From positions 1 through 38,462 of IMG/VR virus record IMGVR_UViG_3300020045_002418: DNA of 38,462 bases; one strand, given 5' to 3'. The translations under genes were made by a program, and so were the position numbers. Below are positions 1-38,462 of this stretch, in pieces. The DNA is from a virus. Its lineage: Duplodnaviria; Caudoviricetes. The number at the start of each line of letters is the position of its first letter. Positions within the stretch are counted from its first letter, which is position 1. The notes beneath the pieces are model-generated. The model searched no databases. It was not told the DNA's origin and was given only the letters and a program-made list of their open reading frames with translations.

Positions 1-17
1 TAATATGAAAGGCCACC

Positions 18-1349
18 ATGGCAAACTTAAGTGACATCGTAAATGTCAGTATTTCTCTAAATACGACTGGCGTAGAAAGGGCGGATTTCGGGACACAAAT
101 TATTGTCGGCCCGACTATGGCCTTCGCAGCCCGTGTGCAGTCTTACACGCGCTATGACGATGCTGTACTGGCTGGACTGCCTGAGCCAATGCTTAAGGCT
201 GTACAGGCGGCATTCTCGCAAACACCTCACCCGCGTCAGGTCAAAGTTGGACGCCGCAAGGTTGGCACTGCAATTGTAAATATTGTGGCTGCAAACCTTA
301 CTACCTACACCATCACGGTGGCCGGTACTTCACCAGAGGTTTACACGTTCACTAGCGATGTAACTGCAACCGCTGCCGAAATCGCAACCGGCTTGGCTTT
401 GGCTATCACTTCGGACACTAACGAAACCCTGACTGCTACAGTGGTTGGCGATACCGTTTCGCTGGCTTGGATTAGTCAATCTAACCTGCAAGGCGTTACG
501 CTGGGCTCTAACTTGTCTTGGGGTGCATTCACCACGGTCGATAGCGTGGCCTTGGATATGGCTGCTATCGTGCTGGAGGACAATGCTTGGTATGGCTTGA
601 TTAGCTCTGACCGTACAAAACAGGTACAGCTTGATTTTGCAGCTTGGACTGAGACGCAAGAAAAGCTGTTTGGCATGGCAAGCGACGAAGCTGCTATTTT
701 GACCAATGGCGTGGCCACTGACGTGATTAGCGTGATGAAAGATACGCGCTATTACCGCACCTATGCGGCCTATAGTGCTAACGCTGCTACGCAGTACCCG
801 GATGCGGCTTGGATGTCGGCGGTGTTTCCACTGCAACCCGGTTCTGAGACTTGGGCATTGAAAAAGCTTGGTGGCGTTACACCTGACAAGCTGCCAGCGA
901 CTGACCGAAACACCATTCTAGGTAAGGGCGGCAATACTTTCGAGTATTACCAGACTCAGATCGCACTGACCAATCCCGGTAAAGTGGCGGCAGGGGAGTG
1001 GATTGACGTTATCCGTGGCCGTGACTGGTTGAAAGATTTGATCCAGACCAACATGGTCATGATGATGATTAATCGCGCTAAGGTGCCTTACACCGATGCG
1101 GGTATTCAACTTTGCGTCACTAACCTGCGTAAGTCTTTGCAGCAAGGCGTGAGCGTTGGTTATATCGCGCCTGATGAAATCGACGCCGATGGCAATACCG
1201 TTCCCGGATTTGTTATCACTGCGCCCATCTCTTCTGAGATTGACCCATTGGTCAAAGCCTCTCGCGTGCTGACATTGGACTTCTCGGCCCGTCTGGCTGG
1301 GGCTCTGCATGTGGTTCAAATTAATGGTGCCGTAGGGTACGAGATTTAA
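18..1349 (+). CDS. Contractile tail sheath protein (DUF3383-type)
   Basis: 443 aa. N-terminal 'LSDIVNVSI', 'AFSQTPHPRQVKVGR', 'PGSETWALKKLGGV', 'GEWIDVIRGRDWL' and 'KVPYTDAGI' match the DUF3383 sheath pattern. RBS aaagg; followed by the tube gene. Confidence 0.9.
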   Translation: MANLSDIVNVSISLNTTGVERADFGTQIIVGPTMAFAARVQSYTRYDDAVLAGLPEPMLKAVQAAFSQTPHPRQVKVGRRKVGTAIVNIVAANLTTYTITVAGTSPEVYTFTSDVTATAAEIATGLALAITSDTNETLTATVVGDTVSLAWISQSNLQGVTLGSNLSWGAFTTVDSVALDMAAIVLEDNAWYGLISSDRTKQVQLDFAAWTETQEKLFGMASDEAAILTNGVATDVISVMKDTRYYRTYAAYSANAATQYPDAAWMSAVFPLQPGSETWALKKLGGVTPDKLPATDRNTILGKGGNTFEYYQTQIALTNPGKVAAGEWIDVIRGRDWLKDLIQTNMVMMMINRAKVPYTDAGIQLCVTNLRKSLQQGVSVGYIAPDEIDADGNTVPGFVITAPISSEIDPLVKASRVLTLDFSARLAGALHVVQINGAVGYEI

Positions 1350-1359
1350 GGAATAAAAA

Positions 1360-1788
1360 ATGGCAACTACTTACGACCCAACTAAACTTACCGTTATTGT
1401 CGGTGGCGTTATCGTCTCGGGCTTTATTGATGGCGACTTTATTACCGCAAAACGTGACGAAGACCTCTACATGAAGCGCGTTGGCGCTGATGGCCACGTC
1501 GCCCGTGCTCGCAATGGCAATAAGTCTGGCTCGATTGAAATCAAACTGCTGCAAAGCTCGCCAGCGGTTAATGAACTGTCTGCACTGGTGGCGCTTGATA
1601 ACTTCCTGTTTGATGGTGACATTCTGATTCCAATCCAGATCGTATCGCCAGGTGATGGTGCTGAACTGGTGGTTTCCACTCAGTCGTGGCTCAAAACCCC
1701 GCCTGAGATTGTCTTTGGCAAAGAAGTCGGCGAGCGTTCTTTCCTGTTCGATTGTGCTGATTTGAAACTGTCACTCGCAGGCACCTAA
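1360..1788 (+). CDS. Tail tube protein (DUF3277-type)
   Basis: 142 aa, 'TYDPTKLTVIVGG...VGADG...SGSIEIKLLQSSP'. Directly after the sheath; RBS aagga. Confidence 0.85.
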   Translation: MATTYDPTKLTVIVGGVIVSGFIDGDFITAKRDEDLYMKRVGADGHVARARNGNKSGSIEIKLLQSSPAVNELSALVALDNFLFDGDILIPIQIVSPGDGAELVVSTQSWLKTPPEIVFGKEVGERSFLFDCADLKLSLAGT

Positions 1789-1806
1789 TCTCTGGGGTGT
1801 GCGTTG

Positions 1807-1839
1807 GTCCGTCATGATTCGCTCTGACGGGCTTTTTTT
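1807..1839 (+). terminator. Intrinsic terminator after sheath/tube
   Basis: GTCCGTCA-loop-TGACGGGC stem followed by T7. A TATAAT at 1842-1847 suggests re-initiation downstream. Confidence 0.7.
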
Positions 1840-1874
1840 CGTATAATTGAAACAAATACACATAAGGAAAAACG

Positions 1875-2330
1875 ATGCACCCAGAAACAATTATTATCGG
1901 CCAGTCTGAATACACGGCGATGAAGATGAATGCGTTTGACGCTAACAAGATTCTGTTGCGTTTGAATAAAGTCATCTTGCCTGTCATTGGTGGTTTGACC
2001 AAGGGAAAAGGCTCTGTCAATCTGTTGGATGCTGATTTGAGTGAGGTGACTAATATCCTTGCTGAAAATCTCACTGAAGAAGTGATGGATTCGATTGTGT
2101 TCCCGATGTTTGCAAATTCGCGGGTTTACTTTATTGAAAAGAAGATTTTCATTAAAGATGCGATGGGTGTAAACCAAGCGTTTACCGCCGATAACCTGTT
2201 TGACTTTTATGAGCTAATCTGGGAGGTTCTTAAATTGAACTTTGCAGTTTTTTTCAAAAAAGCGGCGGGGAACTTTGGGAGCCTAACCGCCGGGGCTCAA
2301 ACTCAAGCGGCGAAGCCCCCGGCAAATTAA
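1875..2330 (+). CDS. Tail assembly chaperone (lambda gpG analogue)
   Basis: 151 aa between tube and tape measure; contains the slippery heptamer T TTT TTC at 2249-2255. Confidence 0.8.
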   Translation: MHPETIIIGQSEYTAMKMNAFDANKILLRLNKVILPVIGGLTKGKGSVNLLDADLSEVTNILAENLTEEVMDSIVFPMFANSRVYFIEKKIFIKDAMGVNQAFTADNLFDFYELIWEVLKLNFAVFFKKAAGNFGSLTAGAQTQAAKPPAN

Positions 2331-2500
2331 GAGCTGACCTAGAGTCTGAGCTTTGGATATGGCGTCCTATATTGGCAAAGAAAACCACGATCACAGAGGT
2401 GAAGGATGGGACGGCTAGCGTTGAAGATTTGATGAAGTTGAATGCTTTAATGGATATGTCGGATGCTTATCAAGATCAGGCGATGAAAAAGAAAGATTGA
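2249..2500 (+). CDS. -1 frameshift extension of the tail assembly chaperone (gpGT analogue)
   Basis: The -1 frame is open from the slippery site to TGA at 2498-2500 (...PGKLRADLESELWIWRPILAKKTTITEVKDGTASVEDLMKLNALMDMSDAYQDQAMKKKD*) and ends 4 nt before the tape measure ATG. Confidence 0.75.
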   Translation, partial: FFQKSGGELWEPNRRGSNSSGEAPGKLRADLESELWIWRPILAKKTTITEVKDGTASVEDLMKLNALMDMSDAYQDQAMKKKD

Positions 2501-2504
2501 ATAT

Positions 2505-3995
2505 ATGGCAGTTGTTAGAGAGTTGATTACCCGTTTGGGCTTTGGCGTAGATCAGGGAAGCATGAACCGTGCCGAAGGCTCTATTAACAAGCTGTCAGGT
2601 ATGTTATCAGGATTGGCTGCGTTTGCTTCGCTACGGGCTTTGGCCGCTGTTGGCGATTCGATGCAATCTCTAGAGGCTCGTATTGGGATGCTGCCTCAGA
2701 CTATTGGTGATGTAGGCGTGGCCTTTGACACTATCGCCGGTCGGGCATCAAATGCCAAGCAATCAATCGACGCCTATGGTGAGTTTTACGTCAAGGCTGG
2801 TAACGCAACTCAAGATTTTATTCACACTCAGGAAGAGCTTTTAAACATCGTTGACGGGGCTGCATTTGGATTGGCTGCTAGTGGCGCTGGAGCTGTCGCT
2901 CAATCGCAAGCGTTTTTCCAGCTTGGCCAAGCCATCGGCTCGCCGATTGTCCAAATGGAAGAGATGAATACTCTGATTGACGTAGCGCCTGATCTATTCC
3001 GAGAACTTGGCAAGCAAATTCCGGGCGCTGAAGGTAACTTGAAAAAGTTCATTGGAACGGGTAAAGTTACCGGGAAAATGTTGGCTGAAGGATTGACAAA
3101 AGCGGCTGTCATTTTTGAAGACAAAATGCGCAAAATGCCAATGACAATTGGCACGGCGACAACCTTAATCGGTAATGACTTTAAAAAGATGGTGGCGCGT
3201 CTTAATCGTGAGTCTGGTGTGATTACTGGAATTGCCGAATTCATGGCAAGTGGATTCAAGAAGATTGAAGCCAAGTTCAATGCGTTTATTTCATTCGTTG
3301 GCGGTGGCACTAACGCTTTGAAAGTATTTGGCATTGCTTTGGCTGCTTTGCTCGGACCTATCGCGCTTGGTGGCTTGCTAAGTGTGCTTGGAGCCATCCT
3401 GTCACCGGCTGGCCTTGTCGTGGCTTCGCTTGTCTTGCTTGGCCTAGCCATTGATGATATTTACACCTACATGGAAGGCGGGCAGTCACTGTTTGGTGAC
3501 TTCCTGAAAGACTTGAAAAATGGCGATGCTATAACAACTGTTTTGACGGCTGGCCTTGTAGCTGCTACGGCTCAGTTTGGTTATGTTGCTGTTGCTTACG
3601 CTGCCATGTGGGCAAAAATGCGTATTACGGCCTTGCTAGAGGGTGCGCGTGTTGCTGGGGCTTGGCTTATGGCAATGGGGCCGACTGGCTGGGCTATTGC
3701 TGCTGGCGCTGGGATTGTGTTGGGTATAGGGGCTTTAATGAACCATGTAAACAGCACAATTGCAGAAGAGAAAGGCAAACCTAGAGTGGGGCCGGGTAGC
3801 GTAAGCCCTAGAACTTTACTGCCTAACCTCGCGCCAGCGTCACCCACTGCGCCAGCTTTCCATCAAACAAACAATTTCACCATGCCGCCCGGTACGCCTC
3901 AAGAGCATATCAATTTGCTTGAAAAAGGCGCGGTTAATATTCTTGGTCGAGAGACTGAGAAAATGGCGCGTGATATGAATGCACAGGGTAATTAA
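2505..3995 (+). CDS. Tape measure protein
   Basis: 496 aa, Ala/Gly-rich and helical, with tape-measure-domain motifs 'QAFFQLGQAIGS...EEMNTL' and 'GKVTGKML'. Hydrophobic central segment; position after the chaperones. Confidence 0.85.
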   Translation: MAVVRELITRLGFGVDQGSMNRAEGSINKLSGMLSGLAAFASLRALAAVGDSMQSLEARIGMLPQTIGDVGVAFDTIAGRASNAKQSIDAYGEFYVKAGNATQDFIHTQEELLNIVDGAAFGLAASGAGAVAQSQAFFQLGQAIGSPIVQMEEMNTLIDVAPDLFRELGKQIPGAEGNLKKFIGTGKVTGKMLAEGLTKAAVIFEDKMRKMPMTIGTATTLIGNDFKKMVARLNRESGVITGIAEFMASGFKKIEAKFNAFISFVGGGTNALKVFGIALAALLGPIALGGLLSVLGAILSPAGLVVASLVLLGLAIDDIYTYMEGGQSLFGDFLKDLKNGDAITTVLTAGLVAATAQFGYVAVAYAAMWAKMRITALLEGARVAGAWLMAMGPTGWAIAAGAGIVLGIGALMNHVNSTIAEEKGKPRVGPGSVSPRTLLPNLAPASPTAPAFHQTNNFTMPPGTPQEHINLLEKGAVNILGRETEKMARDMNAQGN

Positions 3996-4619
3996 ATGAT
4001 AGGTTTTTACTACGGCGGGCCAACTTCCAGCACTAAAGTGTTTGGAGGAATCGCTTCTATTGACTTTGATGCTACGCTTGACGAATTGCACGACTGGCGC
4101 AATGAAGTTACTCAAAACCCGGTAGAGTCTGGATCTCCAGTCACTGACCATGTGATTGAGCGCTCTGACCGTTTGAAACTAACAGGCACCATCACAAACA
4201 GCCCGTTACGCGGTGAATTTGCTGGGCGGTACTTTGGTGGCGATAACGAATCACCACGCATTCAGACGGCTTTTGATGCCATTCGTGAGCTGTTTAAATC
4301 GCGTGATGTAGTAGTTGTCTACACCAAGCACGCAATTTATACCGATATGGTGATCGAATCCGTTTCAATCCCGCGCAATGCTCAGATTGGCGAAGAGGTT
4401 CAGTTTACGATGGAACTTGTAAACGTCCGTTTTGTTGATACTCAGTTGGTAAAGTTGCCACTTGGTATTAGTGCTAAGAAGGATAAGAAGGCAGGCGGGT
4501 CTGGTGGCGCGACTGCAAAGAAGGCTGAACCACAAAAGACGGCTGGGCAGAAAATGCTAGATGAAAATTACAAGACTCGCGGTAGTGCAACTAGCATTCT
4601 GAAAAAGGTGCTTCAATGA
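3996..4619 (+). CDS. Baseplate/tail tube initiator (Dit-like)
   Basis: 'FDATLDELHD...VTQNPVESGSPVTDHVI' is typical of Dit-like proteins that follow the tape measure. Confidence 0.7.
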   Translation: MIGFYYGGPTSSTKVFGGIASIDFDATLDELHDWRNEVTQNPVESGSPVTDHVIERSDRLKLTGTITNSPLRGEFAGRYFGGDNESPRIQTAFDAIRELFKSRDVVVVYTKHAIYTDMVIESVSIPRNAQIGEEVQFTMELVNVRFVDTQLVKLPLGISAKKDKKAGGSGGATAKKAEPQKTAGQKMLDENYKTRGSATSILKKVLQ

Positions 4620-5050
4620 TTCTCGCTGAAATCCCACTATTGCCAGATACAACTGACCAACTGATTGACGTTGTTTTAAGTGATAACCCGTACACTTTGC
4701 GCATTCTTTGGAATGAAAAGTACGGCTATTTTTCGCTGTCAATTTACGCTCGGGATGGCGCTGTCATTCTCGAGAATATCAAGATGGTGAAAAACTACCC
4801 GCTAATTGGACGGTTTAAAAATACGCTGTTGCCAATTGGTGATTTGTATTTTATCGACAACAAAAACAAGCATTCACGCGCACTTTATGAATCAGTCGGA
4901 ACGGGTGATTATTCGCTGGTTTATTATGTGCCTGATGTTGTAGCGTCTGAGGTTGTAGTTATTACGCCATTGGCGGCTGTTAGTGGCTCGATCTGGGACA
5001 GCGGACTCACTGTATTCGATGGCGGCAAATCGGTATGGGATGGTGCTTAA
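4616..5050 (+). CDS. Small baseplate protein
   Basis: 144 aa, 'YTLRILWNEKYGYFSLSIY' pattern, ATGA overlap, conserved position before the hub gene. Confidence 0.6.
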   Translation: MILAEIPLLPDTTDQLIDVVLSDNPYTLRILWNEKYGYFSLSIYARDGAVILENIKMVKNYPLIGRFKNTLLPIGDLYFIDNKNKHSRALYESVGTGDYSLVYYVPDVVASEVVVITPLAAVSGSIWDSGLTVFDGGKSVWDGA

Positions 5051-5974
5051 ATGGCTTTATTTGACCGTGTAGCATCGTTAGCCGTTGGCAAGCCTGACGG
5101 TAAAGCCGTGGAGATTCGTGATCTACGGTTTTCGTTCTCGATTGAAAAGGGTTCGATTGATACGCCTAATTCGTGCACCTGTCGCATCTACAATTTAAAT
5201 AAAGACTCACGCGCTTTGGTCGAGACGGTTAACAACATCCTGATTTTGAAGGCTGGTTACAAACGCGACGTTGGCGAGATTACCATCTTCACCGGTACAG
5301 TCACGCGTGCTTTGACTCGCATTGAAGGCGCTGACTCTGTAACCGAGTTGGAAATGTCAGACGGTGGCGCTGAATACAAAGACACAAAGACTTCTTTCAG
5401 CTTTGCTCCGGGTGTATCTGCACAGCAAGTTTTGAGCAACATTGCCGCCACTTTTAACCTGCCTATTAGACCATTGCCAAAAGAGATATCCACTAAGACC
5501 TATCCTGACGGCTTCGCCTTCATTGGCCGGTCACGCGAAGCCATGAAAAAGGCTTGTGACTTTCTTGGCCTTGAATGGTCAATCCAGAATCGTGAATTGC
5601 AGATCCTTAAACAAGGCAAGGCAGTTGATATGCAAGCCTTCGTGCTATCGCCTGATACCGGGTTGATTGAGTCACCAGAATCAGAGCATAAGATTTACTC
5701 AGAAAAGACAGCCGCTAAAAAAGGATTCACAGAGAAGCAAAAAGGCGTGCGCGTGACTTATGGCGAGACCGAAGGCGGCAAGAACGAAAAGAAACTAGAA
5801 GTCCAAGGCTACCGCGTTAAAAGCCTTTTACAGCCCGCATTGCAGCCGGGTGGATATGTTCGCTTGGATACCCGTGGAATTGATAAAGAGTTTTTCAGGG
5901 TTGAAACCGTAACCCATTCTGGCGATACTCACGGCGCTGACTGGTTTTCTCAGTTGGTGTTGAGATACGTGTAA
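5051..5974 (+). CDS. Baseplate hub protein
   Basis: 307 aa, 'DLRFSFSIEK...PNSCTCRIYNL...LKAGY', 'WSIQN', 'PDTGLIESPE', 'HSGDTHGADW'. Confidence 0.75.
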   Translation: MALFDRVASLAVGKPDGKAVEIRDLRFSFSIEKGSIDTPNSCTCRIYNLNKDSRALVETVNNILILKAGYKRDVGEITIFTGTVTRALTRIEGADSVTELEMSDGGAEYKDTKTSFSFAPGVSAQQVLSNIAATFNLPIRPLPKEISTKTYPDGFAFIGRSREAMKKACDFLGLEWSIQNRELQILKQGKAVDMQAFVLSPDTGLIESPESEHKIYSEKTAAKKGFTEKQKGVRVTYGETEGGKNEKKLEVQGYRVKSLLQPALQPGGYVRLDTRGIDKEFFRVETVTHSGDTHGADWFSQLVLRYV

Positions 5975-6074
5975 TGGTGGGGTGGCCGGTACTGATTTCC
6001 GGCATGGCTTCTTTCTGTTGCTCAAGACAACATGGTCTTACCTGACTAGCGCATCAGCCTGCGCATTCGCCCCA
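5975..6074 (-). ncRNA. C4 antisense RNA-like cloverleaf RNA (P1 c4 / Rfam C4 family)
   Basis: The minus strand reads TGGGGCGAATGCGCAGGCTGATGCGC...GCCGGAAATCAGTACCGGCCACCCCACCA. The GCGC-AGGCTGAT-GCGC and GCCGG-AAATCAGTA-CCGGC hairpins match the C4 consensus as I recall it. Terminal stem and encoded CCA end. Confidence 0.8.
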
Positions 6075-6079
6075 TAAAT

Positions 6080-6670
6080 ATTGATGATGTCTCCGACTTT
6101 ACTGGAGAACGCGTTTATCGTGACCCTCGCGGTTTCGATGCATCTCTGCCGATCTTGGTAAAACGCTTCACATTATTGGGTGCCGGGAACCCCCAGCATT
6201 GCCCTCACCATCAATCATAAGCCCTGACTTTACCCATACCAATTAAAACATGGCAAGGCTCATGATTGATAGCCGCATGGTTTCCACATGCGCCCACTTC
6301 GCTTTTAAGTCTGCGTGTCCAAGACTTTGATGGTTGCCGATTACGCCGTTAAGCGTTCTTGCGTCCGTTTGTTTACCCGTGTACTTTGGCAAACGTGTAC
6401 TATCTATACCAAGCCATCAAGTAAGCGGGCTGGGCTTGATTCCAGCTAAGTTGCATTACGGCATATTCCACGGTTTTGTTGTGCGGTTTCTCCCCGCATC
6501 GAATTTGGCTCTAGAACCATTAACTACTCTCGCTAAAGAAGCATCAACTTACTGCCACGTTGCGTGTCCATCCACGCCGCCGCTTACTTGATAGCTGCCA
6601 ATTACGTTGGCAATTCGGCTACCTGATAACCTTGTATAACCGGGTGCGCATCGGCCTATGGATTGAAGTT
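6080..6670 (-). ncRNA. Putative multi-domain structured RNA upstream of the C4 RNA
   Basis: Long stems 6580-6595/6413-6428 (16 bp), 6254-6273/6207-6226 (20 bp), 6206-6215/6080-6089 and 6410-6420/6327-6336. Most non-Watson-Crick positions resolve as G-U pairs only on the minus strand. No credible CDS. Confidence 0.6.
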
Positions 6671-6696
6671 TACAGCCATTTCACTAATAAATTCAA
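6667..6696 (-). promoter_or_regulatory. Putative sigma70 promoter for the ncRNA locus
   Basis: Minus strand TTGAAT-18 nt-TAAACT in an AT-rich patch, back-to-back with the spike promoter. Confidence 0.45.
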
Positions 6697-6698
6697 TT

Positions 6699-6726
6699 TT
6701 GTCAAAATAAATTTATGGGCTAAAAT
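6699..6726 (+). promoter_or_regulatory. Putative sigma70 promoter for spike/baseplate genes (leaderless)
   Basis: TTGTCA-16 nt-TAAAAT; ATG at 6734 lies 7 nt downstream with no Shine-Dalgarno. Confidence 0.55.
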
Positions 6727-6733
6727 GTGTTAT

Positions 6734-7420
6734 ATGGCAGAAAATAACGACTTTATCAGCGCACTAAAAAGCATGGTAGACGGTCGTCTGCATGAAATCA
6801 ATACAAGCCTGCCGGGTGTGATCACTGGTTACGCCAATGGCCGCGCCAGTGTGCAGCCTACGCCTAAACGACGCTTCGCTGATGGTGATGTCTTGACATT
6901 CCCAATCCTGCAAAACGTGCGGGTTTGCTGGCCTAGCTTTAGTGGCGGGTCGGCGGGTGTTAAGGGGCCGATTAAACCGGGTGATAAGTGCCTTTTGGTG
7001 TTTGCACAACAAGCGGTTGACGGTACGGATGATGCTCGCCGGTTTGATATTTCAGACTCTTATTGCATCCCGTGCGACCTTGGCAGTGCTGGCGCTGGTG
7101 ATAGTGGCAATAATGCCGACTTAACGGTGTTTTACGGGCCTGCGTCTATGCGCCTTACCGCTGGTGGTGCTTTGCTGATTACAGCGCCGGGAGGGGTCAC
7201 TATTGAGACGCCTAGCACGACTAATACCGGGACACTAACGACTCAAGGGCTTTTGTCTTATATGGCTGGCCTTGCTGGTGTTGGTGGTGGGGCCGGATCT
7301 ACGATTAGCGGTGAACTCACTCAAACGGGTGGCGATTTGTCTAGTAACGGCATCACGCTTGCTACTCACGTCCACAGTGGCGTGCAGTCTGGGCCATCTA
7401 ATACAGGGACACCGGTTTGA
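6734..7420 (+). CDS. Baseplate central spike (Gp138 / gpV-like)
   Basis: Real start is probably ATG 6734 (MAENNDFISAL...). 'INTSLPGVI', 'PIKPGDKCLLVFAQ', 'RRFDISD' and a C-terminal iron-binding HxH motif 'THVHSGVQSG'. Confidence 0.85.
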   Translation: MAENNDFISALKSMVDGRLHEINTSLPGVITGYANGRASVQPTPKRRFADGDVLTFPILQNVRVCWPSFSGGSAGVKGPIKPGDKCLLVFAQQAVDGTDDARRFDISDSYCIPCDLGSAGAGDSGNNADLTVFYGPASMRLTAGGALLITAPGGVTIETPSTTNTGTLTTQGLLSYMAGLAGVGGGAGSTISGELTQTGGDLSSNGITLATHVHSGVQSGPSNTGTPV

Positions 7421-7767
7421 TTGATATTGCACTTGACAAAATAACTCACGACCTTGTTTTGACCAACAATGATCTGGTGATGTTGGACGGCGCTGAACGT
7501 GTGCGTCAGCACTTAGCCATTAAGCTGAAGTTGTGGGTAGGCGAGTGGTTTATGGATACTGAGTTTGGCACGCCATATCTGACTGACATTCTCGGCAAAC
7601 AGGTTAGCCTAGCTGGCTCTGTTGCGGCTTTGAAGAAGTCAATTTCAGAGGTTGACGGAGTGCAGTCAATCACGCGCTTTGAGTTTGATTTTAACCGTTC
7701 GTCAAGGTCTTTAAACGTGGATTTTGACGTGCAAACACCATACGGGATTGTGACCTATGCCACTTAA
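7417..7767 (+). CDS. Baseplate wedge / sheath initiator (gp25-like)
   Basis: 'VRQHLAIKLKLWVGEWFMDTEFGTPY'; between spike and baseplate J. Confidence 0.8.
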   Translation: MIDIALDKITHDLVLTNNDLVMLDGAERVRQHLAIKLKLWVGEWFMDTEFGTPYLTDILGKQVSLAGSVAALKKSISEVDGVQSITRFEFDFNRSSRSLNVDFDVQTPYGIVTYAT

Positions 7768-9178
7768 TACAACGGGCTTTGAGCGCCCACGACTGACAGA
7801 GATTAAGGCGGATTACGACCAACGGTTTACCGATGCTTTAGGGCCTGTTAATACGTCACCTGATGCCGTTATTGGTCAGATCATTGGAATCTTTTCGGCG
7901 GCTCTTGATGATGCGTATGAGACGTTGCAAGATAATTATGATTCGATGTACCCGTACAGCGCAGAAGGCACTAGCCTAGATGGCGCGGTTTCTTTTGTCG
8001 GCTTGGAGCGTTTAGGCTCTACTTCCACTACGGTGACGGCTTGCGTTTATGGTGCTGAGTCTACGCTGTTGCCAATGGGTGTAATGACACGCGCTGGGTC
8101 GGTGCAATACGCCACGACCGCCGATACAGTTATCAGTCGTGCGAATGCTTTAGATGTTGAAATTGAAGTCGGCACAGTCGTCAACTCAGTGGCTTATCAG
8201 ATCATCGCTGGCGGCGTTTTGGCTCAATATATTAGCGATGCTAGTGCCACGGCTGAAGAAATCATTGCAGGTCTTGCAGCGGCGTTTAATCCACTGAATT
8301 TCACGGCGACTGTTACCGGGTCAACTTTGCGGGTTTACAGCGCTGACAAGGTTTCTGACTTTCCTTTGACGCTTGACGCTAACTTGACAATCACAAAGCT
8401 AGGTTCACCGGCTGTATTCACGGCTATTGAGCTTGGTGCTAGTGCTTTGCCTGCGAGTGCTTTGACAGCTATTGATAGTCCTATCTTGGGCTGGGATTCT
8501 GTATCAAACTTGGTGGTCGGTACTACGGGCCGCGATGTTGAGTCTGACGCTGATTTACGCACTCGACATTCGACTAGCATTAGGGCCACGGGTAGCGCCA
8601 CGGTAAAAGCCATTCGCGCCCGGTTGTTGTCTGATGTGCCTGAGATTACAGCGGTGCAAATTTATGAAAATCGCACTTCTGTTGTGGTTGATTCCATGCC
8701 AGCGCATAGTTTCGAGACGGTTGTAAGTGGCGGCGCTACGCAGGACATTCTTGACAAGCTATGGGAACTTAAACCGGCGGGGATTGAGACTTACGGCACC
8801 ACGTCAGGCCAGATCATTGATGACAATGGCGACGATCAGACAATCAAGTTCTCACGTCCTGTTACTCAATACGCTTGGATTCGTGTATCGGTTGATGCAC
8901 TCTACACCGAAGAGCCTTTGATTAGCTCAGTTCAGGCGTCTATCATTGATGCGGTGCTGACCTATGGTGCAAGCCTAGGCGTTGGTACCGACATCATCCC
9001 GCAGCGATTCTTTGGGCCTATTTATGCGTCCACGACCGGCCTAGGTCAGATCACGGTTGAGGCGGCAATTACGGCGCTGCCGGGTGATACTCCAAGTTAT
9101 TCGACTAATAACATTTCAATCGGTCGAGCGGGTATCTCTGAGTTTGTCACTAACCGTGTGACAGTGGTTGGTGTATGA
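7757..9178 (+). CDS. Baseplate J-like wedge protein
   Basis: 473 aa, 'AEGTSLD', 'GRDVESDADLRTR', 'KPAGIETYG', 'IKFSRP'. Confidence 0.88.
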   Translation: MPLNTTGFERPRLTEIKADYDQRFTDALGPVNTSPDAVIGQIIGIFSAALDDAYETLQDNYDSMYPYSAEGTSLDGAVSFVGLERLGSTSTTVTACVYGAESTLLPMGVMTRAGSVQYATTADTVISRANALDVEIEVGTVVNSVAYQIIAGGVLAQYISDASATAEEIIAGLAAAFNPLNFTATVTGSTLRVYSADKVSDFPLTLDANLTITKLGSPAVFTAIELGASALPASALTAIDSPILGWDSVSNLVVGTTGRDVESDADLRTRHSTSIRATGSATVKAIRARLLSDVPEITAVQIYENRTSVVVDSMPAHSFETVVSGGATQDILDKLWELKPAGIETYGTTSGQIIDDNGDDQTIKFSRPVTQYAWIRVSVDALYTEEPLISSVQASIIDAVLTYGASLGVGTDIIPQRFFGPIYASTTGLGQITVEAAITALPGDTPSYSTNNISIGRAGISEFVTNRVTVVGV

Positions 9179-9897
9179 GTTACGTAGCTGACGCGCTTGC
9201 GCGTATCACTAGCCAATTCGAGCAATCACCAAAGGTTCTAGCATTGCTTGCGGCCATCATTGGCCCATTGGATTCGTTACAGGCCACTTCTGACAGCGTT
9301 AAAACTGAGCGATGGATTGATACCGCCATTGGTGCGCAGCTTGACGGTTGCGGGTATATTATTGGTGAGACGCGTCAAGGCCGTGATGATGATGCTTACC
9401 GTGAGGCCATTCGGTTTCGCGTGTTTGTAAATATCTCTGAAGGTACGCCAGCCGCCATGATGAAGGGTCTTGATTACCTGATTGATTCTGATGACAAACA
9501 GTACCTAGAGGTTTACCCTGCTACTGTTTTGTTATTTGGTGATGGGCCAAATGTACCAACTGGAATTCAGGCTCAGATTCAAGACTTAGCACCGGCTGCA
9601 ATTTCAGACGTGCCAGTGATGGTTAGCTACACTGAAAAACCATTTAGGTTTGGCACCGAAGCTACCATGTCTGACTTATTCGTCAACGATAATTACCTTG
9701 ATGTTAACGGCTCAGACTTGATTGTTAATATCCCAAATTTTTCATTATCATCGTCTACGCTTGGCGGGATTGTCCCTGCTGAAATTACAGCGGGTGAAAT
9801 GTTGATTGATGTTAATGGGTCAATTTTGGTTGTTAGTTCATCAATCGACAATCTGTTTTTAGATACTGGTTTCCATACTACGGGTGTATTTCAATGA
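9175..9897 (+). CDS. Baseplate wedge protein (DUF2612-like)
   Basis: 'IDTAIGAQLDGCGYIIG...DDDAYR' motif after baseplate J. Confidence 0.75.
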   Translation: MSYVADALARITSQFEQSPKVLALLAAIIGPLDSLQATSDSVKTERWIDTAIGAQLDGCGYIIGETRQGRDDDAYREAIRFRVFVNISEGTPAAMMKGLDYLIDSDDKQYLEVYPATVLLFGDGPNVPTGIQAQIQDLAPAAISDVPVMVSYTEKPFRFGTEATMSDLFVNDNYLDVNGSDLIVNIPNFSLSSSTLGGIVPAEITAGEMLIDVNGSILVVSSSIDNLFLDTGFHTTGVFQ

Positions 9898-10334
9898 CAA
9901 CATTTGCAGAAACATTCACATCATATTCTGACGGTCAGCAAAACTTAAACATGCCACCTGACGCTATTTTGTCAGTAGGCTTTATTCCTGCCACTGCCAC
10001 GTCACGCGGTCAGCCATTACCTGCCCAGTGGCTTAACTGGCTATTCAACAAGTTATTCAAAAGCATTAACCGCGATGCTGTTAGTGATGCGAGCGGTGTA
10101 GGCCTGTTTAAGACTGACGAAGCCATGATTCGAATTGAGGCTTTTGACGTTGCAGATTCAAATAAATACTTGATTGCCATTGGCTATAAAGCCATTGACA
10201 CCGCGCCACAATTCAAGGTTATTTCAAGCGCCACATTGACACTCGGAACGGGTACAATTGACGGCAATCAGCCAATTATCGGCGGTACTAATGTGAAGGT
10301 AGCCGGGTATTCCCGGCAATTTGGAGATATTTAA
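9894..10334 (+). CDS. Tail fibre/baseplate adaptor protein
   Basis: 'GFIP...RGQPLPAQWLNWLF' resembles tail fibre N-termini; position before the tailspike. Confidence 0.55.
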   Translation: MTTFAETFTSYSDGQQNLNMPPDAILSVGFIPATATSRGQPLPAQWLNWLFNKLFKSINRDAVSDASGVGLFKTDEAMIRIEAFDVADSNKYLIAIGYKAIDTAPQFKVISSATLTLGTGTIDGNQPIIGGTNVKVAGYSRQFGDI

Positions 10335-12131
10335 ATGGCACTGACTACAACCGAAGAAGCGCAAACACGCGCACTTATTGAGCAAAATGCTGCACTTCTT
10401 TCATTGGCTGCAAGTGAGCCGACTATTATCAGCAAATTAGCGGCAACAAAGGCTTCACTGTCTGATTTGCCACCGGCTACCGTTAAAAATAATACTGACC
10501 TGCTTTTGATTCGTCAAGGAACTGAAGATAAGAGTATTACAGCCGAATTGGCTGGTGGTGATGCTGCTTATGTGTCTTATACACCTGATGGAGTTGGTGC
10601 TGTTGAGACTACGGTGCAGGGGAAACTGCGGGAGAGTGTGAGTGTTAAAGATTTTGGTGCATTTGGTGATGGGGCTACAAACGACCGAGAAGCAATTCAA
10701 GCGGCACTTGATACTGGTAAGTCTGTTTATATTCCAAGCGGTTCGTATAAATACGACACTTCAATTTCATTTACATCAGATAACCAAAGAATTTACGGAA
10801 ATGGAAATGACTCAGTTCTTATTCAGGGCGCAGCTTCTGCATATTTAAACAGCAACGGCAAGTCGAATATTGAGCTTAGTACTTTAAAAGTTGATGGCAC
10901 TGTAGCAAACGGGTTTTTTACAATAAACGGAAGTAGCAGTGGGGTTTTTGTAAATAACGTATATTTTCTCAAAGGTGGTCAACGCGTATGGCTTTATGCT
11001 TGTGATTCTGTTGAGGTGAGTTCTTGCACATTCAACAATACCGGATACGGAATAATCCAACAGCATGGAAATTCATCCAGTAATGTAGTTGTTTCAAACT
11101 GCTTGGCATTTGACATGGTGGCTGACTTTGTAGAAGCAAATGGGGCGGAAATTGCTCTTTCATACCGATGGACAATTACCAATAACATATACAAAGGTTC
11201 ATATGGCTTCCCGACACCTGCCACAGAAAATCGTTTTGCTGGGATTACTTCTGTAGAAGGTGTAATTATTACCGGAAATCAGGTAACAAATTCCGCAGGA
11301 GACGCAGCTATTCATTTGGAAGATATTCTTGGAAATACTATTATTTCAAATAATGTATTCAAAGATTGCGTTCCATCTGGAGGCAACTCTGGTTATATCT
11401 ACGTGCTAAATTCAGCAGAAGATACGATTATTTCAAACAACATCTTTATGCACGGCTTGGATACGGTATCAGCGTGCGCTTATTCTCAAAACTCTGATTA
11501 TTATTCGGCAAATGTTCAATTTATTGGGAATCAAGTTCGTGGAACGGGTGCAGTACGAAATTTTTCAGGCGTTAGATTGGATTATTCAACGGCCCCAACT
11601 GTTGTGGCCAGCAATATATTTGAAAATGTTGTTAATGTGGTTGACTTCTCAGCCGCTAATGAAGTAAGCGTTTGTGGGAATATAGTTAAAACTTGCACAA
11701 ATGGTGTTTTTCTGAGACAAACATCGTCTTCATCTGGCGGATCTAATTGGCTTGTTTCTGGAAACATGTTTTCAGATGTTTCAAATATTGATATTTTCAC
11801 ATCTACAAATTCTAATGGAACTAACCCACCTAGTTATTGGAATATTTGTGGCAACACAATTGCAAATGGCATCACTGTCACTGACTTAGGCGCGGGCGGG
11901 ATTAATTCTACTATCAATACAAGAATTACTGGAAACTTTCTTTCGGATGCCGCAACTATTACCGGCGCTTATCCTGGAAGTACTAATGAAATTATTGCTG
12001 GTAATTTTCAAAGCAGATCAATACTTTATCAATTATCAAATTATGCGTCAGATGCAGCAGCAGCCACTGGAGGAATTGCGGTTCAAGGGTTGTATAGAAA
12101 TGGTTCATTAGTTCAGGTTAGGGTTGTTTGA
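10335..12131 (+). CDS. Tailspike / receptor-binding protein with right-handed beta-helix (pectate lyase-like depolymerase)
   Basis: 'GAVETTVQGKLRESVSVKDFGAFGDGATNDREAIQAALD' head, followed by Asn/Ser-rich 'IISNNxF / IxGN' beta-helix repeats. Confidence 0.85.
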   Translation: MALTTTEEAQTRALIEQNAALLSLAASEPTIISKLAATKASLSDLPPATVKNNTDLLLIRQGTEDKSITAELAGGDAAYVSYTPDGVGAVETTVQGKLRESVSVKDFGAFGDGATNDREAIQAALDTGKSVYIPSGSYKYDTSISFTSDNQRIYGNGNDSVLIQGAASAYLNSNGKSNIELSTLKVDGTVANGFFTINGSSSGVFVNNVYFLKGGQRVWLYACDSVEVSSCTFNNTGYGIIQQHGNSSSNVVVSNCLAFDMVADFVEANGAEIALSYRWTITNNIYKGSYGFPTPATENRFAGITSVEGVIITGNQVTNSAGDAAIHLEDILGNTIISNNVFKDCVPSGGNSGYIYVLNSAEDTIISNNIFMHGLDTVSACAYSQNSDYYSANVQFIGNQVRGTGAVRNFSGVRLDYSTAPTVVASNIFENVVNVVDFSAANEVSVCGNIVKTCTNGVFLRQTSSSSGGSNWLVSGNMFSDVSNIDIFTSTNSNGTNPPSYWNICGNTIANGITVTDLGAGGINSTINTRITGNFLSDAATITGAYPGSTNEIIAGNFQSRSILYQLSNYASDAAAATGGIAVQGLYRNGSLVQVRVV

Positions 12132-12185
12132 AAATGCAAATCCTAATCCAATCCCTCAAATCCAACATTATCACCAGAATAGATT

Positions 12186-12464
12186 ATGACCACTCTAACC
12201 CAGCTCATTCGCGCCAAGATTATCCGTTTCGCTTTGCCATTAGACAAACAAGCACACAGTCTAGGTGGAGCTGTCATCGTCCAGTCCATGATACTCGCCA
12301 GCCAGTCAATGACCCGTGCCTTGATCGTCTGCGCTTTACTGGCACTGGCGAAAGAGGTTTACGACGCCTATCACCCGGCGACACACACTAAAGACGCGTG
12401 GGACTTTTTGGCGACTTGTGCGGGTGGTGGCGTGGCGGCTTTGTTTGTGCTTGGGGTTAAATAG
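12186..12464 (+). CDS. Small membrane protein (DKxxH motif)
   Basis: 92 aa, 'DKQAH...KEVYD...DAWDFLAT' with hydrophobic helices, at the start of the lysis region. Confidence 0.6.
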   Translation: MTTLTQLIRAKIIRFALPLDKQAHSLGGAVIVQSMILASQSMTRALIVCALLALAKEVYDAYHPATHTKDAWDFLATCAGGGVAALFVLGVK

Positions 12465-12880
12465 TGGATGTAGTGCATGACCGAAGATCATCCGACTCTC
12501 CTGATGGACGCAGGGGGGCTGATCAACACCCACTGAACTTACTACTAACCCAAGTTAGCCATAGTGTTAATGAGGTAAGTACTGAAGTAAAGGCTTTAAA
12601 TGTGCGTCTGTCAAACCACATGCACGATGAAACGCTTGAGCTGGCCGAAGCTGTTACTTCCTTAATGGTTAAAGCCTTTGCCGGGGGTGATCCCGGCGTG
12701 CATAAAGCATGGCATGAAGCGCAGATACAAGAGGCATTAGCTAAAGCTGATGCAGAGAAAGCCAAGAAGGAATTCTGGTCAAAGCTATTATTTGAATTGG
12801 CTAAATTTGGTTTGCTTGGCTTCGTTGGATGGGTTGTTCTCACCCTTTGGAAGGGTTTTTTGATTGGACCAAAACCATGA
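12464..12880 (+). CDS. Membrane-anchored lysis-region protein (possible holin/antiholin)
   Basis: 138 aa, coiled-coil-like body with a single C-terminal TM segment 'LAKFGLLGFVGWVVLTLW'. Confidence 0.55.
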   Translation: MDVVHDRRSSDSPDGRRGADQHPLNLLLTQVSHSVNEVSTEVKALNVRLSNHMHDETLELAEAVTSLMVKAFAGGDPGVHKAWHEAQIQEALAKADAEKAKKEFWSKLLFELAKFGLLGFVGWVVLTLWKGFLIGPKP

Positions 12881-12931
12881 TGTGCTGGATTGTGATGTTG
12901 CACTGGATGCAAAACGAATGGGAAAACCTAT

Positions 12932-13339
12932 ATGATAAACAGTCGAAATCTTGATGATCTAGCGCCAGATACCAAAGAAAAAGCAAAGGCGTTAATCGCT
13001 GGTTGCTTGCTGGAAGGTATTGACTTGATTGTTACTAGCACTTACCGGGACTATGCTTCGCAAGGTGCCTTGTACGATCAAGGGCGCAAAACCATTGGCA
13101 AGATTGTGACGAATGCAAAGCCCGGTTATAGCTTCCACAATCACCGCGTGGCCTTTGACGTTGTTCCTGTTGTGAATGGTAAGGCTATCTGGGATGATGC
13201 CCGCTTATGGTCACGTATCGGTGCTGTAGGTGCCTTGGCTGGCCTTGAGTGGGGTGGCCTTTGGAAGTTCAAAGACAAGCCACACTTCCAAAATACGGGT
13301 GGCCATTCGATTGATGACTTTTTGCGGGAGCATGCTTGA
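12932..13339 (+). CDS. Endolysin, M15 family peptidase (L-Ala-D-Glu type)
   Basis: 'STYRD...Q..LY.QGR...IVTNAKPGYSFHN...AFD...LEWGG.W...DKPHFQ'. Confidence 0.92.
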   Translation: MINSRNLDDLAPDTKEKAKALIAGCLLEGIDLIVTSTYRDYASQGALYDQGRKTIGKIVTNAKPGYSFHNHRVAFDVVPVVNGKAIWDDARLWSRIGAVGALAGLEWGGLWKFKDKPHFQNTGGHSIDDFLREHA

Positions 13340-13728
13340 TGGCTGATATTACCGGACTTGGCGCGGTTTCTGAATTGGCAAATACCGTCATTGGTAAGAT
13401 TTGGCCAGACAAGTCAGAAGCTGAAAAGCAACAATTAGCAGCGGCTGTAACTTTGGTTCAAGGCCAACTAGAGGTTAATAAAATTGAAGCCTCTAGCCCG
13501 TCTGTTTTCGTATCTGGCTGGCGTCCTTTTATCGGCTGGGTATGCGGTACGGCGTGCGCTTGGAATTGGATTGGGATCTCGATTGTGTCAACTATTTGCA
13601 CCATTTTAGAAAATCCTGTTTTACTTCAAAAAGCCGATGTATCTGAAATGATGCCAGTGCTTTTAGGCTTGCTTGGCCTTGGTGCTTTGCGAACGTATGA
13701 AAAAGCCAAAGGCGTAGCAGCACAATAA
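13339..13728 (+). CDS. Holin (GTA-type 3TM family)
   Basis: 'NKIEA...FVSGWRPFIGWVC...LLGLLGLGALRTYEKAKGV'. Confidence 0.85.
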   Translation: MADITGLGAVSELANTVIGKIWPDKSEAEKQQLAAAVTLVQGQLEVNKIEASSPSVFVSGWRPFIGWVCGTACAWNWIGISIVSTICTILENPVLLQKADVSEMMPVLLGLLGLGALRTYEKAKGVAAQ

Positions 13729-13731
13729 AAC

Positions 13732-13755
13732 AAACCCGCGTAATGCGGGTTTTTT
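13732..13755. terminator. Bidirectional intrinsic terminator
   Basis: AAACCCGC-GTAAT-GCGGGTTTTTT between convergent late and early units. Confidence 0.85.
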
Positions 13756-13756
13756 G

Positions 13757-14059
13757 TTACTCCTTTACAAAACAACCATTAGGCATCAAAGTACCTTTAC
13801 GGTCTTTAATCTCTTGGTAGGCTGAATTCAAGCAAGTAACCAAGTCCAGTTCTTCCTTTTCAGCGACGATAATCAGCGTCACCAACACGTCACCAAGGCC
13901 ATCAATAACGCCTTCGCGGTCGCCTTTGATGAGTGCGTCAGCCAGTTCACCAAGCTCTGATACCGTCTTCAAAAGCTGGGTTTGGCTTGTTGCGTTTGGG
14001 ATAATCTTGCGATCTTTGGCCCAATTAATAACTTGGGTTTCTAGTGTTTCAAATTTCAT
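13757..14059 (-). CDS. MazG-like NTP pyrophosphohydrolase
   Basis: 'QLLKTVSELGELADA...DGLGDVLVTL...AYQEIKDRKG...FVKE'. Confidence 0.85.
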   Translation of the reverse strand: MKFETLETQVINWAKDRKIIPNATSQTQLLKTVSELGELADALIKGDREGVIDGLGDVLVTLIIVAEKEELDLVTCLNSAYQEIKDRKGTLMPNGCFVKE

Positions 14060-14232
14060 TTTGTTTCCTTAAATAAGTCTGGTTGATCGTTCGCAATGGC
14101 TTGCGAGTTATGAGGCTTGTAAGCCTTGTTTTTTAGTTCATCGTAGCATGTTGGCCCTATGGCCTTGCCATCTAAATAAAAGTGCTTTCCGCCTGATTTA
14201 AGAGGCTTTCCGCACTTAAAACACCTAAGCAT
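14056..14232 (-). CDS. Small zinc-finger protein (58 aa, not in ORF track)
   Basis: MLRCFKCGKPLKSGG...IGPTCYD...DQPDLFKETK*. CxxC plus GPxC; its stop overlaps the MazG ATG. Confidence 0.7.
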   Translation of the reverse strand: MLRCFKCGKPLKSGGKHFYLDGKAIGPTCYDELKNKAYKPHNSQAIANDQPDLFKETK

Positions 14233-14698
14233 CCATCATTACAAACTCTGAGCGTTTGTTTTTTTGTTTGTTGATTGCCATCTTCAAATATTTGTCATAG
14301 TCGCTTCTCTGGATGCTTTTTCGCTGCGCGTCATGCCAGTCCCAAAGCTCGCGCAAAATGATAATCTCGCTTTCCCGTGCGTCAAACTTTCCCCACTTTT
14401 CAACCCGTTTAATCAGGTTTGCAATAGCTGTTTTAGCCTGAGTGCATACCGGCATGACTTCAAACTTACCGATACCATTTTCAGCCATAACTACGGCCAT
14501 CGAATGCAGCGCGAGAATGTCATACAAGTCCTGATCTGTTGCCGTGTGATCTTGCATTGACTGTATGGCTGACAGTTCACGGATGCGAATGTCTTGCAAT
14601 ATCTGGTCATCAATAACGCACGCACCATTAATGGCATGAGCTACGGCGCTGAATCCCGGCGATGTATTCCAGTGCTTGCGCTTGCATGATTTACGCAT
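14225..14698 (-). CDS. Hypothetical phage protein
   Basis: 157 aa ORF packed in the leftward operon, basic N-terminus 'MRKSCKRKHW'. Confidence 0.7.
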   Translation of the reverse strand: MRKSCKRKHWNTSPGFSAVAHAINGACVIDDQILQDIRIRELSAIQSMQDHTATDQDLYDILALHSMAVVMAENGIGKFEVMPVCTQAKTAIANLIKRVEKWGKFDARESEIIILRELWDWHDAQRKSIQRSDYDKYLKMAINKQKNKRSEFVMMDA

Positions 14699-14699
14699 A

Positions 14700-14909
14700 T
14701 CAAGCCTTAAAGTAATCGTAATGTGTCCGCGCCTTGCTAGTCATACTAACCATTGGCCGGTGAGCAATTCGCACGCCATTGACTATGCTTGGTTTATCGT
14801 AAGCGTCCATCGAGTTAGGCCGTCCGTCCCAACGCTTTAGCTCATTGCCATCATACAAGCCGTCAAACTTATTTAGCGTTTGTGGTGGTGTTTTCTTTTT
14901 GGTTGCCAT
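14700..14909 (-). CDS. Hypothetical protein
   Basis: Start probably ATG 14909 after RBS aagga; 'YDGNELK...RPNSMDAYDKPS'. Confidence 0.65.
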   Translation of the reverse strand: MATKKKTPPQTLNKFDGLYDGNELKRWDGRPNSMDAYDKPSIVNGVRIAHRPMVSMTSKARTHYDYFKA

Positions 14910-15042
14910 TTTTAGGTTCCTTTGTGTTGTTGATAAAGTCTTTTGCAATTGCTGGCCAGCCTAAGCGGTATGCCTTGTCATACTGGTCCTGAGTCACACG
15001 AACTCGAAGTGTAGGGTATTTTTGGCTTGCGTCTTTGCTCAC
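14869..15042 (-). CDS. Small ribbon-helix-helix-like protein (57 aa, not in ORF track)
   Basis: GTG start overlaps the upstream stop. MSKDASQKYPTLRVRVTQDQYDKAYRLGW... has an alternating beta-strand then a helix. Confidence 0.5.
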   Translation of the reverse strand: MSKDASQKYPTLRVRVTQDQYDKAYRLGWPAIAKDFINNTKEPKNGNQKENTTTNAK

Positions 15043-15215
15043 AGAAAATACTCCATTGCAGCGTAAGCCAAGCTGATACCGATTGAAACGGCCAGCATTA
15101 CGTCAGCTAGTTTTTCGTATTGAAGACGCTTGTACGAGGTGATTGACGATGCGTAGTTCACTGTTTTAGGAAAGGCTTCGTCAAGCGTGCGTGAGAATTT
15201 ACGGGTTGTTTCCAT
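15039..15215 (-). CDS. Small membrane protein
   Basis: Start ATG 15215 (METTRKFSRTLDEAFP...), C-terminal TM helix, own promoter at 15246-15256. Confidence 0.65.
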   Translation of the reverse strand: METTRKFSRTLDEAFPKTVNYASSITSYKRLQYEKLADVMLAVSIGISLAYAAMEYFL

Positions 15216-15256
15216 TTTTATACCTTTGTTTGTTGTTGATAATTCATTGTAGCACA

Positions 15257-15442
15257 TCACGCAGTCTTACGCGCCTTATAAGACTCAATCTGATTAACAG
15301 CGCGATAAACAGTGGTGTACCCAACTCCTAGAGCTTCTGCTATGGCGTGATAGGTTCGCCCTTGCTCACGTAGTTTAATCAGCGTAGGCATGATGCTTTG
15401 GTCGAAAATCCTACGGGCGTTAGTGTCGTTTCGTTTGGCCAT
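15257..15442 (-). CDS. Helix-turn-helix DNA-binding protein
   Basis: 'LREQGRTYHAIAEALGVGYTTVYRAV'; start probably ATG 15442. Confidence 0.75.
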   Translation of the reverse strand: MAKRNDTNARRIFDQSIMPTLIKLREQGRTYHAIAEALGVGYTTVYRAVNQIESYKARKTA

Positions 15443-15444
15443 GA

Positions 15445-15645
15445 TTAAAACGGGATTAAAAAGTGGTATTGATCGCACTCATTTGGAGTGTATAAATAAT
15501 CGTCAGGCACAGAGCCATTGAAAACGCAGACATTACCATTGATCTTGTCTAAGTTGTCGCAGTCAAAACAACGTGTTTTATGTAAAAAATCAGAAGCTTC
15601 AACGCGAACGCGCAAGGCTTCTAAGTATTGTTCTTTGTCATTCAT
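15445..15645 (-). CDS. Small Cys-rich hypothetical protein
   Basis: CxxC...C...C pattern, ends in IPF. Confidence 0.6.
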   Translation of the reverse strand: MNDKEQYLEALRVRVEASDFLHKTRCFDCDNLDKINGNVCVFNGSVPDDYLYTPNECDQYHFLIPF

Positions 15646-15882
15646 TTAAATATCCTCTGTCTGTTCAAGTGCCATCATCTCGATAAAGTCAACCACTTCA
15701 GGAGATAGCATTTCAGAAATATCGACCCCGTTCAGCTTGGCCGTCTCAAGAACGCAGTATTCTGGTTCGTCTGGCTCCAACTGTAAGCCAGTGCCGCGCT
15801 CACGACTTCCGCGCTCGGCTTCGTTGTATTCAAGCTCGCACTCAAGCTCTCCACCGTCGAAAATGTATGTGTAGGTAATCAA
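15646..15882 (-). CDS. Acidic hypothetical protein
   Basis: 78 aa, 'ELEYNEAERGSRERGTGLQLEPDEPE', tightly packed in the operon. Confidence 0.65.
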   Translation of the reverse strand: MITYTYIFDGGELECELEYNEAERGSRERGTGLQLEPDEPEYCVLETAKLNGVDISEMLSPEVVDFIEMMALEQTEDI

Positions 15883-16088
15883 AGCATCATCTCCAGTTGG
15901 TTTGCTGCGTTTGTCAATGCTGTAGCCATATCTCTGGCCTGTTGTGGCGTCATTGAGTGCTGAAAGTGCATTGAGCCTGCTTTTTGACTAACTCCAACGA
16001 TCTTACCGATTGACGGGTCAGGATGAATGTGAGTTGTAATTGTCACAAAGTCTGCATTTGTGAAGTTTGGGATTTCTACGTATTCCAT
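15879..16088 (-). CDS. Hypothetical protein
   Basis: 69 aa ORF overlapping its neighbour by 4 nt. Confidence 0.6.
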   Translation of the reverse strand: MEYVEIPNFTNADFVTITTHIHPDPSIGKIVGVSQKAGSMHFQHSMTPQQARDMATALTNAANQLEMML

Positions 16089-16090
16089 TT

Positions 16091-16492
16091 TTAGTCTTTC
16101 GTGTTGTTGATAAGTTCGTCTGGTACATCTACTTCATCACCTAGTTTTGATGCAACGTAACAGCGCATGGCTGCAATTAGTGGGGTTGGGCCAGTTCCAG
16201 TAAAGTGATTTCCTTCATCACTTCGGTAAATTTCGCCGATGTCCCCAGTGCCTGCGCACCAGTGAAAATGCGCCAAAACAGTGCTAATCTTCTCACGCTC
16301 AATAATCGGCCCGCCTTGTGCCCAGTCTGTAGATGGGCTATAGCCTTTTGCTGAATACGGGTGAAATTTAATGCTTTCTCTATAAGCTAGATAACCTCCA
16401 AGGCATATGCCAACTTTATCACCATTGCACTTCGCCACCGCCCAATCAAGCGCAGAACCCGTAAGTTCACTTGTTTTGATTTTAATTTTCAC
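16091..16492 (-). CDS. NinX / DUF2591 family protein
   Basis: 'ELTGSALDWAVAK...YSPSTDWAQGGPIIERE...GPTPLIAAMRCYVASKLGDEVDVP'. Confidence 0.85.
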   Translation of the reverse strand: MKIKIKTSELTGSALDWAVAKCNGDKVGICLGGYLAYRESIKFHPYSAKGYSPSTDWAQGGPIIEREKISTVLAHFHWCAGTGDIGEIYRSDEGNHFTGTGPTPLIAAMRCYVASKLGDEVDVPDELINNTKD

Positions 16493-16560
16493 TTCGTTTT
16501 CCTTTCCTGTTGTTGATGCTGTTAGTGTAGCACATATCTAAAGATATGAGCTACATTTGT

Positions 16561-17028
16561 TTAAAAATTTTCATTCCTTAACCAGTCAGCCATAAGCAAA
16601 GCCTCTGCCCGTCCGTGGTGCTTAACTAGCTTTAACGGGGCTGTAGGCCACTTTGAACGGGCTAGTTCTAGGCTGGCTTTCTTATCTGTACCGATTAGCC
16701 CGTGGTGCTTTTTCCACTTTTGAGGCGTAACCCACTCGTAAGGATATAGCAACAGGTCAACTACGGTTTCAATGCAGCCTGTAGCCCTCATGAATTTTCC
16801 AGTGCTTGAAATTCCCTGTCCTGGACGCACGAAAACGCTTTCGATAACGAATTCTGCATCGTTTCCGTGGTTTCTAATGATTTCTTGTAGGGCTATTTTT
16901 AGCAGTCGTGGAAATACGCGCTCGCCATTGCTTTCGATGTCAAAACAGTGGATGTATTTGCCATTGTGGTCAATCGCTCCGATTGCTCCGGTGTTTAGTC
17001 CGGGGTCAACCCCTATATATATAGTCAC
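16561..17028 (-). CDS. RuvC-like Holliday junction resolvase
   Basis: 'YIGVDPG...GAIG', 'IESV', 'VTPQKWKK', 'GRAEALLMA'. Confidence 0.85.
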   Translation of the reverse strand: MTIYIGVDPGLNTGAIGAIDHNGKYIHCFDIESNGERVFPRLLKIALQEIIRNHGNDAEFVIESVFVRPGQGISSTGKFMRATGCIETVVDLLLYPYEWVTPQKWKKHHGLIGTDKKASLELARSKWPTAPLKLVKHHGRAEALLMADWLRNENF

Positions 17029-17192
17029 TCTTCACCCCGCATAACAGCTTCAATTCGGGATAGTTTGATCTTGCAATCGACTAGCTCGTAAAGTGCATGG
17101 CCATAGGCGTCAAACGCTTTTGCTGATTTTTCTTGTTCAGCCTCTAACTGCGCCTTAAGCGTGTCAAGTTGCAGTTTTTCTTTTTTTGTCAT
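17025..17192 (-). CDS. Small coiled-coil hypothetical protein (55 aa, not in ORF track)
   Basis: MTKKEKLQLDTLKAQLEAEQEK...; fills the gap and overlaps both neighbours. Confidence 0.6.
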   Translation of the reverse strand: MTKKEKLQLDTLKAQLEAEQEKSAKAFDAYGHALYELVDCKIKLSRIEAVMRGEE

Positions 17193-18850
17193 CATTCTGT
17201 TTTACTCCAAACTCTATCAATCACGTTAAAAAATTTACCGTTCTTTTTGTGGCTTATCATGCTTGGTGGCTTTCCATTGGCAAGGTCAAAGGCGCATTGA
17301 TCTAGATCTTCGCTGACCGTTACGCCTGCCCGTTTAGCCATGTCTGCAACCGTTTGCCTTGCTTTTATCCCCGCGTAGTTGGTATGGTTGACTGCGTGAT
17401 ATTCCACAATCGCCGGGTTTGACAGTCCGCCATAATAACGGACTTGCAGCATATCTAGGCCACTGGTGCGGCTTGTGTGCTTTTTCCACGCCCAGCTTGT
17501 CACCTGCATTTCAGTGGGTTCGATGCCAAGAATATCATCGTTTCTGAGATAGACTGATTTTTCTTTAATTTCAGGCGGTGGAAATTCATGGCCGCAAGCT
17601 TCGCAGGTGCGAGACTGTACGGCGCATATTTCCTCGCAGTGCGGACATACCTTGGTTGGTGCAGTGCCTTCGCCTTTGCGTGCTTTTGTAGGCGGCACGA
17701 TGGCTGTAACAGGCCCGTGCTTCGCCACATTTCCAGCGAAGTCTAATACCTTACAGCCATTGGGTTTAGCGCCGTTTTCCATAGCTAAAAAACGATCTTC
17801 CAAAACATCAAGGTCATATCCTTTGGCATAGACTGGACGCATACCCCTAACCGCACATTGCAAGAATTTACCCGGTGATTCTGTTGGGTTGAGAAACACA
17901 ATCAAGTCAATCAATGGGTTATCGTAACCAGTGGTTAACTTTCCAACAGAAACAATGCAAGTCAACTCGCCACGTTTGTGAGCTTCGATTCTCTTATCAC
18001 ATTCACTATCAAGAATTCGCCCGTGAACTGAAGCGGCCTTGATTCCGCGTTCAACTAACAATTCAGTGATATGGTCACAATGGCTGATACCGGTGCAAAA
18101 CACCATCCAACTTTTACAGTCTTCAGCTCGTTGGATTGTTTCGTTTACGGCTCTAATGTTATTGTCGTGTGTGTCTATTGCACGCTCAAGCGCACCGGCT
18201 ACAAACTCATTGCCACGATGTGCCACGCCTTCGGTGCTTAATGTGAGTGCCGTGTGCTTGCTTCTTAATGGTGCAAGATACGCATCATTTAACAAGTCTT
18301 CAATGTTGACTGGTTCGATGATGTCTTTAAATATCGCTTTGTCACCATCGGTTATCATCCCTTGTCCAAGCCGATATGGTGATGCTGACAATCCAACAAA
18401 ACGAACTGATGGATTAATTTCCATTAGTTCGGCCATGAATTGACGGTACTGTCCTTCCTCTTCGTTGGATATGGCGTGAGCTTCGTCAATTAGGCATATG
18501 TCAATATGACCCAATTGCTTTGCACGCTTTGCCACTGAGCCAATACCGGCATACGTTATAGGCTCGGTCAGGCACCGTCTATTCAACCCAGCCGAATAAA
18601 TGCCCATTGGTGCATTAGGCCAAATTACACGTAGTTTTTCAGCATTCTGAGCGATCAGAGTTTTACTATGGACAAGCATCAATACCCTCGTACCCGGCCA
18701 ATTTTGCAAAGCATCTTTGACAATGGCCGCGATAATCACACTCTTACCGCTACCGCCTGGAAGGCACAAACAGGGGTTTCCGGTTTCATTGTTTTCAAAC
18801 CATTCGTAAAGTGCTGTTACGCTGTTTGTTTGATAATCACGCAGCTTCAC
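17192..18850 (-). CDS. SF2 DEAH helicase (RadD/YejH-like) with C-terminal zinc finger
   Basis: 'LRDYQ', 'PGGSGKS', 'IDEAH', 'LSASPYR', 'LTTGYD', 'CPHC...CEAC'. Confidence 0.9.
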   Translation of the reverse strand: MKLRDYQTNSVTALYEWFENNETGNPCLCLPGGSGKSVIIAAIVKDALQNWPGTRVLMLVHSKTLIAQNAEKLRVIWPNAPMGIYSAGLNRRCLTEPITYAGIGSVAKRAKQLGHIDICLIDEAHAISNEEEGQYRQFMAELMEINPSVRFVGLSASPYRLGQGMITDGDKAIFKDIIEPVNIEDLLNDAYLAPLRSKHTALTLSTEGVAHRGNEFVAGALERAIDTHDNNIRAVNETIQRAEDCKSWMVFCTGISHCDHITELLVERGIKAASVHGRILDSECDKRIEAHKRGELTCIVSVGKLTTGYDNPLIDLIVFLNPTESPGKFLQCAVRGMRPVYAKGYDLDVLEDRFLAMENGAKPNGCKVLDFAGNVAKHGPVTAIVPPTKARKGEGTAPTKVCPHCEEICAVQSRTCEACGHEFPPPEIKEKSVYLRNDDILGIEPTEMQVTSWAWKKHTSRTSGLDMLQVRYYGGLSNPAIVEYHAVNHTNYAGIKARQTVADMAKRAGVTVSEDLDQCAFDLANGKPPSMISHKKNGKFFNVIDRVWSKTE

Positions 18851-19839
18851 CCCACTACCCTCGCATCAAACTCACTAAACTTCTCACGCACGCCACTCGC
18901 GCACGCTTTCCAATTAGCGACAATCTCACGGCTTAAATAGCCTTCTGGCGCATTGTTTATAGGTCCTTCTTTGGTCAACCAGATCACGCCAGCATCAGAG
19001 CCTTGCATATCCCAGTTCGGCGTCATGTCAGGGTGCAAAATATGGTTATCGCAACCTGCAAGTTGTGCATTAAGGTCTGGAATTGTCATTTCCCAATAAG
19101 AGCATTCCCATGTTCCATCTTTCATAGCTGTGCTAAAACAACACGTTCTACAGTTCACTTCTTTTGTGAGCTTAGATCCGTGGCATAGGTCGTGAGCACT
19201 GCAATAGCGACACTCGAACCACGACGAATCCGTGCTAATTCCAGCGGGTGCCCGGTCAGCTTTAACGATACGATGCCCGCGTTTAATGGCCTTTTCAGCC
19301 ACGTCAGCGTTAAATGGCACTTGCTCTATGTATAGCTCATCCGAGTCCTTGCATACCATTACAAACAGGGCATGATTGATCTGTTTTCCACTCATATAAA
19401 GTTGGCATTGCACAAAATAGGTGAAGTTGGCTTTCTGCAACCCGTCTTTTTGCATGGCCTTAAACTTCTTTAGGCTTGCCGTCTTAATCTCTAGAATGTG
19501 TTTTTCTTTCGAGTTACCCGGCACGCCTGACTCAATAATGCCATCAATAGAACCTGATACATGGCATCCAAAGTCAACCCGGCTTTGATTGGTGCCAGTG
19601 CTGACAATTTTCATTCCAATGTTTTGCAAGTCTGAAACTACCGTCCGCTCCTCCAACTGGCCACGGCGAAACAAGCGCAGGATTCGACCGGGAAACTTTT
19701 CAATCACGGCAAAGCGAAATGAATACCAAAGGTAACGATCACACGCATGGCCAAGTTGTGAGCATCCCATATGGCCGCGTGGGCCTTCTTGGTTTGATTC
19801 GTGGTGAGCGTCGATAAGCTCTTGAATGTCTTGTGACAT
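18847..19839 (-). CDS. Cas4-like PD-(D/E)XK exonuclease
   Basis: 'LGHACDRYLWY', 'GSIDG', 'LEIKT', 'QCQLYM', 'CRYC...C'. Start probably ATG 19839 after RBS aagga. Confidence 0.85.
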   Translation of the reverse strand: MSQDIQELIDAHHESNQEGPRGHMGCSQLGHACDRYLWYSFRFAVIEKFPGRILRLFRRGQLEERTVVSDLQNIGMKIVSTGTNQSRVDFGCHVSGSIDGIIESGVPGNSKEKHILEIKTASLKKFKAMQKDGLQKANFTYFVQCQLYMSGKQINHALFVMVCKDSDELYIEQVPFNADVAEKAIKRGHRIVKADRAPAGISTDSSWFECRYCSAHDLCHGSKLTKEVNCRTCCFSTAMKDGTWECSYWEMTIPDLNAQLAGCDNHILHPDMTPNWDMQGSDAGVIWLTKEGPINNAPEGYLSREIVANWKACASGVREKFSEFDARVVG

Positions 19840-19891
19840 TGTTTGTCCTTTTTGTTGATAGAAAACCCGCTGATTAGGCGGGTTATACATC

Positions 19892-20938
19892 TTAATCCAT
19901 TAAGTCAGGTTCTGACGCAAACATTGATTCCTGTTTGAAATTGTTTTCACCTTCAAACCGCTTGGAGGCCAGTGATAGATTGATCTTTGCCTGTTTGAAG
20001 TAGCTGTCTTTTAGCTCGATTCCGATGGCTTTACGGCCCATTGAAACAGGGCTGTAAACCTCAGAGCCTACGCCCATAAACGGCGTAAGAACGACTTCAC
20101 CCGCATTGCTATACAAGTCAACCAAGCGGTCAATAACGTCCAATTGAAGCGGGTGTACGTGCTTTTCGTCGTCCTCTTCTTTGGAGTCACGAAACGGCAA
20201 CACGTTGTCAACGCGAATGTCATCCCATACGCTTGACGCATAACGCTGCCAAATGTAGTGTGATAGTTTGTTGCTCTTCGGGTCTTTGTGGTCGTGAAAT
20301 GTATTGTTCAAATACTCCCACAATTCATCCTCGTTAAACTTTGACTCGTTGGCATTGTTGAATGCACGCAAAATGTTAGGCAGGATTGGAGTCTCTCCAG
20401 CATAGCGCTTCAAACCGCTTGGATGCGTAACTGGCACTGCGTTGTCGCCTTTCTTGGTAAACACCAAAACATAATCAGGCATGGCCGTGAAACACTGTGT
20501 AGAGTCTTCGACAATCAGTTTATGCATAAGGCTTTTAACCATCGTCCGCATACGCACTTTCAATGGCTCTTTCCATATCGTGATTCGGTTACGGTACTGG
20601 AAACCGTATTTTTCATGCAATCGAATAATCTCGTGTGGGAAGTCCCAAAGGCGGCATGAGTTGTCGAAAACGTCAGTACAGTGGACTGCATTTACCCGGC
20701 CCGGCTTTGTCACTCGCGCCATTTCGGCGATAAGGAACTCATACTGCTCTAAAAATTGCTCTTTGTTTTCGCAGTTGCTGAAATCGCGCTCACTAGAACT
20801 GTAATTGTAAAGTCCTGCAAATGGCGGGGAATAAATAATCAAGTCAATCGACTCATTAGGAATTGTTGGCAACACTTCCATGCAATCGCTGTTATAGATA
20901 GCGTACTCTGGCATGATGATCTGGTCTTTTGTTTTCAT
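19892..20938 (-). CDS. Amino-DNA methyltransferase (N4-C/N6-A, beta class)
   Basis: Catalytic motif IV 'YSPPF' precedes SAM-binding motif I 'LTPFMGVGS'; 'GIELKDSYF'. Confidence 0.88.
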   Translation of the reverse strand: MKTKDQIIMPEYAIYNSDCMEVLPTIPNESIDLIIYSPPFAGLYNYSSSERDFSNCENKEQFLEQYEFLIAEMARVTKPGRVNAVHCTDVFDNSCRLWDFPHEIIRLHEKYGFQYRNRITIWKEPLKVRMRTMVKSLMHKLIVEDSTQCFTAMPDYVLVFTKKGDNAVPVTHPSGLKRYAGETPILPNILRAFNNANESKFNEDELWEYLNNTFHDHKDPKSNKLSHYIWQRYASSVWDDIRVDNVLPFRDSKEEDDEKHVHPLQLDVIDRLVDLYSNAGEVVLTPFMGVGSEVYSPVSMGRKAIGIELKDSYFKQAKINLSLASKRFEGENNFKQESMFASEPDLMD

Positions 20939-22305
20939 GATAAAAATCCCGGTAGTTGAATGGATTGGTTGAACTCTTTTTTAGTGAAACTAAAATCGCG
21001 GTTTGCAGCTTCGACAAGGTTGGAATAAAGCTCAATGGCCTTTTGTGTCTTTTGCTCCAAAGCCTCTAAAACACGCTCTTGGCCTTCGCTAATAACCATG
21101 TCACATACTACCTCGCTTTTCTGGCCAAATCGCCAAAAACGGCGTATTGATTGGTAATATTGTTCATAGCTCCATGTTGGGAAAAACACGGTGTGATTGC
21201 AGTGCTGCCAGTTCAAGCCCATTGAAGTCATGCGGGCCTTTGTAATTAGGCGCTTAATGTCACCACTGGCGAATGATTGCAGAATGTCCTCTTTTTTGTC
21301 GATTGACATACCGCCGATAATCTCAACGGCGTCACGGTCAAGCTCTGACAATAACGCGCTTTCGTCATTCAGGTTGCACCAATAAACGGACGTTTTACCG
21401 TCTGCCAATTGCACAGCTTTCTCACATCGTTCTTTGACTGTAAGTTTCTGTTCCTCGCGCACTTCCGTCATGGATTTTGCTGGCATGGCAAACAATGAAG
21501 CCTGATCGTCTATGCACCATGTTTCACTGTTATGCACCATGTGCTTATTCAGGTGCAATGCTGGCAACTCATAATTTGAGTCGCTAAACCCTAGGTCTGA
21601 TGGATTCTTTACCATAATAGACCACTGGTTTACCCATGCGAAAAAGTCACGTTCAGCGTGAGGCTTTAGGTAGAACTTTTCGCCAATGTTGCGATTGTTG
21701 CTGTCCGCACTGTTCTGGTTCGACTTAAAGAACTTTGTCAGCATATCCATGTAACCCATGTACCCCAACGCCTCGGAGCTATTGCCAAGCTCAATAAAAT
21801 CATTCGGGCTAGGTGTGGCTGTACTGAGAAAACGATACGGCACGCGCTTGATAAACGCCACGATAGCGTCACGGGTTTTGCCAGCGAAGTTCTTTAAAAT
21901 CCCTGATTCGTCAAGAATTACGCAAACGAAATCGTCAGGATTAAGCAAGTGCAAACGCTCATAGTTGCAAACGACAATGTTTTTTGTGAACTTACCGTCT
22001 TTGCTGTGCTCAATGTCATCTACTCCAATGCGTTCAGCTTCTTTGATAAACTGGAAAGCAACGGCCAAAGGCGTGAGAATCAAAACGCGCTTATTAGTCT
22101 TGCGGATGATGTTTTCAGCAAGCGTAATGCTGATTAATGTCTTACCCAATCCAGTGTCAGCAAACACCCCGATACGGCCCTTTCGTAGTGCCTTCGTGAT
22201 AATGTGTTGCTGAAAATCAAACGCTGATTCAGGCATCCAAATTGGCTCGAATCCGAAGTTGCCCGTAGTGTGTGTTTTGTTTTTTATGAAGTCGGCATAA
22301 CTCAT
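20935..22305 (-). CDS. SNF2-like SF2 helicase/ATPase
   Basis: 'DTGLGKT', 'NYERL', 'LDES', 'TATPSPND', 'GLNWQHC', 'YEQYYQSIRRFWRFGQ'. ATGA-coupled to the methyltransferase. Confidence 0.88.
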   Translation of the reverse strand: MSYADFIKNKTHTTGNFGFEPIWMPESAFDFQQHIITKALRKGRIGVFADTGLGKTLISITLAENIIRKTNKRVLILTPLAVAFQFIKEAERIGVDDIEHSKDGKFTKNIVVCNYERLHLLNPDDFVCVILDESGILKNFAGKTRDAIVAFIKRVPYRFLSTATPSPNDFIELGNSSEALGYMGYMDMLTKFFKSNQNSADSNNRNIGEKFYLKPHAERDFFAWVNQWSIMVKNPSDLGFSDSNYELPALHLNKHMVHNSETWCIDDQASLFAMPAKSMTEVREEQKLTVKERCEKAVQLADGKTSVYWCNLNDESALLSELDRDAVEIIGGMSIDKKEDILQSFASGDIKRLITKARMTSMGLNWQHCNHTVFFPTWSYEQYYQSIRRFWRFGQKSEVVCDMVISEGQERVLEALEQKTQKAIELYSNLVEAANRDFSFTKKEFNQSIQLPGFLS

Positions 22306-22326
22306 AACAATCCTTTTTTTTTGTTG

Positions 22327-22349
22327 AAAAAACCCACCTAAGCGGGTTT
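22327..22349 (-). terminator. Intrinsic terminator after ssb, overlapping the next promoter
   Basis: Minus strand AAACCCGC-TTAG-GTGGGTTTTTT. Confidence 0.65.
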
Positions 22350-22367
22350 CTTATTGTAGCTCAAAAA

Positions 22368-22886
22368 TCAGCGTTTTGCCCAAGGTGGCGACTTAGCCGC
22401 TGGTGCTGGCGTTGCCTGTCGTTGTGGTGCTGGCGCTGATTGACGTGGTGCAGGGGCTTGCGTAGGTGATCCGCCTGTCAGTGGCTTGTAAGCCTGCACA
22501 TTGTTGCCCGCCTTGTACTCGCCTTGTGCTTCTTTAATCGCTAACTTAACGCAAAGACTACCACCTAAAAGCTGGTCGGTATCTTCAAATGTAGCCGCCT
22601 GAATTCCGAGAATTCGCAGAATGTCACCCAAATGGCCGCGTCCAATAGCTTCAGCTTTTTGGCTTGGGTTTTGAATGTTGAGCATAGAAAATACAATGCG
22701 TCCCATATGAGTCGGTCCGTCAACAATCATTTTCAGATTGATATATGTGCCGTCGCCTGCCTTGGTTTGCTTAAGGTCAGCGCCGTCGATTGTTACGCTG
22801 TATTCACCGGCTGGAAGTGGTGAAAAGTCACCGTCGCCAGTTGATGCCAAGTCTTCGTCCGTAAAACTCATTCCGATATGTGCCAT
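22368..22886 (-). CDS. Single-stranded DNA-binding protein (DUF669-type)
   Basis: 'FSPLPAGEY', 'TKAGDGTY', 'DTDQL', Pro/Ala tail ending PPWAKR; next to Sak4. Confidence 0.8.
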   Translation of the reverse strand: MAHIGMSFTDEDLASTGDGDFSPLPAGEYSVTIDGADLKQTKAGDGTYINLKMIVDGPTHMGRIVFSMLNIQNPSQKAEAIGRGHLGDILRILGIQAATFEDTDQLLGGSLCVKLAIKEAQGEYKAGNNVQAYKPLTGGSPTQAPAPRQSAPAPQRQATPAPAAKSPPWAKR

Positions 22887-22891
22887 TTTAT

Positions 22892-23281
22892 TTATTCCTT
22901 GTTAACAGTAGTGATTGAAAATGATGGCCGCGAAGCCGTTGTGGTGATTGCTTTTGAGAGCTTGTTTCGCGCATTTTCAGATGCGTTTTTCCATGATGTA
23001 AGGTTGATTTCAGGTTTCCAGCGAAACAATGTGCCAAGTTGGTCTTGTAACCCTTCTTCGCTTGCAATTTCCTGAACCAGATCAGCGTCAACCTTGCGAT
23101 TAAGCCGGGTTGTAACCTTGACCGTGAAGTCAGATAGTTTAGTCGTTTGAACGGCGTCTAAACGGTCGTCAACCTTTAGGGCTTCGCTTAGTTGGTCTTC
23201 GATAGATCGGCGTCGCTCTTGCGCTTCGTGTTCTTCAGACTTGGCTTTTAGCCATAGTTTTGAGAGTTCTGAGGTGTTCAT
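22892..23281 (-). CDS. Hypothetical protein of the Sak4 module
   Basis: 'WLKAKSEE...RRSIED...LFRWKPEIN...AITTTASRPSF', between Sak4 and SSB. Confidence 0.7.
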   Translation of the reverse strand: MNTSELSKLWLKAKSEEHEAQERRRSIEDQLSEALKVDDRLDAVQTTKLSDFTVKVTTRLNRKVDADLVQEIASEEGLQDQLGTLFRWKPEINLTSWKNASENARNKLSKAITTTASRPSFSITTVNKE

Positions 23282-24018
23282 AATACGGCTTTCACCATTG
23301 CATCATTAAACGCGCCCCAATTCAGCGAAAAACTATCAGGCAAGCTGTATCGGTTCTTTGCCAAGTAAGCGGGCTTCTCTTGCGTGAAGATCATGCGTTC
23401 ACCGTTGCTAATAGCACGTCCGCGTTCTTTGTTGAAGCCTAAGTCTTCTTTTTTCACCACTGTTTTATAGTTGGCGAAAAATACACAATCAGCCCATTCC
23501 TGAATAATGGCGCTTGATCGTGTCTGAAGCTTTGGTTGATATCGGTCATAACTGTCTACCTCTGGACTGTCAAAACGCTTAATCTCACTATGCCCAATGA
23601 GAATGACGTTCATTCCTTTATCGTTTCGCAGTGCGTTAAACCCATCGAGAATGTCGCGCCACTTGTTCGCCAGATACATTGCCGCCCGTCCATAGGCAAG
23701 CTCTTTAGCGTCGTGCTCGGCTTCAATCTCGCTGTTAAGCAAGTTCTCAAGCCAGTCCACGGTATCGAGTGCCACGGTCTGGTATTCGTGCTCCTCTGTG
23801 TAAAGCGTCTGAATCATTTCCATCACGTCAGCGCTACTGGTAGCAATAGGGAAGTGCGCCACGTCCAAGGCATCTAGGCCGTCTTCAGCACAAATGAAGA
23901 TCGGGTTTGGTGCTTGGCTTGCAAATGTACTTTTACCAATTCCATGCGTGCTGTAAAGGAAAATGCGAGGGGGGCGAAGGTTTTTACCCTTCTTGATAGA
24001 GCTTAAGTCAATAGCCAT
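23278..24018 (-). CDS. Sak4-like AAA (AAA_24) recombinase
   Basis: 'YSTHGIGKSTFA', 'LDTVDWLE', 'LIGHS', 'YDRYQPKL', 'AKNRY'. Confidence 0.88.
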   Translation of the reverse strand: MAIDLSSIKKGKNLRPPRIFLYSTHGIGKSTFASQAPNPIFICAEDGLDALDVAHFPIATSSADVMEMIQTLYTEEHEYQTVALDTVDWLENLLNSEIEAEHDAKELAYGRAAMYLANKWRDILDGFNALRNDKGMNVILIGHSEIKRFDSPEVDSYDRYQPKLQTRSSAIIQEWADCVFFANYKTVVKKEDLGFNKERGRAISNGERMIFTQEKPAYLAKNRYSLPDSFSLNWGAFNDAMVKAVL

Positions 24019-24042
24019 GATGGTTCCTTTGTCGTTATTTTC

Positions 24043-24249
24043 TTAATTTCCAAATCGAACCATCGTGTCTGATGGTTTTAGCATAACAGCCGCAGCTTGT
24101 AGTGCTTTTGCATTTTCAAGAACAGCGTTAGCAATAAGCATTACGCATTCAACTGTTCCTTCTGCTGGCGTGCTTGTGAAATTGCAATTGCTTACAACAA
24201 AGCTTTGCTTCTCACTAGAAGATTGTGAGGTCTGTTTTTTGGTAGCCAT
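24043..24249 (-). CDS. Hypothetical protein
   Basis: 68 aa with RBS agga; first gene after the promoter at 24308-24318. Confidence 0.6.
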   Translation of the reverse strand: MATKKQTSQSSSEKQSFVVSNCNFTSTPAEGTVECVMLIANAVLENAKALQAAAVMLKPSDTMVRFGN

Positions 24250-24322
24250 GATGGTTCCTATCTGTTGAATTAGCCACCGTCTGACGGTCAGTTCGTGGCG
24301 TGGTCTAAGTGTAGCGCAATTA

Positions 24323-24577
24323 CTAGGTGTTTTTCCAAACGCTTGTAATATTTTTTGCAGAATTTGCGATTGTCATCACTTTTTCTTTTTGTGCTTCGCG
24401 TTTCATTCGCTCTGACTTGTAATCCCGCTTTGGCTTTGGCATTTCGCCATCGAAAATAGTCTCAATGGTGACGTATCGTTGGTAACAGCAGTTGCACAGC
24501 CTTACTCGGTATATCGTTGTTGGACTGTCGCGCCTTGTCTCTAAGACGCATGACTGGGCGTTGTGGTTGCAGGTCAT
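24323..24577 (-). CDS. NrdR-like zinc-ribbon protein (no ATP cone)
   Basis: 'SCVLETR...IYRVRLCNCCYQRYVTIE' resembles the NrdR N-terminus (VIDSR...RRRECxxCxxRFTTxE). Confidence 0.7.
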   Translation of the reverse strand: MTCNHNAQSCVLETRRDSPTTIYRVRLCNCCYQRYVTIETIFDGEMPKPKRDYKSERMKREAQKEKVMTIANSAKNITSVWKNT

Positions 24578-25221
24578 GGAATAACCGGGAAAAATGCGTT
24601 AATCGTCACTGGTGCTACTTCGCGAAGTTCCTCTAAAACTTGCTGTGCAATAGCTCGGTGTTCCTTCTGGGTTGACGGGTCTAGGCGTGACTGAAGGTAG
24701 TGAATCCAACTACGTAGCGTGCCACTCATATACATTCGGCTAGTTGTCAATCCTTCAGGTAGTATGGCGCGGGCCTGTTCTTTGGCTACACCATTTTTAA
24801 GAGCCCAATCGTATGCGTCTTGAGCCTCTAGCATGATCTTGTTTTGTAGGTGAGCCCATGAATTTGACAGCCATTGATTATCCTCGCCAGCCTCAATAGA
24901 GTTCTGCCGGTTAACCATGTCTTGTAATCGGCATTCGCGCAATGGTGCGTCTGGTAGGTCGTTTGTGTTGGCGTAGCGTTGGCTAAACTCTTGAAAGCTA
25001 AAGCTACGATGGCGCAAAATCTGACGGCCAATGTCTCGCGTCGTTGTGATCTCAATGCACGCGCTCGCCATTTCAAACGGGCTTACATGATTGTGTTTCA
25101 TCATGTATTTGAGCAAACCAGTGATTGATTCATTATCTTGATTAGCTGGGTTAGATACCCGCGCAATGTAGGCGATAAGCTTGTCAGCTTCTGGCGTTGC
25201 CCAGATTAGTTTTGTGTTCAT
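24574..25221 (-). CDS. thyX: Flavin-dependent thymidylate synthase
   Basis: Signature 'RHRSFSFQEFSQRY', plus 'HVSPFE', 'EQARAILP' and 'TQKEHR'. Confidence 0.95.
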   Translation of the reverse strand: MNTKLIWATPEADKLIAYIARVSNPANQDNESITGLLKYMMKHNHVSPFEMASACIEITTTRDIGRQILRHRSFSFQEFSQRYANTNDLPDAPLRECRLQDMVNRQNSIEAGEDNQWLSNSWAHLQNKIMLEAQDAYDWALKNGVAKEQARAILPEGLTTSRMYMSGTLRSWIHYLQSRLDPSTQKEHRAIAQQVLEELREVAPVTINAFFPVIP

Positions 25222-25472
25222 TTCATTCTCACTTTAAATTCATCAAACGATTCTTTTTTTGTTTGATCAGATGAAACCCAGTCATATTCTGAAAGCATCC
25301 ACCTATGTAATTTTGCCGCATCTTCAAGCGCCTGTTTACGGGATGCTTGCCAGCCACGCCATAGGTAGTTAAGTTCTTGCGAACCGTAACCGGTAACTTC
25401 TTTTCGCTGTAAGTCATCATTGTTGCAAATAGTTTTTAATGCCCATTCTTCAAAAGCTTCTCTATCTGTCAT
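25218..25472 (-). CDS. Hypothetical phage protein
   Basis: Start probably ATG 25472; 'REAFEEWA...WRGWQAS' is a common small phage protein pattern. Confidence 0.65.
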   Translation of the reverse strand: MTDREAFEEWALKTICNNDDLQRKEVTGYGSQELNYLWRGWQASRKQALEDAAKLHRWMLSEYDWVSSDQTKKESFDEFKVRMK

Positions 25473-25705
25473 GTTGTTTCTCCAAATCTTTTGTGATGCC
25501 AAATGTTAAATGCCTTCCAAAACGGCTTCCACGAACTTGAATTATCTGGTTGTCTTTCTGATACGTGGTGTTTGTTTGGAGTCAAAATCAAAGGTCCAAA
25601 TCTTCCAAATTCAAAATGCCAAGTCTTTCCGGTATGGTCCATGACTGTGTATTCTCCTTCTGAGCTTGAGCATAAGATTGCACCGTCAATTTTTGTGCAG
25701 GTCAT
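25469..25705 (-). CDS. Hypothetical protein
   Basis: 78 aa, ATGA overlaps on both sides. Confidence 0.65.
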   Translation of the reverse strand: MTCTKIDGAILCSSSEGEYTVMDHTGKTWHFEFGRFGPLILTPNKHHVSERQPDNSSSWKPFWKAFNIWHHKRFGETT

Positions 25706-26136
25706 GTTGATTCTCCAATAATCTCAAATTCAATCCCGCATTCATCAAACAGGCGCTTAGATCGTTCTGAGCTATCAGCCCACCTAGCCATAAATTCAGC
25801 TTCAGCATTAGACGCTATAACTCGCACAATCCCCGCCTGAACGATAGCCCTGGCACAGTCAATGCATGGCGGGTGGGTAACTACCAAGGTCGTTCCATTA
25901 GTTGCAAACCCAGCCCGTGCCGCTGCGTAAATAGCGTTTCGTTCTGCGTGCTCAAACCAAAAATACTTCTCTGGACGCTCTTTACGTTCGTCTTCGTCGG
26001 CGTTGCATTTTCGTGGTGCGCCGTTATATCCCCACGGGCCACCTTCGCCATTTTTACCAATAATCACGGCGCCTACTTTTGTTGTGTCTTTGCTTAGTTG
26101 TGCAATGGCTTTGGCTATTTTTAGGTATTTGCTCAT
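25702..26136 (-). CDS. dCMP deaminase
   Basis: 'KVGAVI', 'GYNG', 'HAERNAI', 'PCIDCARAIVQAGI'. Start probably ATG 26136. Confidence 0.92.
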   Translation of the reverse strand: MSKYLKIAKAIAQLSKDTTKVGAVIIGKNGEGGPWGYNGAPRKCNADEDERKERPEKYFWFEHAERNAIYAAARAGFATNGTTLVVTHPPCIDCARAIVQAGIVRVIASNAEAEFMARWADSSERSKRLFDECGIEFEIIGEST

Positions 26137-26393
26137 GGTTTTAAATAAACAGGGTAAGCGTAGCAAGTGCCGCCGATACGCTTTGCTTCATCAATTGCAT
26201 CCTCTTCGGCGAAGTCTCCGCGTGCCACGCTTGACACGCCTTCGATCATCCAGCCGTAAGGATTTTGGTCTGGCGCATCGAGTGCAGCTTGCAGCTTAGC
26301 TCGGGCGACTGTTTCTTTGCGCCCTTGTTCTGTGAAAGTTCCCGTATGTGTTCCGTTTAGCGCACCGAGCGCATCGCGTAAAAGTTGCTTCAT
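26133..26393 (-). CDS. Hypothetical protein
   Basis: MKQLLRDALGAL...; overlaps neighbours. Confidence 0.6.
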   Translation of the reverse strand: MKQLLRDALGALNGTHTGTFTEQGRKETVARAKLQAALDAPDQNPYGWMIEGVSSVARGDFAEEDAIDEAKRIGGTCYAYPVYLKP

Positions 26394-26587
26394 AGTTTCC
26401 CTTTCGGCACGCACACAGCACGCAGACCCGGTGCAATGCGTCCAGCCTCAACAGATGCCCGCTGACAAGCATCGGCTGAATTAAACTCTTGCATAGCTAT
26501 GGCCCATCTGCGATATATGGAGGACGATGAGTGCTCTTCCAGGCTGCCTGCCGCCACTGCCCAAGACACAATGAGTATGTGAATCAT
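26390..26587 (-). CDS. Small protein with hydrophobic N-terminus and a Cys pair
   Basis: 'MIHILIVSWAV...QEFNSADACQRA...AVCVPK'. Confidence 0.65.
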   Translation of the reverse strand: MIHILIVSWAVAAGSLEEHSSSSIYRRWAIAMQEFNSADACQRASVEAGRIAPGLRAVCVPKGKL

Positions 26588-26721
26588 GTCAGCATCTCCA
26601 GCAGCGCCTCGGTCACGGCTTCTTTGTGCAGGTTCAGAATCTCAGTCCGGCCCCAGCCTGTCTTCGACTGGAGCTTCTGTGTGAACAACTCAGTAATGCG
26701 CTCGATCAGTTTTTTATTCAT
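26584..26721 (-). CDS. Small hypothetical protein (45 aa, not in ORF track)
   Basis: MNKKLIERITELFTQKLQSKTGWGRTEIL...; ATGA overlaps on both sides. Confidence 0.6.
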   Translation of the reverse strand: MNKKLIERITELFTQKLQSKTGWGRTEILNLHKEAVTEALLEMLT

Positions 26722-26852
26722 AATTTGCTCCAAAACACACTCGCTATGCCGATACATAAACAGGAAAATCCTAGGACACCTCGTACCGCTGGGGGAAGCT
26801 CATGAGAGATATACACAGCCCCAATGAGCATGAAATAGTCAGATGCACTCAT
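26718..26852 (-). CDS. Small membrane protein (44 aa, not in ORF track)
   Basis: MSASDYFMLIGAVYISHELPPAVRGVLGFSCLCIGIASVFWSKL*; ATGA overlaps. Confidence 0.55.
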   Translation of the reverse strand: MSASDYFMLIGAVYISHELPPAVRGVLGFSCLCIGIASVFWSKL

Positions 26853-27370
26853 GGCTTGATACCGTGATTGACTTCAAGGCAGACACCGTCGCACCCGTGA
26901 GTTTTGCAGCGTGCGTAGTCGCATTTTTCTGGGCCATGCTGAACTGCCACTTGCTGAGCACTCGATTTAAGTTGCATGATTTCAGTCAATTGATCTTCAC
27001 AGGTCTTGGTCAGTGCTTGCAGTAGATCGTAAAGATCATTGTCGGCTTCCAGCATGTCGGAAGCATCATCCACATCACTGTCATTGCAGTTGGTGTAATC
27101 ACGCAGCCGCTCAATCAGCGCCTCACGCTCAGAATCCAAAGGTTGCTTGGCTGGTGCAGGGCGGGCGACTCTCGCAACAATCTCGTGGAAAACTTCAGAC
27201 ACACGCATCCCTCTCTGTAAGTTCAACCAGTGCTCAAACTCTGTAGGCTCCACGCTCTGCGCTTCCTCGCGGGCGATTGCTTCGCGCATGAATTGTTCAT
27301 GTCCATAATGGCCGTCAGCTTCAAGCTTATCAGCCATCTGCTTCATCGCTTCAATTGTTTCTTTACTCAT
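26849..27370 (-). CDS. Hypothetical phage protein
   Basis: 173 aa mosaic-looking ORF with a Cys-rich C-terminus. Confidence 0.65.
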   Translation of the reverse strand: MSKETIEAMKQMADKLEADGHYGHEQFMREAIAREEAQSVEPTEFEHWLNLQRGMRVSEVFHEIVARVARPAPAKQPLDSEREALIERLRDYTNCNDSDVDDASDMLEADNDLYDLLQALTKTCEDQLTEIMQLKSSAQQVAVQHGPEKCDYARCKTHGCDGVCLEVNHGIKP

Positions 27371-27480
27371 TTCAAATCCCTACATACTGTGCAATTTCTT
27401 GCGGATAAAGGCCAGCGACACACATTGCATCGTGGTACTTCATGCCAAGCCTTAATTACTGCTCTTGATTTGGGGGTCAT
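27367..27480 (-). CDS. Tiny CxxC-CxxC zinc-finger protein (37 aa, not in ORF track)
   Basis: MTPKSRAVIKAWHEVPRCNVCRWPLSARNCTVCRDLK*; ATGA overlaps on both sides. Confidence 0.6.
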   Translation of the reverse strand: MTPKSRAVIKAWHEVPRCNVCRWPLSARNCTVCRDLK

Positions 27481-27920
27481 TTCAAACCCGCTTTCTTCAG
27501 TGCTGTAACGGCATATTCAGCCTCTGCTGAAATCCACGTATCTGGGTGAACGTATATATCTGGAGAGTAACCAAGGTAATCCAGCGCCTCAAGTGCCAAC
27601 TTCGCAGCAGCCATCAGCCTGTCGTGATCCGCTTTCAAGGCATCAAACCAGTTGCTAAGGTCTTTGTTTGCCAGCTCAAGCGCATCACGCTCTTCCCGCA
27701 TATCCAAAAATGCAATGGTGTTTGACTCTTGATTTTTAACCAGTCCAGCGTTGTCTGAAAGTAGTTTTTTACGCTCACCGCATGCAAACTCATATCTCGC
27801 ATTCCAGACAAACGATTCTGCACTGCATTCGTCGCGCTCAGTGGTCAGGGCATCACAATAAACCTCCAGCTCGCGTGTATAGGCCACATGGCTGGCGTAA
27901 TCTTTTTCTTGTGGCCTCAT
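27477..27920 (-). CDS. Coiled-coil hypothetical protein
   Basis: 'RPQEKDYASHVAYTRELEVYCD' then heptad-like repeats. Confidence 0.65.
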   Translation of the reverse strand: MRPQEKDYASHVAYTRELEVYCDALTTERDECSAESFVWNARYEFACGERKKLLSDNAGLVKNQESNTIAFLDMREERDALELANKDLSNWFDALKADHDRLMAAAKLALEALDYLGYSPDIYVHPDTWISAEAEYAVTALKKAGLK

Positions 27921-28084
27921 AAACTAAACCCCATGTAATAAGCCAAAGAAGCCGTGATACACATAGCGCCAGCGACTGCCAGAACTAGGTCGATCAAGAT
28001 GCCGGTGATTAGTCCGGTTTCTTGCTTATCGATGTCGCAAACGCAGTCTCGACCTTGGTTGCATTTGTTGTTACAGCCGTTCAT
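27917..28084 (-). CDS. Small membrane protein with a CNQGRDC motif (55 aa, not in ORF track)
   Basis: MNGCNNKCNQGRDCVCD... plus a C-terminal TM helix; RBS aagga; promoter at 28119-28129. Confidence 0.7.
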   Translation of the reverse strand: MNGCNNKCNQGRDCVCDIDKQETGLITGILIDLVLAVAGAMCITASLAYYMGFSL

Positions 28085-28150
28085 TTTGTGATCCTTAATT
28101 GTTGATTGTTGAGTCTTTATTGTAGCGCAGTATTAGTGCGCTACGTTGTT

Positions 28151-28333
28151 TTAATTTGCTTCGGCGTAAGCGACTGCCGCTTTTTTTGACTTAAAGCACA
28201 GTCCACGATTAGCGCCTACTTTCATGCAACCCAATTCGCCAGCGAAGATTTTTTCAATGTTGTAGCCATTAACAATGTAGTCTGCTTGAACTTTAGCGTT
28301 TGCGATGCTGTTGTTTGTGAGATTAAAAGACAT
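28151..28333 (-). CDS. Hypothetical protein
   Basis: 60 aa, strong RBS, own promoter at 28368-28378. Confidence 0.65.
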   Translation of the reverse strand: MSFNLTNNSIANAKVQADYIVNGYNIEKIFAGELGCMKVGANRGLCFKSKKAAVAYAEAN

Positions 28334-28382
28334 TTCGTTTTCCTTGTTTACCGTGTTGATGTGATCTATTGTGCCACAACAA

Positions 28383-28745
28383 TTAAGGTTTTTCAGTCAA
28401 TCTCAAACTTTCTTTGTACTTATTTAAAAGCTCAATTCCTTTGGCTTCAGTGTCGGCTCTACCTATAAATTTTTTACCGAATGTTACCTGCCATACTTTT
28501 TTTGCTTCAGATCGATATTGCTCGGTGACGCTACCAAATGCCGTTTTGCGCCGTGGTCCAGTTTTAAAATCAAGTTCTGTAAATCTGGTGCCGCAATAGT
28601 CGTTAAGGCATTGGATAAAAAACAATGATGGCTGTCGCTTGATGTTTATCATTGCCCATATATAAGCCTCACAAAATCCTATATGGTTTGCACAATCTCG
28701 CAAAGAGCCGTAGCCCTTTGCTTTGAAAAACTCTTTAGGTGTCAT
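28383..28745 (-). CDS. Putative transcription regulator (Cro-like HTH plus AP2-like C-terminus)
   Basis: 'GSLRDCANHIGFCEAYIWAMINIKRQPS' HTH; 'KKVWQVTFGKKFIGRADTEAKG' is AP2-like. Confidence 0.55.
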   Translation of the reverse strand: MTPKEFFKAKGYGSLRDCANHIGFCEAYIWAMINIKRQPSLFFIQCLNDYCGTRFTELDFKTGPRRKTAFGSVTEQYRSEAKKVWQVTFGKKFIGRADTEAKGIELLNKYKESLRLTEKP

Positions 28746-29095
28746 CGCGCGTCTTTGTGAGGGCGTGGCTTTGTTTTTTTTCCGTAGTCTGGGTCGCCGT
28801 GATGACCGCCCATAAGGTTGATAAACGGCGCAAAATCACGCGTAAACATATCACCTGATAGTTTGAATGCCTGACTATGTGCGTGGCCAGAAACAACCTG
28901 CAAGGCTGCTTTAATAGCGCACAATGCCTCACGTAGTTTTTCGCTTTCATCAAACAGTTCTTTGACCTCTTCCTCAAGTTCAAAGATTTGATCGGCGCGC
29001 TCTCCTAATTCCAATTCAGCCCAGATCAGCATCTTTTTAGCTGGTCCGTCTTCCATTGCTGCCGCCGTATCGCGCATCTCTTGAATCACTGACAT
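28742..29095 (-). CDS. Coiled-coil hypothetical protein
   Basis: Start ATG 29095 (MSVIQEMRD...) after RBS aaagga and the promoter at 29122-29132. Confidence 0.65.
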   Translation of the reverse strand: MSVIQEMRDTAAAMEDGPAKKMLIWAELELGERADQIFELEEEVKELFDESEKLREALCAIKAALQVVSGHAHSQAFKLSGDMFTRDFAPFINLMGGHHGDPDYGKKTKPRPHKDAR

Positions 29096-29222
29096 TTCGT
29101 TTCCTTTGTTGTTGAGCCTTAATTGTGCCACACAATACCGCCGAAAAGAAACAATTTTAAATTTATTTTCACCATGCTTTCACGCCTAAAATTAGCGTTT
29201 TTCAACACCTTACAAGGCAACC

Positions 29223-29525
29223 ATGACACACCACGAAACAAGCAAAGCCCTAGCCATCGCCATCGGCTGGTCCCCATTCCATATCCATGACTACATCGAC
29301 AAGTCTGGAGAGCACAATATTAACTGTCTGGTGGATGGTGAATGGAAGCCATTCGACTACCGTGACCCGCTGGTGATCTGGCCCATTGCCAAGCGTTTTA
29401 ACTGCTTTCCGTGGCGTGATTCTATGGGCTACTGGTGGGCAAACGTAGGCGACAAGGCAGAAGAGCATTCACACTCGGCTGAGTTGGCCGTGGCGCTGGC
29501 GGTGATTGGGTCCATGAAGCTATGA
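29223..29525 (+). CDS. Hypothetical protein, possibly NinX-related
   Basis: 'SKALAIAIGW...FDYRDPLVIWPIAKRFNCFP...ELAVALAVI'. Confidence 0.65.
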   Translation: MTHHETSKALAIAIGWSPFHIHDYIDKSGEHNINCLVDGEWKPFDYRDPLVIWPIAKRFNCFPWRDSMGYWWANVGDKAEEHSHSAELAVALAVIGSMKL

Positions 29526-31579
29526 GCAGTCTAAAAAGCATCTTCCCAAATGGCTTTCCAGTCCAGATAGATACGCCAGTATTACCGCCAGAACATCAGC
29601 TGCGGGTGCACATGTCTGAAAACTGCATCCAAGCGCCTGACGACATCGTTTGTGATGGGAAGTTACACCGCTTCGCCACGGGGTCAAAGAAGGGTGATTT
29701 AAGCGGCTGGTATGTCTTGCATGATGGCAAGGTTCCGGCGGGGGTTTACGGCGATTGGAAGACGGGGGAAGAGTACCAATTCAGGGCAAACATCGGGCGT
29801 GAGTTGACGTTTCAGGAAAACATCGCACACGTCAAGCAAATTAATGAATTAAAGTTAAAACGTGAAAAGGAACTGTCAGACTCTCGGGAATATGCAGCTT
29901 ACACCGCCGCAAAGATTTGGGACGCGGCGCAGTTGGCCAGCGACGATCACCCGTACATCAAGCGCAAGGGGGTAAGTAATCCCGGCTGGCGCATTGCACC
30001 GGACGGGCGTTTGATAGCTCCAATGCTGATTGATGGCGACATTAGCGGGTTGCAGTACATCAGTGACGATGGCACCAAGATGTTCATGAAGGGCTCTAAG
30101 ACTGGCGGTGCTTCGTGGCATCTAGGGGCTGTTGAGGCCACCGGCGAAGGTCGCATATATATATGCGAGGGTATCGCCACTGGTGCGTCTATCTTTGAAG
30201 CCACCGGTAATAGCGTTGTAATTAGCTTTTCAGCGGGCAACATGGCAGCGACTGCACAGGCTTTGCGCCATAAGGTCGGGCCACTACGTGAGATTGTGAT
30301 TGTTGCTGATAACGATGATACTGGGGTTGGGTTAAAAGAGGCCACCAAGGCTGCTAACTTGATAGCGGCAATGGTTTGTATGCCGCCAATGTTAGGGGAT
30401 GCAAACGACTATGCGCAGGCTGGGCATGATTTGGGGGAGTTGTTGGAGCCTTGCGTGATTGATGGTGAAGATGATTACTTAGTTCACGCTGACGAATTCA
30501 GCGCACAGCCTGCACCTATTAAGTGGCTGATTAAGGGATGGTTGCAGGACTTGGGATTATCAATGGTTCACGGACCATCGGGCGGTGGAAAGACGTTTGT
30601 CGTGTTGGATTGGTGCCTTCATATCGCCAGTGACAAGCAACTATGGGCCGGACTAAAGGTTAAAAATGGTGATGTTGTGTATCTTGCTGGCGAGGGCCAC
30701 CACGGATTAAAAGGCAGGGTTGCAGCATGGAAACACGCGCACGGGGTTAATAAGCTCAATATGTGGCTTTCTAAGGCGGGGGTTGATCTGAACACGTCAG
30801 CCGGGTATTTGCGCGTTAAGAAGGCCATTGATGCGTTGCCGGGTAAGCCAAAACTCATCGTCGTTGACACTTTGCACCGTTTTTTAAGTGGTGACGAAAA
30901 CAGCTCAGAGGATGCAAAAACCATGCTGGACGCTTGCTCTGGGCTTATGCGTGAGTATGAATGCTCTGTTTTATTGGTCCACCATACCGGGGTTTCAGAG
31001 GAAACACAGCACCGGGCGCGTGGGTCAAGTGCTTGGAAAGGTGCGCTAGAAAATGAAATTAGCATCGTTCCGGCCAAAGAAAAGAAGCCATTAGAGATTG
31101 CAGCGCGTAAAACAAAGGACGCTGAAATGCCTCAAAGCATCTTTGCGCAGCTTTCAAGCGTCGAGATACCGGGTTGGATTGACGAAGATGGTGAGCAAGT
31201 AACCAGTGCCATTGTGTCTATTTGTGATGCTCCAATTGATTCAAAAACAGGAAAATTTGAGTTGCCAAACATTCAGGATGGCTTGCTTGAGTGGCTTGAA
31301 AAGCTCTGGGAATCTTCAGGTGGCGAGGTTATAAATGGTCTGCCATACATCACAACTAGCGTTTTAAGGGATGCTTTTCAGGATGGATTTGGTGGACGTG
31401 CAAAGGTAAAAGACGGTAAAAAAATGACGGATTTGGGCAACAATAGGGGACTTACAACGGATGCTATGAAGCCATATGTAATGAAAATTGAGCACGGATG
31501 GTGTCTAACTTACCCGCATGAATACGTCAGTCAGAGGATTGGTGATGAAGCTACCAAAAACCTGCTTGGGGGTCTATAA
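29522..31579 (+). CDS. Primase-helicase (TOPRIM plus AAA_25/RepA-type helicase)
   Basis: 'GWYVLH', 'HPYIKRKG', 'ICEGIATG', 'VADND', Walker A 'GPSGGGKT', 'YLAGEG', 'VVDTL', 'VHHTG', 'RGSSA'. Confidence 0.92.
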   Translation: MSSLKSIFPNGFPVQIDTPVLPPEHQLRVHMSENCIQAPDDIVCDGKLHRFATGSKKGDLSGWYVLHDGKVPAGVYGDWKTGEEYQFRANIGRELTFQENIAHVKQINELKLKREKELSDSREYAAYTAAKIWDAAQLASDDHPYIKRKGVSNPGWRIAPDGRLIAPMLIDGDISGLQYISDDGTKMFMKGSKTGGASWHLGAVEATGEGRIYICEGIATGASIFEATGNSVVISFSAGNMAATAQALRHKVGPLREIVIVADNDDTGVGLKEATKAANLIAAMVCMPPMLGDANDYAQAGHDLGELLEPCVIDGEDDYLVHADEFSAQPAPIKWLIKGWLQDLGLSMVHGPSGGGKTFVVLDWCLHIASDKQLWAGLKVKNGDVVYLAGEGHHGLKGRVAAWKHAHGVNKLNMWLSKAGVDLNTSAGYLRVKKAIDALPGKPKLIVVDTLHRFLSGDENSSEDAKTMLDACSGLMREYECSVLLVHHTGVSEETQHRARGSSAWKGALENEISIVPAKEKKPLEIAARKTKDAEMPQSIFAQLSSVEIPGWIDEDGEQVTSAIVSICDAPIDSKTGKFELPNIQDGLLEWLEKLWESSGGEVINGLPYITTSVLRDAFQDGFGGRAKVKDGKKMTDLGNNRGLTTDAMKPYVMKIEHGWCLTYPHEYVSQRIGDEATKNLLGGL

Positions 31580-31750
31580 ATATCATGATTAAAATAAAAA
31601 CCCCCAAGGCGACCCCCGTAAAAACAGTTAAAACCCCCGCTTTTATGGGGTATTGGGGGTCTTTGGGGGTCGCCTTGGGGGTCTCGGGGGGAAATAGATA
31701 GAGTAAGACCCCCAAGACCCCCCACCCCTTTAGGGGGGGGTAAAGGGTGG
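31566..31750. repeat. Iteron/inverted-repeat cluster, probable replication origin
   Basis: TTGGGGGTC at 31566, 31653, 31663 and 31675; inverse copies at 31600, 31611, 31707 and 31716. Perfect 18-bp inverted repeat 31600-31617/31665-31682. Directly after the primase; AT-rich flank. Confidence 0.7.
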
Positions 31751-31887
31751 TCTCTCTTTCTGCGAATTGCGTAGCATGAACCATGCCAACTATTGATGCA
31801 AATTGAATTTATTTTTAGCATTGAAATTTGTAGCTCATAAATGTTTAAATTTGAGCTACAATAAAACACCAACTTAAAAGGATGAAA

Positions 31888-32259
31888 ATGGAAATCAAAA
31901 AAACAGAGTTCCCGGTAACAGCCTCCGAGTTCATGGCGTTTATTGAGCCTGACATTAGATTGTGGGACGTGTCTATTTGCGAATCACTCAAAGGTGATGA
32001 AAAAGAATACCGGGTTAAATTTTGGCTAAAGACAAGCGATGGGGTTGAAGCCTATGTTGCTCACGAATATGGAAACATGCTTGTAACCATTGCTGGTGAT
32101 TATTGGTTTTACCTTGATCGCGTCAATGAAGACAAAAAAACAGGATGGTCGTGGTTTCAGCAACTTCAGGAAAAAAGCTGGATTAAAGATCATCACTTAG
32201 ATTTAATCAAAGAACTTGAAAGAGTTTTCGCAAATTGCATTGCGTATGATGTAAAATAA
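31888..32259 (+). CDS. Hypothetical protein
   Basis: AT-rich ORF with its own motif promoter (31852) and RBS aagga; start at 31882 or 31888. Confidence 0.65.
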   Translation: MEIKKTEFPVTASEFMAFIEPDIRLWDVSICESLKGDEKEYRVKFWLKTSDGVEAYVAHEYGNMLVTIAGDYWFYLDRVNEDKKTGWSWFQQLQEKSWIKDHHLDLIKELERVFANCIAYDVK

Positions 32260-32369
32260 TCATCAACCGCTTGATTGGTTATCCTACCAAGTTGAGGGCC
32301 TGCTCCGGGCCAGACCTATACAAGCGGATGCCCGGAAAACTTTTTTATCAACACATTAAATGTCAAGAC

Positions 32370-32648
32370 ATGAAGATTACGGCACAGCAATTGCTTAATA
32401 AGGCAGCTACGATTCAAGACCAACGCGGCAAGCAATATGACCAATCTGGCGGTGAGCGCTCAATGGGCAAGGTTGTTTCCATGTTCAACACGGTTAAAGG
32501 CTCAGAGGTTTTGACAGAGGCTGACGGATGGTTGATTCAAACCATGCTTAAGATCGTCAGGGGTGAGGCAAACGGTCCGCATGAGGACTCGTGCCTTGAT
32601 CTGGTTAGCTACGCATCACTTTATGGTGAAACGCGCTTGAAGATGTAA
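32370..32648 (+). CDS. DUF6378-like protein (nucleotide-associated, function unknown)
   Basis: Start probably ATG 32370; 'AATIQDQRGKQYD...GERSM...LKIVR...HEDSCLDLVSYASLYGE'. Confidence 0.75.
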   Translation: MKITAQQLLNKAATIQDQRGKQYDQSGGERSMGKVVSMFNTVKGSEVLTEADGWLIQTMLKIVRGEANGPHEDSCLDLVSYASLYGETRLKM

Positions 32649-32657
32649 AATAAAGCC

Positions 32658-33095
32658 ATGACTAAGCCACTGACACCAAAACAAGAAGCATTCGCGCAGG
32701 CGGTGGCTAGTGGCTTAACTCAGTCTGATGCTTATCGAAAGGCTTATACGGTTGGGGTTAATACTAAGCCTGAGACTATTAATCAAACGTCATGCCGGTT
32801 GATGGCTGACCCCAATATTTGCGCAAGGGTCGATATTCTCAAAGGTGAACTAAGCAAGAAGGGCCTCTGGAGCCGCGAGGACAGTGTTAGGGCGCTTTTA
32901 TCTGTGTTGGATGACCCAGACAAGAAGACCGACATTATCGCGGCTGTAAAGGAGCTTAATTCGATGCACGGGTTTAATGAGCCCCAAAAGGTTGACCACA
33001 CATCAAGCGACAATTCAATGAGTCCGAAACCCGCTATTGAGCTAGATGCGAAGATGGTAAAAAGCATCCTAGAAAAAATAAGTGCTGACATCTAG
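32658..33095 (+). CDS. Terminase small subunit
   Basis: 'LTPKQEAFAQAVASGLTQSDAYRKAY' HTH; immediately upstream of the large subunit. Confidence 0.88.
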   Translation: MTKPLTPKQEAFAQAVASGLTQSDAYRKAYTVGVNTKPETINQTSCRLMADPNICARVDILKGELSKKGLWSREDSVRALLSVLDDPDKKTDIIAAVKELNSMHGFNEPQKVDHTSSDNSMSPKPAIELDAKMVKSILEKISADI

Positions 33096-34518
33096 CGAGA
33101 AGGCGGCTGTTAAAGCGGCCATGCAGGTTGATCACTTATTCTTTGCGCGTTACTTCTTCAGAATCCGAGAAGGTGTCAAATTTCGCATTAACTGGCACCA
33201 CAAGGCTATTGCTGACGCTTTGCAATTGGTCATGGATGGCAAGACTAAGCGCCTGATTATCAACGTTCCACCGGGTAGCTCTAAGACTGAGCTAGCCGTT
33301 ATAAACTTTATGGCGCGTGGCTTGGCATTTAATCCACGGGCTAGATTCTTGCATCTTAGCTACAGCTCTGAGCTGGCTGAGTTAAATTCAGCTAAAGCCA
33401 AAGAACTAATCACATCGGCAGAATTTCAAGAGCTATTCCCGCTACCTATTAAGTCTGACTCTAACGCCCGTGGTCGCTGGAACGTGGTCGATAGTGACGG
33501 GATCTCAATTGGCGGGTGTTATGCCACGTCAACGCTCGGGCAGGTTACTGGCTTTCGTGCTGGACACATGGCCAAAGGGTTTCAGGGTGCCATCATCATC
33601 GATGACCCTTTGAAGCCCGCTGACAGCCTTTCTAAGACCAAGCGCGATGCCGTCAACAATGCCTACATTAACACGGTGCAAAGCCGTAAGGCGTCACCTG
33701 ATACGCCAGTTATTGTCATCATGCAGCGCCTTGCTGACGAAGACCTTACCGGGTTTCTTTTGAAGGGCGGTGATGGATATGAGTGGACGCACATCAAGAT
33801 ACCGGCCATTGCTGACTACAAAAGCTACTGGCCTGAAAAGGAGCCATTGGAAAGCCTTTTACAGCTTAAAGAAAAAGGCAATTTCACATTTGAGGGTCAA
33901 TATCAGCAAGAGCCGTATATCTTAGGCGGTGAGCTGATCAAGGGTGAGTGGTTCAAACGGTACACCGAGTTGCCAGGTTGGCGTGAATTTAGCCGCCGCG
34001 CAGTGTTCGCTGATACAGCTATGAAGACGGGCGAGAATAACGATTACACGGTGTTTATTGATGCCGTATTGCTTCGCACTGGTCAGGTGTACATTTTGAA
34101 CCTATGGCGTAAGAAGGTTGACGCCGTGGGGCTGTTGATTATGGCTAAGGACATTTGGGCCAGCGTATCAGTCAACAACGGGCGCGAAGCATTGCCACCT
34201 GCAAGCGGGTTCTACATTGAGGATAAAGCCTCAGGGACTGGTCTAATTCAGCAGCTAAAGCATGAACAAGGCTTTATCCCTGTCATGCCAGTACAGCGCA
34301 CAAAAGACAAGCTAACCCGCGTGATGGAGATTCAGCCGCGTATTGAGTCAGGCGGCGTGTACATTCCTGAGTCAGCGCCGTGGGTTGTTGACTTTTTGAG
34401 TGAGTGCGAGGCGTTTACGGCAAATGACAGCCATAAGCACGACGACCAGATAGACCCACTGGTGGATGCTGTTAATGTGCTTATGGGTAGCAACTTTGAT
34501 TTATCAGCGTTATTGTGA
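33082..34518 (+). CDS. Terminase large subunit
   Basis: 'INVPPGSSKT', 'IIIDDP', 'IMQRL', 'QYQQEP', nuclease motifs 'ADTA', 'IEDKASG', 'HDDQIDP'. Confidence 0.95.
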   Translation: MLTSSEKAAVKAAMQVDHLFFARYFFRIREGVKFRINWHHKAIADALQLVMDGKTKRLIINVPPGSSKTELAVINFMARGLAFNPRARFLHLSYSSELAELNSAKAKELITSAEFQELFPLPIKSDSNARGRWNVVDSDGISIGGCYATSTLGQVTGFRAGHMAKGFQGAIIIDDPLKPADSLSKTKRDAVNNAYINTVQSRKASPDTPVIVIMQRLADEDLTGFLLKGGDGYEWTHIKIPAIADYKSYWPEKEPLESLLQLKEKGNFTFEGQYQQEPYILGGELIKGEWFKRYTELPGWREFSRRAVFADTAMKTGENNDYTVFIDAVLLRTGQVYILNLWRKKVDAVGLLIMAKDIWASVSVNNGREALPPASGFYIEDKASGTGLIQQLKHEQGFIPVMPVQRTKDKLTRVMEIQPRIESGGVYIPESAPWVVDFLSECEAFTANDSHKHDDQIDPLVDAVNVLMGSNFDLSALL

Positions 34519-34519
34519 T

Positions 34520-34870
34520 TTAAATTGGCGCTTTAGGTAATGGCATCCAGTGGGTTACATCGTCAACGTATGACCCGTATTCCTCATCTTGATTCGCAGG
34601 CATCCATCCTTTTTTGCTGCTGTCCGAATACCATTGATTCCAATGACACGCTTCCATTACTCCTTGTGATGTAGATGAAATTAATATACTTCCATTAATC
34701 GGAGCCGTCTCAATCGGTTGCCAGCCTTCATGTTTCTTTAGCTCAGGGATGATGTCATCTCGCAAAGTGGCAAACATCTGGTACACGACGTCAGGCATTT
34801 CTTTGCCAATGTAGTATTTATGCACTGCGCTTCTCGCATCAATTGCCAGTTGCATTATGGTTTGTGTCAT
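34520..34870 (-). CDS. DUF551-domain protein
   Basis: 'WQPIETAP...VTHWMPLPKAP'. Confidence 0.8.
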   Translation of the reverse strand: MTQTIMQLAIDARSAVHKYYIGKEMPDVVYQMFATLRDDIIPELKKHEGWQPIETAPINGSILISSTSQGVMEACHWNQWYSDSSKKGWMPANQDEEYGSYVDDVTHWMPLPKAPI

Positions 34871-34905
34871 GATCTTTATCCTTTTTTGTGAATGATTGTC
34901 GTAGA

Positions 34906-34925
34906 TAAAAAGCCCCGTAGGGCTT
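34906..34925 (-). terminator. Intrinsic terminator
   Basis: Minus strand AAGCCC-TACG-GGGCTT followed by a T run. Confidence 0.6.
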
Positions 34926-34929
34926 AATT

Positions 34930-35175
34930 TTAGAAATCCATTGTTGCCAGTTCGTCGCGCATCATGATTTTTTCGTAAGCGTCAAAGTTGCGTTCGACAA
35001 CGTTGGCAAAGTTGATTTTGTTCTTTTTTGCTGGTGTGAGTTCAATTTCCATCGCTTCGTTATCCAACAATGCGAGCAGTGCGCGTGCAGCTTCTTTGTT
35101 TCCTTTTTTGAACTCGGCAGAGGCTGCGATGTTGATCTGTTCTGCGATTGCGAGGATTGATTCGTTGTGTGTCAT
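34930..35175 (-). CDS. Hypothetical protein (stand-alone cassette)
   Basis: 81 aa with its own promoter (35209-35219), RBS aagga and terminator. Confidence 0.7.
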   Translation of the reverse strand: MTHNESILAIAEQINIAASAEFKKGNKEAARALLALLDNEAMEIELTPAKKNKINFANVVERNFDAYEKIMMRDELATMDF

Positions 35176-35286
35176 TTTTTTCCTTTAGGTTTCTGTGTTG
35201 ATGTCTCTATTGTAGCGCAAAAACAGCCATGCAACCATTTATTTGAATTTAATCCTATAATTCGCACAATTAATTAAGGTTTATTC

Positions 35287-36621
35287 ATGGAAAATCAAAA
35301 AAGAGGACGGGGCCGTCCGCGTAAAGATGTTGCAATACGTAACGACGGACCGTATTTAAATGTGTTCGCCAGCGTCGGCAATAGCAAAGACCGCAGCTCA
35401 TACACTACCGCAGGCGTGCCTCGAATCCTTGATTTTCAAGAGCTGGAAAACCTATACCAAGGTAACGGCTTCGCCCGTCGCATTATCGACTTGCCAGCGT
35501 CTGATATGGTGCGAGCATCGTTTGAAATTGATGGAGTCGAGGATTGTGAACCTATCCTAGCTGAGCTAGAAGGCATTAATATGATGCCTAAGCTCTGTGA
35601 TGCTATCAAGTGGTCTAGCCTGTACGGCGGGGCTTTAGTTGTCATGCTGGTCAACGACGGTGGCATGATGGAGGATGATCTAGTCCCTGAGCGGGCTAAG
35701 TCGTTGGAGCAGTTGCGCGTCTATGACCGCCACCAAGTCACACGGCACAAAAAGTACACAGACCCAAGTGACATGCGTTTCGGTGGCACTGAGCTTTACA
35801 TGATCTCGCCTTTGGAGGGTTCGCCTTACGTGGTGCATGAGTCGCGCTGTCTGGTATTTGATGGCGTCTCAGTGCCTGACCGTACCCGCGCTATTAATGA
35901 TGGCTGGGGGGCTAGTGTGCTGCAACAATGCGCCGATCAGTTGACCCGCTTTGGTATGTCTCATATTTGGGCTAACTCGTTGGTAGAGCGGGCGCAACAG
36001 GCGGTTCATGGCATTCCTGATCTGACAAACACACTACGCGCACCCGGCGGTGAGGCATTGGTTCGACAGCGTATTGACTTGGTTGACATGGCTAGGTCTA
36101 TCAATAACACAGTGGTCATTGATGCTGTTGAGAGCTACGATCTAAAGTCAACCTCACTCACTGGCGTGCCTGACCTTATCGACCGCTTTGCGCTGGCTTT
36201 ATCGGCTGTTACCGGTATTCCTGAGTCATTGCTATTTGGCAAGGCTACGGGCGGGTTAACGGCGTCTGGCGGCAATGATCTGGAAAACTGGTATTCCAAG
36301 GTAAGCCAGTTGCAAGAGACGATTCTTTTGCCCGCTGTTGATAAGTTGTGCGCCATTCAAATGCACATCATGGGCCGGTATGTCGAGGATTATCAGATTG
36401 AGTTTAAGTCTCTTTTTATGCCTTCTGAAAAGGAAGAGGCAGAGATTGAAAAGCTAGAGGCAGAAGCTAAGAAGATCAAAGCCGATACCCATAACATCTA
36501 TATCACTGCCGGAGCACTTGACCCTTCGGAGTTGCGTAAGATGCTGGCAGAAGATGAAGATTACATGATCGATAATGTTGATCTAATGCCTGAATTGCCA
36601 GATGCTCAAATGGGTGAGTAA
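35287..36621 (+). CDS. Portal protein (DUF1073-type)
   Basis: 'LY..NGFARRIIDLPA.DM.R', 'LYGG', 'VHESRCLVF', 'GIPESLLFG...GL.ASG..DLENWY'; follows terminase. Confidence 0.9.
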   Translation: MENQKRGRGRPRKDVAIRNDGPYLNVFASVGNSKDRSSYTTAGVPRILDFQELENLYQGNGFARRIIDLPASDMVRASFEIDGVEDCEPILAELEGINMMPKLCDAIKWSSLYGGALVVMLVNDGGMMEDDLVPERAKSLEQLRVYDRHQVTRHKKYTDPSDMRFGGTELYMISPLEGSPYVVHESRCLVFDGVSVPDRTRAINDGWGASVLQQCADQLTRFGMSHIWANSLVERAQQAVHGIPDLTNTLRAPGGEALVRQRIDLVDMARSINNTVVIDAVESYDLKSTSLTGVPDLIDRFALALSAVTGIPESLLFGKATGGLTASGGNDLENWYSKVSQLQETILLPAVDKLCAIQMHIMGRYVEDYQIEFKSLFMPSEKEEAEIEKLEAEAKKIKADTHNIYITAGALDPSELRKMLAEDEDYMIDNVDLMPELPDAQMGE

Positions 36622-37433
36622 TGGCAAAGAAAACCACATTCAACAATCCTGACACTGTAGAGCGTGAATATACGCGGGAGCTAGTCAGGTATTCAAAGAA
36701 GCTGCAAAGCGATATAAACGCCGTTGTATTGCCTGCAATTGGCAGCATGAAACGCCAGTTAGATAATGAGCTCAAGACTGACGGATGGCTTGACGAATTG
36801 GCCGCTCTGTTGCTTGAATTGGCTAACTTATCTCTTGGCCATAGCTCTATCGTTGTGCGTAAGCTACCGGGCTATTTTGAGGCCATGAGCAAGTTTAACG
36901 AGGGGCAGTTTAAGCTAGTGGTCAAGGCTAACACCGGCCTAGACTTGCCACCTGTGATGCAAGGTGCGCCATCATCGTCTATTCTTGGTGTTAATGTGTT
37001 TCGCAGTGAGCCATATCTAAAGCCGTTGGCTGAAGCGTGGGTGAGCGAAAACACCGCCTTGATTAAGTCACTTCCCACAAAATTACACCCTGAAATTGAA
37101 GGCATTATCCGGCGTGGCGTGATGGCCGGTACTTCAGTTCGTGACTTGCAAAACCAGATTAAGGAGCGTTACGGGGTGACTGATTACCGGGCGCGGTTGA
37201 TAGCTCAAGATCAGGTCTTGAAGGGTAATGCTGATCTCACTAGATACCGGCTACAGTCGGTAGGAATTCGAGAGTATTTTTGGAGGACGGTCCAAGATAG
37301 CCGCGTCCGCCCTGATCACGTAGAGCGCAATGGAAAGCTGTTTACATGGGATAAACCGCCGCCAGACGGGCATCCCGGTCATCCAGTGCGGTGTCGCTGT
37401 AGGGCTGAGGCAGTTTGGGATGAGGAGCTTTAG
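36621..37433 (+). CDS. Minor head / head morphogenesis protein (Mu gpF / SPP1 gp7 family)
   Basis: 'RARLIAQDQ', 'YFWRTVQDSRVRPDH', 'HPGHPVRCRCRA'. Confidence 0.9.
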   Translation: MAKKTTFNNPDTVEREYTRELVRYSKKLQSDINAVVLPAIGSMKRQLDNELKTDGWLDELAALLLELANLSLGHSSIVVRKLPGYFEAMSKFNEGQFKLVVKANTGLDLPPVMQGAPSSSILGVNVFRSEPYLKPLAEAWVSENTALIKSLPTKLHPEIEGIIRRGVMAGTSVRDLQNQIKERYGVTDYRARLIAQDQVLKGNADLTRYRLQSVGIREYFWRTVQDSRVRPDHVERNGKLFTWDKPPPDGHPGHPVRCRCRAEAVWDEEL

Positions 37434-37786
37434 TTTCCTGTTGCTTTAGCGATGGCTGAACGGGCTTCGTTCATAAGATCAGCACTTATAAAGAACATGC
37501 TTCTTCCTTGATTATCTTTTGCTCCACATCGCCGGCCATCTGATTCTTGCCACTCCATTGATGCAAGATCGGAAATAAGTTGTAGGCACTCTAGCAAGTC
37601 TGGTGCTGCCATTGTCATCAATATAGTAGATTCTTTTTCATCTTCGCTTACATCTTTATCGAATTGAAAGTTAAAAGAAAACCTATTTTTAAATTGCTCA
37701 ATGCCTTTTCGCCATTCATGGTGCATCAATGAATAGATGGTCGTATTTACTATAAGCCAAGTACCAGGAGTGTGTTTTGTTTCCAT
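37430..37786 (-). CDS. Hypothetical phage protein (HTPG.W...AAPDLLE family)
   Basis: 'KHTPGTW...AAPDLLECL...ARSAIAKATG'; own promoter at 37813-37823. Confidence 0.75.
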   Translation of the reverse strand: METKHTPGTWLIVNTTIYSLMHHEWRKGIEQFKNRFSFNFQFDKDVSEDEKESTILMTMAAPDLLECLQLISDLASMEWQESDGRRCGAKDNQGRSMFFISADLMNEARSAIAKATGN

Positions 37787-37890
37787 TATTTATCCTTTGT
37801 TGTTAAGCCTTAATTGTAGCTCAAAGCAACCAGCAAACACAATGTAAAAAATAAAAAGTTTGCATGAAATTTCACTCTGTTTTTGTGTTA

Positions 37891-37919
37891 TTGCAATGCA
37901 ATTTTTTTATAGTTATAAT
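37891..37919 (+). promoter_or_regulatory. Sigma70 promoter for head genes (leaderless)
   Basis: TTGCAA-17 nt-TATAAT; ATG at 37928 is 8 nt downstream with no Shine-Dalgarno. Confidence 0.75.
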
Positions 37920-37927
37920 CCGCTTAC

Positions 37928-38462
37928 ATGGAAACAACACGCTACGACTTTACGCCTATCAAGGCTGAGCTGACCAAAGACGGCTATCTACTCGATAGCC
38001 CAATCGTGGCGCGTGTTGGCATCCAAACTTACATGAATGCCGATGGCTCGGTTCGAAAAGAACTGAGACTGCCTGAAGATGTTTTTGATGCTGAGTCGCT
38101 TTCCTCCTTTGCGGGAAAGCCACTTACTGATGACCATCCTAGCGAAGCCGTAAGTTCTAAGAACTTCAAAAAGTACGCCATTGGGGTGATGACTGGCCCA
38201 GCTTACCAAGACGCTGACAATGTTCGCGTGCCTTTGATTTTGCATGACGCTGAAGCGGTTGATAAGGCCATTAAAGGCGGTAAGCGTGAGCTTTCAGTAG
38301 GCTATTCTGTCGTTCTGGATGAAACACCGGGCGTATATCAAGGCGAGGCTTATTCGGCCCGTCAAACCAAGATTCGGGTTAACCACTTATCCCTAGTAAA
38401 ACGGGGACGTGCTGGTAATGCCCGTTTAACCCTTGACAATGCCTATTGTCAAGTTTCTGAAA
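37928..38462 (+). CDS. Prohead protease/scaffold (DUF2213), truncated by the window end; not in ORF track
   Basis: METTRYD...DGYL...ARVGIQTY...RLPEDVFD.ESLSSF.GKPLTDDHP...RELSVGY...NHLSLVKRGRAG; no stop before the window end. Confidence 0.9.
   Translation, partial: METTRYDFTPIKAELTKDGYLLDSPIVARVGIQTYMNADGSVRKELRLPEDVFDAESLSSFAGKPLTDDHPSEAVSSKNFKKYAIGVMTGPAYQDADNVRVPLILHDAEAVDKAIKGGKRELSVGYSVVLDETPGVYQGEAYSARQTKIRVNHLSLVKRGRAGNARLTLDNAYCQVSE

Follow-up and report, generated by a model that had tools for sequence, protein, structure and literature searches.

A cassette-like array of structured RNA modules, some of them tRNA-shaped, on the minus strand between two baseplate genes of a myophage

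The C4 and CI RNAs of phages are matured by RNase P, and phages T4 and T5 encode stable RNAs of unknown function that bring the array described here to mind. The bacterial Y RNA YrlA carries a tRNA-like domain on an extended closing helix, and in the engineered tRNA scaffold a recombinant RNA is inserted at the anticodon position. To our knowledge, designs that combine a constant tRNA-shaped frame with near-unique inserts come mainly from RNA engineering. In the accessible text of PMC4131195, phage DS6A is described as encoding a TLD-only RNA, and a similar molecule as inhibiting tmRNA. The UG27 ncRNA arrays, as presented in the available part of bioRxiv 10.64898/2026.09.22.753630, consist of units of one family, about 150 nt each, beside a reverse transcriptase (RT) and two accessory genes.

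The stretch of DNA analysed here, called the window, is a myophage contig of 38,462 nt (38.5 kb, 77% complete) whose hub protein is 46-48% identical to the hubs of phiEt88, Meifeng and Dibbivirus phages. The original prediction placed an antisense array of structured RNA between its hub and spike genes, in a gap without a credible coding sequence. That gap measures 759 nt (5975-6733), and domains A to D, the linker hairpins and a tRNA-shaped unit ending in CCA at 5975 are all present where they had been placed (Table 1). The longest open reading frame fully within the gap has 85 aa, lies on the plus strand and has no PHROG match. A coding reading was rejected: no ORF is conserved, and the spike frame, if extended upstream to a TTG, runs through a swappable module. 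Hub and spike are directly adjacent in phiEt88 and Pantoea phage AAM37, so the gap in the window is an insertion. Four relatives cover 26-61% of the bin holding the array versus 79-100% of its flanks, a variability comparable to that of the tail spike and early accessory regions. We consider it very probable that the gap is a real minus-strand non-coding cassette operon.

Table 1. Positions of the array modules, candidate promoters and neighbouring genes in the window.
Feature	Position	Strand	Remarks
Baseplate hub gene	5051..5974	+	phrog_196, E 6e-72; stop codon adjoins the CCA end of the array
E1, tRNA-shaped scaffold	5975..6074	-	Acceptor 6073-6068 with 5984-5979, plus U6074-A5978
E1, inner parts		-	D-like arm 6064-6049; insert 6048-6004; T-like arm 6003-5985; CCA 5977-5975
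D, Y-slot module	6082..6212	-	7-bp acceptor-like helix, 6212-6206 with 6089-6083; 5' strand common to hairpin C
C, X-slot long hairpin	6207..6273	-	67 nt, 20-bp outer helix
E2 ("linker"), two-hairpin family	6274..6326	-	Invariant loops and junction; sits exactly between two boundary words
B, Y-slot module	6328..6418	-	Acceptor-like helix, 6418-6412 with 6335-6329; 5' strand common to A
A, second tRNA-shaped scaffold, X slot	6413..6595	-	16-bp closing helix (6595/6413)
A, inner parts		-	D-like arm 6577-6562; 115-nt insert 6561-6447; T-like arm 6446-6429
5' leader module, swappable	6597..6660	-	Short hairpins; 97% identical copy in 1/15 related arrays
Candidate sigma-70 array promoter	6667..6696	-	-35 at 6696-6691, 18-nt spacer, -10 at 6672-6667; score 8/12
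Candidate promoter restarting the tail operon	6699..6726	+	Score 10/12; -10 ends 7 nt before the spike ATG
Gene in baseplate spike position	6734..7420	+	phrog_20516 on C-terminus; hub-then-spike order in phiEt88 and AAM37
Recombination module	18847..24018	-	Cas4/YqaJ-type exonuclease 18847-19890; SSB 22368-22886; Sak4-like annealing protein 23278-24018

Dense folding of the minus strand had also been predicted. That strand is indeed favoured over the whole region (z -2.7 versus -1.3 for the plus strand), but the strength is only modest: a genome-wide scan gives the array the single best 150-nt tile (z -6.0, domain C) and places it outside the six best 600-nt runs. Folding energy was dropped as proof because it is too weak in the genome-wide scan, and the case therefore rests on covariation and comparison. 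The second most stable tile of the genome (9575-9724, minus strand, z -5.9) lies within a baseplate gene. Six of the seven non-Watson-Crick positions in the four closing helices are G-U pairs on the minus strand, as expected from the prediction for the long stems; the seventh is a C-A in B. Where tRNAs neighbour members of the array's RNA families (9/75, 7/51 and 17/51 loci), they invariably share the strand of the RNA. Since neighbouring tRNAs and other modules are always co-stranded, the minus strand appears to be the functional strand.

The candidate minus-strand promoter of the original prediction is weak and falls under the scan threshold, yet it recurs at the same offset in 9/9 close arrays, with three -10 variants, and conservation falls just past it. 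Its plus-strand counterpart before the spike has an identical -10 at the same offset in 10/10 complete arrays; the spike mRNA is likely leaderless, with no obvious ribosome-binding site, and this promoter would compensate for the insertion. There is no U-tailed terminator within 5700-6900 and no convincing minus-strand terminator between the array and position 760, so read-through into the hub gene is possible. Being antisense to the late operon, the array might, with such read-through, act as a C4-type antisense RNA or as a brake on tail genes, two roles that had been suggested for it. We regard this as very improbable. RF01695 gave 0 matches at E<=10 in the genome and 69 bits for the C4 control of Gifsy-1, so the unit at 5975-6074 is not the C4-type RNA it was thought to be, and c4 a1/b1 target sites (RF03163) were found neither in the window at the gathering score nor in 5800-6900 at E<=10. 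No coding sequence overlaps the array, whose longest match in its own genome is 14 nt versus a shuffle maximum of 16, with blocks of 7-8 nt lying below detection. Across five genomes the longest antisense matches are within the shuffle range, and matches of at least 12 nt are slightly above shuffles in three (7 vs 3.7, 6 vs 3.1 and 12 vs 6.0). Moreover, the spike has its own promoter, and the same families are found far from tail genes.

Scaffold E1, which ends the array, has an acceptor of 7 bp and a T-stem of 5 bp; its D-loop pairs with its T-loop, and a hypervariable insert replaces the anticodon arm. In the window its ends have U at -1, G at +1, a G-rich 5' end and a 3' ACCA. Among 145 anchors, 115 gave T-arm parses, with 108 distinct inserts, and 30 did not. 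Acceptor base pairs 1-7 form in 96-108 of 108 copies (66 at bp 8, 41 at bp 9), and bp 5 is paired in 107/108 copies (0.44 expected if its two sides were independent). The D-loop and T-loop covary in 130 copies (93/106 with canonical loops, 12/13 and 2/2 with two variant loops, plus matching singles); for E1 as for A, columns fixed by the search patterns cannot show covariation. E1 thus shares with tRNA a 7-bp acceptor stacked on a 5-bp T-stem (108 copies), but it has a variable insert of 19-175 nt in place of an anticodon arm and lacks a canonical T-loop, and CCA is encoded directly after the acceptor in only 22/130 copies. Its 20-nt core occurs in an estimated 2000 IMG/VR stretches (at least 121 listed) and about 250 GTDB stretches (at least 120 listed), mostly in Proteobacteria among 80 titles of matches listed. 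The whole architecture is complete in 84 of the 120 GTDB matches listed, with 45 different acceptor sequences. Two E1 copies (GTDB loci L398-L517) use an acceptor sequence typical of scaffold A, which suggests that the two scaffolds may recombine or have a common origin. A hammerhead-like match (28 bits, below the cut-off) was seen within an E1 insert at L016:681-759, minus strand. IsrJ (RF01393) was considered as a piece of E1 and rejected, as the weak match at L015 rests mainly on the terminator; Gifsy-1 has IsrJ, and the E1 core is absent from it at 3 mismatches.

Scaffold A is a family of 62 viral stretches, studied in 55 anchors, of which 51 were parsed (50 distinct inserts) and four had no T-arm parse. 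Base pairs 1-16 of its helix form in 37-50 of 50 copies and bp 17 in 21, and covariation is seen at helix bp 7-15 (bp 8: 47/50 vs 0.37), D-stem pair 5 and T-stem pair 3. The two-hairpin family E2 has about 160 stretches and lies frequently within phage tRNA clusters; in 28 aligned copies chosen by hand, 93.8% of cells are paired and both sides change in 7 of 11 pairs. Covariation among homologues, which the prediction had set as its test, was therefore found in the E1 acceptor and elbow, the A helix and the E2 hairpins. An HDV-like, pistol or riboswitch identity for E2 was dropped, as no Rfam model matched. ARAGORN and Rfam, the checks proposed at the outset, found no tRNA, tmRNA or described family in the window, and over the array region Rfam scans at gathering and permissive E-values gave just two miRNA-type chance matches. 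Nor does any Rfam family cover the scaffolds in three sets of related loci (20, 13 and 20), in agreement with the view that domains A to D belong to no named family. Three abundant phage RNA families, E1, A and E2, are missing from Rfam 15.

The inserts of E1 and A are nearly unique: 158 of them form 142 clusters, 129 of which are singletons, and the inner fold of the A insert in the window has no homologue in the related arrays (0/15). They fold barely above shuffles (mean z -0.5 and -0.3, with much the same on the reverse complement), which would also fit neutral filler, and a T-loop-like word in 10/145 of them is an enrichment for tRNA T-loop scraps. One explanation is that the inserts are base-pairing sRNAs directed against host mRNAs, with the tRNA frame merely stabilising them. 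Their hypervariability, partly single-stranded state and length range would suit such a role, as would the known presence of sRNAs in the late leaders of prophages (IsrJ and IsrI in Gifsy-1). However, sRNAs of this kind sit poorly with the lack of a U-tailed terminator around the array and with inserts that are mostly singletons and share no common seed, and we consider the explanation rather unlikely.

A search with the hub gave 15 loci, of which 13 close ones reach the gap (nine complete arrays and four cut by contig ends), and a scan with hairpin C added two further arrays, for 16 arrays including the window. In G002, a 51-kb record, the hub region occurs at both ends (L351 and L353), probably by assembly overlap; ARAGORN calls a tRNA-Lys(ttt) of 91-92 nt outside the array at G001:C1:25598-25689 and G003:C1:34617-34707. 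Modules are gained, lost and moved between relatives. The window has the order leader, A, B, E2, C, D, E1, L139 has C, Y, E1, Z, and L135 and L145 have three units. C is the most constant module of the clade, present in 15/15 relatives; E2 is found in 7, the body of B in 5, the E1 insert in 2, the leader in 1, and the A insert and the body of D in none. One tRNA-like Y module follows A in L138 and C in L136; it uses the shared strand as its acceptor and scores 32.4 bits against the tRNA model, above the cut-off. The suggestion that the array might be one large ornate RNA of the GOLLD or ROOL kind could draw on its size (about 690 nt), its phage origin and its association with tRNAs, but a single RNA is not supported by modules that come and go independently, by an order that varies freely, by gap lengths of 517-1084 nt in complete relatives or by the absence of an Rfam match. 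We give this suggestion next to no weight.

All C sequences found, 15 viral stretches, come from the clade of the array; six metagenome pattern matches outside it lack either the hairpin or the array context and look like chance. C folds at z -5.9 on the minus strand versus -3.2 on the plus strand. The D pattern matches three other viral stretches. A overlaps B and C overlaps D, so the modules cannot all fold simultaneously. A recurrent hairpin with a GGAAAGAC loop region precedes X modules in L136, L138, L139, L142, L143, L145, L332 and L333, and accompanies E1 and A elsewhere on the same strand (4/75 and 7/51 loci).

The arrays follow a common boundary grammar. Each boundary is a triplet, with a complementary strand in the middle between a first and a second left word. 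This middle strand closes the upstream X hairpin (10-21 pairs; A, C and others) and at the same time provides the 5' side of the 7-bp helix in the downstream Y module (B, D and others), so that long hairpins (X) and tRNA-shaped modules (Y) alternate with one 8-nt strand in common, the 5' acceptor strand of Y. Both partners, upstream and downstream, were found at both thresholds for 27/34 boundary strands; the remaining seven, on inspection, comprise three contig ends, two non-boundary words and two strands with a variant 3' word. Folding of the window precursor predicts upstream pairing with P 0.88-1.0 and downstream pairing with 0.0. The strand common to A and B, and that common to C and D, make each hairpin a likely gate for the tRNA-shaped RNA that follows it, and C is predicted to be an RNase III-type gate for D. 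Gating upstream of E1 is also seen in unrelated phages, in 33/186 loci versus 5.4 for shuffled and 7.4 for swapped upstream regions; the reverse complement gives 18/186, so part of the excess is not strand-specific.

At the other end of the array, CCA abuts the hub stop codon in 13/14 arrays that include the hub end. This terminal CCA is supplied by three different end modules, one of which is a real tRNA with a CAU anticodon that ends six arrays; a terminal module termed Z ends in CCA in L138, L139 and L145. Comparison of the arrays places the module swaps at the boundary words and the terminal CCA. Strict repeated boundary words, with E2 inserted exactly between two of them, could also point to an integron-like cassette system, with the structures serving as recombination sites in single-stranded DNA. 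We think this highly improbable, since tRNA geometry, CCA ends, G-U pairs and co-orientation with tRNAs all indicate RNA, and neither an integrase nor a reverse transcriptase was recognised in 47 proteins of the window and 44 further ones, 22 of them specific to the complete relative G002 (the scan took in ORFs of 70 aa or more that do not cross 20-kb cuts of G002).

Our leading reading, which we hold tentatively, is that the locus is a set of swappable RNA cassettes with its own promoter, cut into small RNAs whose inserts act as counter-defence decoys. That the array is processed into separate RNAs is by itself probable, and comparison of the arrays supports the predicted minus-strand polycistronic precursor for several tRNA-shaped RNAs. 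The array would be transcribed from its own minus-strand promoter, and in the precursor the common strand is predicted by folding to pair with the upstream hairpin, leaving Y unfolded until X is cut or melted. RNase III may then cut X, allowing Y to refold and to be released by RNase P and 3' trimming. The tRNA-shaped frames would protect and display the fast-changing inserts, and these would serve as decoys against host RNA-targeting defences. Cassettes may be exchanged by phage Sak4-type recombination, with the constant arms as short homologies; the recombination module of the window would be the candidate machinery, and host defence the presumed selective force. The argument for decoys is indirect, drawing on spike-like variability, a sigma-70-type promoter, mimicry of the elbow and CCA, and the lack of a cognate protein. 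Against it, the families also occur in the leaders of prophages, a setting in which decoys make less evident sense. It is possible, if rather doubtful, that these arrays are an RNA-only counterpart of gene-cassette arrays in proteobacterial phages, in which E1 and A are tRNA-scaffold vectors with diversifying inserts, release is ordered and hairpin-gated, recombination uses shared helices, and anti-defence needs no cognate protein. If the inserts are under arms-race selection, they would form a pool of phage counter-defence RNAs invisible to protein-centred screens, offer a testable role for the non-coding DNA left unexplained in phage tRNA clusters and operon leaders, and be a source of new stable RNA scaffolds.

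The families extend well beyond the clade of the window, and one of them has relatives in Pseudomonas phage D3, P1-like plasmids and BASEL phage Bas78. Sites of E1 or E2 include an early leftward leader, the interval between Q and holin genes, and places among tRNA genes. The structural operon contains an antisense E1 in Bas78, IME207 and Klebsiella phage 6991, an independent parallel to the window. One enterobacterial copy has matches in 1032/5426 complete E. coli genomes (about a fifth), 818 of them over 80% of its length. In the late leader of phage CUS-3 (L009), the annotated "boundary sequences" bsq3 and bsq4 (776-1016 and 1308-1371) flank an E1 match, fitting a role of constant stretches as recombination anchors. 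Such settings bear on another explanation, that the scaffolds are cis-acting processing or stability signals and recombination anchors of leader and tRNA transcripts, with inserts that are mostly neutral filler. The families do occupy tRNA clusters and early and late operon leaders, and the weak folding of the inserts and their T-loop scraps fit as well. However, the array in the window has neither a tRNA nor a downstream gene on its own strand, and yet has been retained together with its own promoter; the compensatory changes that separate the window from L135 in the E1 insert and in B likewise speak against filler. We judge this explanation unlikely, while taking it seriously.

A tmRNA-tag-like frame (10 codons, AND start, AA-stop end) lies 184-649 nt upstream of E1 on the same strand at L524:1145-1180 (Bas78), L010, L027, L130, L209, L500 and L502, and by eye at L527 and L528. 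ARAGORN called no tmRNA in the tag-frame loci scanned, and weak tmRNA model matches occur in L010. The frame is possibly an mRNA-like-domain-only tmRNA mimic. The arrays might accordingly be a host-takeover kit that mimics or titrates housekeeping RNA machinery (tRNA enzymes, RNase P, SmpB/trans-translation). In keeping with this, six arrays terminate in a real tRNA, the tag-like frame occurs in enterobacterial arrays (7 distinct by pattern), and the accessible text of PMC4131195 pairs a TLD-only phage RNA with tmRNA inhibition by a similar molecule. Housekeeping targets change slowly, though, and would leave the near-unique inserts unexplained, and the window has no tag frame by the same pattern; titration seems to us quite unlikely. 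As to expression, in the Pseudomonas prophage L046 contigs from RNA libraries of three studies cover only 663-933, 684-909 and 745-975, around E2 and E1, and a fourth library gives a deep contig (500-1087) and a shallow one upstream; as the runs were selected for holding the stretch and the contigs give no strand, ends or level and can stem from DNA, they are a weak hint that E2 and E1 are expressed. Of four runs of raw RNA reads, three gave no placed read and one gave 14 partial reads, outside the array.

The analysis goes beyond the original prediction in the design of constant scaffold and hypervariable insert, the shared-strand grammar, the cassette shuffling and the breadth of the families. 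Full-text searches found no description of the array or its core motifs; the accessible part of PMC2864571 is included, and most subscription papers fall outside this scope. For Fremin 2023 (PMC10690425; 8495 DNA-virus models), there was no term match in the supplement part searched, and the accessible text does not describe a scaffold-insert array. Its alignments and models may contain fragments of these families, which, if present, would lower the novelty of single motifs. The Pas sRNAs, as far as the available text of PMC13192938 presents them, are unrelated. By these searches of the literature and Rfam, the array, for which the comparative support is strong, is previously uncatalogued.

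Among described systems, the C4 antisense RNA (RF01695) and P4 CI are likewise small tRNA-like phage RNAs, and RNase P processing may be common to both, but the array has no anti-repressor operon, and the variable insert and the D/T loop pairing set E1 apart. In phage tRNA clusters (D3, Meifeng, P1-like plasmids) the layout is also polycistronic, with E1 and E2 co-stranded among the tRNA genes, and the array would work much as a phage pre-tRNA operon does; the array in the window, in contrast, is tRNA-free, and its units lack an anticodon arm, overlap by a common strand and are exchanged as cassettes. As in tmRNA and TLD-only RNA, an acceptor and T arm are kept while other sequence takes the place of the anticodon arm, and E1 in the window has a G-rich 5' end and an ACCA 3' end. 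Unlike tmRNA, E1 has a paired D-stem and no conserved G3-U70, ARAGORN and Rfam are negative, and tag-like frames appear only in arrays of other phages. The UG27 RT ncRNA arrays, in the available text, are also phage-borne and variable, with structurally conserved, sequence-diverse units, whereas the units in the window are of several families rather than repeats of one and no adjacent RT was recognised. Integrons have a tyrosine recombinase and gene-bearing cassettes, and GOLLD and ROOL one conserved multi-domain fold that matches a model; none of these was recognised in the array or among the scanned proteins. Module A resembles YrlA in its tRNA-like domain on an extended closing helix, but Rfam gives no match at E<=10 and no Ro60-like gene was found among the scanned proteins. 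Like the engineered tRNA scaffold, E1 and A carry their insert at the anticodon position; unlike it, they are natural, have a non-canonical elbow and hold about 140 distinct inserts in our sample.
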